64,000 nucleotides of DNA, taken from the NCBI GenBank assembly GCA_963789005.1, contig CAWBIZ010000008.1, forward strand, positions 15,643 to 79,642. The letters are read 5' to 3'. Positions 1 to 64,000 of the stretch are shown here, piece after piece (positions within the stretch are counted from its first letter, which is position 1; each line of letters begins with the position of its first letter). Below the pieces are notes generated by a model. The model made no database searches, was not told where the DNA came from, and was given only the letters and a program-made list of their open reading frames with translations. A program made the position numbers and the translations under genes. This DNA comes from an uncultured Solirubrobacteraceae bacterium. Its GTDB lineage: Bacteria > Actinomycetota > Thermoleophilia > Solirubrobacterales > Solirubrobacteraceae.

Positions 1-338
1 GCGATCCGGAGTTTCGCGACGAGTGGGAGCGCACCGCGCTCGCGCGTGCCGTCGCGCTCGCAGTCGTCCGGCATCGCACCGCGCGAGAGCTCTCGCAGAG
101 GGATCTGGCGAAGCTGCTTGGCATGGAGCAGCCCCAGGTCGCCAGGCTCGAGCGGGGTGACGTGAACCCGAGCATGGAAACCTTGATGCGACTCGCTAAC
201 GGCCTTGGCATCGAGTTCACGATCAACGTCCGGCCGGCGAAGGCCAAGGCCCGGCTGGTTACCAAGAAGGCCCAGACCCACAACGCCGTCGGGACGTTGA
301 GCACCGACGACGCTGAGATGCTCGTCGCCGCGCGCTAG
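1..338 (+). CDS. XRE-family helix-turn-helix DNA-binding protein, 5' end cut by the window edge
   Basis: The frame of ORF 123..338 stays open back to nt 3. The translation ...RELSQRDLAKLLGMEQPQVARLERGDVNPSMETLMRLANGLG... is the classic HTH_3/XRE pattern. Stop TAG at 336-338. Confidence 0.75.
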   Translation, partial: DPEFRDEWERTALARAVALAVVRHRTARELSQRDLAKLLGMEQPQVARLERGDVNPSMETLMRLANGLGIEFTINVRPAKAKARLVTKKAQTHNAVGTLSTDDAEMLVAAR

Positions 339-1348
339 GAGCGTTCGACCGGGCGGCTGCGCATGCGGCCGACAGTTTCCCGCTCGGCGCGCTTGCAGAC
401 GGCCGGCGGCAGGCCGCGGAGGATGAGCTCGAGGTCGGTGACCGCGAGCCGGCCGATCTCCAGGAACGCCTCGCGCATCCCGCCGGCGCGGTGGGGGGAG
501 AGGAGCATGCCGTCGAGCGCTCGGACGGGGTCGTCGGGTGCGACCGGCTCCTGCGGGAAGACGTCCGTCGCCGCGCGCAGCCGGCCGGCCGCGACCAGCT
601 CGACGAGCGCGTCGAAGTCCACGACCGCCGCCCGGCTCATGAGCAGCAGCACGCTCCCGGGCTGGATGCGCTCGAGCGCCGCGCGGTCGAGGAAGCCCTC
701 GCTCTCGGTCGTCACGGACGCGAAGACGAAGATGACGCGCGAGGTCGAGAGCACCTCTTCCAGCGGCGCCGCGAGCGCCCCCGCGCGGCGCACGACCAGC
801 TCGGGCAGCCATGGGTCGTACACCCTGACCGGGCACTCGAACGGCGCCAGCAGCCGGTGTAGCGCCCGGCCGAGGTCGCCGAAGCCGACGATGCCGACCG
901 GGCTGCCTGCGAGCAGGAACGCGTCGGCGTTGCTCTCGAGCCCGTAGCGCTCGCCTCCCGCCCGCATCGCGCGGTCGGCGCCCGATATCCCGCGGGCGAG
1001 GTCGAGCGCCATGCCGAGCGCCATCTCGGCCACCGGCAGAGCGAACGCCGGGCTGGCGTTGAGCACGTGGATGCCGCGGTCGAGCGCCGCCCCGTAGTCG
1101 ACGTTCGGCAGGAAGTTGCCCTCGACGTTGACGATCGCCCGGAGCGCGCGCGCCCGCTCGAGCCGCGCCGCCGGGAGCGCCGTCTGGCCGAGCACGGCCA
1201 CCGCGGAGGGGAGCCATTCGTCGACCAGCGCGTCGGGCATCGGGCCGTCCTCGTGGACCACGAGCTGCCCCAGCGCCTCGAGCCGGGCGCGCGTCGGCGC
1301 GTCGCAGATCATCTCCAGCGTCCGCGGGGACGGGTCGACGAGGATCAT
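335..1348 (-). CDS. D-isomer-specific 2-hydroxyacid dehydrogenase family, NAD-binding
   Basis: ORF 335..1393(-) has the Rossmann motif GIVGFGDLGRALHRLL and an overall D-2-hydroxyacid dehydrogenase layout. I moved the start to the ATG at 1348 (MILVDPSP...) because 1349-1419 is AT-rich and promoter-like. Confidence 0.85.
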   Translation of the reverse strand: MILVDPSPRTLEMICDAPTRARLEALGQLVVHEDGPMPDALVDEWLPSAVAVLGQTALPAARLERARALRAIVNVEGNFLPNVDYGAALDRGIHVLNASPAFALPVAEMALGMALDLARGISGADRAMRAGGERYGLESNADAFLLAGSPVGIVGFGDLGRALHRLLAPFECPVRVYDPWLPELVVRRAGALAAPLEEVLSTSRVIFVFASVTTESEGFLDRAALERIQPGSVLLLMSRAAVVDFDALVELVAAGRLRAATDVFPQEPVAPDDPVRALDGMLLSPHRAGGMREAFLEIGRLAVTDLELILRGLPPAVCKRAERETVGRMRSRPVERS

Positions 1349-1357
1349 CGCGGGATC

Positions 1358-1386
1358 TTGACAGACGAACAGTCTCGATATATCGT
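1358..1386 (+). promoter_or_regulatory. Candidate padR promoter/operator
   Basis: TTGACA at 1358-1363 is followed 15-17 nt later by TATATC/TATCGT. A perfect 10-bp palindrome CGATATATCG lies at 1376-1385. This is the only AT-rich patch between the divergent dehydrogenase and padR genes. Confidence 0.35.
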
Positions 1387-1419
1387 TATGCATCGTCGAT
1401 ACACCGAGAAGGGCACCTC

Positions 1420-2034
1420 ATGTACGCCAACACCGCACGCTTCGACCCCAAGATGCTCGGCCTGCTCCTGATGGGCGGCCGCCATCACCACCGCGGCCGT
1501 CACCACGGCCCGCGCGGCTTCTGGCCGGGCGGCCCGATGGGCTTCGGCGGCCCGCCCGGCCGCGGCCCGCGCCGCCGCCGCGGCGACGTCCGCGCCGCCC
1601 TGCTCGCCCTGCTGGCCGAGGAGCCGCGCAACGGCTACCAGCTGATGCAGGAGATCGAGAACCGCAGCGAGGGCGTCTGGCGCCCCAGCCCCGGCTCGGT
1701 CTACCCCGCGCTCCAGCAGCTCGAGGACGAGGGCCTGATCCGCTCCGAGGAGGCCGACGGCCGCAAGGTCTTCGGCCTCACCGACGCCGGCCGCGAGGCC
1801 GCCGAGGAGGCCACGGCCGCGGGCCCGCCGTGGGAGGCCGCCAGCGAGGCCGTCGACTCCGACGTCTGGGAGATGTTCGGCGTCGCGCGCCAGGTCGGCA
1901 TGGCGATCTTCCAGATCGCCCAGGCCGGCAGCCCGACCCAGCTCGCCGAGGCCCGCGAGATCCTCACCAACGCCCGCCGCTCGCTCTACGGCGTCCTCGC
2001 CGAGGACGAGCAGCCCCCGACCGACCAGGTCTAG
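1420..2034 (+). CDS. PadR-family transcriptional regulator
   Basis: NGYQLMQEIENRSEGVWRPSPGSVYPALQQLEDEGLIRSEE is the PadR winged-helix signature. GAGAAGGG lies upstream of ATG 1420. Confidence 0.85.
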   Translation: MYANTARFDPKMLGLLLMGGRHHHRGRHHGPRGFWPGGPMGFGGPPGRGPRRRRGDVRAALLALLAEEPRNGYQLMQEIENRSEGVWRPSPGSVYPALQQLEDEGLIRSEEADGRKVFGLTDAGREAAEEATAAGPPWEAASEAVDSDVWEMFGVARQVGMAIFQIAQAGSPTQLAEAREILTNARRSLYGVLAEDEQPPTDQV

Positions 2035-2109
2035 GACCGGCGGTCGAACGCATACGGACCGCGGTGAGGAACCCCTTGCCGCGGTCCGCCTGCCACGCTT
2101 CAGGGCGCC

Positions 2110-4743
2110 GTGACGATCGCCGACGCCCCCGCGCCCGCCGCCGCCCTCGATCGCGATACGCAGCTGCTCTCCGAGCTGCTCGAGGAGACGATCGCCCGCC
2201 AGGGCGGCGAGAGCCTGCGCGCCGGCGTCGTGCGCCTGCGCCGTGCCGCGGCCCGGGCGCGCGCCGGCGAGGACGGCGCCGAGGCGGCGGCGCTGGTGGA
2301 GGAGATCCTCGCGGGCGACTCGCTCGACGTCATCCGCGCCTGCTCGATGGAGCTGCACCTGGCCAACCTCGCCGAGACGCGCGAGCGCGTGCGCCGGCGC
2401 CGCGGCTACCTGCGCGAGGCCGGACCGCCGCAGCGCGAGTCGCTCGCCGAGGCCGCCGCGCAGCTCGCCGCCCGCCCCTCGAAGGCCGCCGCCCGCGCGC
2501 TCGACGACCTGCGGCTGGAGCTCACCTTCACCGCCCACCCCACGGAGGCGACCCGCTGGTCGGTCATGAACCACGCCAGCGACGTGAGCGAGCACCTCGC
2601 CCGGCTCGACGACGAGCGGCTCGGCCCCGCCGCCAAGGAGCGCGTCGTCGACCACATCCGCGAGTCGCTCGCCCTCTGGTGGCAGACCGCCGAGGTGCGG
2701 CGGGAGCGCCCCCAGGTCGACGACGAGGTGCGGCGCAACCTGCACTACATCGACCGCGTGCTGTTCGACGCCGTGCCCGAGCTGGTGCGCGAGCTGGAGC
2801 GCTGCTTCGGCCCGCAGCCGCTCGACGCGGCGCCGCTGCGCTTCTCGAGCTGGGCCGGCGGGGACATGGACGGCCACCCGGGCGTCACGGCCGTCACGTT
2901 CACCGCGACCGTCGACCTGCACCGGCGCGTCGCCGCGCGGCTGCTGCGCGAGCGCGTCGAGCGGCTCGGCTCGCGCTACTCCCAGAGCGACGCCGAGATG
3001 GGCTCCGGTCGCACGGCGCTCGACGCCAGCCTGCGCCGCGACGGCGCGCTGATGCCCGAGGTCACGCGCCGGCTGGGGGAGCGGCGCCGCCACGAGCCGG
3101 TCCGCGCCAAGCTCAACTACATCTCCGAGCGGCTGCAGGTCACCGGCGACGATCCGGCCAGTCCGCTCGCGTACAGCGACCCCGAGCAGCTGCGGCGCGA
3201 CCTCGAGCTCGTCCGCGACGCCGCGGGCGCCGGCCCGGTGGCCGACGGCGCGGTCAAGGACGTGCTGCGCCAGGTGAGCGCGTTCGGGCTGCAGCTCGCG
3301 CGGCTCGACGTGCGGCTCGCGGCCGACGCCGTCAACGAGTCGGTGCATCGCGACCTGCCGGAGCTCGACGGCGCCGGCGAGGAAGAGCGGCGCCGGATCC
3401 TCGGCGCGCGGCTCGCCGGCGTCGCCCCCGATCGCTTCGGCCCGATCTGCCCGCCGACCGAGGCGCTGCACGCGGTCAGCACGGCGGCCCGGCGCTACGG
3501 CAGCGGCGCGACCGACACGCTCGTCATCTCGATGGTGCACGAGGTCTCCGACGTGCTCGGCGCGCTGTGGCTGGCGCGCCGTGCCGGGCTGGCCGGCCCC
3601 GGCGAGCCGATGCTCCACCTCACGCCGCTGTTCGAGACCTTGGACGCGCTCGAGCGCGCCCCCGAGACGATGGCCGCGCTCTACGGCGACCCCGGCTACC
3701 GCGAGCACCTGGGCCGCCACGGCGACCGCCAGGAGATCATGCTCGGCTACTCGGACTCGGCGAAGGACGCCGGCTTCCTCACCAGCCAGTGGGCGATCTA
3801 CCGCGCCCAGGAGCGCCTCCTGGCCCAGGGGCCCGAGCACGGCGTCCAGGTCACGTTCTTCCACGGCCGCGGCGGGTCGCCCTCGCGCGGCGGCGGCCCC
3901 GCCCACCAGGCGATGCTCGCGCTGCCGCCCGGCACGGTCGAGGCCGGCGTGCGGATCACCGAGCAGGGCGAGGTCATCTCCGCCAAGTACGCCGACCCCG
4001 GGCTGGCCGGCCGCTCGCTCGAGCAGCAGGTGTCGGCGCTGCTCCTGCATCGCGCGGCACCGCCGTCACCCGTGCCGGACGCCTTCCGCGCCGAGGTCGA
4101 CCGGCTGGCCGCCCACTCGCGCGACGTCTACCGCGGCCTGGTCGACGACGAGGCGTTCGTGCGCTTCTTCCGCCAGGTGTCGCCGGTCGACGAGCTGGGG
4201 GAGCTGACGATCGGCTCGCGGCCCGCGTCGCGACGCGCCGGCGGGAGCCTGGCCGACCTGCGCGCGATCCCGTGGGTGTTCGCGTGGACGCAGAACCGCA
4301 TCCTGCTGCCCTCGTGGTACGGGGCCGGCACGGCGCTCGAGGCCGGCGACCTCGAGGCCCAGCAGGACATGTGGCGCTCGTGGCCGTTCTTCCGCATGGC
4401 GTGCTCGACGCTCGAGATGGCGCTCTTCAAGGTCGACCTCTCGGTCGGGCGGCGTTACCTGGCGCTGGTGGAGGATTCGCTGGCCGAGCAGTTCTGGCCG
4501 GAGATCGAGGCCGAGCACGCGCGGGTGGTGGCGCGCCTGCTGGCGATCCGCGACGCCGAGGGCCTGCTCGACGCCACGCCGGCGCTGCGCGACCGCCTCT
4601 CGCACCGCAACCGCTGGGTCGATCCATTGTCACACCTGCAGGTCGCGCTGCTTGCTCGCTCGCGGGCCGGCGACAGCACCGTCGCCGACGCGTTGATGGC
4701 CACGATCACGGGCATCGCAGCGGGCTTGAGAAATACCGGCTGA
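2110..4743 (+). CDS. ppc: Phosphoenolpyruvate carboxylase
   Basis: Motifs TFTAHPTEATR, GYSDSAKDAGFLTSQW, FHGRGGSPSRGGGP and AIPWVFAWTQNR, with a C-terminal ...RNTG. 877 aa, GTG start. Confidence 0.95.
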   Translation: MTIADAPAPAAALDRDTQLLSELLEETIARQGGESLRAGVVRLRRAAARARAGEDGAEAAALVEEILAGDSLDVIRACSMELHLANLAETRERVRRRRGYLREAGPPQRESLAEAAAQLAARPSKAAARALDDLRLELTFTAHPTEATRWSVMNHASDVSEHLARLDDERLGPAAKERVVDHIRESLALWWQTAEVRRERPQVDDEVRRNLHYIDRVLFDAVPELVRELERCFGPQPLDAAPLRFSSWAGGDMDGHPGVTAVTFTATVDLHRRVAARLLRERVERLGSRYSQSDAEMGSGRTALDASLRRDGALMPEVTRRLGERRRHEPVRAKLNYISERLQVTGDDPASPLAYSDPEQLRRDLELVRDAAGAGPVADGAVKDVLRQVSAFGLQLARLDVRLAADAVNESVHRDLPELDGAGEEERRRILGARLAGVAPDRFGPICPPTEALHAVSTAARRYGSGATDTLVISMVHEVSDVLGALWLARRAGLAGPGEPMLHLTPLFETLDALERAPETMAALYGDPGYREHLGRHGDRQEIMLGYSDSAKDAGFLTSQWAIYRAQERLLAQGPEHGVQVTFFHGRGGSPSRGGGPAHQAMLALPPGTVEAGVRITEQGEVISAKYADPGLAGRSLEQQVSALLLHRAAPPSPVPDAFRAEVDRLAAHSRDVYRGLVDDEAFVRFFRQVSPVDELGELTIGSRPASRRAGGSLADLRAIPWVFAWTQNRILLPSWYGAGTALEAGDLEAQQDMWRSWPFFRMACSTLEMALFKVDLSVGRRYLALVEDSLAEQFWPEIEAEHARVVARLLAIRDAEGLLDATPALRDRLSHRNRWVDPLSHLQVALLARSRAGDSTVADALMATITGIAAGLRNTG

Positions 4744-5154
4744 GCAGGGATTTCGTGGGTGGGGTGCGGTTCTCCGCACCGGGTCGGTGGATGGCCGCAC
4801 TCGGGTGGTGGCAGACCGCACACGCAGACGCAGGCCAGCGCGATATCGACGGGACCGGCGGAGTGCGAGATTGCTTCCCATGAGCCCCACCGACATCTCC
4901 ATCGTCCACGCCGCGGCCGTCCACAGCGTCCGCGTCACCAAGCGCGGCGGACGCCGCAGCTAGGAGCCTCCCGTGACCGTCACCGTCACACCCCGCCCGC
5001 CCGCCGCCTCCGCCTCGCACGCGTACACGCTCCCCACGGTGCGCGAGCTCCCGCCGGTCTCGCGTCCGGGCACCTTCGACTCGATCTGGTGACCGGCGCG
5101 CCGGCCTCGCCCCCCGCGCCGGCGCCCGAGATCGAAGCATCCTCCCCTCGCCAG

Positions 5155-5180
5155 ACGCCCGCCTCACCGGCGGGCGTTTG
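5155..5180 (+). terminator. Rho-independent-like terminator between convergent ppc-side transcript and ogt
   Basis: 9-bp GC stem ACGCCCGCC (5155-5163) pairs with GGCGGGCGT (5169-5177) around a 5-nt loop, followed by TTTG. Confidence 0.6.
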
Positions 5181-5183
5181 ACG

Positions 5184-5663
5184 TTAAACCGCGAGTCGCT
5201 GACCGGCTGCCACGGCCTCGTGCTCGAGCAGCCAGCGCTTGCGCTCGAGGCCGCCGCCGTAGCCGACGAGCGAGCCGTCGGCGCCGATCACGCGATGGCA
5301 GGGGATGACGATCGAGATCGGGTTGCGGCCGTTGGCGAGGCCGACGGCGCGCACGAGCTTGGGATCGCCGAGCCGGTGCGCGAGCTCCGAGTAGGAGATC
5401 GTCTCGCCGTAGGGGATCTGGGTCAGCTCGGCCCAGACGCGCTGCTGGAACGGCGTGCCGTGAGGATCGAGGTCGAGCTCGAAGCTCTCGAGCTCGCCCG
5501 CGAAGTAGGCGTCGAGCTGCTCGCGCACCGCGTCGAACGGGCCGCCGGCGGTGGGCGCCGCGGTCTCGTCGTGGCGCAGGTAGAGGTCGGTGAGCCGGCC
5601 GTCGCCTGAGGCGCGCAGCAGGATGTCGCCGACCGGGCTGGGATGAAGGGTGGAAAAGGTCAC
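5184..5663 (-). CDS. ogt: Methylated-DNA--protein-cysteine methyltransferase
   Basis: Active-site motif IPCHRVIG, followed by GYGGGLERKRWLLEHE. Confidence 0.9.
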   Translation of the reverse strand: MTFSTLHPSPVGDILLRASGDGRLTDLYLRHDETAAPTAGGPFDAVREQLDAYFAGELESFELDLDPHGTPFQQRVWAELTQIPYGETISYSELAHRLGDPKLVRAVGLANGRNPISIVIPCHRVIGADGSLVGYGGGLERKRWLLEHEAVAAGQRLAV

Positions 5664-5700
5664 GCCGGGTGCAACGTCGCAGGCGCGGCGGACGTGAGCG

Positions 5701-6672
5701 TCAGACCTTGAGCGACATCCACAGCGGCCGGTGGTCGCTCAGGTAGTACTGCAGCCACTCGAAGAAGCGCCTCCGGTCGTCTTCGCTCCCCGCGCCCCAC
5801 AGGTCGCGGAAGACCGCGCCGTCGAAGTCGAAGATCCCGACCTGCTCGATCGCGTCCTTGATCGGGCCGGGGAAGATCGCCATCTGGTCGTAGTCGGCGT
5901 CGTCGCGCACGTTCGTCCCGCCGACCTTGGTCGCGTGCTCGGGCAGGATCAGCCCGCGGCGCACGAGCGCGTTGTACACGCGGTCTCCGGGCCGGCGCTT
6001 CGGGAGGTTGAAGTCGCCGAGCGCGACCACGTCCTTCGCGAACGCGTACTTGGAGCCGCGGCGCAGGTCCGCCCAGCGGGCCACGGCGTACGCCTCGAGC
6101 ACGCGGCGGTCCATGCCGGCGCGCCCGTCGGCGCCGAAGTACAGGTGGGCGTTGGCGAACGTCAGCCGCTGCCCGCGCACCTCGAAGGTGGTGATGAAGG
6201 GGTTGCGGTCGAAGCCGGTGAATCCCGACGTGACGTCGGCCATCCGCACGTCCCCGAGATCGGCGGCCGCGACTGTGAGCTCGCCGACCTCCTCGAGCGG
6301 CTTGAACTTCGTCGAGTCGAACAGGAACGCGAAGCGCTCCCGGTTGCCGCCCGCGTCGTTGAACAGCACGCGGTACTTCTTCGGCAGCAGGGCCTGCACG
6401 GCGCGCAGCCCGGTGAGGTCGTCGTTGACCTCCTGGATCGCCACGAAGTCGAACCAGCCCACGATCTCCGCGAGCAGGCGATGGTCGTCGTCCCCGCGCT
6501 CCTGCGCGCCGAGGTTGGCGATGTTCCAGGTGGCGATCAGGATCCGCCCGGCCGCCTTGCGCGGAATCGCCCGGTCCTTCTTGTCCGGCAGCGAGCTGTA
6601 GCCCCGGAGCGCCTTCAGCTCCTCGTCGACGTCCCAGTCGAAGGGGAAGTCCGGCTTCTTGAACTCCGCCAC
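5701..6672 (-). CDS. Endonuclease/exonuclease/phosphatase (EEP) family protein
   Basis: N-terminal IATWNIANLG and C-terminal SDHRPLWMSLKV are the typical EEP catalytic motifs. Confidence 0.85.
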   Translation of the reverse strand: MAEFKKPDFPFDWDVDEELKALRGYSSLPDKKDRAIPRKAAGRILIATWNIANLGAQERGDDDHRLLAEIVGWFDFVAIQEVNDDLTGLRAVQALLPKKYRVLFNDAGGNRERFAFLFDSTKFKPLEEVGELTVAAADLGDVRMADVTSGFTGFDRNPFITTFEVRGQRLTFANAHLYFGADGRAGMDRRVLEAYAVARWADLRRGSKYAFAKDVVALGDFNLPKRRPGDRVYNALVRRGLILPEHATKVGGTNVRDDADYDQMAIFPGPIKDAIEQVGIFDFDGAVFRDLWGAGSEDDRRRFFEWLQYYLSDHRPLWMSLKV

Positions 6673-6717
6673 TGGTCCACCCTACGCGCTGTCGCCGACC
6701 TCGGCGGATCCGCACGA

Positions 6718-8178
6718 TCACCGTCCGTAGGGGTACCACCAGTCCTTGACCTCGAGCTTGGTCTCGATGTGGACGTGCTTGGTCTCCTGGAAGGCGTCGA
6801 GGCCCTCCTGGCCGAGCTCGCGGCCGGAGCCGGAGCGCTTCATGCCGCCGAACGGGCCGGCGTCGTTGTCGGTCAGCGGGTCGTTGATCCAGACGGTGCC
6901 GGCGCGCAGCTCGCGCGCGCAGCGGATCGCGGTCTCGAGCTCGCGCGTGTAGACGTTGGCGCCGAGGCCGTAGGGCGAGGCGTTGGCCAGCTCGATCGCC
7001 TCGTCGAGGCCGCTCACCGGGACGATCGGCGCGACCGGGCCGAAGGTCTCCTCGCGCAGGAGGTCGGTCTCCGCGGGCGCGCCGGTGACCACGGTGGGGG
7101 CGAAGAAGTGGCCGCGGTCGTGGCCCGCGCCGTCGCCGCCGACGACCACCTGCGCTCCGGCCGCGACGGCGCCCTCGACCTGGGCGCGGACCTTGTCGCG
7201 CTGGGCGGCGCTGACCATCGGGCCGACGTCGGTCTTGGGATCCATCGGGTCGCCGACGGTGAGCGTGCGCGTATGGGTGACGAACGCGTCGAGGAAGTCG
7301 TCGTAGACCTCGCGCTGGACGTAGAAGCGCTCGGCCGACGTGCACACCTGGCCGGCGTTGAGGAACGCGGCCCAGGCGCCGCCGCGAGCGGCGATCTCGA
7401 TCTCGGCCGCCACGTCGGCGCAGACGATGAACGGGTCCTTGCCGCCGAGCTCGAGGTTGACGCGCGCGACCCGGCGCGCCGCGCGCTCGGCGATCCGGAT
7501 GCCGGTGGCGACGCTGCCGGTGAACGCGATCCCGTCCACGCGCTCGTCGTCGACCAGCTTCTCGCCGACGTCGCCGCCGCCGGCCAGCAGCGCGACCAGC
7601 CCGGCCGGCAGGTGGTCGACGCACGGGGCCAGCGCGAGGGTGGAGAGGGGCGTCAGCTCCGACGGCTTGCAGAGCGCGGCGTTGCCGGCGGCGAGCACCG
7701 GCGCCAGCTTCCAGGCCAGCAGGAGCAGCGGGTAGTTCCACGGGACGATGCAGGTGACGAGCCCGAGCGGCTCCTTGAGCACGAGCGCGAGCTGGGAGGA
7801 CTCGACGGGCGGGATCACGCGGCCCTCGGCGGTGCGGGCGAGCTCGGCGTAGAAGTCGAACGCGCTCGCCGTCCAGCCGACCTCGTCGCGGTTCTCCACG
7901 AGTGGCTTGCCGCCCTCGCGGGTCATCAGCTCGGCCAGCTCGTCGGTGCGGGCGCGCATCCGCGCGGCGACCTCGTGCAGCGCCTCGGCGCGCTCGGCGG
8001 CGGGCGTGGCGGCCCACTCGCGCTGCGCCCGCCCGGCGCCCTCGATCGCGGCGTCGAGCTGGGCACCATCGGGCGTCCCGACCTCGGCCACGCGCTCCTC
8101 GCGGAACGGGTCCTCCACGGCGAGCGCCGGCCCGTCCCCGGCCACCAGCTCGCCGCCGATCAGCAGTCGCGTCTCCAT
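6718..8178 (-). CDS. NAD(P)-dependent aldehyde dehydrogenase
   Basis: Motifs FTGS, ELGGKDP and the catalytic-Cys motif GQVCTSAERFYV. 486 aa. Confidence 0.9.
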   Translation of the reverse strand: METRLLIGGELVAGDGPALAVEDPFREERVAEVGTPDGAQLDAAIEGAGRAQREWAATPAAERAEALHEVAARMRARTDELAELMTREGGKPLVENRDEVGWTASAFDFYAELARTAEGRVIPPVESSQLALVLKEPLGLVTCIVPWNYPLLLLAWKLAPVLAAGNAALCKPSELTPLSTLALAPCVDHLPAGLVALLAGGGDVGEKLVDDERVDGIAFTGSVATGIRIAERAARRVARVNLELGGKDPFIVCADVAAEIEIAARGGAWAAFLNAGQVCTSAERFYVQREVYDDFLDAFVTHTRTLTVGDPMDPKTDVGPMVSAAQRDKVRAQVEGAVAAGAQVVVGGDGAGHDRGHFFAPTVVTGAPAETDLLREETFGPVAPIVPVSGLDEAIELANASPYGLGANVYTRELETAIRCARELRAGTVWINDPLTDNDAGPFGGMKRSGSGRELGQEGLDAFQETKHVHIETKLEVKDWWYPYGR

Positions 8179-8434
8179 CGGCCCAATCTAAAGGGGTCTG
8201 ACTCCTTTAGGGTCGTCCGGCGCGAGGCCGATCTGCTCGAGATGAACGAGCCCCAAGCCGAGGACGAGCTGCGGTCCGGTAGCGGGCGGCGGCGGCCGGT
8301 CGGTCCGACCGCCCGTCCCCGACGGCGCGCTTGTGCCCCGCGTCTCGCGGGCGTAGGGTCGCCTCAAATAGAGAGCGTCGTGCATCGCACGCTCACCCAG
8401 GGCGCAACGCGCCCGCATCGGAGGTCTCCACCAC

Positions 8435-9949
8435 ATGAGAAGGCTTCTTGTTCCTGCAATCGTCTCGCTCGGCTTGGTCGTCGGTGCTTCGCCGGCGCAG
8501 GCGGGGCCGTTCGCGCTCGGCCCCACGCACACTGCCTCGGGCCTCAGCCCGTTCGCGCCCGGGTGCGGCGGTCCCGGGGAGGCGAGCGCCGGCAGTGTCC
8601 TCTACCAGAACGCCGAGGTGGAGACGCACGTAGCCGTCAATCCGACGAACGCCGACAACGTCGTCGCGTACTGGCAACAGGACCGCTGGAACGACGGCGG
8701 GTCGCACGGGAACCTCGCCGGCTACTCGCTCAACGGTGGCGCGAGCTGGGCGTACAGCGCACCGCGCTTCTCGCGCTGCTCGGGCGGAGCCGGTCTGGGC
8801 AACGCCGGCGACTATCAGCGGGCGACGGACCCGTGGCTCTCCTTCGGCCCGAACGGCCGACTGCACGCGGTCGGACTCGTCTTCGACAACTCGACGCCGC
8901 GCAACGCGGTCCTGGCCGCGTTCTCGGACGACGGCGGGGCGACCTGGAGCCTGCCGCGCATCGTCCAGTTCGACAACCCGCGCGCGCTCGGCAACAACTT
9001 CAACGACAAGGAGACGCTGACCGCGGATCCGTTGGACTCCTCGCTCGTCTATGCCACCTGGCAGCGAATCGTGTCGCCGAGCGAACGGGCGTCGCAGAAG
9101 GGGTACGAGAACGCGTTCAGCTGGTACTCGGAGGCCTACTTCGCCCGCTCGACCAACGGCGGTCAGTCGTGGGAGCCCGCGCGCGCGATCTTCACGCCGC
9201 GTGGCAGGCACGTGCAGACGATCGGCAACATGGTCGAGGTCCTTCCCGACGGGACGCTGATCAACGGCTTCAACCTGATCCAGGCCAGCAACCGCCAGGG
9301 GATGCGGGGCTACAACGTCGCGCTGGTGCGGTCCCCCGACAAGGGCGTGACGTGGTCCGACGTCATCGTCGTCGACGGGCTGCGCTCCGACGAGGTGAGC
9401 GATCCCGACGACGGTCACGACGTCCGTACGGGCGACATCCTGCCGGACTGGGCGGTCGATCGGAGCACGAACCCGGCGACACGCGGCAACGTCTACGTGG
9501 TCTGGATGGACACGCGCTTCAACGACCCCGACCACAACGACGTCCTGCTGGCCCGCTCGACCAACGGCGGCCTGACCTGGGACGCGCCCGTCGTGGTCGA
9601 CCGCACCCCGAGCGGGGTGGACGCCTTCACGCCGATGGTCGACGTCGACTCGTCAGGCCGCGTCGCGGTGACCTACTACGACTTCCGCCGTGACGTTGCC
9701 GGGGACACCGCGCTGTCGACCGACTTCTGGGCGGCTCACTCCCACAACGGAGGCGTGTCGTTCTCGGACGAAGACCTGCTGACGCCCGTGCCGTTCGACA
9801 TGCGCACCGCGCCGGACGCCGGCGGCTACTTCGTCGGCGACTACACCGGACTGGACCACTTCGGCACCACGTTCCACCCGACGTGGGTCGGGGCCAACGA
9901 CGGAGACCTCGCAAACCGCACCGACGTCTTCCACCGGACGGCGGGATAG
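8435..9949 (+). CDS. Secreted BNR/Asp-box repeat (sialidase-fold) protein
   Basis: Signal peptide MRRLLVPAIVSLGLVVGASPAQA. Five Asp-box-like repeats: SDDGGATWS, STNGGQSWE, SPDKGVTWS, STNGGLTWD, SHNGGVSFS. Confidence 0.8.
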   Translation: MRRLLVPAIVSLGLVVGASPAQAGPFALGPTHTASGLSPFAPGCGGPGEASAGSVLYQNAEVETHVAVNPTNADNVVAYWQQDRWNDGGSHGNLAGYSLNGGASWAYSAPRFSRCSGGAGLGNAGDYQRATDPWLSFGPNGRLHAVGLVFDNSTPRNAVLAAFSDDGGATWSLPRIVQFDNPRALGNNFNDKETLTADPLDSSLVYATWQRIVSPSERASQKGYENAFSWYSEAYFARSTNGGQSWEPARAIFTPRGRHVQTIGNMVEVLPDGTLINGFNLIQASNRQGMRGYNVALVRSPDKGVTWSDVIVVDGLRSDEVSDPDDGHDVRTGDILPDWAVDRSTNPATRGNVYVVWMDTRFNDPDHNDVLLARSTNGGLTWDAPVVVDRTPSGVDAFTPMVDVDSSGRVAVTYYDFRRDVAGDTALSTDFWAAHSHNGGVSFSDEDLLTPVPFDMRTAPDAGGYFVGDYTGLDHFGTTFHPTWVGANDGDLANRTDVFHRTAG

Positions 9950-9960
9950 GCGCAGAAGCC

Positions 9961-9989
9961 GGGCCGCCGCGGCGAGTCCGCGGCGGCCC
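9961..9989 (+). terminator. GC-rich hairpin downstream of the BNR gene
   Basis: 12-bp perfect stem GGGCCGCCGCGG / CCGCGGCGGCCC with loop CGAGT, 12 nt after the stop. No T-tract follows. Confidence 0.45.
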
Positions 9990-11010
9990 GCCCGACTTCA
10001 CCGATCGCGACGCCGAGGTCGACGAGGCACCCGCCGCTCTCAGGGTTCAGCTTCGCGGCCGGCCCGGCAAACGGGATCGCCCGCGCCGTCGGCGTCGCGC
10101 TCGGACTACGTGCATGGAGGCTGCGAGCCGAGCCTTCGTTGGCGCGGTCGCTGGCCGTCGGCGCGTGGCTCGTCGGCGGCGCCTGGGCGGCGGCTCGGGA
10201 GAGGTCCCGCTCTGCTGACTCAGGTGGTGAAGCCGAGGATGAGCTGCCCGGTTTCGAGCGGGACGTCGTGCTGTGGGGCGTGGCCGACGCCCTCCAGCTC
10301 GACCCAGTCGGCGTGAGGGAGCCAGTCGGTGCGGTAGCGGGCGGCGGCGGCCGGCCAGGGGAGGAGCCGGTCCGCGGTTCCCCAGACGATCCGTACGGGG
10401 CAGGCGATGAGCTCCGCGTCGATGCTCCAGCCCTCACGGAGCGCGTTCTCGATCAGCGCGGGCGCTCCCTCGGTTGCGGCGACGGCGCGCAACTGGTGCG
10501 CGAGCAGGTCGGCGGGGATGTGCTCGAAGCGCTCGGTCAGCAGCGCCGTCGCGCGGCGGCGGCCCTCGGTCGACGCGAGGATGGCCTCGGCGTGCGGCGC
10601 CGCGGCCTTCGCCTGCTCGAGCAGCGCCGCCTGGAAGCCCAGCAGCTCGCGGTACGAGTCGTCGCCCGACGCCCAGCCGCCGGCCGGGGCCAGCGCGACG
10701 ACGGTCCGGGCCCGCCCGCGGGCGGCGAGCTGGAGCGCCACGTAGCCGCCGAGCGAGTTGCCGACCAGGTGCGCGGTCTCGAGCCCGGCCTCGTCCATCG
10801 CCCGCTCAGCCTCGTCGACGACCGCCGCCGCCGGATCGCCTTCAAGCGGCGGCCCGCCGGCATGGCCGGCGAGCGTCACCGCGAGGACTTCGTGCCGCCG
10901 CTCGAGCGCTGGCAACACGAGCTCCCACGTCCGCCATGTGTCCAGGAAGCCATGCAGGCACACCAGGGGCGGCCCTGAGCCGCCCCGATGCGCTGGTGTA
11001 AACGTAAGAG

Positions 11011-13881
<2,871 letters not shown>

Positions 13882-14188
13882 CGAGAAGCTCCTTCTCTGC
13901 TGTGGCCCGCTGGCCGTTCGGCGAAAACTGTGGGCCGACGAGTTTCGAGGTCGCTTCGGACGGACTCGATGCGGTGTCGTCAGCGACCGCGGAACGAGCA
14001 GGAAATCGCCTCTAATTCTACCGCGTCGAGGCCGTCATCGGGCCTCGTACGGAGGCGCCGATGCGCTCGATCTCGTGCTCGCTGTCGCCGTGATGCTCGG
14101 GCGAACGTCAACGGCGGCTGGGTAGGGAGGTTGGGGTGCCGGCCGTGTTGGTCGGCCTCGGGGCGGGGCGGCGGTCAAGCCGGGATTA

Positions 14189-14349
14189 CGTGTATCCGGG
14201 TGAGCCTCGCTTCGCCCGAATCCACGTAAATGCTCTAGACGAGCACAAAGGTGGATCTCGATGATCGCCAGCTCGCCGAAATCCACGCAACACCGGCTTG
14301 ACGGCACATTCGGTGTATCTCGACGATCCGCTCGGCGCCGAGATACACC
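14189..14349. repeat. Three phased 38-bp imperfect palindromes (REP-like or operator array)
   Basis: Units at 14189-14226, 14250-14287 and 14312-14349. Consensus sGTGkATCyCG..GAkC...CGCC.rArATmCACs. Unit C has a perfect 11-bp inverted repeat GGTGTATCTCG/CGAGATACACC. Spacing is 61 and 62 bp. By hand count, pairwise identity is 24/38 (A vs B) and 26/38 (B vs C). Confidence 0.6.
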
Positions 14350-14426
14350 TAACTCCCCTTCCTCGACGCAGCGGAAGGCTCCCAAGCTCCCCTACCCAGC
14401 GCAGTTGACGTCCGGGCCGGCGCGGC

Positions 14427-15260
14427 TCAGCGGCCGAGGCGGAGCCAGTCGGAGAAGTCTCCCCAGGCTCCCGTGGTGCGGTAGGCGGCCTCCCGCCAGG
14501 CGTGGCCCCAGCCCGCCAACCGACCACCGCGGCGCGCGGCGAGCGCCGATGCTCCCGTCAGGCCGAGCCCGAGCAGGGCGGCTGCGAGCAGGAGTGCCGG
14601 GACGAGCAGGTTGCTGTCGCCCGGGCGGGTGACGGCGAGCTGGGGCTCGACCGGTGGCGGGACCGCGGTCGGGGTGGGCTGGACAGGGGCGACCTCCCCC
14701 TCGGTCGGCGGGGCGGGCTCGGGGTCGCGCGGCGGCGGGTCGTCGTTGCCGCCTCCGCCTCCACCGCCGAAGTCGGGCACGTCGCCGGAGTCGGGATTCG
14801 ACGGCGGCGGGGCGGGCACGGGCGTCGGGTCCGGGGTCGTCTGCGGCGCAGGGGTCGGCGTCGGCGTCTCCTCCGCCTCCGCCTCTTCCTCCTCGCAGCG
14901 CCGCACTTCCTCGGGGTAGTCCTCGATCGCCGCCTCGAGCGTCGGCTTGAACTCCGGGTAGTCGACGTCGTAGAGGTCGTCGACGGAGCGCAGCGTGCGC
15001 TTGAGCGCGAGCCGCTTGTGCACGCACGTCTTGAGCTCGCCGTCCGCCTCGTAGTCGCGGTAGACACGCTTGACGTCCTTGCGCTTGCGCAGCTCCGCCT
15101 GCTTGACCTCACGCGGCGTCGGCGTCGGTTCCGGCGTGACGGTCGGCGCGGGCGTCGCGTTCGGATCGGGAGTGGGCGGCGGCTGCTCTTGCGCCGCGGC
15201 GGGAGCCGCGAGCGCGACGACGATCGCCGCCACGGCCAGCACAAGCAGGCGCACGCGCAT
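14427..15260 (-). CDS. Proline-rich secreted protein with C-terminal membrane anchor (hypothetical)
   Basis: Signal peptide MRVRLLVLAVAAIVVALAAPAAAQ, Pro/Thr/Glu-rich low-complexity tracts, and a C-terminal hydrophobic segment LLVPALLLAAALLGLGLTGASAL. High GC3. Confidence 0.65.
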   Translation of the reverse strand: MRVRLLVLAVAAIVVALAAPAAAQEQPPPTPDPNATPAPTVTPEPTPTPREVKQAELRKRKDVKRVYRDYEADGELKTCVHKRLALKRTLRSVDDLYDVDYPEFKPTLEAAIEDYPEEVRRCEEEEAEAEETPTPTPAPQTTPDPTPVPAPPPSNPDSGDVPDFGGGGGGGNDDPPPRDPEPAPPTEGEVAPVQPTPTAVPPPVEPQLAVTRPGDSNLLVPALLLAAALLGLGLTGASALAARRGGRLAGWGHAWREAAYRTTGAWGDFSDWLRLGR

Positions 15261-15294
15261 GGGACCTCAGGGTAGCTGCCATCATGCCGCGCCC

Positions 15295-16263
15295 ATGAGG
15301 CTCCTGGTCACGGGCGGCGCGGGGTACATCGGCTCGATCGTGGCCCAGCAGCTGCTCGACGCCGGCCACGACGTGACGATCCTCGACGACCTCTCCCGCG
15401 GCCACCGCGAGGCGGTCCCCGACCAGGCGGAGCTGGCCGAGGTCGACCTGCTCGACGAGCCCGCCGTCCACAAAACCCTCGCCCAGGGCTTCGACGCCGT
15501 CATGCACTTCGCCTCGCTCGCGCTCGTGGCCGAGTCCGTCGCGCATCCGGAGCGCTACCACCGCACCAACCACGTCGGCGCGATCAACCTGCTCGACGCC
15601 ATGCGCGCCGCCGACGTCCGCCGCCTGGTCTTCTCCTCCACGTGCGCCGTCTACGGCGAGCCCGACGAGGTGCCCATGCACGAGGACATCTCCGCCGCGC
15701 CGGTCAACGCGTACGGCAACTCCAAGCTCGCGATCGACCGCATGATCGCCGACGAGGCCCGCGCCCACGGGCTCGCCGCCGCCTCGCTCAGGTACTTCAA
15801 CGTCGCCGGCGCGTACGGCCATCTGGGAGAGGACCACGACCCGGAGACGCACCTGATCCCGCTCGTGCTGCGCGCCGCCGCCGGCAAGACCGACCACGTG
15901 AAGGTCTTCGGCACCGACTATCCGACACGCGACGGCACCGCGGTGCGCGACTACATCCACGTCGACGACCTCGGCCGCGCGCACATCCTCGCGCTCGAGG
16001 CGACCGAGCCCGGCCGCCACGCGATCTACAACCTCGGCACCGGCGACGGCTCGACCGTGCGCGAGGTGATCGAGGCCGCCCGCCGCGTGACCGGAGCGCC
16101 GATCGAGGTCCGGGAGGAGCCCCGCCGCCCCGGCGACCCGCCCGCGCTGGTGGCCTCGAGCGAGAAGATCCGCGACGACCTCGGCTGGGTGCCGGAGAAG
16201 GGCCTCGACGACATGATCGCCGACGCCTGGGCCTGGCACCAGGCGCACCCCGACGGCTACTGA
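15295..16263 (+). CDS. galE: UDP-glucose 4-epimerase
   Basis: MRLLVTGGAGYIGS Rossmann start, YGNSK catalytic YxxxK, and DYIHVDDL. Start ATG 15295 lies inside ORF 15070..16263. Confidence 0.92.
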   Translation: MRLLVTGGAGYIGSIVAQQLLDAGHDVTILDDLSRGHREAVPDQAELAEVDLLDEPAVHKTLAQGFDAVMHFASLALVAESVAHPERYHRTNHVGAINLLDAMRAADVRRLVFSSTCAVYGEPDEVPMHEDISAAPVNAYGNSKLAIDRMIADEARAHGLAAASLRYFNVAGAYGHLGEDHDPETHLIPLVLRAAAGKTDHVKVFGTDYPTRDGTAVRDYIHVDDLGRAHILALEATEPGRHAIYNLGTGDGSTVREVIEAARRVTGAPIEVREEPRRPGDPPALVASSEKIRDDLGWVPEKGLDDMIADAWAWHQAHPDGY

Positions 16264-16838
16264 AGGTGCGCCAGCGCCTCGGCCAGCACCGCGTCGGGCG
16301 GCTGCGAGGCGTCGAGCACGACGAAGCGCTCCGGCTCGGCGGCCGCCAGCTCGTCGTAGGCCGCGGCGACCGCGGCGAAGAAGTCCACGCCCGCCTGCTC
16401 CAGCCGGTCCGCCGGGCGCCCCGAGATCCGCGCCAGCCCGGCGACCGGGTCGATCCGCAGCAGCAGCGTCCGGTCGGGCACCAGCCCGCCGGTGCCGAAC
16501 GCGTTCAGCGCCCGGATCTCCTCCACGCCCAGGCCGCGCCCCGCCCCCTGGTAGGCGAGCGAGGAGTCGACGAAGCGGTCGAGCAGCACGGTCGCCCCGC
16601 GAGCGAGCAGCGGCTGCAGCTGCTCAGCCACCAGCTGCGCCCGCGCAGCGGCATACAGAAGCGCCTCCGCGCGCGGGTCGATCTCCAGCGAAGGGTCGGC
16701 GAGCAGCGCCCGGATCCGCTCGGCGACCTCGACGCCCCCCGGCTCCCGCAGCACGACCAGGGGGCCGAGCGCGGCGTCCAGCCCCTCGATCAGCGTCGTC
16801 TTGCCCGCTCCATCCAGCCCTTCGACCGTGATCAGCAC
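16257..16838 (-). CDS. tmk: dTMP (thymidylate) kinase
   Basis: MLITVEGLDGAGKTT P-loop, DRFVDSSLAYQG, 193 aa. Confidence 0.92.
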   Translation of the reverse strand: MLITVEGLDGAGKTTLIEGLDAALGPLVVLREPGGVEVAERIRALLADPSLEIDPRAEALLYAAARAQLVAEQLQPLLARGATVLLDRFVDSSLAYQGAGRGLGVEEIRALNAFGTGGLVPDRTLLLRIDPVAGLARISGRPADRLEQAGVDFFAAVAAAYDELAAAEPERFVVLDASQPPDAVLAEALAHLQ

Positions 16839-16900
16839 GCCCCGGATCTAAGCGCAGATCGTCCGCCGTGCCGACCATCGGTGCATCTACGCTGATCTCG

Positions 16901-17959
16901 ATGCTCGACCAGCACCCCCACGCGGCAGCGGTGCTCGGCGCGGCCCTGAAGGACCGTCCCGCGCACGCGTACCTGCTGCACGGGCCCGCCGGCTCGGGCA
17001 AGCGCGACGCCGCGCGCGAGTTCGCGGCCCAACTGCTGGCGAGCGACGAGTCCGCGCGCACGCGCGTGATGCACGGCGCCCATCCCGACCTCACCTGGGT
17101 GGCGCCGTCGGGCGCCCACGAGATGTTGCGGCGCGACGTCCAGGAGACGGTCGTCAACGCCGCGTCGCACACGCCGTTCGAGGCGCCCCACCGCGTGTTC
17201 GTGCTCGAGCGCGCCGACACGATGAACGACGAGGCGGCCAACGCGCTGCTCAAGACGCTCGAGGAGCCGCCGCCGTACGTCGTGCTCCTGCTGCTGACCG
17301 ACAACCCGTCGCAGGTGCTGCCGACGATCGCCTCGCGCTGCCAGCCCGTGCGCTTCGACCCGCTGCCGGCGGCCGAGCTCGCCGCTCGCATACAGGCCCG
17401 CCAGGTCCCGCCGGAGACCGCCATCGCCTGCGCGCGGCTCTCGCTCGGCGACGGCGAGCGGGCGCTGGCGATGGCGCTCGAGCCCGAGCTTCGCACCCGC
17501 GCGGAGGCCTTCGCCCGCGCGCCGCTGCACCACCGGCCGCTCGCCGCCGATGCGCTGCTCGAGCAGGCCCGCGCCGCGGGCGCGCGGGCGCGCGAGACGG
17601 TCGAGGCCGCGCTGGCCGAGGAGCTCGAGTACCTGCCCAAGAAGGAGCACAAGCGCCGCTCCACCGAGCTCGACGAGCGCGCTCGCCGGGCGGAGCGCCG
17701 AGCCGCGACGCAAGCGCTCGAGCACGCGCTCCAGCTCGCCGGCCTCTGGTACCGCGACCTCGCCTGCGTGGCCGCGGGGGCGGAGGAGCTCGCCTACAAC
17801 GCCGACCGGCTCGACGCCCTGCGCGAGGACGCCGCCCTGCGCGATCGCAACGCGTGGCTGCGAGCGGTCGAGCTCGTCGACGACACCCGCGCTCGGCTGC
17901 CGCTCAACGTCAGCGAGCCGCTCGCGCTCGAGGCGCTCGCCTACCGGCTCGAGGGCTGA
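16901..17959 (+). CDS. holB: DNA polymerase III delta-prime subunit
   Basis: Motifs HAYLLHGPAGSGKRDAAREFA and ANALLKTLEEPP. Start placed at ATG 16901 (MLDQHPH...) because codons 16868-16900 have low GC3. Confidence 0.85.
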   Translation: MLDQHPHAAAVLGAALKDRPAHAYLLHGPAGSGKRDAAREFAAQLLASDESARTRVMHGAHPDLTWVAPSGAHEMLRRDVQETVVNAASHTPFEAPHRVFVLERADTMNDEAANALLKTLEEPPPYVVLLLLTDNPSQVLPTIASRCQPVRFDPLPAAELAARIQARQVPPETAIACARLSLGDGERALAMALEPELRTRAEAFARAPLHHRPLAADALLEQARAAGARARETVEAALAEELEYLPKKEHKRRSTELDERARRAERRAATQALEHALQLAGLWYRDLACVAAGAEELAYNADRLDALREDAALRDRNAWLRAVELVDDTRARLPLNVSEPLALEALAYRLEG

Positions 17960-18002
17960 ACGTCAAACTGCGGCCGGGGAGGCGCGGGTACGATCGAGAG
18001 CG

Positions 18003-18908
18003 ATGGAGGACGTCGCCGGCATCGTGCTCGCGGGCGGGCGGTCGAGCCGCATGGGCTCCTCGAAAGCGGCGCTGGAATGGCACGGCTCGACGCTGCTGCG
18101 GCGGGTGACCGGACTTGTCGGACGAGCCGTCGGCGGGCCGGTCGTGGTCGTCCGCGCCCCCGGGCAGGAGCTGCCGCCGCTGGGCCTCGGCGTCGAGGTC
18201 GTCGAGGACGAGCGCGAGGGCCGCGGGCCGCTGCAGGGGCTCGCCGCCGGGCTCGCCGCGCTCGATGGCCGGTTCGAGGCGGCGTACGTGTCGTCGACCG
18301 ACGTCCCGCTCCTGCACCCGGCCTTCGTGCACGCCGTCGCCGCGGCGTTGGACGGCGACGTCGATGTCGCGCTCCCGGTGGTGCACGGCTACCCGCAGCC
18401 GCTGTCAGCCGCCTATCGCGTTGCCCTGCGCCCGCTCGTCGAGGAGCTGCTGGCGGAGGACCGGCTCCGCCCCGCGTTCCTGTTCGAGCGCTGCCGGGTG
18501 CGGCGGCTCGACGATGCGACGCTGCTCGCCGACCGCCGGCTCGCGGCCGCCGATCCCGAGCTCACCTCGGTCCTCAACCTGAACGAGCCGGCGGACGTCG
18601 AAGCCGCCCGGGCGCGGCCTGCGCCGGCAGTGGCGGTCGAGCGCTTCGGCGAGCTGCGCCGGCAGCCCGGCCCGGATCGCGCGAGCGTGAACGCCGCCAC
18701 GCTCGACGCCGCGGCGGCCGCGGCGGGGCTGGAGCTGGGCGAGCGCGTGGTCGGCACCCTCAACGGCGACCGGATCGCGTACGACCCCGAGCTGCCGCTG
18801 GCGGCAGGCGACACGGTCGCGCTGTCGGCGGCCGATGGGTCGCCTAGCGTCCGATCGGGCCCAGCTCCGGCTCGAGCCCGTGGAGCTCGAACGCCCGGAA
18901 CGCGTTGA
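18003..18908 (+). CDS. mobA: Molybdenum cofactor guanylyltransferase MobA with a ~90-aa C-terminal MoaD/ThiS-like extension
   Basis: MEDVAGIVLAGGRSSRMGSSKAALEW is the MobA N-terminus. There is no stop before the C-terminal ...LNGDRIAYDPELPLAAGDTVALSAADG... beta-grasp-like tail. The 3' end overlaps the convergent PHP gene. Confidence 0.8.
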   Translation: MEDVAGIVLAGGRSSRMGSSKAALEWHGSTLLRRVTGLVGRAVGGPVVVVRAPGQELPPLGLGVEVVEDEREGRGPLQGLAAGLAALDGRFEAAYVSSTDVPLLHPAFVHAVAAALDGDVDVALPVVHGYPQPLSAAYRVALRPLVEELLAEDRLRPAFLFERCRVRRLDDATLLADRRLAAADPELTSVLNLNEPADVEAARARPAPAVAVERFGELRRQPGPDRASVNAATLDAAAAAAGLELGERVVGTLNGDRIAYDPELPLAAGDTVALSAADGSPSVRSGPAPARARGARTPGTR

Positions 18909-19704
18909 AGCGCTCGTGCTCAGGGCCGTGGAAGTCCGCCGAGCCGGTCTTGAGCATGCCGGCGGCCGCCTCGTGGAGCACGCGCGTCTGCTCGGCCGTG
19001 TGCGTTGCGTAGAAGCACTCGACGCCGTCCAGCCCGGCGCCGGCGAACTCCCGCAGCGTGGCGAGCGTCTCGTCCGTGCTGTCGATGTCCCAGAACGGGT
19101 GCGCCCAGACCGCGACGCCACCGGCCGCGTGGATGACGTCGATCGCCTCGGTCACGGTCGGGCGGCTGCGGGCGACGTATGCCACAGCGCCGGGGACCAG
19201 GTAGGGCGGGAACAGGGCGCTGCGGCCGTCGATGCCCTCCTCGCGCAGGCGCTCGGCGTTGGCCGGGTGGGCGAGCACCGCGTCGGCCAGATGCGGGCGC
19301 CCGATCGGCTTGCCGGCCGCACGGCGCGCCTCGAGCGGCGACGAGTCGAGCTCGAATCCCAGCTCGCGCAGGCGGTCGGCCATCGCGTCGATGCGGCGCG
19401 CGCGGTCGCCGCGGAAGTCGTGCAGGGCGGCCTTGAACTCGGCGTCATCGTCGTCGATCTCGTAGCCGAGGATGTGCAGGTCCTCGTGTGCCCCGTGGAC
19501 GGCGGACAGCTCGGCGGCCGGCGTCAGGCGGATGCCGTGCTCGCGCGCGGCGTGTCTCGCTTCGTTGACGCCGTCGGTCGTGTCGTGGTCGGAGAGCGCG
19601 AGCAGCTCGACGCCCGCCGCAGCGGCGTGGGCCACCACTTCGGCGGCGGGAAGCGCTCCGTCGGAGTGGATCGAGTGCGACTGGAGGTCGAAGGTTGGCG
19701 GCAT
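18844..19704 (-). CDS. PHP-domain metal-dependent phosphoesterase
   Basis: FDLQSHSIHSDG (HxH motif) near the N-terminus, and later ...ADFHG. Start placed at ATG 19704 (MPPTFDLQSH). Confidence 0.8.
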   Translation of the reverse strand: MPPTFDLQSHSIHSDGALPAAEVVAHAAAAGVELLALSDHDTTDGVNEARHAAREHGIRLTPAAELSAVHGAHEDLHILGYEIDDDDAEFKAALHDFRGDRARRIDAMADRLRELGFELDSSPLEARRAAGKPIGRPHLADAVLAHPANAERLREEGIDGRSALFPPYLVPGAVAYVARSRPTVTEAIDVIHAAGGVAVWAHPFWDIDSTDETLATLREFAGAGLDGVECFYATHTAEQTRVLHEAAAGMLKTGSADFHGPEHERFNAFRAFELHGLEPELGPIGR

Positions 19705-19756
19705 GGGAAGCAAGTGTGGCGGGAAGGATCGGACGTGACCCGACCAGGGAGGAACC

Positions 19757-20275
19757 ATGTCCACCGGATTGATCATCGCCATCGTGGTGATCGCGATCGT
19801 CCTGATCGCGCTCTTCGCGTTCGTTCTGCCGCGCGCCCGCCGTCAGGCGCAGGTCAAGGCTCGTGAACGCGAGCTGCAGAACCGGCGCCAGCAGGTCGCA
19901 GGTGAGAATCGCGCCGAGGCCGAGCAGCGAAAGCGTCAGGCCGAGACCGCCGAGCAGAAGGCACGCATGGCCGAGCAGGAGGCCAAGCGCGAGCGCGCGG
20001 AGGCCGGCATGCACGAGGAGCGCGCCAAGATGCACGAAGAGGGCCGCGCCGACCACGAGCTGATCGACGAGAACGAGCGCCAGCGGTTCGCGGGGACGTC
20101 GGCCGATGCCCAGACTGCGGACGACGACGGCTTTGCCGACCGGTCGACCGGCGCCGAGGCCGAGGGCGATCGCCCGATGCACGAGCCGGACACCGAGTAC
20201 GAGCGAGGCCGCGAGGACGAGCGGCGCTTCGAGCGCCAGGAGGAGTCCGAGCGCCCCGACGTCCGCCGCACCTAG
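19757..20275 (+). CDS. Membrane-anchored, highly charged coiled-coil-like protein (hypothetical)
   Basis: N-terminal TM segment GLIIAIVVIAIVLIALFAFVL, followed by E/R/K/A/Q-rich sequence. High GC3. Confidence 0.6.
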   Translation: MSTGLIIAIVVIAIVLIALFAFVLPRARRQAQVKARERELQNRRQQVAGENRAEAEQRKRQAETAEQKARMAEQEAKRERAEAGMHEERAKMHEEGRADHELIDENERQRFAGTSADAQTADDDGFADRSTGAEAEGDRPMHEPDTEYERGREDERRFERQEESERPDVRRT

Positions 20276-21978
20276 CCGCGGACGGTCACCTCTTCGAGCA
20301 GCGCCGTTGCGTCCTGGGGGCGCAGCGGCGCGCTCACGTGAAAGCCCTGGGCGAACTCGCAGCCCAAGAGCCGGAGGTGCTCGAGCTGGGTGGCGGTCTC
20401 CACGCCCTCGGCGACGACCTCGAGCGAGAGGCTGTGGGCGAGCCCGACGAGCGCCTTGACGATCTCGAACGCCCCGGCCTCCCGGCCCATGGCGGCGACC
20501 AGGCCGCGGTGGATCTTCACCGCGTCGCCCGGGAAGCGGTGCAGCAGGCGCAGCGAGCTGGCGCCGGTGCCGAAGTCGTCGAGATGCGAGCGCACGCCGT
20601 GGATCTCGAGCGCCTGAGTGAGCGTGTGCTGGGCGTACTCGAGCGTGTGCTCGGAGACCTCGAGCCGGAGCGCGCGGGGATCGAGCCGCGACGCCGTGAG
20701 CGCGGCGCCGAGCGCGAGCCCGAACCCGGGGTCCGCGAGCTCGCGGTGTGAGACGTTGACGCCGACGATCAGGCCGGCGCCGGCGGGCGTGCGCCGCCAG
20801 GCCGCGAGCCGGGCGGTCGCCTGCTCCAGCACCCAGCGGCCGAGCGGGACGATCAGGCCGGTCTCCTCGGCGATCGGCAGGAACTCGGACGGCTCGACGA
20901 AGCTGTCGCCCTCCGGCCAGCGGCAGAGCGCCTCGAAGCCGGCGATCCGGCCGGTGGCGGCCTGCACGATCGGCTGGTAGGCGACCTCGAGCCGGCGCTC
21001 CTCGATCGCCTTCCGCAGCTCGGTCTCCATGTCCAGCCGGCGCATCACCTGCGTGTGCATGCGGGCGTCGAACACGGCCTGGCGCCCGCGGCCGTCGGCC
21101 TTGGCGCGGTACATGGCGACGTCGGCGTCTCGCAGGACCGTCTCGGGCGCCGCGTCGGCGCCGGCGAGCGCGATCCCGATGCTGGCGTCGATGTGCAGCT
21201 CGCGGTCGTTGATCACGAACGGCGTTCTGAGCGTCGCGCGGACGCGCTCGGCCACGAGCGACGCCTCATGGGCGTCGGACACGCCGTCGAGAAGGACGGT
21301 GAACTCGTCGCCGCCGAGGCGGGCGACGGTGTCGGGCGGCCGGACGGCCGACTCGAGCCGCCGCGCGACCGCGATCAGCAGCCGGTCCCCCGCCTGGTGA
21401 CCGAGCGAGTCGTTGACGAGCTTGAAGCGATCGAGGTCGAGGAACAGCACGGCGGCGGCCGCCTGCGGGGTGGCACGCTGCGCGCGGCGGATCGCCTGGT
21501 CCAGGCGGTCGACGAACAGGACGCGGTTGGGGATCCCCGTGAGCGCGTCGTGCAGGGCGTCGTGCTGGAGGCGCTCCTCGGCGTGCTTGCGGGCCGAAAC
21601 GTCGGTCAGGCTGCCGACGACCCGGGTCGCCTGCCCGGCGTGGTCGCGCACAGCCGTCCCGCGAGCGAGCATCCACCGGTACGAGCCGTCCCGGTCCTGG
21701 ATCCGGTGCTCGTGCTCGAGATGCTGCGACGTACCCGCGCAGAGCGCCTCGATCGCCTGCTGGAGCGCGGCGCGATCGTCGGCGTGGACGCGGCCGAGCC
21801 ACTCTCCCGGCGCGTCGCCGAGCTCGTCGCCGGCGTACCCGAGCATCGCCTTCCAGCGGGGCGAGAGGTACAGCCGCTCGCGCGTGATGTCCCAGTCCCA
21901 CACGCCGTCGCCCGTGGCGTGCATCGCGAGCGCGTGGCGGTGCTCGGTGGTTTCAGCGTCGCCCTCGTCGGCGGTCAC
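20272..21978 (-). CDS. PAS-GGDEF-EAL c-di-GMP turnover protein
   Basis: PAS-like GDGVWDWDITRERLYLSPRWKAMLGY, then RLGGDEFTVLL, EALCRW and DDFGTG. The GTG start at 21978 overlaps the upstream stop in a GTGA arrangement. Confidence 0.88.
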   Translation of the reverse strand: MTADEGDAETTEHRHALAMHATGDGVWDWDITRERLYLSPRWKAMLGYAGDELGDAPGEWLGRVHADDRAALQQAIEALCAGTSQHLEHEHRIQDRDGSYRWMLARGTAVRDHAGQATRVVGSLTDVSARKHAEERLQHDALHDALTGIPNRVLFVDRLDQAIRRAQRATPQAAAAVLFLDLDRFKLVNDSLGHQAGDRLLIAVARRLESAVRPPDTVARLGGDEFTVLLDGVSDAHEASLVAERVRATLRTPFVINDRELHIDASIGIALAGADAAPETVLRDADVAMYRAKADGRGRQAVFDARMHTQVMRRLDMETELRKAIEERRLEVAYQPIVQAATGRIAGFEALCRWPEGDSFVEPSEFLPIAEETGLIVPLGRWVLEQATARLAAWRRTPAGAGLIVGVNVSHRELADPGFGLALGAALTASRLDPRALRLEVSEHTLEYAQHTLTQALEIHGVRSHLDDFGTGASSLRLLHRFPGDAVKIHRGLVAAMGREAGAFEIVKALVGLAHSLSLEVVAEGVETATQLEHLRLLGCEFAQGFHVSAPLRPQDATALLEEVTVRG

Positions 21979-22472
21979 GGGAGTTCCCGCTGCGGCGGCA
22001 GCGCGGCGGCGTCGAGCCAGTACGCGGTCAGCACCTTGATCAGGCGTACCAGCTCGATGAAGGTGGCCGGCTTCGGGATCACCGTGTTCGCCCCGGCCTC
22101 GTACGCGGCGGCCGTGGCGGTCGCGTCGAGCCCGCTCGCGATCACGACGACGGGGATGTGCCGCAGGTCGGCGTCGCGCTTGATCCGCGCGACCGCGCAG
22201 ACCCCGTCCTCGTCGGGCAGCCCGAGGTCGACCAGCACCACCGCCGGCTTCGGGTTCGCCGGGTTCGGGTCGCGCAGGTAGCGCTCCAGCTCCTCCGCGC
22301 TCTCGACCGTGCGCAGCATGCACGGGCCGGTGCCCTCGAGCAGCGCGTCGCGGATCATCGCCCGCGCGTCGGCATCGGCGTCCGCGAGCAGGACCGTCGG
22401 CGCGAGCGAAGCCGCAGCCGCGGCGCGTCCCGCCGTCGCGCCAGTGCCGGTGACCGTCCGTGGCCGCCCCAT
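21975..22472 (-). CDS. Stand-alone response-regulator receiver domain protein
   Basis: TVLLADADADAR..., phospho-acceptor context VVLVDLGLPDEDG, and the conserved K in VIPKPATF. Start placed at ATG 22472, preceded by GAAGGA. Confidence 0.85.
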   Translation of the reverse strand: MGRPRTVTGTGATAGRAAAAASLAPTVLLADADADARAMIRDALLEGTGPCMLRTVESAEELERYLRDPNPANPKPAVVLVDLGLPDEDGVCAVARIKRDADLRHIPVVVIASGLDATATAAAYEAGANTVIPKPATFIELVRLIKVLTAYWLDAAALPPQRELP

Positions 22473-22599
22473 ATCTGGTCCTTCATCGCTCCTGTACGTC
22501 ATGGGCGGCATCGATGCCGCACCGATGCATCGAGCCTACGCACCGGCCGCTATTACACGAGCGCGTTTCGGCGGATGTTCGAGAAGACTGACCGTTCGG

Positions 22600-23892
22600 T
22601 TAGGTCTGCCCGACCGCGGCGACCGCGCGTGCGGCAGCGTCGATCTCGGCGTCGTCCAGCGTGCGCGGATCGAGGAGCAACCGGTCGTCCTGGATGCGCC
22701 CGATCAGCGGGGGGTCGCCGGCGCGCAACGCGGCCGCCAGCGTGTCCGCGCCGGCCGGGCCGGGATCGAGCGCCACCGCGGGACCGTGCAGCTCGAGCAG
22801 CGGCAGCGCGCCGCCGCCGACGCGCGCCACGGCGCGGATCACGGCGCCGCCCGTGGCGGCGGCCAGCCGCTCGGCGCGCGCGGCGAGCGCGTCCTCGTCC
22901 ACCGTCAGCATCGCGAGCACCGGGATCGCCGCGCGGGCCTGCTCGGGGTCGCGGTAGAGCGCGAGCGTGGCCTCGAGCGCGGCCAGCGAGAGCTTGTCGA
23001 TCCGCATGGCGCGGGCGAGCGGATGGCGCCGGCAGGCCTCGACGGCGTCGTGCGCGCCGGCGAGCAGCCCCGCTTGAGGGCCCCCGAGCAGCTTGTCGCC
23101 CGAGAAGCAGACGACGGCCGCGCCCGCGCGCACCGACCGGCGCACGGGCGGCTCGTCGGCCAGCACCGCGACGTCGTCCGCGAGCAGGCCGGAGCCGACG
23201 TCGTCGATCACCGGGACGCCGAGCCCGCACAGCGCCTCGATCGCGACGGACTCGACGAACCCGAGCGTGCGGAAGTTCGACGGATGGACGCGCAGGATCG
23301 CGGCGGTCTCGGGCCCGAGCGCCGCGGCGTAGTCGGCCAGCCGCGTGCGGTTCGTCGTGCCGACCTCCACGAGCCGGGCTCCCGCCTGGGCGACGACGTC
23401 GGGGATCCGGAACGCCCCGCCGATCTCGATCGCCTGCCCGCGCGAGACGACGAGCTCGCGTCCGCCCGCGAGCGCCGCGGCGGCGAGCAGCGTCGCGGCC
23501 GCGCAGTTGTTGACGGCGAGCGCGGCCTCGGCGCCGGTCAGCTCGCGCAGCAGGCCCTCGACGTGGTCCTGGCGCGACCCTCGCCTGCCCGTCTCGACGT
23601 CGAGCTCGAGGTTGGAGTAGCCGTCGGCGACCCGGACGACCGCGTCGCGCGCGGCCGCCGCGAGCGGCGCGCGCCCGAGGTTCGTGTGCACCACGACTCC
23701 GGTGGCGTTGAGCACGCGCCGGAGCGACGGGCGCAGCCGCGACCGGGCGCGGTCGACGAGGTCGGGGTCGTCGCCGGCGCCGGACAGCAGCTCGGTGCGG
23801 CGGTCGGCCAGCTCGGCGCGTGCGACCGCGGTCGCGAGGCGGTCGACGGACGGCAGCGCACGCAGTCGCTCGCGGCGATCGTCGGCGTCCAT
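22600..23892 (-). CDS. selA: L-seryl-tRNA(Sec) selenium transferase
   Basis: PLP-lysine motif FSGDKLLGGPQAG, N-terminal LPSVDRL, 430 aa. Confidence 0.92.
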   Translation of the reverse strand: MDADDRRERLRALPSVDRLATAVARAELADRRTELLSGAGDDPDLVDRARSRLRPSLRRVLNATGVVVHTNLGRAPLAAAARDAVVRVADGYSNLELDVETGRRGSRQDHVEGLLRELTGAEAALAVNNCAAATLLAAAALAGGRELVVSRGQAIEIGGAFRIPDVVAQAGARLVEVGTTNRTRLADYAAALGPETAAILRVHPSNFRTLGFVESVAIEALCGLGVPVIDDVGSGLLADDVAVLADEPPVRRSVRAGAAVVCFSGDKLLGGPQAGLLAGAHDAVEACRRHPLARAMRIDKLSLAALEATLALYRDPEQARAAIPVLAMLTVDEDALAARAERLAAATGGAVIRAVARVGGGALPLLELHGPAVALDPGPAGADTLAAALRAGDPPLIGRIQDDRLLLDPRTLDDAEIDAAARAVAAVGQT

Positions 23893-23924
23893 GCCCGGGA
23901 TGATCCCAGGCGCCGCGCGGCGGG

Positions 23925-24200
23925 CTAGCCTCCGAGGCCCTTCAGCTCGCGCCAGCGCTCCCGGGCCTGGATCACCAGCAGCGCGATCTGGCCGAGCTCG
24001 TCGCCCTGCTCGACGAACGCCGGCAGCATGAACCGGACCTGTTCGCCGTCCTGAACGCGCACGAGCGTGATCTGGTGCTCGCCGGTGGCGTCGTCGCGCT
24101 CGAACGGCAGGTAGCGCCAGCCGTCGGCGCCGGCGACCGGGACGCGTCCCTCGTCGTCGACGGGGCTCGCATCCGGGTCGGTCGGGTCGCTGCCGAACAT
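23925..24200 (-). CDS. Small acidic hypothetical protein in the FDH-selA operon
   Basis: 91 aa with high GC3. It starts 4 nt after the stop of the Fe-S module gene and ends 32 nt before selA. I recognise no motif. Confidence 0.6.
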   Translation of the reverse strand: MFGSDPTDPDASPVDDEGRVPVAGADGWRYLPFERDDATGEHQITLVRVQDGEQVRFMLPAFVEQGDELGQIALLVIQARERWRELKGLGG

Positions 24201-24204
24201 TCGC

Positions 24205-25167
24205 TCAGTCCTCCTCCGCCGGTCCGGGCAGTCCGCTGCGATCGTTCTGGACGAACTGGAAGCCGAACCGGCCCTTGATGCACAGGTTGCCGCTCGTCAC
24301 CGGATGGTCGAGTGGCGAGGTGACCTTGACGATCTCGTTGTCCTGCTCGTGCAGCACCAGGTTGCAGCCGACGCCGCAGTACGTGCAGATCGTCTGCGTC
24401 TGCGTCTGGCGCTCCTCGTCCCAGTCGCCCTGCTCGCGGAGGTCGAACTCGCTCTTGAACATCAGCGCGCCGGTCGGGCAGACGGCGATGCAGTTGCCGC
24501 AGTACACGCACGCGGAGTCCGGCAGCGGGTTGGCGAACTCGGTGGCGATCCGCGCGTCGAAGCCGCGGCCGGCAACGGCGATCGCGAACGTGTTCTGCCA
24601 GTCGGTGCCGCAGCCCTCGACGCACTTGTAACAGAGGATGCACTTCGCGTAGTCGCGCACGTAGAGCTCGTTGTCGACCTTGACCGGCTGGTGCACGGTG
24701 GCCGCGTGGCGACCGTCGGGCGTCTCGTGGTGGCCGGCGCGGAGGCGGTCGCGCTCGCCGGCCTCGAACGGGGGCGCCGGCGGTCCGTAGCGGTCGGGGT
24801 CGGCGCCGTACTCCTCGATCCAGCGGTCGACGTCGGGCATCGCCGACAGGTCGACGGAGGAGGCGAGGAACTCGATCACCATCCTGCGGCTCAGCTTCAC
24901 GCGATCGGAGTGGGTCTCGACCTCCATGCCCTCCTCGACCTTGCGCGAGCAGGACGGGACGAGCGTGCGGGCGCCCTTGACCTCGCACACGCACACGCGG
25001 CAGGCGTTGACGGGCGTGAGCGTGCGCTCCCAGCACATCGTGGGGATGTCGATCCCCTGGCCCTGTGCGACGTCGAGGATCGTCTGGTCCTCGCGCGCGG
25101 TGACGGGCTCGCCGTTGAGCGTGAGCTCGACGACGCGCGCCGGCGCCCCGGTCCGTGTCCTGCTCAT
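24205..25167 (-). CDS. Formate dehydrogenase Fe-S module (NuoG/FdsA N-terminal-like: 2Fe-2S, 2x 4Fe-4S ferredoxin, MopB 4Fe-4S)
   Basis: C-terminal 320 aa of ORF 24205..26574. Motifs CWERTLTPVNACRVCVC...C, CILCYKCVEGC, CVYCGNCIAVCP and CTYCGVGC...CIKG. Its ATG at 25167 overlaps the upstream stop as ATGA. Confidence 0.88.
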   Translation of the reverse strand: MSRTRTGAPARVVELTLNGEPVTAREDQTILDVAQGQGIDIPTMCWERTLTPVNACRVCVCEVKGARTLVPSCSRKVEEGMEVETHSDRVKLSRRMVIEFLASSVDLSAMPDVDRWIEEYGADPDRYGPPAPPFEAGERDRLRAGHHETPDGRHAATVHQPVKVDNELYVRDYAKCILCYKCVEGCGTDWQNTFAIAVAGRGFDARIATEFANPLPDSACVYCGNCIAVCPTGALMFKSEFDLREQGDWDEERQTQTQTICTYCGVGCNLVLHEQDNEIVKVTSPLDHPVTSGNLCIKGRFGFQFVQNDRSGLPGPAEED

Positions 25168-27026
25168 CGCTGCCCCGCCGTCTCGAAGACGTCGAGCTTG
25201 CGCAGCGCCGACTCGATCGCGTCGGCGGCGGTCTGCCCGAGCCCGCAGATCGACGCGTCGCGCATCGACGCGGTGATCTCGTCCAGCAGCGCATACTCCT
25301 GCTCGACCGACCCTCGGGGGCGCCCGTTGACGAGCCGGGCGAGCGCCTCCTCCTGGCGGACCGTGCCGACCCGGCAGGGCACGCACTGGCCGCACGACTC
25401 GTCGCGGAAGAACGCGGCCAGCCGCATCAGGATGGCCGGGAGGTCGACGGTGTCGTCGACGACCATGACGACGCCGGAGCCCATGCTGACCCCGGCCTCG
25501 CGCGTGGCCTCGAACGACATCTCGACGTCGAGCTCGTCCGGCGTGACGAAGCGGCCCGCGGCTCCGCCGAGCATGACCGTCCGCAGCGGCCGCCCGTCGA
25601 TCACGCCGCCGCCCAGCTCGAGCAGCTCGCGGAGCGTGACGCCGAACGGCGCTTCGTACAGCCCGGGCTTCGCGATCCGGCCCGAGAGGCAGAACAGGCG
25701 CGTCCCGGTCGAGTCCTCGGTGCCGATCCGCGCGTAGGCCTCGCCTCCCTCCATGACGATGCCCGGGACGTTGACCAGCGTCTCGACGTTGTTGATCACG
25801 GTGGGCTTGTCGAACAGGCCCTTGTCGACCGGGAACGGCGGCTTGTTGCGGGGCTCGCCGCGATAGCCCTCGATCGAGTTGAAGAGCGCGGTCTCCTCGC
25901 CGCAGATGTAGGCGCCGGCCCCCTTGCGCAGCTCGATGTCGAACGCGTGGCCCTGGCCGAGGATGTCCTGGCCGAGGAAGCCGCGTGCGCGGGCGGCGGT
26001 GATCGCGCGCACGAGCCGGTCCCAGGCCAGCGGGTACTCGCCGCGCAGGTACAGGTAGCCGTGCTCGCAGCCGGTCGCGATGCCGGCGATCGTCATCGAC
26101 TCGACGATCGAGAACGGGTCGTGCTCGAGGATCACGCGGTCCTTGAACGTGCCCGGCTCGGACTCGTCGGCGTTGCAGATCAGGTAGTGCGGGCGCTTGG
26201 CGTTGCGGGCGACCGCCTCCCACTTGCGTCCGGTCGGGAACGCCGCGCCGCCGCGGCCCAGGAGCTTGGAGTCCGTCACCTCGCGCAGCACGCGGTCCGG
26301 CCCCATCTCGACGGCGGCGCGCAGCGCCTCGTAGCCGCCGTGCGCGCGGTAGCTGTCGATGCTCTCGGGGTCGACCACGCCGACGCGGCGCAGCAGCCGC
26401 AGCGACGGGTCGCCGGCCTGCGGGACGCGCGGCGCCGGTGGCGGCGGCGCCTCGCCGCTCGCGAGCATGGCCGCGATGTCGGCGGCGTCGACCGGCGCGG
26501 CAGACGCCTCGCGCGGCTCGGGGCCCGCCACGGTCAGCATCGCGGCGGGCGCGTACTCGCACATCCCCAGGCATGGGCTCTCATGCCACACGGCCTGGCC
26601 GTTGCCGGGATGCGATCCCTCGGGACCGACGGTCCGCTCGAGGTCCGCGACGAGCTCCTGCGATCCGCGCGCGATGCAGGCCACGTCGGTGCACACGTGG
26701 GCCACGACCGGCGGCTGCGGCTCGAGCGAGAACAGCGCGTAGAACGACGCCACGCCGTACGCCTCGGCCGGCGGGATCGTCAGCCGCCGGCAGACGTAGT
26801 TGAGCGCACCGCGGCTGATCCACCCGACGCGCGACTGGAGCGCGTGCAGCGTCGGGAGCAGCAGGTGGCGCTGTGCGCGCGCGGCATGCCCGCCGCGTGC
26901 CACGCGCTGGTCGCGGGCGGAGGCCTGCTCGGCGCCCTCCCAGCTCGACCGCGGCGGGCCGAGCACCGCGTCGACGGCCTCGCGCTCCGGCGCCGTCGGC
27001 AGCTCGTTCTGGATGACGAGGTCCAT
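25164..27026 (-). CDS. NuoE-like + NuoF-like fusion (NAD/FMN diaphorase module of NAD-dependent formate dehydrogenase)
   Basis: NuoE-type 2Fe-2S motif (VCTDVAC...CLGMC), then GRGGAAFPTGRKWE, the FMN/NAD motif ICNADESEPGTFKDR, and the 4Fe-4S motif ESCGQCVPCR. The start overlaps the upstream stop as TGATG. Confidence 0.9.
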   Translation of the reverse strand: MDLVIQNELPTAPEREAVDAVLGPPRSSWEGAEQASARDQRVARGGHAARAQRHLLLPTLHALQSRVGWISRGALNYVCRRLTIPPAEAYGVASFYALFSLEPQPPVVAHVCTDVACIARGSQELVADLERTVGPEGSHPGNGQAVWHESPCLGMCEYAPAAMLTVAGPEPREASAAPVDAADIAAMLASGEAPPPPAPRVPQAGDPSLRLLRRVGVVDPESIDSYRAHGGYEALRAAVEMGPDRVLREVTDSKLLGRGGAAFPTGRKWEAVARNAKRPHYLICNADESEPGTFKDRVILEHDPFSIVESMTIAGIATGCEHGYLYLRGEYPLAWDRLVRAITAARARGFLGQDILGQGHAFDIELRKGAGAYICGEETALFNSIEGYRGEPRNKPPFPVDKGLFDKPTVINNVETLVNVPGIVMEGGEAYARIGTEDSTGTRLFCLSGRIAKPGLYEAPFGVTLRELLELGGGVIDGRPLRTVMLGGAAGRFVTPDELDVEMSFEATREAGVSMGSGVVMVVDDTVDLPAILMRLAAFFRDESCGQCVPCRVGTVRQEEALARLVNGRPRGSVEQEYALLDEITASMRDASICGLGQTAADAIESALRKLDVFETAGQR

Positions 27027-28975
27027 CAGCCGGCCGGCTGCGCGGCGGCGCTGCGCCGCTCCGCCTCCTCGTCCTCGCCGAGCGGGATCCGGTCGACCCG
27101 GATCGCGGTGGCCTTGAACTCCGCGGTGCCCGACTTCGGATCGGTCGCGTTGATGGTGAGCAGGTTGGTCTCCACCTCGTCGGGGAAGTGCAGCGTCATG
27201 AACGCCAGGCCGGGGCGCAGCGACGACTCGATGCGCACCGGGGCGATGACGCTACCTCGCGCCGACGACACGCGCACCCGCTCGCCGCTGACCACGCCGA
27301 GCTCCTCGGCGTCCTGCGCCGACAGCTCGAGCTCCTCCCCGCGCCGCAGCGGCGACGTGTAGCCGCCGCTCTGCACGCCGGTGTTGAAGGAGTCGAGCCG
27401 GCGGCCGGTCGTCAGGCGCAGCGGGTACTGCTCCGAGAGCGCCTCGACGGGCGGGGAGTCCTCGACCGCGTGGAACACGGCCGCCGGCCCCTCCAGCGGC
27501 TCCTTCCACAGCCGCCCGTGCAGGAACGTCGGCTCGAGCGTGTCCTCGCTGAAGCATGGCCACTGGATCCCGCCGAGCTCCTCCAGCCGCCGGTAGCTCA
27601 TCCCGGCGTGGTTCGGCGCCAGCGAGCGCAGCTCGTCCCAGACGTCCTCGGCCGACTCGTACTCCCAGCTGTGGCCGAGGCGTCCCGCGAGGTCGACCAT
27701 GATGCGCACGTCGTCGCGCGCGTTGCCCGGCGGCTCGAGCGCGGCGCGGACCCGCTGCACGCGCCGCTCGCTGTTCGTCACCGTGCCCTCCGCCTCGCAC
27801 CAGCTGGCCGAGGCCGGCAGCACGACGTCGGCCATCTCCGCGGTCGCGGTGCGGAAGATGTCCTGCACGACGAGGTGGTCGAGGCGCTCGAACAGGCCTC
27901 TGACGTGATGGCCGTCGGCGTCGGACTGGATCGGGTTCTCGCCGAGCACGAACATCGTCGTCAGCTCGTCGCGGTCGATCGCCTCGAACATCTCGGTCAT
28001 GTGCCAGCCGTACTTCGGCGTGAGCTTGACGCCCCACGCCCGCTCGTACTTCGCAACCGCCTCGGGGTCGGTCTCGAGGTCCTGGAAGCCCGGCAGCCGG
28101 TTCGGGATCGCGCCCATGTCGCCGCCGCCCTGCACGTTGTTCTGGCCGCGCAGCGGGTTCAGGCCCGAGCCGTAGCGGCCCACGTGCCCGGTCAGCAGCG
28201 CCAGGTTGATCAGCGCGAGCACGTTGTCGACCGCGTTGTGGTGCTCGGTGATCCCCAGCGTCCAGCAGATCTGGGCGCGATCCGCGCGCGCGTACGTGTG
28301 CGCGACGTCCCGGATCACGTCGCCCGGCACGCCGCTGAGCGCCTCGGCCCGCTCCAGCGTGTACGGCTCGACGGCGGCCGCGAAGGCCTCGAAGCCCGAC
28401 GTGCCGCGCTCGATGAACTCGCGGTTGTGCAGCCCCGCGTGGATGATCTCGCGGGCCATCCCGTTCGCCAGCGCGACGTCGCTGCCCACGTTGAGGCCGA
28501 GCCACGTGTCGGCCCACTGCGCGGTCGTGGTCCGCCGCGGGTCGATCGCGTACATGCGCGCCCCGCTGTGGATCGCCTTCAGCACGTGGTGGAAGAAGAT
28601 CGGGTGCGCCTCGCGCGCGTTGGAGCCCCACAGCAGGATCACGTCCGTGTCCTGCACCTCCTGGTATGAGCTGGTGCCTCCACCAGCGCCGAATACCGTC
28701 GCCAGACCGACGACGCTAGGAGCGTGTCAAGTTCGGTTGCACGAATCGATGTTGTTCGTGCCGATCGCCACGCGCGTGAACTTCTGCGCGATGAAGTTGA
28801 CCTCGTTCGTGGCCTTGGAGCAGCTGAGCATCCCGTACGTGTCGGGCCCGTGGGCGTCGACCGCGCGGCGGAAGCCGGATGCGGCGCGGTCGAGTGCCTC
28901 GTCCCAGGTCGCTGTGCGCAGGACCCCGTCGTCGCGGACCAGTGGCTCGGTCAGGCGGGCGTACTTCCTCGGCAT
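27026..28975 (-). CDS. fdhA: Formate dehydrogenase molybdopterin catalytic module, selenocysteine-containing (UGA at 28727-28729 read as Sec)
   Basis: ORFs 28727..28975 and 27026..28657 share one frame. Reading through TGA gives ...NIDSCNRT-U-HAPSVVGLATVFGAGGGTSSYQEVQDTDVILLWGSN..., the FdhF-type active-site context. GGAGAG lies 5 nt upstream of ATG 28975. Confidence 0.9.
28697..28715 (-). promoter_or_regulatory. Bacterial SECIS hairpin
   Basis: On the mRNA strand the element is CGUCGUC-GGUCU-GGCGACG: a 7-bp stem with one G.U pair and apical loop GGUCU. It starts 11 nt after the UGA. Confidence 0.65.
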
Positions 28976-29028
28976 GTCCGCTCTCCAGGATTGCGTGTCC
29001 AGGGCGTTTGCAGCGTAACAATGTCCCC

Positions 29029-29769
29029 ATGTGGGCGAAGCTCGTGCGCGACGGCGAAGAGGATCTGGTGGCGGTCGAGGAGCCGCTCGAGATCCGCGTC
29101 GACGGCGCGCCGCTCGCCGTGACCATGCGCACGCCCGGCCACGACGAGGAGCTCGCGCTGGGCTTCCTGTTCACCGAGGGCCTGATCGACACGCCGCGCC
29201 ACGCCGGGCTGACCGAGGACCTGGCGGCGAACACGATCGAGGTCGAGGGGCCGATGACCCGCGACCCGGGCAACCGCCGCTTCTACACGAGCTCCTCCTG
29301 CGGCGTCTGCGGCAAGGGCGCGCTCGAGGAGGTCGCCGTGCACGCCGACCCCGCCACGCCCGGGCCCGAGATCGAGCGCGCGCTGCTCGCGGCCCTGCCC
29401 GACCGGCTGCGCCAGCCGGCGTTCGAGCGCACCGGCGGCCTCCACGCCACCGGGCTGTTCGCGCCCGACGGCGAGCTGCTGTGCGTCCGCGAGGACGTCG
29501 GACGCCACAACGCGATGGACAAGGTGGTCGGCCGGGCGCTGCTCGGAGGCGCGCTGCCGCTGCATGGGCGGATCCTGTGCGTCAGCGGCCGGCTGTCGTT
29601 CGAGCTGGTCCAGAAGGCCGCCGTGGCCGGGGCGCCGATCCTCGTCGGCGTGGGCGCGCCGAGCTCGCTCGCGGTCAGCCTCGCCGCCGATCGCGGCATG
29701 ACGCTCGGCGGGTTCGCCCGCCGCGGCAGCGTCAACGTGTACACCGGCGCCGAGCGCGTGCTGGGATGA
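29029..29769 (+). CDS. fdhD: Formate dehydrogenase accessory sulfurtransferase FdhD
   Basis: Motifs MRTPGHDEELALGFLFTEGLI, SSCGVCGKG and GRHNAMDK. ATG 29029 lies inside ORF 28879..29769. Confidence 0.9.
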   Translation: MWAKLVRDGEEDLVAVEEPLEIRVDGAPLAVTMRTPGHDEELALGFLFTEGLIDTPRHAGLTEDLAANTIEVEGPMTRDPGNRRFYTSSSCGVCGKGALEEVAVHADPATPGPEIERALLAALPDRLRQPAFERTGGLHATGLFAPDGELLCVREDVGRHNAMDKVVGRALLGGALPLHGRILCVSGRLSFELVQKAAVAGAPILVGVGAPSSLAVSLAADRGMTLGGFARRGSVNVYTGAERVLG

Positions 29770-30794
29770 GCGAGGCGATCGCGCTCACGTCGCTGTCGCA
29801 TGGCGCCGGCTGCGGCTGCAAGCTGTCGGCCGCCGACATCGGCCCGATCGTGCGGTCGCTGCCGGCGATCGACGATCCGCGGCTGCTGATCGGCAGCGCG
29901 ACGGCCGACGACGCCGGCGTCGTGCGCGTGCGCGACGACCTGGCGCTCGTGCAGACGGTGGACTTCTTCACGCCGATCGTGGACGACCCGTACGACTTCG
30001 GTCGCATCGCGGCGGCCAACGCGCTGTCGGACATCTACGCGATGGGCGCCGAGCCGCTGAGCGCGCTGAATCTGGTCGCGTTCCCGCTCGAGCGGCTCGG
30101 CCCCGGCGTGCTCGCCGAGATCCTGCGCGGCGGCGGCGACGTGGTGCGCGAGGCCGGCGCGCTGCTCGTGGGCGGCCACTCGATCGACGATCCGGAGCCG
30201 AAGTACGGCCTCGCGGTCACCGGCACGGTCGACCCCGCGCGCGTGATCGGCAACGCCGGCGGGCGGGCCGGCGATGCGCTGGTGCTGACGAAGCCGCTCG
30301 GCGTCGGCGCGATCTCGACCGCGCTCAAGCGCGGGCACGGCGACGGGCTGCTCGCGCCCGCCGTCGCCGTGATGACCGCGCTGAACGCCGCGGCGGCGCA
30401 CGCCGCGCGGCAGGCGGGCGCACACGCCATGACCGACGTGACCGGCTTCGGGCTGCTCGGGCACCTGCACGAGCTCACCGCGGCGAGCGCGCTCGCGGCC
30501 GAGGTCGACGCCGACGCCGTGCCGGCGATCGAGGGGGTGGAGGCGCTGCTGCGCGGCGACGACGCGGTCTCGGGCGGCAGCCGGCGCAATCGCGAGCACG
30601 CCGAGACGTTCACGCGCTTCGCCGCAGGCGTGGAGGAATGGCGCCGCCGCCTGGTGTGCGACGCCACCACCTCGGGCGGCCTGCTGGTCGCGGTCGCGGC
30701 CGAGCGCGCCGCGGACGTCCCGGGCGCCGTCGTCGGGCGCCTGGTCGACGGTCGTCCCGGCAGCATCAGCGTGAGCCGTGGATCATCTGCTTGA
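29766..30794 (+). CDS. selD: Selenide, water dikinase (Cys form)
   Basis: LSHGAGCGCKLS N-terminal motif with Cys at the Sec/Cys position, plus DDAGV and GGHSIDD. The start overlaps the fdhD stop as ATGA. Confidence 0.92.
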   Translation: MSEAIALTSLSHGAGCGCKLSAADIGPIVRSLPAIDDPRLLIGSATADDAGVVRVRDDLALVQTVDFFTPIVDDPYDFGRIAAANALSDIYAMGAEPLSALNLVAFPLERLGPGVLAEILRGGGDVVREAGALLVGGHSIDDPEPKYGLAVTGTVDPARVIGNAGGRAGDALVLTKPLGVGAISTALKRGHGDGLLAPAVAVMTALNAAAAHAARQAGAHAMTDVTGFGLLGHLHELTAASALAAEVDADAVPAIEGVEALLRGDDAVSGGSRRNREHAETFTRFAAGVEEWRRRLVCDATTSGGLLVAVAAERAADVPGAVVGRLVDGRPGSISVSRGSSA

Positions 30795-30799
30795 CGCGT

Positions 30800-30892
30800 G
30801 GAGCGGCCCGGGCCCGGTGGTCCAACCGGCCTTCAAAGCCGGGGAGCCGCGGCAACCCCGCGGTGGGAAGGTTCGACTCCTTCGCCGCTCCG
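30800..30892 (+). tRNA. selC: tRNA-Sec (anticodon UCA)
   Basis: Hand fold: 8-bp acceptor GGAGCGGC/GCCGCTCC, 5-bp D stem with 4-nt loop, anticodon loop CTTCAAA, 6-7-bp long variable arm CCGCGG-CAACC-CCGCGG, T arm GAAGG-TTCGACT-CCTTC, discriminator G. CCA is not encoded. Confidence 0.9.
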
Positions 30893-30914
30893 TCCCCCGG
30901 ACACCGTCCCGACC

Positions 30915-32375
30915 GTGAGCGGCGCCATCCCGCTCACGGTCGGGACGGCCGGTCACATCGACCACGGCAAGACCGCGCTCGTCCGCGCGCTCACCGGGAG
31001 AGACACCGATCGGCTGCCGGAGGAGCAGGCCCGCGGCATGTCGATCGACCTCGGCTTCGCCCAGCTCGACGTCGGCGGCCGGCTGCTCTCGCTCGTCGAC
31101 GTCCCCGGCCACGAGCGCTTCGTGCGCACCATGGTCGCCGGCGCGACCGGCGTCGACCTGTTCCTGCTCGTCGTCGCCGCCGACGACGGCGTGATGCCGC
31201 AGACGGTCGAGCACGCGGCGGTGCTGCGCGCGCTCGGGGTGCGCGCGGGGGTCGTGGCGGTGACGAAGACCGACCTCGCAGACTCCGCGCGCGCTCGTGA
31301 TGAAGCCCGCGCACTGGTCGGCGAGGGCGTCCCGATCGTGGACTGCTCCGCCCGCGCCGGCACCGGCGTCGAGCAGGTCCGCGCCGCGATCGCCCACGTC
31401 GCGGCGGCACAGGTTCCGGGCGAGCGGTCGCACGACGGCGCGGCCGTGCTCCACGTCGACCGCTCGTTCACCATCCGCGGCGCAGGAACCGTGGTCACCG
31501 GGACGCTGTGGTCAGGCTCACTCGGCGCCGGCGACCGCGTCACCCTTCTGCCTTCCGGCCGGCGCGCCCGGGTGAGGAGCGCGCAGGTGCACGACGCCGC
31601 CGTCGAGCGGGCGATCGCCGGACAGCGCGTCGCCGTGAACCTCGCCGGAGTCCGTGTCGACGCAATCGGCCGCGGGCACGTGGTGACCGGCGAGGACGCC
31701 GGGTTGCGGCCGTCGTGGATCCTCGACGTCGCGCTCGAGCTCGGCGACGCTGAGATCCCACGCCGCGCACAGATCCACCACGGCACGCGCGAGACGCCGG
31801 CACGGATCGCCGAGCGCGAGCCCGGGCGCTGGCAACTGCGCTGCGAGCGACCGCTGATCGCGCGCGCCGGAGACCGCTTCGTCGTCCGCTCGATCGCCCC
31901 GCCCGGCACGCTCGGCGGCGGCATCGTCCTCGATCCGGCCGCACGGCGCACGCGCCGGCCGGAGCAGTCCGAGGAACCCCGGCCGGCCACGCCGCCACCG
32001 CCGCCGCAGCCGCAGGCGCTGTCGGAGACCGCGCTCGAGCTCGAGCAAACGCTGCGCGCCGCCGGCGACCGCCCACCGCGCGACAGCGAGCTGAACGAGG
32101 GCGCCGAGGCGGCGCTGGCAGAGCTGCGAACCGCCGGCCGCGTCGTGCGGCTCGACCGGACGATGCACATCCACCGCGAGGCACTCGACACGCTCCGCGA
32201 TCGCGTCACGGCGATCATCACCGCCGAGGACTCGATCACGCTCGCGCGGCTGCGCGACGAGCTCAGCACCTCGCGCCGCTACGCACAGGCGCTGCTCGAG
32301 GCGCTCGACGCCGAGCGGGTCACGCTAAGGCTGCCCGACGACCGCCGCATCCTGCGGCGCAGGCGTGCCTCCTGA
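30915..32375 (+). CDS. selB: Selenocysteine-specific translation elongation factor
   Basis: GTAGHIDHGKTALVRALTG (G1), DVPGHERF (G3), TKTD (G4). The GTG at 30915 is the first start after the tRNA-Sec. Confidence 0.9.
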   Translation: MSGAIPLTVGTAGHIDHGKTALVRALTGRDTDRLPEEQARGMSIDLGFAQLDVGGRLLSLVDVPGHERFVRTMVAGATGVDLFLLVVAADDGVMPQTVEHAAVLRALGVRAGVVAVTKTDLADSARARDEARALVGEGVPIVDCSARAGTGVEQVRAAIAHVAAAQVPGERSHDGAAVLHVDRSFTIRGAGTVVTGTLWSGSLGAGDRVTLLPSGRRARVRSAQVHDAAVERAIAGQRVAVNLAGVRVDAIGRGHVVTGEDAGLRPSWILDVALELGDAEIPRRAQIHHGTRETPARIAEREPGRWQLRCERPLIARAGDRFVVRSIAPPGTLGGGIVLDPAARRTRRPEQSEEPRPATPPPPPQPQALSETALELEQTLRAAGDRPPRDSELNEGAEAALAELRTAGRVVRLDRTMHIHREALDTLRDRVTAIITAEDSITLARLRDELSTSRRYAQALLEALDAERVTLRLPDDRRILRRRRAS

Positions 32376-32414
32376 CAGGAATGGCGCGCCGCCGGCGGTA
32401 GACTGCGCGGCTGC

Positions 32415-32487
32415 GCCGACGTAGCTCAGCTGGTAGAGCACTTCACTCGTAATGAAGGGGTCGCCGGTTCGAGTCCGGCCGTCGGCT
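32415..32487 (+). tRNA. tRNA-Thr (anticodon CGU)
   Basis: Acceptor GCCGACG/CGTCGGC, D-loop AGCTCAGCTGGTAGAGC, anticodon loop CTCGTAA, T-loop GGTTCGAGTCC. Confidence 0.92.
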
Positions 32488-32560
32488 CTGCGGGAAGGGC
32501 CTTCGAACGGCTACGGTTCCACATCGACCACCATGACGGTGGTCTAATCCCGCGAGCACG

Positions 32561-33454
32561 ATGAGCACGGGCTTTCCCGAGTCAGACGCGGCCGCCGCGT
32601 TCGCGCGCGAGCGACGGCGGCAGTCGCTCGCGAAGCTCGCGTCCCGCGCGCGGCGCCGCGACGACGTGGCGGTCATGCTGCCGTTCGAGGATGTGGTGGC
32701 AGCGCTCGGCAGGAGCGGCGAGCGGCATCTCGGGCTGCAGTCGATCGCTGTCGAGTCGGTCATCGGCACCGTCGACCGGCGGGAGGCGGAGTTCGACCGC
32801 CGCTTCCGCCCGGCGTCGAGCCGGCCGCGGCGCCGGTGGGAGAGCATCGCGGTGGCACGCAGGCGCGGGCGCTCGATGCCGCCGATCGACGTCTACCGGA
32901 TCGGAACGCTGCACTTCGTCATCGATGGTCATCACCGCGTCTCGGTCGCGCGCGCTCACGGCGACACTCACATCGACGCCAACGTGCGTGAGGTGCAGAC
33001 CAGCGTCCCGCTGACGGACGAGTTGATGCTGCGCGACCTGCTCCTTACGCGCCACGAGCGCGAGTTCGACGAGCGAGTGCCGCTCGCTGCAGCAGCACGG
33101 GCGCGGATCCAGCTCTCGGAGGCGTGGCGGTACGAGCAGCTTTCGAAGCATTTCGAGTCCTGGGCGTTCCGAGCGAGCCAGGCTGAGGGGCGGCTCTTGC
33201 CGCGTGCCGCGGCCGCCGAGGCGTGGTTCCACGAGGAGTACGTGCCGGTCGCGGATGCCCTCGACGAGCTTGGCATCGGCGGTCAGGGGACGGAGACCAC
33301 ACGCTTCCTGCGCGTCGCGTTGCTGCGCGATCTCCTGCTACGTACGGGCGGCTGGAGCGACGACGTCCTCGAGCGGCTGCTCGATGCGATCGGCAGTTCC
33401 GCGCGCGGCGAGACGGACGAGATCGTGCAGCGGATCCTCAAGGAGATGCGCTGA
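32561..33454 (+). CDS. ParB/Srx-fold (ParB-like nuclease domain) protein, hypothetical
   Basis: IDVYRIGTLHFVIDGHHRVSVARAHG matches the ParB N-terminal/sulfiredoxin-fold DGHHR motif. 297 aa, high GC3. Confidence 0.65.
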   Translation: MSTGFPESDAAAAFARERRRQSLAKLASRARRRDDVAVMLPFEDVVAALGRSGERHLGLQSIAVESVIGTVDRREAEFDRRFRPASSRPRRRWESIAVARRRGRSMPPIDVYRIGTLHFVIDGHHRVSVARAHGDTHIDANVREVQTSVPLTDELMLRDLLLTRHEREFDERVPLAAAARARIQLSEAWRYEQLSKHFESWAFRASQAEGRLLPRAAAAEAWFHEEYVPVADALDELGIGGQGTETTRFLRVALLRDLLLRTGGWSDDVLERLLDAIGSSARGETDEIVQRILKEMR

Positions 33455-33693
33455 CGCCCGGTCCCCTGGCTGGTGCCGTCGTCAGCGCCATCGCACCCGA
33501 TCTGCACCAGCCCGACGGTGCGGTCGAACACGACCTCCATTTTCTGACCCTCCCGTCGTCCCTTTCACCGGTGGTCAATCGCACCGTTTTCAGGGTGGTC
33601 GCGAGCTGACCTCGTCCGTTGCCACATCGGGAGCTGGGTGCTTCGCTTCAGTGTGGAAGGTCTCTGATCGCTTCCTCGATGGGAGGTTGTGGC

Positions 33694-34374
33694 ATGCGCA
33701 GGTGTGCTCTCGTCGCGCTCGGCCTCGTCTTGGCCGGATCGTCACTGTTCACCGCGACGGCCTCGGCAGGAGGCTCACGCGACCACAATCCTGTCGTCAG
33801 CCAGGTCATCCGCGACTGCGCACGCGACGGCGATCTGGACCGGACCTACCCGCTCCGCGCGCTGCGCCGGGCGCTCGACCAGCTCCCGCGGCACGTCCGT
33901 CGCCACACGCGCTGCGAACGCAAGCTCGAGCACGCGATCGATCGCGCCAAGCGCCGCCTCGACCACGAGGTCGGCAAGATCTGGCGGGACTGCAGCCGCG
34001 ACGACGACCTCGACCGTCACTACAGCCTGCGCGCCCTCCGACGGGCACTGCGGCGACTTCCGACCGACCTGCGTGACTACACCGACTGCGAAGGCGCGAT
34101 TCGGCGCGCGATCCGGCGAGCCCAGCGGCCCCTCGACCGCGAGGTGGGCAAGATCTGGCGGGACTGCAGCCGCGACGACGACCTCGACCGTCACTACAGC
34201 CTGCGCGCCCTCCGACGGGCACTGCGGCGACTTCCGACCGACCTCCGCGACTACACCGACTGCGAGAAGGCCATCAAGCGCGCGATCCGCCGAGCGGAGA
34301 AGGATCGCGATCACCACCACGGACACGGAAAGGACCACGACCGCCACCACGGGCACGGAAAGCCCCGGGGTTAG
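33694..34374 (+). CDS. Secreted Cys-containing 3x58-aa repeat protein with His-rich tail (hypothetical)
   Basis: GGGAGG lies 8 nt upstream of ATG 33694. Signal peptide MRRCALVALGLVLAGSSLFTATASA, three repeats, and the tail DRDHHHGHGKDHDRHHGHGK. Confidence 0.7.
   Translation: MRRCALVALGLVLAGSSLFTATASAGGSRDHNPVVSQVIRDCARDGDLDRTYPLRALRRALDQLPRHVRRHTRCERKLEHAIDRAKRRLDHEVGKIWRDCSRDDDLDRHYSLRALRRALRRLPTDLRDYTDCEGAIRRAIRRAQRPLDREVGKIWRDCSRDDDLDRHYSLRALRRALRRLPTDLRDYTDCEKAIKRAIRRAEKDRDHHHGHGKDHDRHHGHGKPRG
33793..34314 (+). repeat. Intragenic tandem repeat, 3 x 174 bp
   Basis: Units start at 33793, 33967 and 34141. Units 2 and 3 are near-identical at DNA level over about 140 bp (EVGKIWRDCSRDDDLDRHYSLRALRRALRRLPTDLRDYTDCE). 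Unit 1 is diverged. Confidence 0.85.
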
Positions 34375-34379
34375 GGGCG

Positions 34380-35168
34380 TTATGTCGTCTTGATCAGGCC
34401 GCCGTCGATGACGTAGTTGGCGCCGGTGACGTTCGCGGTGCGCTCGGACGCCAGGAGCACGACGAGCGTGGCGACCTCCTCCGGCGTGGTGAACCGGCCG
34501 GTCGCGAAGCCGCCGATGCCCGCGATCACTGATTCGCGCGCGGTGTCGTCGTCGACGCCTCCGGCCGCGGCGACGGTCGCCGCGACCCCGTGGTCGCCGA
34601 GCCAGAGCTCGGTGCTGACCGGGCCCGGGGAGACGCAGTTGACGTGGAGGCCCTTGGCGCCGAACTCCTGAGCGAGCGACTTGCTGAGGTTCACCAGCGC
34701 TGCCTTGGCCGCCCCGTAGTCGATCGTGCCGGCGTCGGGCTGGAAGAAGGCGTTGACCGACGCGACGTTGACGATCGCTCCGCCGCCCTGCTCGAGCATG
34801 CCCGGGACCGTGGCGCGGATGGCGCGCAGCGCCGTGAAGAAGTTCATCTGCATCGCCCACTCGAACTCGTCGTCCGAGGTCGCGAGGAAGCCGTCGAGGC
34901 GCATGCGCACAGCGCCGACGTTGTTGACGAGGACGTCGACGCGGCCGTGCTCGTCGAGCGCGCGTCGCACCAGCAGCTCGGGGCCGTCGGGCGAGGCGAG
35001 GTCGACGGGCACGGCAGTCACGCCGTCGAGGTCGTCGAGCGCCTCGGTGGTCCGCGCTCCCGCCACCACCCTCGCGCCCTCGTCGACGAGCGCGCGGGTG
35101 ACGGCGAGCCCGATGCCCTTGCTCGCGCCGGTCACGACCGCCACCTTGCCGTTGAGCCCCAGGTCCAT
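34380..35168 (-). CDS. Short-chain dehydrogenase/reductase (SDR)
   Basis: Motifs VVTGASKGIGLAV, NNVG and YGAAKAAL. Confidence 0.88.
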   Translation of the reverse strand: MDLGLNGKVAVVTGASKGIGLAVTRALVDEGARVVAGARTTEALDDLDGVTAVPVDLASPDGPELLVRRALDEHGRVDVLVNNVGAVRMRLDGFLATSDDEFEWAMQMNFFTALRAIRATVPGMLEQGGGAIVNVASVNAFFQPDAGTIDYGAAKAALVNLSKSLAQEFGAKGLHVNCVSPGPVSTELWLGDHGVAATVAAAGGVDDDTARESVIAGIGGFATGRFTTPEEVATLVVLLASERTANVTGANYVIDGGLIKTT

Positions 35169-35962
35169 CAGGCGCTCACGGTGTCGAGCACGCCGTCGAG
35201 CCAGCTGTCGATCGCGGCGGCGACCTCCTCGGACCCGTCGCCGGCGATGAAGAGGTGCGACCGGCCCTCGAACTCGAGGTAGTCCGTCCTCGCCGAGGAA
35301 CGCCCGTACTTCTTGTGCTGCGCACGCGCGACCGAGGCCGGCACGGTGTGGTCCTTCTCGGCTCCGACGATCAGCAGCGGCGCGCGGTCATCGTTGTCGA
35401 AGTGCACCTCGGACGGCGGGTGCAGCGAGAAGTTGGCGAGGCCCGCCTCGTAGAAGATCCGGCCGGTCTCCGGGACGGCGTAGCGCTCGTACGCGGCGGC
35501 GGCGTCCTCAGGGGCGTAGGTGTTCACGAACGCGTAGCCGAACTCCTCCGGCGTCAGCGTCACGATGCCGTGCCGCTTCGACGGGTGCGCGAGCGCGGGC
35601 GACGCGGCCTTGAGCGAGGAGAACGGCAGCACGAGGATGCCCTTCGGCGGCGCCGGGCTGAGCGCCACGCCCGCGCGCCCGAGACCGCGATCCAGCAGCA
35701 GCTCGACCAGCAGGCCACCGAACGAATGGCCGACCAGCACCGGGGGCCGGTCGAGCTCGCGGACGAGCCGCTCGTAGTGATCGGCGATCTCGGCGAGCCC
35801 GAGCCCGGCGAGCTCCTCGGCGTCGCCCTCCTTGCGCGGCCACTCGGGCGCGGAGACCGCGAAGCCGCGCTTGGAGAAGTAGTCGGCAAAGCTCTCCCAG
35901 CTGCGCGAGGACAGCCACGCGCCATGGATGAGCATCAGCGGGATTCGGTCGCCGTCGGCCAT
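35168..35962 (-). CDS. Alpha/beta hydrolase
   Basis: LMLIHGAW and the nucleophile elbow LVGHSFGG. Its stop overlaps the SDR start by 1 nt. Confidence 0.8.
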   Translation of the reverse strand: MADGDRIPLMLIHGAWLSSRSWESFADYFSKRGFAVSAPEWPRKEGDAEELAGLGLAEIADHYERLVRELDRPPVLVGHSFGGLLVELLLDRGLGRAGVALSPAPPKGILVLPFSSLKAASPALAHPSKRHGIVTLTPEEFGYAFVNTYAPEDAAAAYERYAVPETGRIFYEAGLANFSLHPPSEVHFDNDDRAPLLIVGAEKDHTVPASVARAQHKKYGRSSARTDYLEFEGRSHLFIAGDGSEEVAAAIDSWLDGVLDTVSA

Positions 35963-36054
35963 CGAAGCCTCCTTCCGTAGGTGGCGCCGACGCTACGTCG
36001 CAGCGGCCGGAAAGTGAAAGTCCGATCCGGCCAGGGACTCAGACCCGCTCGGAC

Positions 36055-37005
36055 TCAATCCCCCGGAAGCGTCGTCTGCGCTGCCCGATGCGTGAGCCAG
36101 CCCTCGCCGTCGCGGAGGCGCAAGGTCGCCCGCACGAGGCGCTCCACGTGGTGATCGGCGGGCTGCCGCGTCGCCAGGTCGATCGGGAAGCTCAGCGGCG
36201 GATCGAACGGCACCGCCACGACCCCGGCGATCGTGTCCCGTCTCCACTCCGCGACCATCACCGAGACCGCCTCGCCCTCCGCGACCGGCAGCATCCGGTG
36301 ATCCCATGAGGCGCTCAAGGTCTCGAGCGTCCGCTCCAGCTCGTAACCGGCCCCGCGAACAACGGCGCGCAGCCAGTGGTTGAACGCCCGCCCGGACGGC
36401 TCGCGCGGCAACAGGACGAGCTCTTCCGCGAAGGCGCCGATCGGGATCGCCTCCGCGTCGGCATAGCGGTGCGCCGTCGGGAGCGCGGCGAGAAGCGGCT
36501 CGTCGCGCACGGCGTCGATGCGCACGCCGTACCGGCGTGCCGCCGCCGGCGTTTCGAGCATCAGGGCGCCGACGAGCTCATGGCTAGCCACCCGGCCGGC
36601 GAGCTCGGGTGCGACGCCCTCGACCAACCGGATGTCGACGTCCGGTCCCCCGTCGGCCACCTGCTCGGCCACCCGCCCCGCGAGCGAACGGCTGAACGGC
36701 CCGTGCCCGATGGCGATCACCTCTCGTCCCGACCGCGCCGCGCGGCGCGCCTCGTCGAGCGCGACGTCGATCTCGGTGAGCGCCACCCGCGCGCGTGCCA
36801 GGAGCGCCGACCCGGCCGGCGTGAGCTCGACGTGCCGCGTGGTCCGGATGAACAAGACGGCCCCGACGTCGCGCTCCAGCTCCCGGATCGCGCGCGACAG
36901 CGGCGACTGCGACATGTGCAGGCGCTCCGCCGCGCGCCCGAAGTGAAGCTCCTCGGCGACCGCCACGAAGTACCGCAGCTGCCTCAGCTCGACCGGAGGA
37001 TCCAT
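36055..37005 (-). CDS. LysR-family transcriptional regulator
   Basis: N-terminal HTH LRQLRYFVAVAEELHFGRAAERLHMSQSPLSRAIRELE. Confidence 0.9.
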   Translation of the reverse strand: MDPPVELRQLRYFVAVAEELHFGRAAERLHMSQSPLSRAIRELERDVGAVLFIRTTRHVELTPAGSALLARARVALTEIDVALDEARRAARSGREVIAIGHGPFSRSLAGRVAEQVADGGPDVDIRLVEGVAPELAGRVASHELVGALMLETPAAARRYGVRIDAVRDEPLLAALPTAHRYADAEAIPIGAFAEELVLLPREPSGRAFNHWLRAVVRGAGYELERTLETLSASWDHRMLPVAEGEAVSVMVAEWRRDTIAGVVAVPFDPPLSFPIDLATRQPADHHVERLVRATLRLRDGEGWLTHRAAQTTLPGD

Positions 37006-37108
37006 CGCCCGGATCCTCCCGCACCTCCGACACGCCGTGGAGGGCGGCCGCCTTCGCGGCCGTGCCCGAATCCCTCCACGGGCGTGTCGGGGAGCGGCAG
37101 ATTCCCGC

Positions 37109-37819
37109 CTACACGATCGCGCCGGCCTCGACGAGGGCCGACCGGGCGGCGTGCTTGATCAGCTCCGCCGTCGCGTGCGGCTGCGAGACGTAGATCGAGT
37201 GGCTGCCGGCCTGCTCGACGACGGTCGAGCCCATCCGCTCGGACATCGCGCGCTGCGCCGGCGGCGGGATCATGCGGTCGTCGGTCGCGACGAGGTACCA
37301 GCTCGGCTTGCTGCGCCAGGCCGGCTCCGTGACGGCGCCGTTGAGCGCCTCGACGCCCCACGGGAGCTGTGAGTCGGCCATGAACGCGGCCTCGTCCGCC
37401 GGCAGATCGGCCGCGAACGAGTGTGCGAACTTGTCCCGGTCCAGGAACAGGAACCCGTCGACGGGCGGCAGGATCGGCGGCACGGGCGCACCGGGCGGCG
37501 GGTCGGCGATCAGCGTGTTGACGGACTCGCCGCTGTCGGGCGCGAAGGCCGCGATGTACACGAGGCCGGCGACGCGCTCGTGGCGCCCGGCTTCGGTGAT
37601 GACGACCCCGCCGTAGGAGTGGCCGACGAGGATCGCCGGGCCGTCCTGCTGGTCGAGGACGTTGTGGGTGGTCTCGACGTCGCTCTCGAGCGAGAGCGTC
37701 TGGTTCTGCACGACGCTCACGTTGAAGCCGTCCGCCGTCAGCCGGTCGTAGACGCCCCGCCAGCCCGACCCGTCGACGAAGCCGCCGTGGACGAGCACGA
37801 CGTTCTGCACATCAGTCAT
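37109..37819 (-). CDS. Alpha/beta hydrolase
   Basis: MTDVQNVVLVHGGFVDGSGW and LVGHSYGG. ATG 37819 lies inside ORF 37109..38233. Confidence 0.8.
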   Translation of the reverse strand: MTDVQNVVLVHGGFVDGSGWRGVYDRLTADGFNVSVVQNQTLSLESDVETTHNVLDQQDGPAILVGHSYGGVVITEAGRHERVAGLVYIAAFAPDSGESVNTLIADPPPGAPVPPILPPVDGFLFLDRDKFAHSFAADLPADEAAFMADSQLPWGVEALNGAVTEPAWRSKPSWYLVATDDRMIPPPAQRAMSERMGSTVVEQAGSHSIYVSQPHATAELIKHAARSALVEAGAIV

Positions 37820-37950
37820 GGATGACCTCCTTGCTGGTGTTCGCCGGCCTCGGATTGAGGTCGGCGTGGTCATCCACCACTGTGGCCGCGACTCCGCACC
37901 GTCGCATGCGTCAGATGACGACACCGTTGGCGCGCACGTGCGTACGTACG

Positions 37951-40713
37951 TCACCCGCGATGACGACCGTTGACCGGCGCCAGCGCCGCGTGCAGCTCGG
38001 CTCGCGAAGTGATGCCGAGCTTCGGGAAGACCCGGTACAGGTGCGTGCTCACCGTGCGGTGCGAGAGGAACAACTGCTGGCCGATCTCGCGGTTCGACCG
38101 CCCGTCGGCCGCAAGCTGGGCGATCTGCAGCTCCTGCGCGGTCAGTTGATCGCGGGCCTCGGGCACCCGGCGCCGGCTGCGTTCCCCGGATGCACGCAGC
38201 TCGCGTCGCGCCTGCTCGCTCCACGGTGCGCACCCGAGCGCATCGAAGGTGTCACGCGCAGCCCGCAGGACGCCTCGGGACTCGGCGACACGGCGGTGAC
38301 GTCGCAGCCACTGGCCGTAGGCGAGCTGAATCCTCGCCCGCTGGAACGGCCACCGCGTCAGGTCGCTCGCCAGCGCCTCGGCGAAGCGATCGCCGGCCTC
38401 CGCAGGCTCCGCCACGAGCGCCCGGGCATGACGCAGACCAAGCGCGACCCATGTGCCCGGGCGGTCACCGACACTCGCCTCGACCTGCGACACGCGGGCG
38501 CGCGCGGCCTCGAGCAGGTCGATGTGGCTCGCGGCCTCGGCGAGATCCGCGATCAGCCAGGACGAGATCACCGGGTGGTATGCCGCGTCGCCCGGCTGGA
38601 ACAGGCGGTCCGCCGCTGCGTACGCGTCGCCATGGCGACCGACAGCGAGCGCGGCCAGTGCCTTCCCGAACTGGGCAAACGCCATCGTGATGTTCGCGCC
38701 GACCGGTGCCGCGACCATCTCAGCGCGTGCGGCCATGAGCTCGGCCTTTTGCTCGTCGCCCCGCATGGCCGCGACGAGCGAGATCGCCGTATCGGCCGCG
38801 GCCGCCCACTGCGGCTCCCCGAACTCCTGGGCGAGACGACTCGCCTCGTCGGCCGCGGTCGACGCCACCTCCCAGTCGCCGATGCGGGCGGCCATGGACG
38901 AGTAGAGCGTGAGCAACCGCGGCAGATGCCCGAGCCTTCCCTCCGTCCGCAGCCCGTCGATCGCCGCCGCCAGGAAATCGTTGCCCAGGTCGAAGGCGCC
39001 GACGACGAGCGCGGCCGGCCCGAAGAAGCGTGCGGCGTCGGTGTCGAGTCGCTCGCCGGTCGCCGCGCGTTCGAGGCGCGCGAGAACCCCGGAAGCGTGA
39101 CCCAACGGATCCGCATACGCATGGACGGCGAAGACGCGCGGGTCTTCAGCACTCGCATCGCCGAGCCTCCAGGACGCGTCGATCAGCGCTCGTCTCACCT
39201 CGGGACCCGGATCGACCCACCATGCGCGCGAGGCGACGAGCCAGAGGAGATCGACGTGCAGGTCGTGGTCGCCCGCCGCTCCCGCTTGCTCCGCTGCGGC
39301 GATCAGCGACTTGAACCGCTCGGCGTCGAGCGGGCGAGTCAACGCGGTCTCCTCGACCCAGGTGACGCGTGCGCGGTCCAACGCCCCGAGATCCAGCCGG
39401 CTGACCTCGCGGAGCAGCGGCACCACGACATCTCGCCTCCCGAGCTCCACGGCGAGCCCCGCGGCGCCGAGCAGGCGCCGGCTGCGGCTCCCCGGCTCGC
39501 CGAGCTCGGCGGCGCGTCTCATCGCGGTGACCGCGACCGGGACGGCGCCCCGCCGCCGTGCCCGTGCTCCCGCTTCCTCGAGCTCGAGCGCGATGTCCTC
39601 GTGCTCGCCGGACAGCAGCGCGGCGCGGTGCCATGCGCGCCGGTCCGGCTGGTCGTCGAGCACGTCAGCCAGCGCCTCGTGGACACGCCGACGTTCCGCC
39701 AGGCCGGCGCTCTGCGCGACCGCCGAGCGGATCAGCGGGTGCCGGAAGCGCAGCGTCTGAAGACCGGCGTCGACGATGCCGGCCTCAACGGCCTGCCCGG
39801 CAGCCTCGAGATCCACGGTGGTGCCACCGATGGCGGTGCTCGCGGCGACGATCTCGTTGACTCTGTCCTCGTCGCTGAGGGCGGCCACCAGCAGCAGCAG
39901 CCGCGTCGCATCGGGCAGATCGGAGACACGGTCGGCGAACGCGCGCTCGAGCCGTTCGGTCAAGGGCACGCCCCCGGCGACCCACTGCTCGCTCTCATCA
40001 CGTCCGGCGACTGCCGGGAGCTCCAGAATGGCGAGCGGGTTCCCGGCCGCTTCGCGCAGCACCCGCGCGCGCGCCTCGAGCGGCAGGTCCGGAGCCACCG
40101 CATCGAGCAAGGCGGCGGCGGTCGAATCATCGAGACCGACGACCTTGTGCTCCGGCAGGCCGGCCTCGTCGAGCACGGAGGGATAGCCGTCCCGGATCGC
40201 CGCGAGCAGGATGATCGGGTCAGACTCGATGCGCCGCGCGACGAATGCCAGCACGTCAGCGGTGGGCCGGTCGAGCCAATGAGCGTCCTCGACGACCAGC
40301 AGCAGCGGAGCATCGGCGGCGACGTCCGAGACGAGGTCGAGCGCGGCCATCGCGATCCGGAAGCGTTCGGGCGCGGGGTCGGGCGTCAGGCCGAAAGCGG
40401 CATCGAGTGCGGCGCGCTGAAGGTCGCGGAGCCCGCTCGCACGCTCACGCACCGGGCGGAGCAGCTGATGGAGCCCGGCAAACGGCAGATGCGCCTCGGA
40501 CTGGACACCGGCCGTGGTGAGCACGGCCATGCCGCGCCTGCGTGCCGTTCGCTCGCACTCGGACAGCAGGCGCGACTTGCCGATGCCCGGCTCCCCGCGC
40601 AGCACGAGCGCGTGACCGCGCGTTGCGACGTCGTCCAGGAGCGATGTCATGAGGTCCTGTTCCTCGAGGCGACCGAGGAGCGGCGGAGCTTCGCCGTGAG
40701 CCGTCCCGAGCAT
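37951..40713 (-). CDS. Large ATP-binding LuxR-family (LAL/MalT-like) transcriptional regulator
   Basis: P-loop LVLRGEPGIGKSRLL, a long helical middle region, and the C-terminal LuxR HTH LTAQELQIAQLAADGRSNREIGQQLFLSHRTVSTHLYRVFPKLGI. ATG 40713 lies inside ORF 37951..41355. Confidence 0.85.
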   Translation of the reverse strand: MLGTAHGEAPPLLGRLEEQDLMTSLLDDVATRGHALVLRGEPGIGKSRLLSECERTARRRGMAVLTTAGVQSEAHLPFAGLHQLLRPVRERASGLRDLQRAALDAAFGLTPDPAPERFRIAMAALDLVSDVAADAPLLLVVEDAHWLDRPTADVLAFVARRIESDPIILLAAIRDGYPSVLDEAGLPEHKVVGLDDSTAAALLDAVAPDLPLEARARVLREAAGNPLAILELPAVAGRDESEQWVAGGVPLTERLERAFADRVSDLPDATRLLLLVAALSDEDRVNEIVAASTAIGGTTVDLEAAGQAVEAGIVDAGLQTLRFRHPLIRSAVAQSAGLAERRRVHEALADVLDDQPDRRAWHRAALLSGEHEDIALELEEAGARARRRGAVPVAVTAMRRAAELGEPGSRSRRLLGAAGLAVELGRRDVVVPLLREVSRLDLGALDRARVTWVEETALTRPLDAERFKSLIAAAEQAGAAGDHDLHVDLLWLVASRAWWVDPGPEVRRALIDASWRLGDASAEDPRVFAVHAYADPLGHASGVLARLERAATGERLDTDAARFFGPAALVVGAFDLGNDFLAAAIDGLRTEGRLGHLPRLLTLYSSMAARIGDWEVASTAADEASRLAQEFGEPQWAAAADTAISLVAAMRGDEQKAELMAARAEMVAAPVGANITMAFAQFGKALAALAVGRHGDAYAAADRLFQPGDAAYHPVISSWLIADLAEAASHIDLLEAARARVSQVEASVGDRPGTWVALGLRHARALVAEPAEAGDRFAEALASDLTRWPFQRARIQLAYGQWLRRHRRVAESRGVLRAARDTFDALGCAPWSEQARRELRASGERSRRRVPEARDQLTAQELQIAQLAADGRSNREIGQQLFLSHRTVSTHLYRVFPKLGITSRAELHAALAPVNGRHRG

Positions 40714-40820
40714 GAGTTGCTCATCCTCCCATGGCCGCAGCACTACGCAGCCACGCCGCGCGGGCGGGTTCGGCGCGCGCGGCGGCCTCCGCGCCGCGCT
40801 GCCGAAACCCGAGCGGGATG

Positions 40821-41279
40821 TCACGCCGGCGTAGGAACGCTGTTCCGGCTCTCGATCGCCTTGACGGTCTTCTCGAACTCCCTTCTGAGGACGCGCTTGC
40901 CGACCGTCCCGAGCACGATCCCGAGCGCCCGGCCCTTGATGTTCTTGCCCTCGCGGACGACGACGGCGTCGACGCCGGTCGTGCCGTCGGACTGCCGCGT
41001 GAACGTGTAGGTGTGGCTCGAGGCGCCTCCCCATACGTTGGAGTCGGTGGTCGTCATGACGACGCGGTTGGGATCGGACCAGTCGTAGTGCAGGCGCTCC
41101 CAGACGCCGCCCGAGCCCTCGGTGACGTCGGCGTCGGTGGGGCCCTGGTCGTGCACCTTCAGGTACTCGTCGGCGCTGTTGCCGAACAGCTCCGAGCGGC
41201 CCGGCCCGAAGTCGGCGAGCCCGGCGACGAACTGCTCGGGCGTCGAGGTTGTCGTCTGGTTGAAGCGGATGGTGGACAT
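40821..41279 (-). CDS. Small SRPBCC/START-like protein (tentative)
   Basis: 152 aa with high GC3. The size and alternating beta-strand pattern resemble SRPBCC proteins, but I recognise no diagnostic motif. Confidence 0.5.
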   Translation of the reverse strand: MSTIRFNQTTTSTPEQFVAGLADFGPGRSELFGNSADEYLKVHDQGPTDADVTEGSGGVWERLHYDWSDPNRVVMTTTDSNVWGGASSHTYTFTRQSDGTTGVDAVVVREGKNIKGRALGIVLGTVGKRVLRREFEKTVKAIESRNSVPTPA

Positions 41280-41361
41280 GACGGCTCCTTGATCGGTAGT
41301 GATCTGTTGCCGTCCACCGTCCCGCTTCGGGCGCCCGATCGCGCCTGTGAAACACCCTGGT

Positions 41362-42705
41362 CTAGGCGACCTGCCGGCTCGCGGCCGTGATCTCCTTGTG
41401 GAGCGCCTTGAGTGCCAGGAGGTAGATCTCCGAGAACGTCGGGAAGGGCTGGATGGTGTCGATGAGGACGTCCAGCGGGACGCCGGCGCGGATCGCGAGC
41501 GTGGCCTGCTGGAGCCATTCGCCGGCCTCGGGGCCGAGCGCGTAGGCGCCGGTCAGCCGCTCGCCGTCGCTGAGCAGCGTGAGGAAGCCGTTGGACTCCG
41601 CGTACGCGCGCGTGTAAGCCGCGGTCTTGGCCACCTCGGACACGAGCGCCGTCGCGCTGAACGCGGCCTCGGTCGCGCCGGCCGCGGCGGCCTGCGGGTC
41701 GGTGAAGGTCACGCGCGGGACGGCGTCGTAGTGCGCCTCGCGCGGCTCGCCGAGGAGGTTGGCGGCGACGACGCGGCCCTGGTACTTGCCGACGTGGGTG
41801 AGCGGCCAGATGCCGGTGACGTCGCCGATCGCCCACAGCCGCTCTCCGGCGCGCAGCTGCGCGTCCACGGGCACGCCACGGGGGTCGGGTTCGATGCCTA
41901 CGGTCTCGAGCCCGATCCCGTTGACGCGCGGGCGGCGGCCGGTGGCGACGAGGAGCCGGTCGCCACGCACCACATGCCCGTCGTCGAGCTCGAGGACGTA
42001 GTTGTCTCCGTCGCGCCGTGCCGCGGTCGCATGCACGCCGAGGAGGAGCTTGATGCCGTCGCGGCGCAGCACCTCGGCGAGCGCCTCGCCCAGCGGCGCC
42101 GGCTCTCGCCCGAGCAGACCTCCCGCCACGAGCGCGACCTCGCCGCCGAGGCGGCGGACGGCCTGAGCCATCTCGACGCCGACCGGCCCGCCGCCGAGGA
42201 CCAGCATGCAGCGCGGGACGGCCTTCATGGCGGTCGCCTCGCGGTTGGTCCAGATCCCGTCGAGCTCGCGCAGCCCCGGGATCGGCGGGATGAACGGGTC
42301 GGCGCCGCAGGCGAGTACGACGTGATCGGCGGTGTGGCGCTCGCCGTCGACTTCGACCACCCCCGTCCCGGCGAGCCGGCCGCTGCCGCGCAGGAGCGCG
42401 ATCCCCTCTCCCTCCAGCCAGCGCTCCTGCCCGGCGTCGGAGTAGTCGGAGACCATGAAGTCCCGCCAGGCCAGCGCGGCCTCGACGTCGACCTCCGCGG
42501 TCGCCGCCGCGTCGCGGGCGCCGTGCACCGCCTCGCCCGGCCGTAGCAGCGTCTTGGACGGGATGCACGCCCAGTAGGAGCACTCGCCGCCGACCAGCTC
42601 GCGCTCGACGACCGCGACCCGCAGCCCGCCGTCGGCGAGCGCGCCGGCGCAGTGCTCGCCGGGCGAGCCGGCGCCCAGCACGATGACGTCGTAGTCGTTG
42701 CTCAT
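41362..42705 (-). CDS. FAD-dependent pyridine nucleotide-disulfide oxidoreductase (dihydrolipoyl dehydrogenase / mercuric reductase class)
   Basis: [15 protein letters not shown] (FAD GxGxxG), the redox-active disulfide [13 protein letters not shown], and a second Rossmann [17 protein letters not shown] 42705 lies inside ORF 41362..43707. Confidence 0.88.
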
Positions 42706-42825
42706 CGCGACCTCCGTTGCCGGACCTAGGGCGTGCAGCGTCGCAGACCAGGGACTTACACGGGCGCGACGAGGCTCGAAACGCGGGACCGTACTGCCCA
42801 CACCCCAACCGCACCGGAGGCCACC

Positions 42826-43518
42826 ATGAGCACCACCGAATCGAACACCGCCACCGCTACGCAGGACACCGAGACGCGATCGATGGACCTCAAGCTCGAG
42901 GTCGCGATCCTGCCCGTGTCCGACGCCGATCGCGCAAAGCAGTTCTACGCGTCGCTCGGCTGGCGCGAGGACGCCGACTTCGTGATCAGCGAGGACTTCC
43001 GCGTTCTCCAGTTCACCCCGCCCGGCTCGCAGGCGTCGATCATCTTCGGCACCGGGGTCAAGGACGCAAGCGCCGCTTCGGCCGGGAGCCTGCTCCTCGC
43101 CGTCGATGACGTCGAGGCGGCGCGCGCCGAGCTGATCGAGCGCGGCGTCGACGTCTCCGAGGTCTTCCACGGCACCGCGTTCAGCGCCGACCGCCGGCGC
43201 CGCCTGCCCGGGCCGGACCCGGAGGGCAACTCCTACGGCTCGTTCGCGTCCTTCAGCGACCCGGACGGCAACGAGTGGCTCCTGCAGGAGGTCACGACCC
43301 GTCTGCCCGGGCGCGTGGACGTCGCCCGGCTCGCCCAGCTGCTGCTGGAGACGGCCCTGCACCACGACCGGTTCGAGAAGGCCTCGCCGGCGCACGACTG
43401 GTGGGACTGGTACGCGCCCTACCTGAGCGCCCGCGAGCACGGCAGCACCTCGGAGCAGGCCACCGCGGCCGCCGACCTCTACATGAAGGAGGCGCACGGT
43501 GTGGTGGTTTCCCGATGA
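42826..43518 (+). CDS. VOC/glyoxalase-family protein
   Basis: [23 protein letters not shown] and [11 protein letters not shown] are typical VOC-fold elements. ATG 42826 lies inside ORF 42733..43518. Confidence 0.8.
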
Positions 43519-43607
43519 GGTCGCGCACCTCGAGGCACTCGAAGAGCGCGTGAGCGACTGGCTCCAGCGCCGATAGCCCGCTTGAGGCCCCGCCGAATGG
43601 CGGGGCC

Positions 43608-46395
43608 TCAGACGGGCACGGCCGCCAGGCTGCCCTCGGGCAGCGCCGTGCGCAGCTGCCTGCGGGAGCTGATGCCGAGCTTTCCGAAGACCTTGCGCAG
43701 ATGCCACTCGACGGTGCGCGGGCTGAGGAACAGCTGCGCCCCGATCTCCGGGTTCGTGAACCCGTCGGCCGCCATTCGCCCGATCTGGGCCTCCTGCGGC
43801 GTCAGGTCGTCGAGCGTCTCGACCGTCCGCTTGCGCACCGTCTCCCCGGTCGCCAGCAGCTCGCGACGGGCGCGCTCGGCGAAGGCCTCCATGCCGGCGT
43901 CGGCGAGCATCTCATGGGCGAGGCGCAGCTGCTCGCGTGCGTCGACGCGGCGGTTCTCTCGCCGCAGCCACTCGCCGTACACGAGCAGCGCGCGGCCGAG
44001 CGCCACGCGGATGCGCGTACGGCCGAGCCGATCGATCGCCTCGCGGTAGAGCGGCTCGGCGGCCTGCCCTTCGCTGAGCAGCGCCCGGGCTGCGGGCGAG
44101 GAACCCCAGCGCCCAGTCGGTGTCGTTGGCCTCCGCGATCTCCACCAGCGTTGCGAGCCGAGCGGCGCCGCGCTCCGCCTTCCCGCTGCGGACGGCCGCC
44201 TCGATCAGGTCCGAGAGCAGCCACATCGGGCTGCCGAGCCCGTGCGGGAGCTCAGCGGCGCGCTCGGCGGCCGCGAGTGCATCGTCGTAGCGGCCGAGGC
44301 CGTTGTAGAGGACCGCGCTGCCCCAGTCGATGGAGGCGAGCCAGAAGCCCTCGCCGCGGCGCAGGACGTCCTGCCGGCGGGCCTCGATCAGCGCCAGCGC
44401 CTCGGCCTCCTGGCCGCGCCAGATGGCCAGCGCGATGGGCCCGCGCAGCGTGAGGTGGCTGCCCGTCGCCACCACCACGGCGTCCGCCTCGGCGAGATGC
44501 GACATCGCCCGCGCGAGGCGGCCGCAGAAGAGGTCGGCGTGGATCTGGTCGTCCAGTGCGAAGGGGAGCAGCAAGAGCGCGCCGGCCCGCCGCGCGAGCT
44601 CGACCTGGCGGGCGGCGAGGTCGTCCCACGCCACGTCGTCCCCGAGGGCGCGGGCGATGTGGCAGGCCAGCCACGACCAGTGCAGCTCCTCCTCCTCGGT
44701 CAGCGCCGCGTCCCGGAACCCGCGCAGCGCCTCCTTCAGCGCCGGCACCCCCGCGGCGTAGCCCTCGCTGATGAGGAGGGCGAGCCCGTTGAGCATCAGG
44801 TTGCACGCGCGCGGTGAGGGAAGCGACGTCGGCCGCACGTCCGCGGCGAGGACCGCCGCCGCAACCTCGCGCGCATCGCCGCCGCTCGCGAGGCGGTCGG
44901 CCGAGAGCGCCGCGGCGAAGGCCTCGAGGTAGGTCGCCTGAGCCAGCGTCGGGTCGAGCGGCTCCAGCCGCTTGGCCGCTTCGAGCAGCAGCGGAGGAGC
45001 GTCGCGGCCGCGTGTCGTGGCGAACGTGATCTGCGCGTGCAGCAGCTGCGCCCGCGCCTGCTCGAGCTCGTCCAGCGGTCCCGCCCGCGCCATCGCCAGC
45101 AGCCGCACGGCTGCGTCGGGCGCGCCGGCGTGGTACTTGCCCTCAGCCGCGGCCAGCGCACGCTCGGCACGGCGCTTCGGGTCGGGCGTCAGCTGCGCGG
45201 CGCGCTCGTGAAAGGCCGCCCCCGCCGCCAGGCCGCCGCGCGCCCGTGCCCGGCCGGCCGAGCGCTCCAGCTCGGCGGCGACGTCCTCGTCGAGTCCGGA
45301 CGTCGCCTGGGCGCAGTGCCATGCCCGGCGATCGGGATCGACGCCGGCGTCGGTCGCCTCCGCGAGTGCATGGTGGACGCGCTGCCGGTCCTCCGGCGCG
45401 GCCGCCCCGTAGACCGCCGAGCGCACCAGGGGATGGCGGAAGCGCACCTGGGCGCCGAGCTCGACCAGGCCCGCGGCGATCGCCGGCCCGGCGGCGCCGG
45501 CTTCGATCCCCAACTCGGCGGCCGCGCTCCACACCAGCAGCGGATCGCCCACCGGCTCGGCCGCCGCGACCAGCAGGAGCAGCCGCGTCGGCGGCGGCAG
45601 CTCCGCCAAGCGCTCCTGGAAGCGCTCCTCGATGCGACCGGGCAGCGCGGGCCCGCCGTTGAGCCCGAACCCGCCCGCCAGCTCGGCGGGCGTCCGTCCG
45701 CGCGGCAGCTCCAGCAGCGCCAGCGGGTTGCCGCGCGTCTCGCTGACGATCCGGTCGCGCACGCGCTCGTCGAGCGGACCCGCCACCACCGCCTCGAGCA
45801 GCGCCTGCGCATCGCCGTCGTCGAGCCCGCCGACGACGAGCTCCGGTAGACCGTCGAGATGCTGCTCGCCGGCTGGCTCGCGGACCGCGAAGACCAGCCC
45901 GACGGATTCCGCGCCCAGACGGCGAGCCACGAAGGCCAGCGCCTGGGCCGAGGCGCCGTCGAGCCACTGCGCATCGTCGACGACGCACACGAGCGGGCGG
46001 TCCTCTGCCGCGTCGGACAGCAGGCTCAGGACCGCCAGGCCGACGAGGAAGCGATCCGGCGCGGCGCCGTCGCGCAGACCGAACGCCGTGCCGAGCGCCT
46101 CCTGCTGCGGGCCGGGGAGGCGCTCGAGGCGATCGACGAACGGCGCGCAGAGCTGATGCAACCCCGCGAACGCGAGCTCGATCTCCGATTCGACGCCCGC
46201 CGCGCGGGCGACCGTGCACCCCGAGGCGCCCCGTACGAGGTACTCGAGCAGCGCGCTCTTGCCGACGCCCGCCTCGCCGCGCAGCACCAGCGCGCGACTC
46301 GGACCGTCGCGCACACTCGCCACGAGCCGATCCAACGCCGAGCACTCGCTACTGCGACCGAGCAACAACTGCGGCTTATGAGCGGACCCGGCCAC
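43608..46395 (-). pseudogene. Second LAL/LuxR-family ATPase regulator, interrupted by a 1-nt frameshift near 44085-44091
   Basis: ORF 43912..46395 carries the P-loop LVLRGEAGVGKSALL. ORF 43608..44006, whose frame is open further upstream, carries ...ARALLSEGQAAEPLYREAIDRLGRTRIRVALGRALLVYGEWLRR... and the LuxR HTH. The frames switch at the run GCCCGGGC. Confidence 0.7.
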
Positions 46396-46523
46396 CTGCC
46401 GAGGCTACGTCCGGCCCGTCTCGTTGGCAACCAGGGAGCGCAGACCAGGGTCTTTCCCGGGCGCGATGCGCGGGCGAGACGAGGAGCCTTGACGGCACAC
46501 CACATCAAGCTAGGAGTCACACC

Positions 46524-47198
46524 ATGAGCACGTACGACACCACCTACAACGACCAGGACCGCGGCGGCGAAGCGATCGCGCGCGAGCGCGCCCGGGAGCT
46601 GCTGGGGCAGGTCATGGGCTATGTCGCCGTCACGGTCGGATTCGCCGCGCTCGGCGCCTACCTGGGCCGCGACCTCGGCGGCGGGACCGGGCTGCTGCTG
46701 TTCATCGGCGCGTTCGCCGCCATCCTCGGACTCAACGTCGCCGTCGCCAGGGGCCGCGACCAGCTCGCGATCGGGCTGCTGTTCGGGCTCGGTCTGCTGC
46801 TCGGACTGGCGGTCGCTCCCGTCATCGCCGACTATGCGAACGCCGATCCGTCCGCTCTCTGGCAGGCAGCCGGTGCCACCGCGGCGTTCGTCGCCGCCCT
46901 CGGCACGTACGGCTACGCCACGCGCCGGAACCTCTCGGCGTGGGCGCGTCCGCTGCTCTGGGCGCTGCTGGGCCTGATCGTGTTCGGACTCGTCGCGATC
47001 TTCGTCTCGATTCCCAACGCGAACGTCATCTACGCCGTCGCGGGCCTCGTGATCTTCGGTGGCTTCACGATCATCGACTTCAACCGCCTGCGCCGCAGCA
47101 CGCCCGACGCCGCCGTGCCGATCGCGGCCGGGATCTTCCTCGACGTCTTCAACGTCTTCCTGCTCACCCTCGACCTGTTCGGCGGGCGGCGCGACTGA
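46524..47198 (+). CDS. Bax inhibitor-1/YccA-family membrane protein
   Basis: 224 aa with about 7 hydrophobic segments. The N-terminal cytosolic tail followed by MGYVAVTVGFAALGAYLG fits the family layout. Confidence 0.8.
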   Translation: MSTYDTTYNDQDRGGEAIARERARELLGQVMGYVAVTVGFAALGAYLGRDLGGGTGLLLFIGAFAAILGLNVAVARGRDQLAIGLLFGLGLLLGLAVAPVIADYANADPSALWQAAGATAAFVAALGTYGYATRRNLSAWARPLLWALLGLIVFGLVAIFVSIPNANVIYAVAGLVIFGGFTIIDFNRLRRSTPDAAVPIAAGIFLDVFNVFLLTLDLFGGRRD

Positions 47199-47214
47199 GC
47201 ACGGGCGCGTGGCA

Positions 47215-47796
47215 TCAGCGCTTGATGCGGTAGCGGAGGTGCGTGGCGCTCGGCGCCGGGATGTGGTCGACGGGTTCGAGCCGGATGTGCTCCGGCAGCG
47301 TCTCCGTCAGCCGCGTCCCGGCGCCGAACAGCACCGGCACGACGTGGACCGAGAGCTCGTCGACGAGGCCCGCTCGCAGGAACTGGGTAGCGACGGTCGG
47401 GCCGCCCATGACGTTCACAGCTTTGCCGTCCGCGGCCTCGCGTGCCTGCGCGAGGGCGTCCTCGATCCCCGTCGTGACGAAGTCGTAGACGCCTCCGGCG
47501 GGAACGTCGGCGGGTGCCGCGTGGGTGACCACGAAGAGCGGTAGCCGCGCCTGACCGGACGGTCCGTCGGCCTGCCACCAGCGGATCGAGTCGTCGTACG
47601 TCGTCCGGCCGCAGATGATCGCGCCGGCGCCGGCGATGCCGCGCTCGAGCACGTCCCGGCCGGCCGCATCGTCCTTGTTCATCGCCCACTCGTGCAGGGC
47701 CTCGCCGCCGACGCCGAGCGGCTCGTCGGGTGTCGGGTTCGCCGCTCGGACGTACCCATCCAGGGACATGCTGATGTCGTAGTTCACAGAGCTCAC
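47215..47796 (-). CDS. Dihydrofolate reductase-like (RibD C-terminal domain) family protein
   Basis: Motifs SMSLDGY, GRTTYD and VDELSVHVVPVLFGAGTRL. The GTG at 47796 is preceded by GGAGG at 5-nt spacing. Confidence 0.8.
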   Translation of the reverse strand: MSSVNYDISMSLDGYVRAANPTPDEPLGVGGEALHEWAMNKDDAAGRDVLERGIAGAGAIICGRTTYDDSIRWWQADGPSGQARLPLFVVTHAAPADVPAGGVYDFVTTGIEDALAQAREAADGKAVNVMGGPTVATQFLRAGLVDELSVHVVPVLFGAGTRLTETLPEHIRLEPVDHIPAPSATHLRYRIKR

Positions 47797-47923
47797 GGCT
47801 GCCTCCGGTATCGACGTAAGGTTTCTACTCGCACGTCGAACGAGGCCGGGCGAAACCGACACGGACCGCAAGATTCACGCCCTGATGACGCGCCTTGCGT
47901 CGTGCACGGGTAGGACGTCGGAC

Positions 47924-48925
47924 ATGACGCCACTCAGCCTGCGCGCGCTGCTCGTTGCGCTTCTCGCCCTCGTCGTGTGCGCTGCCCCAGCAGCCGCACG
48001 TCCGCTCCCTGCCGACCCTGCGCCGCCGCCCGCGGCCGACGGCGAGCGGATCGCCGCCGCCTTCGCGAAGCTCACACGCGGGACCAGCTGGCAACTCGTG
48101 AACAAGGTTCCGCTGAAGTTCGACGCTCACCATCCCGAGGGTGTCGCACGGATCGGCGATCACTTCGTCCTTTCCACCGTCGAGGTGACCGAGCCGACGC
48201 AGCGCTACCAGCCGCCCGGGACGATCGTCGACGGGACCGACCGCACTCCCGGCCGCGGCGTCGGGCACCTGATCGCGTTCGACGCCGAGGGCAATTCGCT
48301 GGCCGATGTCCGGCTGGACGATCGCGCAAACATCTACCACCCGGGCGGGCTCGACTACGACGGCGACGACCTCTGGGTAGCGGTCGCCGAATACCGGCCC
48401 AACAAGCCGTCGATCATCTACAAGGTCGACCCGCTCAGCCTGTTCGCGCGGCCGGTGTTGCGTACCCCCGACCACATCGGGGGGATCGTCCACGACACCC
48501 GGCGCCACCGGGTGCTGGGGCTCAACTGGGGCTCGCGCACCGCGTACGAGTGGAAGCTCACCCGCCGCGGGGCGAGAGTGACGGACACGACCTCGAACCC
48601 GAGCCACTACGTCGACTACCAGGACTGCAAGTACCTCGGCCGCCCTCGCGGTTTCGAGAACCCGGCGATGCTGTGTGGCGGGATCGCAGGACTGCGCCAT
48701 CCAGGACCTGACGGAGCGATGGTGAGCTACGACCTCGGCGGCGTCGCGCTCGTGGATGTGACGACGATGCGCCCGATCAACGAGGTGCCGTTCCAGGAGT
48801 ACACCGACCAGCGGCAGGTGGCGACGCGCAATGCGATCGACGTGCAGATCGTCGACGGGCGCCTGCGCCTGTACCTCGTCGCCGACGACGACGATTCCGA
48901 TCTGCTGGTCTATGAGGCCCGGTGA
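47924..48925 (+). CDS. Secreted hypothetical protein
   Basis: Signal-like MTPLSLRALLVALLALVVCAAPAAA. High GC3 throughout. An alternative ATG lies at 47885. No motif recognised. Confidence 0.65.
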   Translation: MTPLSLRALLVALLALVVCAAPAAARPLPADPAPPPAADGERIAAAFAKLTRGTSWQLVNKVPLKFDAHHPEGVARIGDHFVLSTVEVTEPTQRYQPPGTIVDGTDRTPGRGVGHLIAFDAEGNSLADVRLDDRANIYHPGGLDYDGDDLWVAVAEYRPNKPSIIYKVDPLSLFARPVLRTPDHIGGIVHDTRRHRVLGLNWGSRTAYEWKLTRRGARVTDTTSNPSHYVDYQDCKYLGRPRGFENPAMLCGGIAGLRHPGPDGAMVSYDLGGVALVDVTTMRPINEVPFQEYTDQRQVATRNAIDVQIVDGRLRLYLVADDDDSDLLVYEAR

Positions 48926-48940
48926 ACGGACTTTGTGCCG

Positions 48941-50545
48941 TCAGCTCGCCCGGAAGCGGCGGGCGGCTTCGGTGGCCGGGCGGAGGAGGCGCGGGGCGGC
49001 TCCGGCGGTTCCGAGGATGACTCCCGTGATCGCCGCGATGAGCGCGAGGATCGCGAACAGGAGCGGGGAGATCCCGCCGGGGGTCGGGATCGACGCGATG
49101 CTTGCCGGTGCGGGCGCCGGGGCCGGCTCTATGCGGGCCGGGGGTCCGGCCGACTCGGCCTTCGGGACGGCGGCGAGCGCGGCGGCGAGCGCGGCCTCCG
49201 CTCGCCGGACCGGCTCGCGGAAGGCGGCGAAGCGGCTCCGCCAGCGGTTGGCGGCCGCTCGCTCGAGGTTTGCGTAGGCGGAGCGGGTGCGGGTCAGGCC
49301 GGCGAGCAGCGGCTGGCCTGCCTCGCCCGCCACGGGCCGCAGCGTCGCGGCGGCGGTGGCGTGAGCTGCCGCCAGGCGGCCCGCCGCGCGCGCCTGCGGG
49401 CCGCCGAACGCGGCGCGGGCAAGGGTGGCTCGGTGGGTGCGGCGGTCGCGGTCGAGGCGCTCGACGACCGGCGGCAGGGCAAGCGAGAGCGGGAGCGACG
49501 AAGCCGGCACGAGCGTGCTGGCTCCCGGCACGGCCGCCGCCCGGACCTTCGAGGCGCAGTCGTAGCCCGTCGTGGCCGCCGCGCCCGCGGCGGTGCACGC
49601 GATCGCGAGGACGCCCTCGGTGGTCGCCATCAGCGTGATGTCGGCGCGGGTCGACTCGCCGAGCGCGACGTCGCTGTAGAGCGCCGCCCGCTGGCCGCCG
49701 AGCCGCGTGCCCGCCATCGGCGAGTCGAGCTCCGGGGCGAGCGCGCGCAGGCCGGGCGGCAGCAGCGAGCCGTCGGCGGCCGGCCCGAACTCGGCGATGA
49801 TCCGGACCGACGGACGCGAGCGCACCGTGAAGGCCACGGCCTCGCCACTCTCGAAGCCCGCGACGCCGGAGCGCTCGACGGGGATCGACCGCCACGCGCC
49901 CGGAGCGAGCAGCTGCGCCGGGCCGGTCTGCACGATCCGCTCGGGCGGCGGCGGCGCGGGAGGCGCGGGCTCGGGCGGCGTGGCGACGGTGCCGGCCCAC
50001 GTGCCGGCGAGCGCCGCGAGCGCGAGTGCGGCCACGGCCGCGAGCATGACCGAGCCTCGCCTCGGCCGGGCGCCGCGCGAGCCGCCTACGACCGCGTCGC
50101 TCATCCCTCCGACTCGAAGCTCCCGGAGGAATCGAACGTCTCCTGCGGCGCCGGTGCAGGCGCAGGGCGCCGGCGCGGGCGGCGCCACGTAAGGAGCGGG
50201 AGCGGGGGACGCCGCTCGAGGCGCCGGCTCCGGCTCCGGCGCCGCCTTGACGATCGCCGGAGCGGGCGCGACCCGCCGCTGCACGCGCACGGGTCGAGGC
50301 TTCGGCGGCGCCTTCGGCAGCGGCGCGGTCGCACGCAGACGTCCGGGCCGAGCGATCCCATCGCCGGACACGTCCTCGACGAGCGTCGCGGCCGGCGCGG
50401 GTGGCGGCGCTGCCGCCGGATCGTCGTCAGCGGAAGCCACGGTGACCGCGAACGCCACCGCGAACGGCACCGCCACACTGGCCGCCAGCACGCGCCAGGC
50501 AACCCCCGTCGGGCGTCCTCGCTCGTCGAGCAGCCGCGGGCTCAT
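48941..50545 (-). CDS. Pro/Ala-rich membrane protein(s), hypothetical; possibly two genes (alternative internal start ATG 50104)
   Basis: ATG 50545 overlaps the stop of the upstream ORF as ATGA. Hydrophobic segments: AWRVLAASVAVPFAVAFAVTVA, VMLAAVAALALAALAG and a C-terminal ISPLLFAILALIAAITGVILG. There is a low-GC3 dip around 50105-50150. Confidence 0.5.
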   Translation of the reverse strand: MSPRLLDERGRPTGVAWRVLAASVAVPFAVAFAVTVASADDDPAAAPPPAPAATLVEDVSGDGIARPGRLRATAPLPKAPPKPRPVRVQRRVAPAPAIVKAAPEPEPAPRAASPAPAPYVAPPAPAPCACTGAAGDVRFLRELRVGGMSDAVVGGSRGARPRRGSVMLAAVAALALAALAGTWAGTVATPPEPAPPAPPPPERIVQTGPAQLLAPGAWRSIPVERSGVAGFESGEAVAFTVRSRPSVRIIAEFGPAADGSLLPPGLRALAPELDSPMAGTRLGGQRAALYSDVALGESTRADITLMATTEGVLAIACTAAGAAATTGYDCASKVRAAAVPGASTLVPASSLPLSLALPPVVERLDRDRRTHRATLARAAFGGPQARAAGRLAAAHATAAATLRPVAGEAGQPLLAGLTRTRSAYANLERAAANRWRSRFAAFREPVRRAEAALAAALAAVPKAESAGPPARIEPAPAPAPASIASIPTPGGISPLLFAILALIAAITGVILGTAGAAPRLLRPATEAARRFRAS

Positions 50546-51424
50546 GCCGCCGGACAGGCCGCCGGCTGTCCGCGCCCGGGGTACGAGCAGCGATCGACGC
50601 GCTTCGGCGGGGCGCCGCGCCGGATCGTGATCGTCGTCCACTTGCCGATCCGGTTGGGCTTGCGCACGACGATGTCCAGCTTCGTGCCCGCCCGCAGATG
50701 GCGCTCGTAGGACGACAGCCGCTTCACCCTCGCGGCCCGGGCGAACATTCGCGCGGGGCAGGAGCCGCCATGGCAGCGCACGCTGATCTTCGCGCCGCGC
50801 GGCGCGCGCACCGAGAGCCGCTTGACGTCGGCTCCGGACCCGGTCAGCCGGCCGCTGATGCGGACCACGGGGAACGGGTTCATGACGCGCAGGCCGTCCA
50901 CGACTGGCGGCGGGGTGCCGGGCGCGGGATCCGACGGCGGGTCGAACGGCGTGTCGGCCGGGTCGTCCGGCTTCGTCAGGCTCCGGCTCGGGCTCGGGCG
51001 TCACCGCGATCGGCGGAGTCGGTGCCGCCTTCGGCTGGATGACGGGTGTCGGCGCCGAGCGCTTGCTGACCGAATCCGAAGGCGTGGCCTTGTTGGTCAC
51101 CGTTACGCGGACGCGCAGGACGAAGCCGACGTCCGCGGCCGCCGCCACGTAGGTGCTCGCATTGGCGCCCTGGATCGCGGTGCACGTCTTGACGGCGGTC
51201 GCCGAGCACCGCTGCCACTTCCACGTCACCGTGTGGTTCGCGGGGTCGCCGCTAAAGGTGACGCTCGCGGTGAGCGTCTGCGTCTCCTGGGGGATGCCCG
51301 TGATCGTCGGGCCACCGGTGATCTTGTGGGCGATCGCGCCCGCGGGCACGAGCAGCGCGAGGCCGATCGCGACGGCCGCGGCGATCGAGACCAACCGACC
51401 CTTCCGGGCAATGACTCCCTCCAT
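50542..51424 (-). pseudogene. Secreted Ig-like-domain protein with an apparent frameshift near 50962-51000
   Basis: The N-terminal part (start 51424) has a signal/TM segment and ITGIPQETQTLTASVTFSGDPANHTVTWKWQRC. High GC3 then moves to the frame of ORF 50542..50901, which is open from 51000: ...PDDPADTPFDPPSDPAPGTPPPVVDGLRVMNPFPVVRISGRLTG... Confidence 0.5.
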
Positions 51425-51521
51425 AACGGTGCATCGTCCGGTCTCGATGCCTCCGCGTCCAGCGGTCATACTGGCCGTTGGTTCAGACCGGTCCGAATGT
51501 CGACATGGTCAAACTCGTGGG

Positions 51522-52079
51522 TCAGCCGGCCTGAGCCTGCGCCCGGAGCGCCGCCTTGTGCGCCCGCTTGCCCGCCTGGTACTCGGCCAGCGCCTCCGGC
51601 GAGTCGACGTCGCCGAGCGTCGGATGCTCGGGGACGAGCGGCTCGGCCAGCTCGACGCCGAAGCGCTTGGCGAGCACCGCGGCGACGGCCTTGACCTTCA
51701 TCTCGCCGAACCCCGGCAGCGCCTGCAGGTTCGCCCGCAGCTCCTCCGGACTCGCCGCATCGCCCCACACCCGGCCGGCGTCGCCGTCGTAGCGGTCGAC
51801 CAGATGCGCGGCGAGGGCCTGCACGCGCTTGGCCATCGAGCCCGGGAAGCGGTGGATCGCAGGGCGCTCGCGGAACACCGGCTCGAGGTCGGTCGCGGCC
51901 AGCTGCCCGGCGTCGAGCGCTCCCAGGCGCTCGCGAATCACGAGCGGGCCGGAGAACGCCTTCTGGACGGTGACCTGCTGGTCGAGGACGAAGCCGACGA
52001 GCAGCGCCAGCGGGTCGCGCCCGATCAGCTCGTTGGCCTCGTCGGAGTCGGTGAAGTGGAGGCGGTCGAGGTCGTGCAT
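51522..52079 (-). CDS. HhH-GPD-type base-excision repair family protein
   Basis: Motifs DPLALLVGFVLDQQVTVQKAF and LPGFGEMKVKAV (helix-hairpin-helix). Start ATG 52079. Confidence 0.7.
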   Translation of the reverse strand: MHDLDRLHFTDSDEANELIGRDPLALLVGFVLDQQVTVQKAFSGPLVIRERLGALDAGQLAATDLEPVFRERPAIHRFPGSMAKRVQALAAHLVDRYDGDAGRVWGDAASPEELRANLQALPGFGEMKVKAVAAVLAKRFGVELAEPLVPEHPTLGDVDSPEALAEYQAGKRAHKAALRAQAQAG

Positions 52080-52158
52080 GCTCGCCTCACAGCCTCTCAC
52101 ACGGCGGCGCACGGTATGTTCACGAGCTCAGGGCCGCGGCGTTGCCACGATCGTGCGC

Positions 52159-53724
52159 ATGGCTCGCAAACCAGACACCGAAAGCCGTGCCGCCGCGGTC
52201 GAGGGCGCGGCGATCGCGGACGCGCTGTCCGCCTGGTGGCGCGAGGCCGAGAGCCGGCCGAGCGCGGTCCCCTCGTTCACGGCGTATCCGTTCTCGCTCG
52301 GCGTGGCGTCCGGCGCGCCGCGGCCGGCGAGCGTCGTGCTCTGGACACGTTTGGCCCCGGAGCCGCTGAACGGCGGCGGGCTGGGGCCGGAGACGATCCC
52401 GGTGCGCTGGGAGGTCGCGCACGACGAGCGGTTCGCGCAGCCGGTGCGAAGCGGCTCGGTCGACGCCGTCGCCGCACGCGCGCACAGCGTGCACGTCGAG
52501 GTCACGGGTCTCGAGCCGGCGCGCTGGTACTTCTACCGCTTCACCGCGGGCGCGGAGGTGAGCCCTACCGGCCGCACCCGCACGGCGCCCGCGGCCACCG
52601 CCACGCCGGAGCGCCTGCGCTTCGCCTTCGCCTCGTGCCACAACTTCGAGCACGGTTTCTACGCGGCCCACCGCCACGCGGCGGACGAAGACCTCGAGCT
52701 CGTGGTCTTCCTCGGCGACTACATCTACGAGTCGAGCTCGCCGAGCCCGCAGGCGCGCCGGCACGTCGGCGGCGAGGCGCGGACCCTCGCCGAGTACCGC
52801 ACTCGCCACGCGCAGTACAAGACCGACCCCGATCTTCAGCGCTTGCATGCCGCGGTGCCCTGGCTCGTCACGTGGGACGACCACGAGGTGGACAACAACT
52901 ACGCGCGCGACCGCTCTGAGGCGCTCGATCCGCAGTTCCTCCGCCGCCGCGCCGCCGCCTACCAGGCGTACTTCGAGCACATGCCGCTACCCGAGGCGGC
53001 CCGGCCCGCGGGGAACGCGATGCAACTCCGCGCGCGCTACGACATGGGAAGAATTGCGCGCTTCCACGTGCTCGACGGCCGTCAGCATCGCACGCCGCAG
53101 GCGTGCCCGAGACCCGGGCGGGGCGGGTCCAACGTCGTCGACCGGCGCTGCCGGGAGCTCTTCGCGTCCAGCCGGACGATGCTCGGCACCGCCCAGGAGC
53201 GCTGGCTGATCGACGGCCTCCGGGCCGTGCCGGACCGCTGGAACCTGATCGCCCAGCAGACGGTCGTCGCGCGCACGGCGAGGATCATCGAAGGCCGCCG
53301 GCGCTGGGGGACCGACAGCTGGGACGGCTACCACGCCGCTCGCCGGCGCCTGCTCGACGCGATCGACGCCGGGCGCGTGCGCAGCTGCGTCGTGCTGACG
53401 GGCGACGTGCACGCCAACCTCGTCTCGAACCTGAAGCTCAGGTTCGGTGAGGCGCGAAGCCCGGTCGTGGCGACGGAGCTGTGCGGTACGTCGATCTCCT
53501 CGTTCGGCCCTCCCCAGAGCCGCATGGAGGAGATCCGCGCCGACAACCCCCACGTCCTCTTCGCCGACAGCTCGCGGCGCGGGTACGTGGTCGTCGACCT
53601 GACGCCGGAGCGCTGTGTCGCCACTTTCCGCGTCGTCGACGACCCCGCGGACCCCTTCACCGCCGTCAGCGCGCAGGCGGCGTTCGCGGTCGAGGCCGGA
53701 CGGCCAGGCGCCAAGCCGGCCTGA
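52159..53724 (+). CDS. phoD: Alkaline phosphatase D (PhoD) family
   Basis: Metallophosphatase motifs FASCHNFEHGFY, FLGDYIYE, WDDHEVDNNY and LTGDVH. ATG 52159 lies inside ORF 51829..53724. Confidence 0.85.
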   Translation: MARKPDTESRAAAVEGAAIADALSAWWREAESRPSAVPSFTAYPFSLGVASGAPRPASVVLWTRLAPEPLNGGGLGPETIPVRWEVAHDERFAQPVRSGSVDAVAARAHSVHVEVTGLEPARWYFYRFTAGAEVSPTGRTRTAPAATATPERLRFAFASCHNFEHGFYAAHRHAADEDLELVVFLGDYIYESSSPSPQARRHVGGEARTLAEYRTRHAQYKTDPDLQRLHAAVPWLVTWDDHEVDNNYARDRSEALDPQFLRRRAAAYQAYFEHMPLPEAARPAGNAMQLRARYDMGRIARFHVLDGRQHRTPQACPRPGRGGSNVVDRRCRELFASSRTMLGTAQERWLIDGLRAVPDRWNLIAQQTVVARTARIIEGRRRWGTDSWDGYHAARRRLLDAIDAGRVRSCVVLTGDVHANLVSNLKLRFGEARSPVVATELCGTSISSFGPPQSRMEEIRADNPHVLFADSSRRGYVVVDLTPERCVATFRVVDDPADPFTAVSAQAAFAVEAGRPGAKPA

Positions 53725-53725
53725 G

Positions 53726-55720
53726 TCACGGATGCGGGGTCGGCCAGGCGCGCGAGCCCGGCACGTCACGCTGCTCGCGCGCGCGCCGCTGGAGCCAGGC
53801 GGTCAGCTCCCCTGCCGGCATCGGACGGGCGAGCAGGTGTCCCTGGGCCTCGTCGCAGCCCCACTCGGCCAGCGACCGTCCGGTCTCCTCGTCCTCGACG
53901 CCCTCGGCGACGACGCCCATCCCGAGCCGGCGGCCGAGATCCACCAGCGAGCGGGCGATCGCGGCGTCGCGCGGGTCCTCCGACAGCCGCATCACGAACC
54001 CGCGGTCGATCTTGAGCGTGTCGAGCTTGAGCCGCTTGAGGTGGGAGATTGCGGCGTGGCCGGCCCCGAAGTCGTCGAGCGCGGTGCGCGCGCCGATCGC
54101 GCGCAAGCCGTCGAGCACGTCGGCGGTGCGCTCGACGTCGGTCATCACGACGTCCTCGGACACCTCGAGCACGAGCTGCTCGGCCGGGTAGTCGCGCAGC
54201 TCCAGCAGCCGCTCGACCTCCGACGGCAGGCCGAGGTCCAGCAGGTCGGCCGGCCCGAGGTTGACGGCGACCGTGAGGTCGAACCCGCGCCGGCGGCGCT
54301 CCCCGATCTCGTCGAGCGCGCGGTCGAGCACGAAGGTGGTGAGCGCACGGGTGAGGCCGCTCTGCTCGACGAGCGGCAGGAAGTGCGCCGGGCCGAGCAG
54401 CCCGCGGTCCGGGTGGTCCCAGCGCACCAGCGCCTCGACCCCCGTGACCACCCCCGTGCGCAGGTCCGCCTTCGGCTGGTAGTGCAGGACGAGCTGGCCG
54501 GCCCGCAGCGCGCCGTGCAGCTCGCCGATCAGCAGCAGCCGGTCGCGGCTGTGGCGGTCGCGGGAGGCGAGGTAGACCTCGTGGCCGGTGCGCATCCGCT
54601 TGGCCTCGTACATCGCCACGTCGGCGCGCTGGAGCAGGCCGAGCGCGTCGCGGGAGTGCTCGGGGAAGAGCGCGATGCCGATGCTCGCGTCCACGTGCAG
54701 GCGGATCCCGCCGACGCCGAACGACTGCTCGAGCGCGGCCCGCAACCGCAGGCCGGCGGCGCTGGCCGTGGCCTCGTCGCCGGGCGAGAGCACGACCGCG
54801 AACTCGTCGCCCCCGAGCCGCGCGAGCGTGTCCTGCTCGCGCAGGATCTGGGACAGGCGGGGGCCGATCTGGCGCAGCACCTCGTCGCCGGCGGAGTGGC
54901 CGAGGGTGTCGTTGAGCTCCTTGAAGCCGTCGAGGTCGACCAGCAGGAGCGCGAGCTGGCCGTCGCGGGCCGCGGCGGACTCGATCGCCGCGCCGAGCCG
55001 ATCGATGAGGTGACGCCGGTTGCCGAGGCCGGTCAGGTCGTCGGTGATCGCCTGCCGGTGGCTCTCGCGCAGCCGATCGGTCACGGTCAGGCCGGCGCGC
55101 GCCATGCCGGCCAGGACGGTCGCGATGGCGAGCGCGACGGCCGCCGTGTCGAGGTCGGTGAACTGGCCGACGCCGAGCAGTGCGAGCGCCGCCGAGGCCG
55201 ACAGCAGGATCGCGCCCAGGACGATGCGGCTGAACTCGGGTCCGGGGCCCGCCTGCGGCTCTCGCAGCCAGCCCGCGCCGGCGAGCCCGAAGGCGGCCAG
55301 CGGCGCGATCGCCGGTCCGGCGGCCAGGCCCCCAAGGCCCGCCAGCGCCACCGGCAGCGCCCAGCCGGGACGCCAGCGACTGAGCGCCAACGCGCCGACT
55401 GCGCCGCCGGCGGCCACGGCGGGCGCCGCGCCGCCACCCAGCACCACCGTCAGCGCCGCGGCTGCGGCTCCGCCCATCGCCGCGTCGAGCCACGAGAGCA
55501 GCGTGACCGCCGGGATGCGGTCGACGACCAGCAGCGCCGCGCCGGCCGCGCCCAGTCCGCAGGCGACGATCAGCCCATCCTCGAAGAGCGCGGCCAGCAG
55601 CGCGGCGGCGAAGGCCGCGCACACCGCCCAGTGGCCCCGCGCGAGCGCGGCTGCGGCGCACGCCAAGGCACCCCCTAGCAGCACCACCCCGCTGGCGACG
55701 TCGACGAGCACCGAGCCCAT
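53726..55720 (-). CDS. Integral-membrane GGDEF-EAL c-di-GMP turnover protein
   Basis: About 200-aa multi-TM N-terminus, then RLGGDEFAVVL, EALVRW and DDFGAG. Confidence 0.88.
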   Translation of the reverse strand: MGSVLVDVASGVVLLGGALACAAAALARGHWAVCAAFAAALLAALFEDGLIVACGLGAAGAALLVVDRIPAVTLLSWLDAAMGGAAAAALTVVLGGGAAPAVAAGGAVGALALSRWRPGWALPVALAGLGGLAAGPAIAPLAAFGLAGAGWLREPQAGPGPEFSRIVLGAILLSASAALALLGVGQFTDLDTAAVALAIATVLAGMARAGLTVTDRLRESHRQAITDDLTGLGNRRHLIDRLGAAIESAAARDGQLALLLVDLDGFKELNDTLGHSAGDEVLRQIGPRLSQILREQDTLARLGGDEFAVVLSPGDEATASAAGLRLRAALEQSFGVGGIRLHVDASIGIALFPEHSRDALGLLQRADVAMYEAKRMRTGHEVYLASRDRHSRDRLLLIGELHGALRAGQLVLHYQPKADLRTGVVTGVEALVRWDHPDRGLLGPAHFLPLVEQSGLTRALTTFVLDRALDEIGERRRRGFDLTVAVNLGPADLLDLGLPSEVERLLELRDYPAEQLVLEVSEDVVMTDVERTADVLDGLRAIGARTALDDFGAGHAAISHLKRLKLDTLKIDRGFVMRLSEDPRDAAIARSLVDLGRRLGMGVVAEGVEDEETGRSLAEWGCDEAQGHLLARPMPAGELTAWLQRRAREQRDVPGSRAWPTPHP

Positions 55721-55769
55721 CGTGCCGGAAAGTGCGGGGGAGTACCATCCGGCTCAAGGAGCTGAGCCA

Positions 55770-56231
55770 TTGACCGGGCTGACCGTTGCGTTGCTGGTGA
55801 CCGGCGCCTCGCTGCTGGTCGCCGAGGCGCACTTGGCTTCGTACGGCCTGCTCGGCATCGCCGGTGTGCTCGCGCTGGCCACCGGTGGCGTGCTCGCCGT
55901 CGAGGCCGCGGGTGGCAGCGTGCTCGTGGGCCTTGCGCTCGTGCTGCCGGTCGCGGTGCTGCTGGCCGCGCTCGTGGCGATCGCGGGCCGCAAGGCGCTG
56001 GCCGCGAGCCGGCGCCGGCCGGTCAACGGGCTCGTCGGCCGCGTCGGCGTCGTCCGCCACAGCGTCGAGCCGGTCGGCGACGTGCTCGTCGCCGGCGAGC
56101 TCTGGCGAGCCCGCTGCTCGTGGGACGACGGCGAGCCGCCGCCTCGCGAGGGGGAGCACGTCGTCGTCGAACGCGTGAACGGGCTGACGCTGGCGGTCCG
56201 CCGCGCCGAGGAATGGGAGTTGATGTCATGA
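55770..56231 (+). CDS. NfeD-family membrane protein
   Basis: TTG start at 55770, preceded by AAGGAG. Two or three TM segments are followed by the OB-fold tail [27 protein letters not shown]. Confidence 0.8.
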
Positions 56232-57067
56232 CCGCCGTCACGATCGCGCTGATCCTCGTCGGGACGTTCCTGGCCGCGGCGGTCACGCTGGCGGCCTCCT
56301 CGATCCGGATCCTGCGCGAGTACGAGCGCGCCGTCGTGTTCCGGCTCGGCCGGCTGCTGGGGGAGAAGGGCCCGGGGCTGATCCTCCTGATCCCCGGCGT
56401 CGACCGCATGGTGCGGGTCGACCTTCGCACGGTCACGCTGGCGATCCCGCCGCAGAACCTGATCACGAGCGACAACGTGCCGGCCAAGGTCAACGCCGTC
56501 TGCTACTTCCGCGTGATCGACGCGTCGCGCTCGGTGGTCGACGTCGAGCGCTTCCTGGTGGCCACTTCCCAGATCGCCCAGACGACGCTGCGCTCAGTGC
56601 TCGGCAAGGCCGACCTCGACACGCTGCTGTCCGAGCGCGAGCAGCTCAACGAGGCGCTCCAGCACATCATCGACCAGCACACCGACCCGTGGGGGATCAA
56701 GGTCACGACGGTCGAGATCAAGGACGTCGAGATCCCGACCGCGATGCAGCACGCGATGGCGCTCGGCGCCCAGGCCGAGCGCGAGCGGCGGGCGAAGATC
56801 ATCCACGCCGAGGGCGAGTTCCAGGCCTCCAAGCGGCTGCGCGACGCCGCCGACGTGATCGCCGGCAACCCGGCGGCGCTGCAGCTGCGCTACCTGCAGA
56901 CGCTGACCGAGATCGGGGCGACCCACAACTCCACGGTCGTCTTCCCGCTGCCGATCGACGTCGTCAAGCCGTTCGTCGACGCCGCGGCGGCGCTCCAGCA
57001 GCAGCAGCCGGCGGAGGAGCCGCAGCAGGCCGTCGAGGGCAACGGCCAGGCGACGCTGCCTGCCTAG
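56228..57067 (+). CDS. SPFH/band-7 (stomatin-like) protein
   Basis: N-terminal TM, then [14 protein letters not shown]...LIPGVDRM...D...P. Its ATG overlaps the nfeD stop as ATGA. Confidence 0.9.
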
Positions 57068-59175
57068 CAGGCGCCCGTGTAGCGCACCGCCACCACGCAC
57101 GGCCGCTCGACCGGGCGCCCGCGGGCGATCGACCAGGCGAGGCGGATGTACTGCGCGTGCGTCCAGGCCAGCGGGGTCGCCGACCGGGTGCCTTCGCCCG
57201 CGGGCTCGCTGGTCGGCGGCCGGCCGTCCCAGACCTGCTCGGGCAGCATCAGGCCGTCGTTGGCGGTGCGCGCGATCGTGCGCAGGTGCGGCATCGCGCT
57301 GCGGCCCGCGATCAGCGCGTACTCGCCGCGCTCGCCCGTGAGCAGCGGCCACAGGCGGCCGAACGTCTGCCGCTCGGCGGTCGGGAAGATGTTCCAGTCG
57401 GCGCCCGTCGCGGTCTCGCCGTAGCCGTCGTAGGAGAAGCGGTACCAGACCGGGCCGTTCGGGGTCCGCACGCGCAGCTGGTCGTCGCCGACCGCGAGCG
57501 AGTTGAGGATCACCGGGTCGTCGTGGCGCTTGGCGCCGAACAGCACCAGCCCGAGGAAGGAGTTGTCGACGATCTCGCGCTCATCGACCGGGCGCGGGAA
57601 GTTGTCGCCGAGCGAGTACATCGTGCCGTCGTTCGGGTTGCCGTCCTTGGTCACGCGCACGTAGTACGGCTTCGGCGAGTACGGCCCGTTGGTCGTCGCC
57701 GTCCATGACTCGACCTGGCGCTGCCAGGCATCCGCGGTGGCCTCGTATGTCACCGCCCGTGCGGTGTCGCCGTTGGCGCGCGCGATCTCGGCGGCGCACA
57801 CCAGCCCGGCGATCTCGGCGGCGATCGTGTTCGGCGACCAGCCGCTCTGGTTCTCCCACCGCTCCTGACCGGAGTCCGGCCCGTTCGCGACCACGTAGTC
57901 GGCGGCGAGGCGGACCTGCTCCCAGTCGGCCGCGCCGTGGCGGCCGAGCCACCAGGCGAGCACGATCGGGAGCGAGACCTGGTCCATCTGCTCGGTCATC
58001 CAGCGCGGCTCGCCGTCGACGTGCGTGTTCTGCCAGAACGAGCCGTCGGGCTTCTGCACGCGCCACAGGAAGTCGAGCAACCGCCCTGCGGCAGGCCGGT
58101 CGCCCGCCACCGCCTGGGCGGTCGCGACGTGGTAGAGGTCGCGCGGCCAGACGAGGTGATAGGGCCCGGAGTCGGGACGAGGAGGGTTCTCGAGCGCGAG
58201 CGTGCGCCACACCCACGGCATGCTCGGCGAGGCGATCGAGGCGCCGCGGTTGGCCTTGTCCTCGAGCGCGGCGAGCACCATCATCGACTGCCGGTACAGG
58301 CGGCGCATGTGCCGGTTGCCGCGCACCGGCTTCGGCGGCCGCCGCACCGAGTCCAAATAGCGCTCCCAGCCGCGCGCGTAGCGCCGCGCAGCCGGCTCGA
58401 AGCGACCGCCGACTGTCGCCACGCGCGCGGCGCGCGCGTCGGCCCCGAAGCCGATCGCCAGCGTCAGGTCACGCCGGCGAACGCCGTCGAGCCGCGTCTG
58501 CGCCGCCTGCACGACGTTGCCCGGGGCGGTGGCGTCGTACTGCGCGTCGAGGTCGCCGTCCGCGAGGTCGGCGCGCGGGTCGCTGACCGAGCCGGCGTAG
58601 CCGCTGGTCGTGCGCCGCAGCCGCGGCTCAGCGCGGATCGCCGAGGCGACCGTGTCGTCGAACGCCACCAGATCCGACTGTCGCGAGAACCCGAGGTCGT
58701 CGTCGCCGTCGTTGCCGGGCGCCGGATCGGCGACCACGAACAGCTTCAGCGGTCGGCCGGAGAACGAGCTGAAACGCACGCGCGCGAGCACGGTGGCGCG
58801 GCGCGGATCGGTGATCCAGGTTGCCTCGAGCCGCCAGCCGGCCCCGCGCGTGACCTGGCGGAAGGTGAGCGAGCCGGGGACGGGCTGGACGCTCCCGGTC
58901 CCGGCGAGCTGCCGCCGGCCGTCGGTGACGACGAACTTCAGGTCGCGCAGGCTCGGAGTCGAGAGGTCGGGGTAGTAGACCTCGCTGAGCTCGCTCTGCC
59001 GGAGCGTGAACCACACCGGGCTGCCGGGCTGCATCGCCCCGCCGAAGCCCTGCTTGTCAGCGGGCGCCCACGTGTGCTTCTCGCCGGGGGCGCCGGGAGC
59101 GGGCGGCTTGGCCGCAGCGGCCGCCGGCCAGAAGGCGAGCAGCAGCGCAGCGGCGACGAGGGCGCGAAGCGGCAC
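57064..59175 (-). CDS. Secreted glycoside hydrolase family 15-like (glucoamylase/glucodextranase-type) protein
   Basis: Signal peptide [23 protein letters not shown] beta-rich N-terminal domain is followed by an alpha-barrel region with LVWPRDLYH and [20 protein letters not shown]. Confidence 0.75.
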
Positions 59176-59178
59176 GGG

Positions 59179-62100
59179 TCAGGTCTGCCCGGTGGGCGCC
59201 GGCTGGAAACCGGTCGACTCCGGTACCGCCGCGAGCGCATCGCGCGCCGCGGCGGCCGTCTCCCAGCGACGGTCCGGCTCGCGGTCGAGCATGCGTGCGA
59301 TCGCGTCACGCAGCTCGGGCGACACGATCGTGGAGAGCGCGTCCGCGTCGACGTCCTCCATCACCGCCTGCTGCAGCACCTCCATCAGCGTGCCCGGTCG
59401 CCGGGCCGGCCGACCGACCAGCATCTCCCACAGCAGCATGCCGACCGTGAAGACGTCGGCGCGGCCGTCGGCGCCGCTGCCGGTGATGAGCTCCGGCGCG
59501 AGGTACGCCGGGGTGCCGACCACCGGCGCGCCCGAGGCCGTGATCGCGTTGTCGTCGTCGTCGCGGCCGCGCTTGGCGAGCCCGATGTCGACGATCACCG
59601 GGTCCAGCTTCCCGCTGACCATGATGCTCGAGGGCTTGAGATCGAGCCGGATGACGTCGCGCTCGCTCAGGTACTGCAGCGCGTCGAGCAGCGCCGACGC
59701 GATGCGCACCGCGTCGCGCGGCTCGAGCCGGACCTGCGCCAGCAGCTGCTTGAGCGACGTGCCGGTGATGCGCTCCATCACGATGCCCAGGCGGCCGTCG
59801 TCCTCGGCGAACACGTCGAGCGTCGGGACGATGTTGGGGTGCTCGAGCGCGGTTGCGATCTTGGCCTTGCGCATGAAGCGCGCGCGCATCGTCTCGTCAC
59901 CCGCCAACGCCGGAACGTCGAGCATCTTGATCGCGACCTCGCGGCCGCGCTGGCGCTCGCGGGCGATGTACACGCGCCCCATGCCGCCGCGGTCGATCTC
60001 CTGCTCGAGCTCGTAGCGGCCATCGCCGACGACCTCGCCGACCCCGGTCGAGCCCCACGGCTGGGCGGCGATCTCGCCCCCGCCGTCGGCCAGCAGGTCG
60101 GCCCGCTCCTGCACGTTGTCGCGCGCGAAGGCGCGCAGCTTGCCCGCGACGTCGTCGGCCAGCTTGTAGACCGCGACCTGCGCGTCGGGCACGTCGCCGA
60201 ACTGGCGCTCGTCGGCGCCGAGCCCGCGCACGAGCACGAGGTACTCGTGCGTGACGAGATGCTCGAGCAGCGCCTCGACCTTCTCGGGCACGAGTACGAG
60301 CAGCGGGTCGAGCGCGACCTCCTCCTCGTCGGTCGCGTCGCTCGTGCTGATCACGTCCTGCGCGGTGAAGGTGCGTCCGAGCGTGCGCAGGATCCAGTCG
60401 GTCACGTAGTAGGCGCCGATCCGCCAGCGGTCCTCGTCGATCGCGACGGAGAACGCGTGGCCGTCGGCGGCATGGCCGGTGAACTCGGCGAGCACGCGCT
60501 CGACGCCGGCGTAGAACTCGATCCGCGCGCGGTCGGGCGTGCGCAGCGTCAGGTACGGGCGCCCGTCGTCCCATTCCACGAGCGAGTTGAGCTCCATCAG
60601 CAGCAGGCGCGGGACGCCGCGGGCCTTGAAGCGCAGGTAGTCGGGCAGCGAGCCGAGCTCGGCGCGCTCTCGCCAGCCCGGCGCCATCGTGGTCTCGAGC
60701 AGGCGGTCGGTGGCCTGCCACACGCACGGGACGTAGAGCTGCCAGCCGAAGACGCTGTCGTAGACGCTGTTGCCGCGGTGGCTGTGGCGCATCGAGAGGT
60801 CGTGCAGGTCCGGGCCGGCGATGAACACGAAGTGCACGCCCCACGTCGTGAGCAGGTTCTTGAGCCCGCTCACGAGGTCGTCGAGGCACTTGCGACCCGC
60901 GTCCGACGTCGTCAGCTTGTCGAGCTCGTCGACGACCACGACGATCCTGCCGCGCCAGTGCTCCCCCGGCTGCCCACGCCGACGGAAGAGCGACACGATG
61001 CGCAGGAAGTCGTGCTCGACGTCCGCCGCCGAGTAGGCCAGGAACGACGCCTCGAGCGCGAGCGAGTCGGTCGTCTTGCTGGCCATGTCGAGCCGCGGCC
61101 CGAGCGCCTCGAGCAGCGGCATGCCGATCCCGAGCCCGCGCGAGCGCTCGGAGCCCGAGCCGCGGGTCTGCGTGAAGGAGAGCGACGTGCGGCGGTAGGC
61201 GAGGATCAGCTGGCGCTGGATGTCGTCGGGCAGCCGGTCGAGCACGCCGCCGTCGCTGAGCGCCTCGAACAGCCGCCGGATGACCTCGAACAGCAGCTCC
61301 TCGGTCGTCTTCGGGCGCGCCACGTTGAGGAACACGGGCACGACGGCGTCCTCGCCCATCTCGGTGCGCAGGTGCTCGAGCGCGTTGAGGATCACGGTCG
61401 TCTTGCCGACGCCGCGGAAGCCCGTCAGCAGGAACGCGCCCCCGTTCGAGTGCAGGATGCGCTCGACCAGCGCGAGCACGACCTCCTCGTTGCCGAGCAG
61501 CGGGAGCGCGTCCTCCTCCTGCGCGTGGTGGACGTAGCGGAACGACGCGTTGACCGGCGCCCGGACGGCCGTGGCGCGGCGGCGCGCGGCGGCCAGGCGG
61601 TCGGTGCTGGGCTTGCGACCGTTCGTCGCCGGAGCCGGCAGCGCAGGGGGCAGCGGCGGAGAAGGGGCCGGCTGCCGCCGGCCGAGCCTCAGGCGCGGGA
61701 AGCGCCACTGCCACCGCCGCCGCGCGGCGGGAGCGGGCGGCGGCGGCTCGTAGCCGCTCCCGTACACCGTGACACCGGCGGGCGGCGGCGGCGCGGCCGT
61801 CGGTGGTGGCGGCGGGGCCGCGACCGGCATCGGGGCGACGACCGAGGGCGCCGGGACGGGAGCGTCGCCGCGCAGCGCGTGCGCGAACTCGCCGGCCGTC
61901 GCGTAGCGGGCGCCGGGGTCCTTGGCCATCGCGCGCGCGACGACCGCGTCGTACGGGGCGAGCTCCGGTGCCACCTGCGACGGCAGCGGCACCGGGTCGT
62001 TGATGTGCGCGAACAGCGTGCCGGCCTGCGAGTCGCGCGGGAACGGGACCTGCCCCGTGAGCGCCACGTAGAGCAGGCAGCCGAGCGCGTAGATGTCCGC

Positions 62101-62682
62101 GCGCGCGTCGCCGGCGCCCCCCTGGATCCGCTCGGGCGCCGTGTAGTCGAGCGACCCCGCGAAGTCGCCGACCTCGGTGACCGGCGCGCCGCCGAGGCGC
62201 TCGTCGCGCGCGATCGCCAGCCCGAAGTCGGTCACGTAGGCGTGATCGCCGGCGGCGACGAGCACGTTGCCGGGCTTGACGTCGCGGTGCACGAGCCCGA
62301 GCGCATGCGCGGCGTCGAGGGCGGCCGCGACCTGGTCGAGCAGCCGCGCGGCCCGCGGCGCCGCGAGCGGGATCAGCACGTCCAGGCTCGGCCCGTCGAT
62401 CAGCTGCATCGCGAGGAACAGGCGCCCGCCGCTCTCTCCCGCGCGGTACACGGGCACGACGTGGGCGTGGCCGATCGCCGCCGCCAGCCGTGACTCGCGC
62501 TGGAACCGCGCCCGGAACTGCGCGTCGTCCGCGAGCATCGGCGCCATCACCTTCAGCGCCACGTGGCGCCCGAGCGCGACCTCGGTGGCGGCGTAGACGA
62601 CGCCCATGCCACCGCGCCCGATCACGCGGTCGATGCGATAGCCATCGAACTCCGAGCCCGGATCGAGGCCTGCGGCGCTCAT
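59179..62682 (-). CDS. Ser/Thr protein kinase - P-loop NTPase - degenerate second kinase domain fusion (1167 aa)
   Basis: Kinase 1 (aa 14-268): GRGGMGVVY, VALK, HRDVKPGN, DFG, APE. ATPase: Walker A GFRGVGKTT (aa 421-429) and Walker B IVVVVDELD (aa 580-588). Kinase 2 (aa 889-1148): DRGGMGRVY, VAIK, IRLDLKPSS, DIG, APE. Confidence 0.85.
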   Translation of the reverse strand: MSAAGLDPGSEFDGYRIDRVIGRGGMGVVYAATEVALGRHVALKVMAPMLADDAQFRARFQRESRLAAAIGHAHVVPVYRAGESGGRLFLAMQLIDGPSLDVLIPLAAPRAARLLDQVAAALDAAHALGLVHRDVKPGNVLVAAGDHAYVTDFGLAIARDERLGGAPVTEVGDFAGSLDYTAPERIQGGAGDARADIYALGCLLYVALTGQVPFPRDSQAGTLFAHINDPVPLPSQVAPELAPYDAVVARAMAKDPGARYATAGEFAHALRGDAPVPAPSVVAPMPVAAPPPPPTAAPPPPAGVTVYGSGYEPPPPAPAARRRWQWRFPRLRLGRRQPAPSPPLPPALPAPATNGRKPSTDRLAAARRRATAVRAPVNASFRYVHHAQEEDALPLLGNEEVVLALVERILHSNGGAFLLTGFRGVGKTTVILNALEHLRTEMGEDAVVPVFLNVARPKTTEELLFEVIRRLFEALSDGGVLDRLPDDIQRQLILAYRRTSLSFTQTRGSGSERSRGLGIGMPLLEALGPRLDMASKTTDSLALEASFLAYSAADVEHDFLRIVSLFRRRGQPGEHWRGRIVVVVDELDKLTTSDAGRKCLDDLVSGLKNLLTTWGVHFVFIAGPDLHDLSMRHSHRGNSVYDSVFGWQLYVPCVWQATDRLLETTMAPGWRERAELGSLPDYLRFKARGVPRLLLMELNSLVEWDDGRPYLTLRTPDRARIEFYAGVERVLAEFTGHAADGHAFSVAIDEDRWRIGAYYVTDWILRTLGRTFTAQDVISTSDATDEEEVALDPLLVLVPEKVEALLEHLVTHEYLVLVRGLGADERQFGDVPDAQVAVYKLADDVAGKLRAFARDNVQERADLLADGGGEIAAQPWGSTGVGEVVGDGRYELEQEIDRGGMGRVYIARERQRGREVAIKMLDVPALAGDETMRARFMRKAKIATALEHPNIVPTLDVFAEDDGRLGIVMERITGTSLKQLLAQVRLEPRDAVRIASALLDALQYLSERDVIRLDLKPSSIMVSGKLDPVIVDIGLAKRGRDDDDNAITASGAPVVGTPAYLAPELITGSGADGRADVFTVGMLLWEMLVGRPARRPGTLMEVLQQAVMEDVDADALSTIVSPELRDAIARMLDREPDRRWETAAAARDALAAVPESTGFQPAPTGQT

Positions 62683-62735
62683 CGTCCCGCGCCGACGCTC
62701 TCAGGGGTCAGGCCGTCCTGTCAAGCTCGCGCCCC

Positions 62736-63932
62736 ATGCGCCTGACCGAGCACGAGTTCTCCGTTCCGCTCGACCACGACCGCCCCGACGGCGACACGAT
62801 CACCGTGTTCGCGCGCGAGGTCGCCGCCGTCGACGGCGGCGATCGCCCGTACCTCGTGTTCCTGCAGGGCGGCCCGGGCTACGAGGCGCCGCGCCCGACG
62901 CGCACGCCGAGCGGGCCGGGGTGGCTCACCCGCGCGCTCGAGGACTACCGCGTGCTGATGCTCGACCAGCGCGGCACGGGCCGCTCGACGCCGGTCGGGC
63001 TGCTGAGCGGGCTCACGCCGGCCGAGCAGGCGGACCACCTCACGCACTTCCGCGCCGACTCGATCGTGCGCGACGCCGAGCACGTCCGTCGCGCCCTGGG
63101 CGTCGACCGCTGGAGCGTGCTCGGGCAGAGCTTCGGAGGCTTCTGCGCGACGACGTACCTGTCGCTGGCGCCCGAGGGCTTGGCCGAGGCGTTCATCACG
63201 GGCGGGCTGCCGCCGCTGGGCCGTCCTGTCGACGACGTCTACACGGCCACCTACGAGCGCACGCTCGAGCGCAACCGCCGCTACTACGAGCGCTACCCGG
63301 AGGACCGCGAGCGGGTGCTGCGCCTGCGCGAGCTCGACCTCAGGCTGCCGGACGGCGACCGCCTCACGCCGCGCCGCGTGCGCCAGTTCGGCGGCGCCCT
63401 GGGCATGAGCGACGGCGCCGAGGCGGTCCACCACCTGCTCGAGCTCCCGCCCGAGTCGCCCGCCTTCCTGCACGACGCCCTGGCTGCCACCGCGTTCGCG
63501 CGCAATCCGCTGTACGCCGTCGTGCACGAGGCCTCCTACGCCGACGGCGGCGCCACCCGCTGGTCGGCCGACCGCCTGCTCCCGGCGGTCTACGAGGAGC
63601 GCCCGGAGCTCTTCACCGGCGAGCACGTCTTCCCGTGGATGTTCGAGGACTACGGCGCGCTCGCGCCGCTGCGCGAGGCGGCCGACCGGCTCGCCGCCCG
63701 GGAGTGGCCGCGGCTCTACGACGAAGAGCGGCTGGCGGCCAACGAGGTCCCGGCCGCGGCCGCGATCTACGCCGACGACCCGTACGTGGAGCGCGCGTTC
63801 TCCGAGGAGACCGCCGCCCGCATCCGCGGCCTGCGCCCGTGGGTCACGAACGAGTACGACCACAACGGGCTGCGGGCCGACGGCGCGCGCATCCTCGGCC
63901 GCCTGATCGACCTCGTACGCGGCCGAATCTAA
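62736..63932 (+). CDS. Prolyl aminopeptidase-like alpha/beta hydrolase
   Basis: Motifs FLQGGPGYE, DQRGTGRS and the nucleophile elbow GQSFGG. ATG 62736 lies inside ORF 62490..63932. Confidence 0.85.
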   Translation: MRLTEHEFSVPLDHDRPDGDTITVFAREVAAVDGGDRPYLVFLQGGPGYEAPRPTRTPSGPGWLTRALEDYRVLMLDQRGTGRSTPVGLLSGLTPAEQADHLTHFRADSIVRDAEHVRRALGVDRWSVLGQSFGGFCATTYLSLAPEGLAEAFITGGLPPLGRPVDDVYTATYERTLERNRRYYERYPEDRERVLRLRELDLRLPDGDRLTPRRVRQFGGALGMSDGAEAVHHLLELPPESPAFLHDALAATAFARNPLYAVVHEASYADGGATRWSADRLLPAVYEERPELFTGEHVFPWMFEDYGALAPLREAADRLAAREWPRLYDEERLAANEVPAAAAIYADDPYVERAFSEETAARIRGLRPWVTNEYDHNGLRADGARILGRLIDLVRGRI

Positions 63933-63935
63933 GGC

Positions 63936-63959
63936 GGTCTGACCCCTCGAGGTCAGACC
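63936..63959 (+). terminator. Hairpin 4 nt after the aminopeptidase stop
   Basis: GGTCTGACC-CCTCGA-GGTCAGACC: 9-bp perfect stem, no T-tract. A third GGTCAGACCC copy lies at 63966-63975. Confidence 0.45.
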
Positions 63960-64000
63960 CCTGGGGGTCAGACCCTTGAGTGTGGTCGGCTGAGAGCTAG

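Follow-up and report, generated by a model that had tools for sequence, protein, structure and literature searches.

The stretch analysed here, a window of 64,000 nucleotides from an uncultured Solirubrobacteraceae bacterium, carries three consecutive minus-strand genes, referred to in coding order as MoC, EF and FeSN (Table 1). ORF calls and translation placed them where the first-pass annotation had read a molybdopterin/Sec module with its own Shine-Dalgarno sequence (GGAGAG, located here 8 nt upstream of the ATG) and no Fe-S domain, a NuoE-like plus NuoF-like fusion, and a 320-aa protein with a 2Fe-2S motif, two ferredoxin-type motifs and a MopB-type cluster, and Pfam, the in-frame TGA and the ligand positions agreed with each of these assignments. 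The operon is flanked by FdhD, a sulfurtransferase in Mo-bisPGD maturation, and by complete Sec machinery, including a gene that, from its translation, we take to be selD. The product of small91, possibly an accessory protein or a fourth subunit, had no Pfam, NCBIfam or PDB match, with only chance-level hits in a PDB profile search, and its single-sequence AF2 model, of low confidence (pLDDT 64), consisted of three strands and a helix with no helix bundle.

Table 1. Features of the candidate formate dehydrogenase locus and their positions in the window
Feature	Coordinates	Strand	Description	Basis
selA (selenocysteine synthase)	22600..23892	-	same strand as the fdh genes, beyond small91	
small91	23925..24200	-	conserved 91-aa ORF, own AGGAGG, starts 5 nt past FeSN stop	
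FeSN	24205..25167	-	320 aa; putative Fe-S "wire" subunit	Pfam, TIGR01591, PDB alignment, ligand check
EF	25164..27026	-	620 aa; NuoE-like domain fused to NuoF-like FMN/NAD(H) domain	
MoC	27026..28975	-	predicted catalytic Mo/W-bisPGD subunit, 649 codons, Sec83	ORF calls, Pfam, TIGR01591
SECIS-like hairpin	28687..28724	-	7-bp stem (GUCGUCG/CGACGGC region), GGUCU loop, begins 11 nt past UGA	
Sec codon (in-frame UGA)	28727..28729	-	motif CNRT-U-HAPSV in MoC	
fdhD	29029..29769	+	divergent from MoC; start inferred from conservation	Pfam FdhD-NarQ 7.4e-62
selD (selenophosphate synthetase), presumed	29766..30794	+	start overlaps fdhD stop	translation
selC (tRNA-Sec)	30800..30892	+	anticodon UCA	
selB (Sec-specific elongation factor)	30915..32375	+		ORF list, cross-locus conservation

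Pfam returned the expected domains in all three proteins with E-values far beyond chance. MoC matched Molybdopterin (PF00384, 2.7e-68, profile positions 1-352 of 353) and Molydop_binding (PF01568, 1.1e-24), with no Pfam match to Molybdop_Fe4S4 (PF04879) or any other Fe-S domain, and because its ORF is closed upstream, no such domain can extend its N-terminus. EF matched 2Fe-2S_thioredx, Complex1_51K, SLBB and NADH_4Fe-4S, and carries in a single chain all predicted Cys ligands of the NuoE-like [2Fe-2S] (C112, C117, C152 and C156) and the NuoF-like [4Fe-4S] cluster (C545, C548, C551 and C594). FeSN matched Fer2_4, Fer4_Nqo3/Fer4 and a complete Molybdop_Fe4S4 (2e-19, profile positions 3-55 of 55), with predicted ligands for one [2Fe-2S] cluster (C45, C56, C59 and C73), two ferredoxin-type [4Fe-4S] clusters (C176-186 and C220-230) and the FS0/A1 cluster of Molybdop_Fe4S4 (C261, C264, C268 and C296, plus K298). 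NADH-G_4Fe-4S_3 (PF10588), which holds a His-ligated cluster, was not matched in FeSN; the H/C/C/C ligands of that cluster (A4) are absent, and residues 88-170 contain zero Cys.

The two halves of the catalytic subunit meet in the NCBIfam formate dehydrogenase model TIGR01591, of which FeSN residues 259-308 cover positions 1-50 (46.6 bits) and MoC residues 6-627 cover positions 52-672 (637.1 bits). The N-terminal FS0 [4Fe-4S] domain of this family is thus not on the MoC polypeptide and lies on FeSN, and the seam falls exactly between this first iron-sulfur domain and the molybdenum domain, as expected from the earlier proposal of one FdhA/FdsA-type polypeptide cut cleanly at the domain boundary. 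MoC alone misses the curated equivalog cut-off of 666.25 bits, and the sum of the MoC and FeSN pieces exceeds it (683.7 bits). Residues 5-308 of FeSN aligned to residues 20-305 of FdsA (9wxb_B, 1.4e-40; 6tg9_A, 1.7e-37), in keeping with the FdsA/NuoG-N-terminal-like character first assigned to it. Its AF2 single-chain model (58-sequence alignment) had a mean pLDDT of 59, with cluster-binding regions below 50, and was therefore too poor for a fold search.

MoC contains the motifs CNRT-U83-H84-APSV and R276-GQNNVQG, corresponding to the U/C-H plus R-G-Q signature of class I formate dehydrogenases (classes as defined in PMC8808070). The codon at the Sec position is TGA in 75/75 Thermoleophilia-type loci, whereas Nocardiopsis has TGC (Cys). 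Over the 75 TGA loci the hairpin core GCGUCGUCGGUCUGGCGACGG is nearly invariant, synonymous sites included, some of them differing by one base towards the 3' end of the core, and it has diverged in the Cys-type locus; synonymous-site conservation is found only where TGA is present. The SECIS-like fold by itself was not significant (z -0.76). Gene callers routinely truncate MoC-type genes at this TGA.

The order MoC-EF-FeSN and the break point were identical in all loci with all three genes (76/76), drawn from Solirubrobacterales, Thermoleophilaceae, Gaiellales and Nocardiopsis, and were unchanged in the complete genome of Nocardiopsis dassonvillei and even in the member that had diverged furthest (51% identity). 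In plasmids, a tblastn search of the collection gave no split-type homologue, the best match being 42% identical. The start/stop overlaps TGATG (MoC/EF) and ATGA (EF/FeSN), confirmed in the junctions GGCTGATGGAC and AGCGATGAGCAG, recur in loci with both gene ends readable. GC3 is 0.96 in MoC, EF and FeSN alike, and dN/dS ranges from 0.11 to 0.28 for the three genes, a range that leaves out the out-of-frame MoC comparison with one locus (L003). From the overlaps and the uniformly high GC3 the first-pass annotation had argued for a functional three-chain enzyme rather than decayed fragments, a view that the conserved order, the recurrent overlaps and the dN/dS values now reinforce at the sequence level. 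That the split and swapped order is an assembly or annotation artefact, or the decaying remains of a broken fdsA, has a negligible probability: some MAG loci among the relatives, which appear to be long-read assemblies, do give frameshift-split HSPs, and truncation at the Sec TGA is routine, but the same order and break point in 76 independent assemblies, the complete N. dassonvillei chromosome included, refute it, as do the MoC ORF being closed upstream in many loci, the low dN/dS, the high GC3 and the intact ligands of every cluster. The split and the swapped halves are real and under selection, and they are no one-off, being standard throughout a large group of Actinomycetota.

Collectively, MoC, EF and FeSN very probably constitute a soluble, NAD(+)-linked Mo/W formate dehydrogenase that is conserved and naturally divided into three polypeptides. 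The three chains most likely form a complex that passes electrons to NAD+ and works in the manner of FdsABG or MeFDH1, the proximal cluster coming in trans, and no departure from the chemistry of known NAD-linked formate dehydrogenases is expected. The three genes would be translationally coupled in the order MoC-EF-FeSN. MoC would oxidise formate at its Sec-Mo/W-bisPGD site, and electrons would leave through the proximal [4Fe-4S] cluster (FS0 = A1) on the C-terminal 55-residue domain of FeSN, which would have to dock non-covalently onto MoC; still within FeSN, they would next travel along its two ferredoxin-type [4Fe-4S] clusters and its [2Fe-2S] cluster, and finally through the NuoF-like [4Fe-4S] cluster of EF to FMN and NAD+. 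The NuoE-like [2Fe-2S] cluster of EF would be an off-pathway, N1a-like centre, and the off-pathway His-ligated cluster would have been lost from the split enzyme. In Rhodobacter FdsABGD the path runs bisMGD-A1-A2-A3-A5-B6-FMN, with A4 (H117, C121, C124 and C130) off-path (PMC7171172). Measured against it, ligands are present for every on-path cluster and only those of A4 are missing.

FeSN also scored against HoxU, NuoG and [FeFe]-hydrogenase N-terminal models, as would be expected if EF and FeSN formed a diaphorase of the HoxFU kind, with an acceptor of its own, and MoC worked with another redox partner. We consider such a pair of enzymes very unlikely, since MoC has no Fe-S cluster for onward electrons and FeSN has Molybdop_Fe4S4, a domain that, to our knowledge, packs on the pterin in MopB enzymes generally and includes a conserved Lys (here in C296-x-K298-G). 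MoC and FeSN are, moreover, exactly complementary on TIGR01591, and the genes are always adjacent, with overlapping starts and stops at the readable junctions. An electron-bifurcating or ferredoxin-linked formate dehydrogenase of the HylABC-FdhF2 or HydABC (Bfu) type with the same architecture appears similarly improbable. The NuoF part of EF did score comparably against HydB/HoxF-type chains (388-401 bits) and FdsB (371 bits), and the separate Fe-S subunit recalls HylA. However, the extra C-terminal ferredoxin-type [4Fe-4S] domains that define the bifurcating HydB/HylB subunits are lacking in EF, where Pfam gave no Fer4 match and NADH_4Fe-4S occupies residues 532-610 of 620; the hosts are aerobic soil Actinomycetota, and the N-terminal module of FeSN aligned best with FdsA.

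The NAD-linked three-chain reading also bears on maturation. NarG and DmsA must receive FS0, in cis, before Moco can be inserted (PMC5123574), which counts against an FS0 domain acting in trans. If FS0 does act in trans, MoC would be a cluster-free catalytic cartridge that either takes its pterin before meeting FS0, against the order in NarG and DmsA, or matures only once docked on FeSN; FeSN, separate and translated last, and the conserved small91 would then both belong to a distinct assembly pathway. That this is the first recognised Mo/W-bisPGD enzyme with FS0 in trans, and that FeSN and small91 take part in such a pathway, is a joint reading that we put forward tentatively, as possible rather than probable.

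In a neighbour-joining (NJ) tree of the molybdenum domain, the MoC sequences of the split arrangement formed a single clade (100% bootstrap), and its sister was an unsplit Sec-containing FdhA from Ca. Poribacteria (84% bootstrap), whose N-terminal module is likewise without A4 ligands. The architecture probably arose once, when an extended single-chain FdhA that lacked A4 underwent fission and the gene order changed. Operon duplication followed by loss ("circular permutation"), as first suggested, fits the order and is plausible; no duplication-and-loss intermediates were found, and a search with the Poribacteria relative (P0232) recovered close relatives only, so that neither deeper intermediates nor an ancestral operon order emerged. 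The first-pass annotation had compared the halves with single-chain FdhF/FdsA-type enzymes. A chain of FdhA/FdsA type stands and a specifically FdsA-derived one does not, MoC being ~38% identical to a proteobacterial FdsA and ~41-43% to stand-alone FdhA/FdhF types.

Alternatively, the immediate ancestor may have had no common chain, a stand-alone FdhA losing FS0 and a NuoG/HoxU-like subunit complementing it: the neighbouring diaphorase subunit would have kept its FS0-like (N7-type) domain and lost a degenerate Mo domain. The best solved relatives of MoC are indeed stand-alone FdhA/FdhF enzymes (509-439 bits, against 401-410 bits for FdsA types) and those of FeSN are FdsA N-termini, NuoG-like proteins with FS0 and a Cys/Sec-less Mo domain (P0226, P0252 and P0236) are among the relatives of FeSN, the NJ tree of the N-terminal module did not resolve the sister group of FeSN, and the gene order would need no rearrangement. 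We nonetheless regard this route as unlikely, because the sister in the Mo-domain tree (84%) is an extended single-chain FdhA and no stand-alone enzyme, because the Poribacteria FdhA has the same otherwise unique loss of A4 ligands, and because the NuoG-like proteins cluster with P0247 (92% bootstrap), leaving the split clade outside. Separate ancestry had also been considered from the PDB ranking of MoC, a signal that was downgraded since identities over shared columns are nearly equal for stand-alone and extended types (~37-43%) and the sister is an extended FdhA. Given that ranking, the case for fission of one FdsA-like chain comes down to the 84% NJ node and the common loss of A4.

The observation of the split order holds, but its novelty at the level of genomes and annotation does not: Thermoleophilia in general and many cultured Actinomycetes have this arrangement as their norm, and the pieces are already routinely auto-annotated there, as the first-pass annotation had allowed. 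We found no published account of the split in a non-exhaustive search of the literature, formate dehydrogenase reviews included; such absence is not proof. FeSN is annotated simply as "2Fe-2S iron-sulfur cluster-binding protein" and MoC falls just under the TIGR01591 cut-off, so the formate dehydrogenase capacity of abundant soil Thermoleophilia and of Actinomycetes is easily missed. CO2 reduction has made metal-dependent formate dehydrogenases a subject of intensive study, and how they mature is understood only in part; while the finding opens no long-standing question, a widespread, selected enzyme with FS0 on another polypeptide would be a natural experiment on the FS0-before-Moco rule, and a catalytic module that separates from the electron wire along a defined seam could be useful for modular enzyme engineering. 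The Cys-type versions in cultured Nocardiopsis make the enzyme open to direct study.

Among known systems, FdsABG(D) of Rhodobacter capsulatus (6TGA) and Cupriavidus necator has the cofactor set predicted for the split enzyme, namely bisPGD, FS0 (A1), two [4Fe-4S] and one [2Fe-2S] cluster, NuoF-like [4Fe-4S] plus FMN and NuoE-like [2Fe-2S]. Residues 20-305 of FdsA correspond to FeSN and residues 308-931 to MoC, and an FdhD/FdsC accessory gene is adjacent in both. FdsA, however, is one 958-aa chain and its counterpart two chains cut past FS0; the gene order is G-B-A rather than C-half/EF/N-half; FdsG and FdsB are separate, the thioredoxin-like N-domain of FdsB being cluster-less, whereas EF is one fusion with cluster ligands; FdsA has the A4 His-ligated cluster (off-pathway and at the dimer interface in Rhodobacter), which the split enzyme lacks; and the metal ligand is Cys in FdsABG(D) and Sec in the source genome. 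No homologue of FdsD, a small subunit built as a four-helix bundle, was detected. The fusion type of EF has a precedent in the beta subunit of MeFDH1 (Methylorubrum extorquens Fdh1AB, 7E5Z/7VW6), of which 7e5z_B spans EF residues 51-609, and in the fdh1AB operon the alpha gene reportedly precedes beta, as MoC precedes EF. The MeFDH1 alpha subunit is nevertheless a single 989-aa chain where the split enzyme has MoC and FeSN, and in this Cys-W enzyme it reportedly keeps the His-ligated cluster.

ForCE (Bacillus subtilis YjgC/YrhE, with a DUF1641 partner) has an extended FdhA whose N-terminal Fe-S module is NuoG-like, and MoC scored 415 bits against 8rqz_C; ForC, unlike MoC with UH...RGQ, is a single chain with CQ...RGH, menaquinone-linked and without a NuoEF partner. 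HylABC-FdhF2 and HydABC (Bfu), as proposed for the split enzyme, use a separate Fe-S subunit to wire the catalytic subunit to a NuoE/NuoF-type module. There, the catalytic FdhF2 keeps its own FS0 and the NuoF-like subunit has extra bifurcation ferredoxin domains, whereas the split enzyme has FS0 on the wire subunit and EF is without such domains. The formylmethanofuran dehydrogenase FwdB/FwdD, of the same superfamily, is a naturally split Mo/W-bisPGD enzyme in which FwdD gives the fourth domain in trans (PMC7331816), but there the chain is divided at the opposite end, where domain III meets domain IV, and FS0 remains on the catalytic chain. Of the unsplit enzymes sampled, the Ca. Poribacteria Sec-FdhA (L082, ~904 aa) is the nearest relative of MoC (41% identity); like the split enzyme it uses Sec and has no A4 ligands, and unlike it, it is a single chain with no adjoining NuoEF genes.

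The formate dehydrogenase (FDH) operon of the window consists of three collinear minus-strand genes, encoding a catalytic Mo/W-bisPGD subunit (MoC), a NuoE-NuoF fusion (EF) and an Fe-S wire subunit (FeSN). The first-pass annotation had described these as a catalytic subunit split in two, with its halves in swapped order around the fusion, and its coordinates were matched exactly by the ORF list and the translations. A Shine-Dalgarno sequence, GGAGAG, was present as claimed, 8 nt upstream of the MoC start; as each ORF in the list begins at the first start codon following a stop and MoC begins at this very ATG, an upstream extension of the frame to add a domain is impossible. The junction sequences read GGCTGATGGAC and AGCGATGAGCAG, which confirms both the TGATG and the ATGA overlap, and the uniformly high GC3 was reproduced (0.96 in MoC, EF and FeSN alike). 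Pfam searches returned only Molybdopterin (profile 1-352/353) and Molydop_binding for MoC, in line with its proposed lack of an Fe-S domain; 2Fe-2S_thioredx, Complex1_51K, SLBB and NADH_4Fe-4S for EF, as proposed for a NuoE-NuoF-like fusion; and Fer2_4, Fer4_Nqo3/Fer4 and a complete Molybdop_Fe4S4 (profile 3-55/55) for FeSN. Beyond the earlier description, no NADH-G_4Fe-4S_3 domain was found in the Pfam search, and residues 88-170 of FeSN contain zero cysteines.

Coordinates of the FDH operon and the neighbouring genes in the window
Feature	Position	Strand	Remarks
MoC	28975->27026	minus	649 codons; start MPRKYARLTEPLVR...; ORF list and translation
EF	27026->25164	minus	620 aa; ORF list and translation
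FeSN	25167->24205	minus	320 aa; ORF list and translation
small91	23925-24200	minus	conserved 91-aa ORF; start 5 nt past FeSN stop; own AGGAGG
selA	22600-23892	minus	downstream of FDH operon
fdhD	29029-29769	plus	upstream, divergent from FDH operon
selD (presumed)	29766-30794	plus	divergent upstream side, after fdhD
tRNA-Sec	30800-30892	plus	between selD and selB
selB	30915-32375	plus	divergent upstream side, after tRNA-Sec; start probable

The position of the cut was delimited with TIGR01591, NCBIfam's equivalog model of the formate dehydrogenase alpha subunit (672 positions, cut-off 666.25 bits), which was shared out between FeSN residues 259-308 (model positions 1-50, 46.6 bits) and MoC residues 6-627 (positions 52-672, 637.1 bits), upholding the claim of a clean cut between domains. 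MoC alone narrowly missed the cut-off, and the two pieces summed passed it. FeSN ends about 10 residues past GRFGFQFVQN, and in MoC RLTEPLVR is preceded by 6 residues; unsplit relatives have only a few residues between the two motifs, e.g. ...GRFGYDFINHPDRLKPPLIK (P0194) and ...GQFAYDFVQHPDRLKTPLVR (P0232).

The best 120 FeSN homologues in the database, from Solirubrobacterales, Gaiellales and other Actinomycetota, were nearly all about 300-350 aa long; a Molybdopterin domain was absent from all of them, and the full FeSN domain set was present in every one except a single protein. Synteny was examined by tblastn with the window proteins as queries, and of 80 loci returned by a genome scan, the 76 with a full set of three genes all showed the MoC-EF-FeSN order. 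The break point was likewise constant, with FeSN ending in ...GRFG(F/Y)Q(F/Y/H)VQ(N/S) and then a short tail of variable sequence, and MoC starting with M-x(2-5)-(Y/L)(A/T)RLTEPLVR; where both gene ends were readable, start/stop overlaps were seen in Solirubrobacterales-type and several Gaiellales-type loci. The complete chromosome of N. dassonvillei has called genes for a Molybdopterin+Molydop_binding protein (647 aa), a NuoE-NuoF protein (656 aa), FeSN (313 aa) and FdhD, and a search with the Nocardiopsis protein recovered a roughly 310-aa FeSN counterpart in many cultured genera (including Nocardiopsis, Streptomonospora, Glycomyces, Marinactinospora, Actinomadura, Saccharopolyspora, Lentzea, Halopolyspora and Demetria), usually named '2Fe-2S iron-sulfur cluster-binding protein' and occasionally 'NAD-dependent formate dehydrogenase iron-sulfur protein'. 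Even the most divergent member, P0130 (51% identity), retained the gene order and overlaps, and dN/dS was 0.11-0.28 for each of the three genes (Nei-Gojobori, window versus three relatives). An artefactual origin of the split order was rejected, since order and break point recur in all complete loci, in N. dassonvillei and in P0130; the arrangement is neither an artefact nor unique to the window. Its novelty as a gene order did not hold, as it is common at the genome level and annotated piecewise, and it is thus no peculiarity of this window.

Among the 150 best representatives of 50%-identity clusters, clearly full-length unsplit proteins (~840-980 aa) appeared only at 37-42% identity; matches above that range were about 500 aa or less, and those inspected proved to be split-type proteins, either fragmentary or called with a frameshift. 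Four shorter proteins (P0194, P0232, P0253 and P0266; 360-440 aa, 37-41% identity) stop just short of the Sec codon and are therefore unsplit genes cut off there by the gene caller. In several MFD-series MAG loci (L003, L013, L041, L048, L057, L070, L072, L076 and others) the FDH genes fell in frame-shifted HSPs, more suggestive of indel errors in the assembly than of pseudogenes, and database 'fusions' of an EF tail with FeSN, such as P0128 and P0124, look like errors of the same kind. The MoC and EF genes overlap in Thermoleophilia and are separated by 225 nt in N. dassonvillei; in Nocardiopsis sp. CNT-189 (L078, 4383-5910) they are about 1.5 kb apart with no convincing ORF between them, which may reflect an insertion or a decayed element.

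FeSN residues 5-308 align to residues 20-305 of solved FdsA subunits, and FdsA residues 308-931 align with MoC. In the Rhodobacter FdsABGD structure, electrons follow a direct chain, bisMGD-A1-A2-A3-A5-B6-FMN, in which A1 is the proximal FS0 cluster and A5 the [2Fe-2S] cluster; A4, the His-ligated cluster, is situated at the dimer interface and is not part of this pathway (PMC7171172). Sixteen of the 17 FeSN cysteines sort into four ligand sets, predicted to bind a [2Fe-2S] cluster (C45, C56, C59, C73), two ferredoxin-type [4Fe-4S] clusters (C176/179/182/186 and C220/223/226/230) and FS0 (C261/264/268/296, then K298-G); compared with FdsA, the A4 ligands alone are absent. EF has NuoE-type (C112/117/152/156) and NuoF-type (C545/548/551/594) ligands and retains the GRGGAAFPTG...NADESEPGTFKDR region. 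The U-H and R-G-Q motifs of MoC are those of class I FDH, as defined previously (PMC8808070). MoC would be the site of formate oxidation, from which electrons would pass to FS0, carried in trans on FeSN, and then through FeSN to the [4Fe-4S] cluster and FMN of EF and finally to NAD+. We infer the formation of a MoC-EF-FeSN complex, its electron acceptor and its metal (Mo or W); the AF2 model of FeSN was of too low quality for use. An E-F fusion of the EF type has a known precedent in MeFDH1 beta. A bifurcating enzyme of the Hyl/Hyd type was also considered; HydB/HylB subunits of such enzymes have C-terminal ferredoxin-type domains, whereas none was found in EF by Pfam search, which argues against this assignment.

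MoC contains a single in-frame TGA (28729-28727) in the motif CNRT-U-HAPSV, and the codon at this ligand position was TGA in 75/75 Thermoleophilia-type loci and TGC in Nocardiopsis. A hairpin with a 7-bp stem and a GGUCU loop begins 11 nt past the UGA. Its thermodynamic z-score (-0.76) is unremarkable by itself, so that the evidence for it comes from conservation: among TGA loci the core GCGUCGUCGGUCUGGCGACGG hardly varies, third-codon positions included, with a one-base difference near the 3' end in a minority, and it has diverged in the Cys-type locus. A complete Sec machinery surrounds the operon, with selA on one side and fdhD-selD-tRNASec-selB on the other; we take the selD ORF to be such from its translation in the ORF list. 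The mechanical call for selB (30798) overlaps tRNA-Sec, so the GTG at 30915 is probably the true start.

The small91 ORF, which appears to be translationally coupled to FeSN given its 5-nt spacing and AGGAGG, follows FeSN in nearly all operon-bearing loci of the Solirubrobacterales/Thermoleophilaceae type; several other loci have weaker relatives within a few kb of the operon. W28, P60, F62, G66 and R82 are invariant, and no match was found in Pfam, NCBIfam or PDB searches. Its low-confidence predicted model has three strands and one helix, unlike the four-helix FdsD; small91 may serve as a small subunit of the FDH or as an accessory protein to it. Elsewhere in the window, a 683-aa ORF, by its translation presumably a PAS-GGDEF-EAL protein, adjoins a presumed response-regulator-like ORF just downstream of selA (20272-22511, minus strand), both seemingly unrelated to the operon, and the plus-strand ORF at 33619-34374 is His-rich at its C-terminus and contains an internal repeat of about 55 aa (…DREVGKIWRDCSRDDDLDRHYSLRALRRALRRLPTDLRDYTDCE…) in two almost identical copies.

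Regarding the origin of the split, identities over shared alignment columns placed MoC at about equal distance from stand-alone FdhA types (M. hungatei FdhA 42%, HDCR FdhF 43%, FdhH 37%) and extended ones (P0247 40%, Poribacteria L082 41%); a proteobacterial FdsA gave 38%. In a bootstrapped NJ tree of the Mo domain, the split clade was monophyletic (100%) and its sister (84%) was an extended FdhA from a Ca. Poribacteria MAG (L082, 8001-10715), which is unsplit, contains Sec and is about 904 aa long, with no NuoEF genes nearby in that locus and many close relatives in sponge-associated metagenomes. Besides the split type, this protein alone among the sampled sequences lacks the A4 ligands in its N-terminal module; the tree of that module recovered the split clade (100%) and did not recover the sister group. 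We therefore favour one fission, which would have divided an extended, A4-less, single-chain FdhA, over a less well supported scenario in which a stand-alone FdhA and a NuoG-like subunit degenerated in complementary ways. For the order following such a fission, the duplication and loss proposed in the first-pass annotation, with A-EF-A-EF or EF-A-EF-A reduced to C-EF-N, would yield exactly what is observed without any non-functional intermediate; no intermediates were found in the loci and relatives sampled, and this route is accordingly put forward as a hypothesis. Three NuoG/FdhA-like proteins (P0226, P0252, P0236) keep FS0, lack Cys/Sec at the catalytic position, and have a long insertion within the His-cluster motif and a NuoE-like domain fused at the C-terminus; P0135 (1405 aa) has two FdhA-like units in tandem.

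In the closest characterised systems, FdsABG(D), MeFDH1, ForCE and HylABC-FdhF2, the FS0 domain sits in the catalytic chain, FdhF2 included, which keeps an FS0 domain of its own. The split FDH, which is not mentioned in the searchable FDH reviews and primary papers, is thus unreported in that literature, yet common in genomes. A natural split known in the superfamily, FwdB/FwdD, lies at the opposite end of the protein from the FeSN/MoC cut (PMC7331816). The main interest lies in maturation: in NarG and DmsA, FS0 is inserted in cis before Moco (PMC5123574), whereas here FS0 is on a separate, later-translated polypeptide.

Follow-up and report, generated by a model that had tools for sequence, protein, structure and literature searches.

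The locus studied here raises the question of whether a single open reading frame that appears to encode two protein kinase domains, with a P-loop NTPase between them, specifies a genuine protein, and how such a protein might work. The window, by which we mean the whole stretch of 64,000 nucleotides that was analysed, carries this frame on its reverse strand (Table 1). Our study identifies its product as a real and conserved protein made up of an intact Ser/Thr kinase, the ORC/Cdc6-like ATPase to which it is tethered and, after this, a degenerate kinase; it is a soluble, stand-alone signalling protein, and its family is discrete and almost wholly actinobacterial. An earlier note on this DNA had described such an arrangement, and a check of the sequence placed all the motifs that it named at their given positions in the 1167-aa frame.

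Architecture and integrity of the reading frame

Table 1. Features of the kinase-ATPase-kinase reading frame and their positions in the window.
Feature	Residues (aa)	Position in window	Strand	Basis
Whole frame: kinase, AAA+/winged helix, degenerate kinase	1167 in all	59179..62682	-	ATG start
N-terminal PknB-like RD Ser/Thr kinase	15-270	61873..62640	-	Pfam Pkinase, PDB, Foldseek
Disordered Pro-rich linker	274-358	61609..61863	-	full-length AF2 pLDDT <50
Basic Trp-containing motif RRRWQWRFPRLRLGRR in linker	321-336	61675..61722	-	sequence position
AAA+ ATPase core	372-655	60718..61569	-	AF2, Foldseek, sequence profile vs PDB
Walker A GFRGVGKTT	421-429	61396..61422	-	G421, G424, G426, K427 invariant (253/253)
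Large helical insertion, strand 2 to Walker B strand	486-567	60982..61227	-	secondary structure, pLDDT
Walker B IVVVVDELD	580-588	60919..60945	-	D585, E586, D588 each 252/253
AAA+ lid and helical region	657-778	60349..60714	-	helices 657-665, 679-687, 691-701, 715-740, 747-765
Winged-helix-like domain	799-863	60094..60288	-	helix-strand-helix-strand-helix pattern
C-terminal non-RD Hanks kinase, degenerate ATP/Mg site	890-1145	59248..60015	-	Pfam Pkinase, pLDDT >90

The first kinase, the linker, the AAA+/lid/winged-helix region (aa 372-865 as a whole) and the second kinase follow one another in that order. Pfam recognized two Pkinase stretches (whole-protein E=9.4e-78), the best being the C-terminal one, which covers profile positions 1-257 of 263. 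AAA_22 passes its curated cut-off (37.7 versus 27 bits), while AAA_16 (31.9 versus 32.6) and KAP_NTPase (18.7 versus 20) lie slightly under theirs. The absence of transmembrane segments and of PASTA, FHA and TPR modules, proposed in the earlier note, was borne out: none of the three has a Pfam match in the protein, and no 19-residue segment of its 1167 residues has TM-like hydropathy, the maximum of 1.45 lying within folded domains. The full-chain AF2 model has a pTM of 0.72, a figure that is uninformative on domain docking.

It is important to consider whether the frame could be an artefact in which two or three genes were run together through a sequencing error, an indel, in a linker rich in GC and Pro. 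One 90%-identical relative (L001) gives this idea some ground, as its N-terminal kinase, basic linker motif and ATPase lie in three frames and its gene call (P0001, 870 aa) begins within the linker; however, L001 is the exception, and its frameshifts fall in homopolymer-rich sequence. A protein identical to that of the window (P0121) is encoded on two other contigs, its 90% cluster includes another 1167-aa and one 1160-aa member on further contigs, the architecture is continuous in more than 100 cluster representatives, and the relatives L003, L008 and L009 have intact, unbroken frames of 1166-1181 aa. In comparisons with these three, dN/dS stays below 1 across all segments; in the linker it is 0.27-0.45, at an amino acid conservation of 59-71%, and the basic motif there is conserved as protein sequence. 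A fusion artefact, which the earlier note had named among the things that would overturn its reading, is thus in practice refuted, and we regard its probability as negligible.

The linker has a median length of 84 aa and mostly 20-30% Pro among the 124 relatives that carry an N-terminal kinase. Its basic patch, already pointed out from the sequence, corresponds to RRRWQWRFPRLRLGRR, which is kept as [RK]n-W-x-[FW]-P-R-[LFI]-R in P0122-P0138 and occurs as variants in P0148-P0153; the motif is restricted to the clade of the window protein and is missing from more distant three-domain proteins. The AF2 model (pLDDT about 35-40) predicts neither a fold nor docking for it.

Downstream, the frame adjoins an ORF at 57064-59175 on the same strand that encodes a Glucodextran_N + GH15 protein with an N-terminus resembling a signal peptide; only 3 nt separate the stop codon of the kinase frame from the first possible start of this ORF, in keeping with the spacing and the secreted GH15-like product given before. 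Among the loci examined, which include nine from Streptomyces, there is no conserved operon partner; defence genes adjoin the family gene in none of them, and no association with replication or segregation genes was found in the gene contexts examined. The absence of a conserved neighbour means that a single polypeptide holds the logic of the system.

The N-terminal kinase and the ATPase module

The N-terminal domain has all the motifs of a Hanks kinase: GRGGMGVVY (aa 22-30), VALK (aa 41-44), RESR (aa 62-65), HRDVKPGN (aa 132-139), DFG (aa 152-154) and APE (aa 182-184), which supply the key residues K44, E63, H132-R133-D134, N139, D152-F153-G154 and A182-P183-E184, together with the activation-loop residue T169. 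Its top PDB matches are PknE (E=5.6e-66) and then PknB (about 6e-50), and its Foldseek TM-score against PknB is 0.89. K44, E63, HRD, N139, DFG and APE are invariant wherever aligned (105-110 of 110 relatives of this domain, the rest being alignment gaps), and T169 is present in 90 of the 110. Its dN/dS against close relatives is 0.40-0.52. The domain is the canonical, fully intact kinase that the motifs had suggested.

The ATPase region was modelled with AF2 over 516 residues (pLDDT 87.3, pTM 0.87). The strand that opens its core, F-R-Y-V-H (aa 381-385), is conserved, and the best Foldseek matches of the model are Orc1/Cdc6, ORC4 and ORC1 (E 2e-7 to 1e-4), the archaeal and eukaryotic proteins of this group being followed by NB-ARC NLRs, which are also significant matches. 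A sequence profile searched against PDB ranks ORC4 first (E=1.5e-4), then RFC, TnsC and Cdc6. The identity to Orc1/Cdc6/ORC is 11-16%, and the TM-scores of 0.3-0.47 are low because of domain rearrangements; the AAA+, lid and winged helix of Orc1/Cdc6, as well as NB-ARC chains, align over 480-560 columns. The P-loop NTPase with intact Walker motifs described before therefore stands, and the segment of about 190 aa left unassigned at that time is now accounted for as AAA+ lid, helical segment and winged helix. For aa 380-880, for which several assignments had been suggested, the ORC/Cdc6-type AAA+ is the closest, with AAA_16 and KAP_NTPase staying below the Pfam cut-offs. By the same Foldseek and profile results, the type nearest to this ATPase is not that of MalT/PknK.

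The ATPase motifs are never lost in the family (key residues in 251-253 of 253 sequences), and the dN/dS of this module is 0.30-0.35 against close relatives. Directly after Walker B, K589 is found in 252/253, and a candidate Arg finger, R636, in 216/253. The large insertion contains R498-T499-S500, with R498 and T499 in all 253 sequences, as well as E556 (252/253) and D558 (250/253); its aa 510-547 form a disordered Ser/Thr-rich loop. From the topology, the insertion seems equivalent in position to the initiator-specific motif of ORC/Cdc6/DnaA. The lid has the motif K-A-R-G-V-P-R (aa 686-692; R688 and G689 in 252/253, R692 in 251/253), a candidate sensor-2 or GxP motif by its likeness to the 'GDAR' of Cdc6 and the 'GLPL' of NB-ARC proteins.

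The family and its degenerate C-terminal kinase

The family is small, with 258 clusters (50% identity, E≤1e-30), and its distribution is patchy. Its constant part is the ORC/Cdc6-like ATPase with lid and winged helix, fused to a kinase of non-RD type (R-[LIV]-D) at the C-terminus; the accessories to this core, rather than the reverse, are the N-terminal kinase and an FHA domain placed C-terminally. There are 151 ATPase-kinase proteins (N-K), 28 N-K-FHA, at least 114 representatives of the kinase-ATPase-kinase type (K-N-K), found down to 36% identity, and 4 K-N-K-FHA. The window protein sits in a Solirubrobacterales subclade with an added N-terminal PknB-type RD kinase. FHA domains bind pThr, and their presence in sister clades argues that phospho-dependent interactions are part of the family's working. 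As to whether the three-domain architecture is common and already characterised, a literature search found no description of it or of its family, but it is fairly frequent in soil metagenomes, where its sole annotation is 'protein kinase'.

The C-terminal domain has a kinase fold, as had been claimed, and its substitutions are exactly those listed from the sequence; the family comparison now shows them to be departures from an intact ancestral state. Its motifs are VAIK (aa 916-919), RFMRKAK (aa 935-941), LDLKPSS (aa 1013-1019), DIG (aa 1032-1034) and APE (aa 1062-1064). The alphaC Glu is K939, HRD has become R1012-L1013-D1014, the catalytic-loop Asn is S1019 and DFG is D1032-I-G, so that the K-E-D-N-D positions read K-K-D-S-D; the domain is non-RD because R-[LIV]-D replaces HRD. 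The G loop is D897-x-G899-x-x-G902, with Asp in place of the first Gly (I-D-R-G-G-M-G), a change that the earlier note does not contain. K919, D1014, D1032, the activation-loop T1048 and A1062-P-E1064 are retained. In its strict definition a pseudokinase has lost the VAIK-Lys, the HRD-Asp or the DFG-Asp, and the domain stays outside this class because K919, D1014 and D1032 are all kept; 'pseudokinase or atypical kinase', the wording used before, is the right level of claim for such a sequence. Degenerate actinobacterial Hanks folds are also known from the bSTK Atlas (families ActPs1-3, CP1, DYD, DLHK and GLW), but its pseudokinase families are defined by the loss of any one of those three residues, whereas in the window domain the losses concern other positions, namely the alphaC Glu, one G-loop Gly and the Asn of the catalytic loop; the main text of the Atlas contains no ATPase-linked or two-kinase architecture and no mention of AAA, ATPase or tandem (bioRxiv 2025.01.12.632604).

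In proteins bearing an N-terminal kinase, the C-terminal kinase has in many cases lost some of its ATP/Mg-binding residues. K-E-D-N-D is intact in 137/149 C-terminal kinases of proteins without the N-terminal kinase versus 35/104 with it, and the G-loop Gly to Asp change occurs in 7/149 versus 46/104, respectively; seven of the 12 exceptions without the N-terminal kinase fall in the degenerate clade and resemble N-terminally truncated three-domain genes. On a quick NJ tree, most of this link comes from a single clade of 67 leaves, with some minor events besides, and its Fisher's p of 2e-23 overstates independence. Gain or loss of the N-terminal kinase takes about 18 parsimony steps, and therefore the order of gain and then decay is not proven. 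Five singletons aside, no family protein is without a fully canonical kinase. The C-terminal kinase is not decaying, as it is under purifying selection, with a dN/dS of 0.46-0.64 against close relatives, the highest of the folded parts. With several ATP/Mg-binding residues gone, the domain looks like a kinase on its way to becoming a probable pseudokinase, and the window protein is a natural example of this transition.

Catalysis by this domain may still be possible, judging by its retained residues. CASK and WNK are atypical kinases with Mg independence or alternative geometry, and the domain could likewise be atypical but competent, so that a single ATPase scaffold would carry two functional kinases, each with substrates of its own. 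Besides the retained residues and the purifying selection, this would agree with the presence in three-domain proteins of the catalytic Asp (106/106) and the beta3 Lys (101/106), and with the fully canonical state of about a third of these domains (the 35/104 above). Nevertheless, we consider it unlikely: four ATP/Mg-contacting positions are altered together in the clade of the window protein (G-loop Asp, alphaC Lys, Ser and DIG), and the DFG Asp itself is replaced by E, N, K or G in other three-domain lineages (25/106). Such losses are rare where the C-terminal kinase is the sole kinase, which argues that its catalysis has become dispensable.

A possible mechanism and comparable systems

We tentatively favour, at somewhat short of even chances, a joint reading in which an AAA+ switch governs the activity of the N-terminal kinase, with the C-terminal domain as a regulator, docking or sensor module. 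By analogy with ORC/Cdc6 and STAND proteins, ATP binding and hydrolysis would drive a conformational or oligomeric switch, which R636 and the candidate sensor-2 residue R692 may serve, judging from motif position and analogy. The assembled state would bring the tethered N-terminal kinases together for trans-autophosphorylation on the conserved Thr169, and these would then phosphorylate targets, among which the Ser/Thr-rich loop or T1048 may be included. The C-terminal domain, once perhaps the ancestral catalytic output, would now be mainly a non-catalytic or weakly catalytic module.

The layout of an effector, an NTPase with winged helix and a variable C-terminal module is that of STAND/NLR proteins (ZAR1, Sr35, NRC1, Apaf-1), and the ATPase has NB-ARC NLRs and Apaf-1 among its structural matches. 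The protein might accordingly be an immune or conflict sensor with a NOD-type switch, in which the degenerate kinase acts as decoy or sensor for a phage or competitor factor, e.g. an effector hitting host kinases, and the N-terminal kinase is a cell-shutdown effector; if true, it would mirror plant tandem-kinase/NLR immunity in a prokaryote. ZAR1-RKS1 and the wheat tandem kinase proteins that work with NLRs are cases of kinase- or pseudokinase-assisted plant immunity. Plant tandem kinase proteins pair an active and a degenerate kinase as the window protein does, but have no NTPase between the two and use a separate NLR partner (PMC6170490; bioRxiv 2024.08.30.610287). The single gene without fixed neighbourhood, even across the nine Streptomyces loci, the small, patchy family and the fast-evolving C-terminal domain would suit a sensor of this kind, as would the report by Kaur et al. 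(PMC7159879) that conflict systems of actinobacteria use catalytically disrupted kinases for effector domains. Also in favour, PglW of type-2 BREX/Pgl in actinomycetes unites nearly the same parts in one large protein, although in a different order: NERD nuclease, pseudokinase, active Ser/Thr kinase, three wHTH and an inactive, ORC/Cdc6-like STAND (PMC12839542); its Walker motifs, however, are degenerate, whereas those of the window family are invariant, and the window protein has neither a NERD domain nor BREX genes nearby. Its NCBIfam PglW score (99.6 versus a cut-off of 990) and its MAD6 score are far under the cut-offs, the PADLOC matches (PD-T4-6, mad6, MkoA) span generic kinase domains only, and viral counterparts are limited to generic AAA+ proteins. 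No examined locus has adjoining defence genes, the selection on the C-terminal domain is purifying and not diversifying, and the LRR, WD40 or TPR sensor of STAND/NLR proteins is missing. This analysis gives no evidence of an immune role, which we consider rather improbable.

Archaeal Orc1/Cdc6 and eukaryotic ORC/Cdc6 share with the window protein the AAA+ core, lid and winged helix, a helical insertion that precedes the Walker B strand, as well as conserved Arg residues at the putative Arg-finger and sensor-2 positions. The AAA+/winged-helix region might therefore bind specific DNA, with the kinases phosphorylating chromosome proteins linked to replication, segregation or transcription, since Orc1/Cdc6 and ORC subunits in DNA-bound form (2v1u, 2qby, 7tjj) head its structural matches and the insertion appears to lie where the DNA-contacting initiator-specific motif sits. 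We find this quite doubtful: STAND/NB-ARC proteins, whose winged helices are not DNA-binding, match nearly as well, the TM-scores are low, and the family ATPase, unlike Orc1/Cdc6, is fused to kinases and has no link to replication or segregation genes in the contexts examined. Its insertion is also much larger than that of ORC/Cdc6, with the family-specific invariant R-T-S and E-x-D.

An AAA+ switch controlling a kinase, the reading that we favour, has a parallel in PknK of M. tuberculosis and related Hanks kinase/AAA_16 proteins. These are soluble, as is the window protein, and have an N-terminal PknB-type kinase followed by an NTPase of the AAA_16/AAA_22 neighbourhood, and the presumed logic in both is kinase control through a nucleotide switch. 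However, PknK ends in MalT-type helical repeats, whereas the window protein has a lid, a winged helix and a second kinase without TPR/MalT; its ATPase matches ORC/Cdc6 best, not the MalT-like type of PknK, and in the family this ATPase has its conserved partner in the C-terminal rather than the N-terminal kinase. Degenerate and active kinase domains are joined in one chain in JAK (JH2-JH1), and a nucleotide switch and a kinase in LRRK2 (Roc-COR-kinase), where the NTPase is a Ras-like GTPase; homology of the window protein to both is limited to the kinase fold, the domain order and, in LRRK2, the NTPase class being different.

Gene model and continuity of the reading frame

All of the motifs quoted in the earlier note were found, with matching coordinates, in the protein encoded by the window gene. 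Pfam returned two full-length Pkinase matches (aa ~15-270 and 890-1145) and, between them, an AAA_22 match that passes its curated cut-off; AAA_16 and KAP_NTPase fall slightly short of theirs. PASTA, FHA and TPR domains were not detected in the window protein by Pfam, and no 19-residue window has transmembrane-like hydropathy, in agreement with what had been read from the sequence. The description of the whole protein as an active-looking kinase, a P-loop NTPase and a pseudokinase or atypical kinase was essentially right, and the finding is real.

Features of the window, of related loci and of the ATPase module
Feature	Position	Strand	Observation
Family gene	59179..62682	minus	ATG start, 1167 aa, 70-81% GC region
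Glucodextran_N + GH15 hydrolase gene	57064-59175	minus	signal-peptide-like N-terminus
Alpha/beta hydrolase gene	upstream of family gene	divergent	
GGDEF-EAL protein gene	53726-55720	minus	just downstream of family and GH15 genes
NfeD/Band7 (SPFH) gene pair	55020-56231 and 56120-57067	plus	
Antisense ORF	57937-62493	plus	1518 aa
HAD-like / helicase genes, relative's locus L003	11416-12231 and 13365-15641		
HAD-like / helicase genes, relative's locus L004	16829-17650 and 13453-15885		
HAD-like / helicase genes, relative's locus L002	2545-3333		
Winged helix (AF2 model)	aa 799-863		end of ATPase module
Helical insertion, 80 residues	between strand 2 and Walker B strand		holds disordered Ser/Thr-rich loop aa 510-547
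Walker A	K427		253/253 family members
Walker B	D585 and E586		252/253 family members each
Arg-Gly pair	R688 and G689		252/253 family members each
Candidate sensor 2	R692		251/253 family members
Candidate Arg finger	R636		216/253 family members

The earlier note had considered that the ORF might be a fusion artefact of two genes, and we rejected this explanation because the three-domain ORF is continuous in many relatives. A full-length search recovered the identical 1167-aa protein (P0121) on two contigs of up to 178 kb, and its 90% cluster holds a second 1167-aa member and a 1160-aa member on other contigs. The same search yielded about 100 more cluster representatives, 1100-1200 aa long and likewise built of the three modules, at identities down to 36%, from sources that include Solirubrobacteraceae, Pseudonocardia and Actinomycetospora. 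The linker, where a junction would lie, is intact in the unbroken ORFs of three relatives' loci (L008, 1166 aa; L009, 1167 aa; L003, 1181 aa), with 59-71% protein identity and a dN/dS of 0.27-0.45 relative to the window. The sole discordant copy is that of L001, a 90%-identical metagenomic contig that begins within the N-terminal kinase. In L001:1-480, which matches window positions 61600-62100, no two of the C-lobe of this kinase, the basic linker motif and the ATPase share a reading frame; these frameshifts are probably indel errors in the homopolymer-rich, Pro- and GC-rich linker sequence, which looks like an assembly error, and because of them the gene call (P0001) is only 870 aa long. It is important to consider this copy as a warning that many ATPase-kinase database entries near the window clade are three-domain genes that have been truncated. 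Two overlapping ORFs divide the family gene between them in an 'uncultured Actinomycetota' MAG (L034:5129-9521), and the translated match region has 12 stops, so that this copy is a pseudogene or the product of an assembly frameshift.

Domain assignments

When compared with the PDB as a single sequence, the middle region gave no significant match, and its sequence profile reached ORC4 only weakly in first place (E=1.5e-4), followed by RFC, TnsC and Cdc6, so the assignment needed a comparison of folds. The AF2 model of aa 370-885, built from a 143-sequence alignment, was confident (pLDDT 87.3, pTM 0.87). In a Foldseek search of the PDB, its top 26 matches were all Orc1/Cdc6, ORC or Cdc6 chains (E 2e-7 to 1e-5), the leading structures being archaeal Orc1/Cdc6 (1w5t, 2v1u, 2qby and 1fnn) and eukaryotic ORC4, ORC1 and Cdc6; the NB-ARC proteins NRC1, Sr35 and ZAR1 and also Apaf-1 rank after these chains. 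A viral structure library returned generic AAA+ proteins, KAP and RFC only. The middle module is accordingly modelled as an AAA+ ATPase with an ORC/Cdc6 (initiator) type fold, comprising an alpha/beta core, a helical lid and a C-terminal winged helix. This prediction supplies the domain assignment that had been left open for aa 380-880, in favour of the ORC/Cdc6 type and not the KAP family, and the structure and profile matches indicate that the formerly unassigned stretch of about 190 aa corresponds to the lid, a helical segment and the winged helix.

Residue conservation in the ATPase was counted over 253 family members, and the Walker A and B motifs noticed at the outset are certain and near-invariant. 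R636 and R692 lie in the modelled secondary-structure elements expected for the Arg finger and sensor 2, for which they are candidates, and the stretch weighed for sensor 1 (G623-P624-D625) is ambiguous. The helical insertion contains the family-specific invariant residues R498-T499, E556 and D558 and is placed topologically where the initiator-specific motif of ORC/Cdc6/DnaA lies, which suggests that the two may be equivalent.

The criterion that we used for an active Hanks kinase comprises GxGxxG, the VAIK-Lys, the alphaC-Glu, the HRD-Asp, the catalytic-loop Asn, the DFG-Asp and APE. The N-terminal domain has this complete motif set and is, judged by its sequence, a Hanks-type Ser/Thr kinase of the RD type that is predicted to be active. 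Its closest solved relatives are PknE, PknB and PknA of M. tuberculosis (TM 0.89 to PknB), the first two being its top PDB matches, and K44, E63, H-R-D, N139, D-F-G and A-P-E are invariant wherever aligned (105-110 of 110 relatives), all of which bears out the description of domain 1 as canonical. The activation-loop Thr, T169, is present in 90 of the 110. The linker that follows (aa 274-358), including its basic motif, is predicted to be disordered in the full-length AF2 model; in N-kinase-bearing relatives the linkers have a median of 84 aa and are mostly 20-30% Pro. The basic motif itself, RRRWQWRFPRLRL, is conserved in the window subclade only (P0122-P0138), with variants in P0148-P0153. 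With the full-length model as query, Foldseek matched single kinase domains and returned no multi-domain template.

The C-terminal domain also has a Hanks-type kinase fold: the Pkinase match spans profile positions 1-257 of 263, sequence matches in the PDB include ULK3, PAK6 and CaMKI (E ~1e-21 to 1e-23), and the AF2 model has a pLDDT >90 here. The possibility raised beforehand that domain 2 might not be kinase-fold can therefore be set aside.

Family architectures and degeneration of the C-terminal kinase

A single-sequence search of 1.84 billion representatives with the ATPase module retrieved a discrete family of 258 clusters at E≤1e-30, or 418 when the limit is E≤1e-10. Among the 331 proteins fetched for the architecture tally, 151 are ATPase-kinase proteins of ~800-870 aa, 114 are kinase-ATPase-kinase, 28 are ATPase-kinase-FHA and four are kinase-ATPase-kinase-FHA, the FHA domains having been checked with Pfam; the proteins outside these four layouts are fragments. 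From this tally, the ATPase, the winged helix and the C-terminal kinase form the constant core, and the N-terminal kinase and FHA are accessories. The family is small, conserved, actinobacterial and uncharacterised, and public annotation of its members says 'protein kinase' and no more. The sources of the ATPase-kinase form, among the matches listed, are Streptomyces, Amycolatopsis, Micromonospora, Actinomadura, Nonomuraea, Sphaerisporangium, Frankia and Actinospica. The sole good match outside Actinomycetota, among the matches listed, is a 41%-identical member on a 1.35-Mb contig whose MAG carries the label 'Deferribacteres bacterium' (L022:7001-8545), an outlier that could reflect horizontal transfer, mislabelling or a binning error.

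In a quick NJ tree of the ATPase region, presence of the N-terminal kinase requires ~18 parsimony changes; several of these are truncated gene calls, and multiple gains or losses are likely. The ATPase-kinase-FHA proteins include a sister clade (P0291, P0293, P0298, P0303, P0320 and P0323) in which the C-terminal kinase is always fully canonical, and an N-terminal kinase occurs together with FHA in P0145, P0147 and P0217.

To score the C-terminal kinase we used five positions (beta3 Lys, alphaC Glu, catalytic Asp, catalytic-loop Asn and DFG Asp). The K-E-D-N-D signature is intact in 35 and degenerate in 69 of the proteins with an N-terminal kinase, whereas only 12 of the proteins without one are degenerate. 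Seven of these 12 fall inside the degenerate clade and resemble N-terminally truncated three-domain genes, and four of the seven begin in the C-lobe of the N-terminal kinase or in the linker. The association between an N-terminal kinase and a degenerate C-terminal kinase is real, but the Fisher's p of 2e-23 overstates it because the independent events are few: most degenerate C-terminal kinases belong to one 67-leaf clade that includes the window protein, and smaller independent events exist. Degenerate three-domain signatures include K-K-D-S-D, K-K-D-G-D, K-E-D-S-N and K-E-D-N-E, among others. Of the proteins with the N-terminal kinase, 46/104 have Asp for Gly in the G-loop, versus 7/149 of those without it. 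With the exception of five singletons, at least one canonical kinase is kept in every protein.

The window protein has the signature K-K-D-S-D together with this G-loop change, an anomaly of domain 2 that the earlier note overlooked (I-D897-R-G-G-M-G). Its HRD is replaced by R1012-L1013-D1014; across the family the residue before the catalytic Asp is mainly L, I, V, F or C, and the one before that is Arg in 236/253, so that R-[LIV]-D in place of H-R-D makes this a non-RD kinase. Whether it is a pseudokinase depends on the definition. Under the strict one, the loss of at least one of VAIK-Lys, HRD-Asp and DFG-Asp, it is not, since K919, D1014 and D1032 are all present; that definition does apply to some relatives, the DFG-Asp being E, N, K or G in 25 of 106 three-domain proteins. 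Under the broad one, the loss of other canonical ATP/Mg-binding residues (G-loop glycines, alphaC-Glu, catalytic-loop Asn), its sequence qualifies it as a pseudokinase or atypical kinase, with D897 for the first G-loop Gly, K939 for the alphaC-Glu and S1019 for the Asn. The original wording, 'pseudokinase or atypical kinase', therefore stands in the broad sense and not in the sense of triad loss. These changes are departures from the intact state of the family, since 137 of the 149 proteins in which this is the only kinase are intact.

The degeneration is clade-specific and under continued purifying selection. The domain is not decaying, as judged by the confident fold, the retained K919, D1014, D1032, activation-loop T1048 and APE, and a dN/dS against close relatives of 0.46-0.64, compared with 0.40-0.52 for the N-terminal kinase and 0.30-0.35 for the ATPase. 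Within the family, the passage from active kinase to probable pseudokinase can be followed as a clean evolutionary series, graded from a single active kinase through kinase plus FHA and two intact kinases to an intact plus a degenerate kinase. This natural series allows a direct test of how a kinase gives up catalysis for a regulatory role as a pseudokinase when the protein has a second kinase at its disposal, and it also bears on how an AAA+ nucleotide switch might gate kinase output; genetics are feasible because culturable Streptomyces carry the simpler form.

Known systems, possible mechanisms and genomic context

Fusions of kinases to STAND or AAA+ switches (PknK, PglW) are known, as are kinase-pseudokinase tandems (JAK, plant tandem kinases), and the window protein is a multi-domain Hanks kinase coupled to an AAA+/STAND-like switch. 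PknK/MalT-like proteins combine an N-terminal kinase, AAA_16 and a MalT-type C-terminal helical-repeat regulatory region. PknK and the window protein share the kinase-plus-P-loop idea, but PknK has a MalT-type tail and another ATPase subtype; in the window protein AAA_16 scores 31.9 vs 32.6, TPR, MalT and LuxR gave no matches and the C-terminus has a kinase fold, which places it outside that class. STAND NTPases in the sense of Leipe et al. 2004 reportedly consist of an effector, a NOD (NTPase, helical domain, wHTH) and a C-terminal repeat sensor (TPR/WD40/LRR). The window protein resembles them in its NOD-like module, its N-terminal effector-like kinase and its NB-ARC/Apaf-1 fold matches; with no repeat sensor found, nSTAND6 at 11.9 vs 27.7 and NB-ARC unmatched in Pfam, it is not a STAND NTPase in that sense, but it could work in a STAND-like manner nonetheless. 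KAP family P-loop NTPases carry transmembrane helices inserted in the P-loop domain, and the window protein, which has no transmembrane-like segment and a KAP score of 18.7 against a cut-off of 20, does not belong to them.

PglW of type-2 BREX has nearly the same parts (pseudokinase, kinase, wHTH and ORC/Cdc6-like STAND) and differs in domain order, an inactive NTPase, a NERD nuclease and a BREX operon setting (PMC12839542). We rejected membership in this group because the NCBIfam model NF033442 scored 99.6 against a cut-off of 990, through the kinase domains only (best stretch aa 882-1153), and because the neighbours of the window gene include no BREX set. PD-T4-6, MADS MAD6 and Mokosh MkoA were likewise rejected, their strong PADLOC matches being confined to aa 10-274 or 885-1155 and MAD6 scoring 225 against an NCBIfam cut-off of 460; partner genes of multi-gene defence kinase systems were absent from the loci examined. 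The bSTK Atlas describes 42 bacterial kinase families, seven of them pseudokinase families recognised by the absence of an intact K/D/D triad, and its main text does not mention an ATPase-linked or two-kinase architecture (bioRxiv 2025.01.12.632604). Catalytically disrupted kinases have been reported as effectors of actinobacterial vWA-MoxR conflict systems (Kaur et al., PMC7159879), a different context from that of the window protein. In the searchable literature we found no description of a protein with a kinase, an ORC/Cdc6-like ATPase and a degenerate kinase, as the first reading had suspected, nor of the wider ATPase plus non-RD-kinase family, which occurs in Streptomyces, Actinomadura, Nonomuraea, Amycolatopsis, Frankia and Solirubrobacterales.

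The mechanism that we tentatively favour, at somewhat under an even chance, is a composite one. The AAA+/winged-helix module would be a switch that changes its conformation or oligomerises in response to nucleotide, much like ORC/Cdc6 and STAND proteins; the RD kinase on its flexible tether would be activated through proximity-driven trans-autophosphorylation of T169; and the C-terminal domain, which would have provided the catalytic output in the ancestor, would no longer serve catalysis and would have been kept for regulation, docking or sensing. The C-terminal FHA (phosphothreonine-binding) domains of sister clades hint at phospho-dependent self-interaction, through intra- or inter-molecular pThr contacts, as part of the family mechanism. 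If the family is not immune-related, its members would be one-component Ser/Thr signalling switches of a new class, present in actinomycetes that produce antibiotics. A genuinely dual-active kinase, with which the preserved Lys/Asp/Asp triad would agree and the substituted G-loop, alphaC and catalytic-loop residues would not, seems unlikely.

An NLR-like immune sensor with a kinase-derived decoy appears more improbable than dual activity. Plant tandem kinase proteins act with separate NLRs (PMC6170490; bioRxiv 2024.08.30.610287). A prokaryotic surveillance system of this sort, which we regard as quite improbable in its full form, would use the C-terminal decoy to sense a factor with which a phage or competitor targets host kinases, releasing the ORC/Cdc6-like ATPase to oligomerise and the N-terminal kinase to fire as a growth-arrest effector. 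If true, the protein would be the bacterial equivalent of plant immunity by tandem kinases and NLRs, with all parts in one molecule, the ATPase-kinase and ATPase-kinase-FHA relatives of Streptomyces and its allies would be ancestral versions, and the family would connect bacterial and plant kinase-based immunity; the NB-ARC matches fit such a role, for which neighbours, PADLOC and NCBIfam provided no evidence. Least probable of all is a DNA-bound ORC-like regulator, which the fold and winged helix would suit; a replication context was absent from every locus examined.

The context survey comprised gene lists for seven relatives' loci and an all-against-all clustering of flank ORFs at 32 loci. 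There is no conserved operon partner: besides the gene and its antisense shadow ORFs, no neighbour family occurs in more than 4 of the 32 loci, which points to a self-contained single-gene system. In the window, the GH15-like gene does start 3 nt past the family stop codon, as originally noted, which makes co-transcription of the pair possible; this adjacency is missing from the more distantly related loci L003, L004 and L002, where the downstream gene is a different one. A promoter/terminator scan of 56.9-63.2 kb gave 0 matches, which says little at 74% GC. GGDEF-EAL and NfeD/Band7, whose order is the same in L001, are ordinary membrane and c-di-GMP signalling genes. No defence genes were found among the window neighbours (GH15, abhydrolase, Band7/NfeD, GGDEF-EAL), and there is no second Hanks kinase elsewhere in the 64-kb window.

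In Solirubrobacterales relatives only, a HAD-like protein (Hydrolase_3, faint; 261-273 aa) recurs within a few kb of the gene, and so does a DEAD/Helicase_C/WHD_HRQ1/MZB helicase. The L003 and L004 copies of the HAD-like protein are 63% identical, a 265-aa convergent neighbour in Streptomyces is unrelated to it, and both genes are absent from the 64-kb window, so this is probably local synteny with no functional link. At L011:1580-6897 (Actinomadura fulvescens) and L015:45-3573, two or three further ORFs directly upstream fall into the same cluster as the family gene, most likely because their kinase domains are alike; among the loci examined, this local kinase cluster of Actinomadura is limited to these two. 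The long antisense ORF of the window spans the family and GH15 genes, and like shadow ORFs, which cluster by BLAST, lie opposite the family gene in all relatives; they are a by-product of high GC and not genes.
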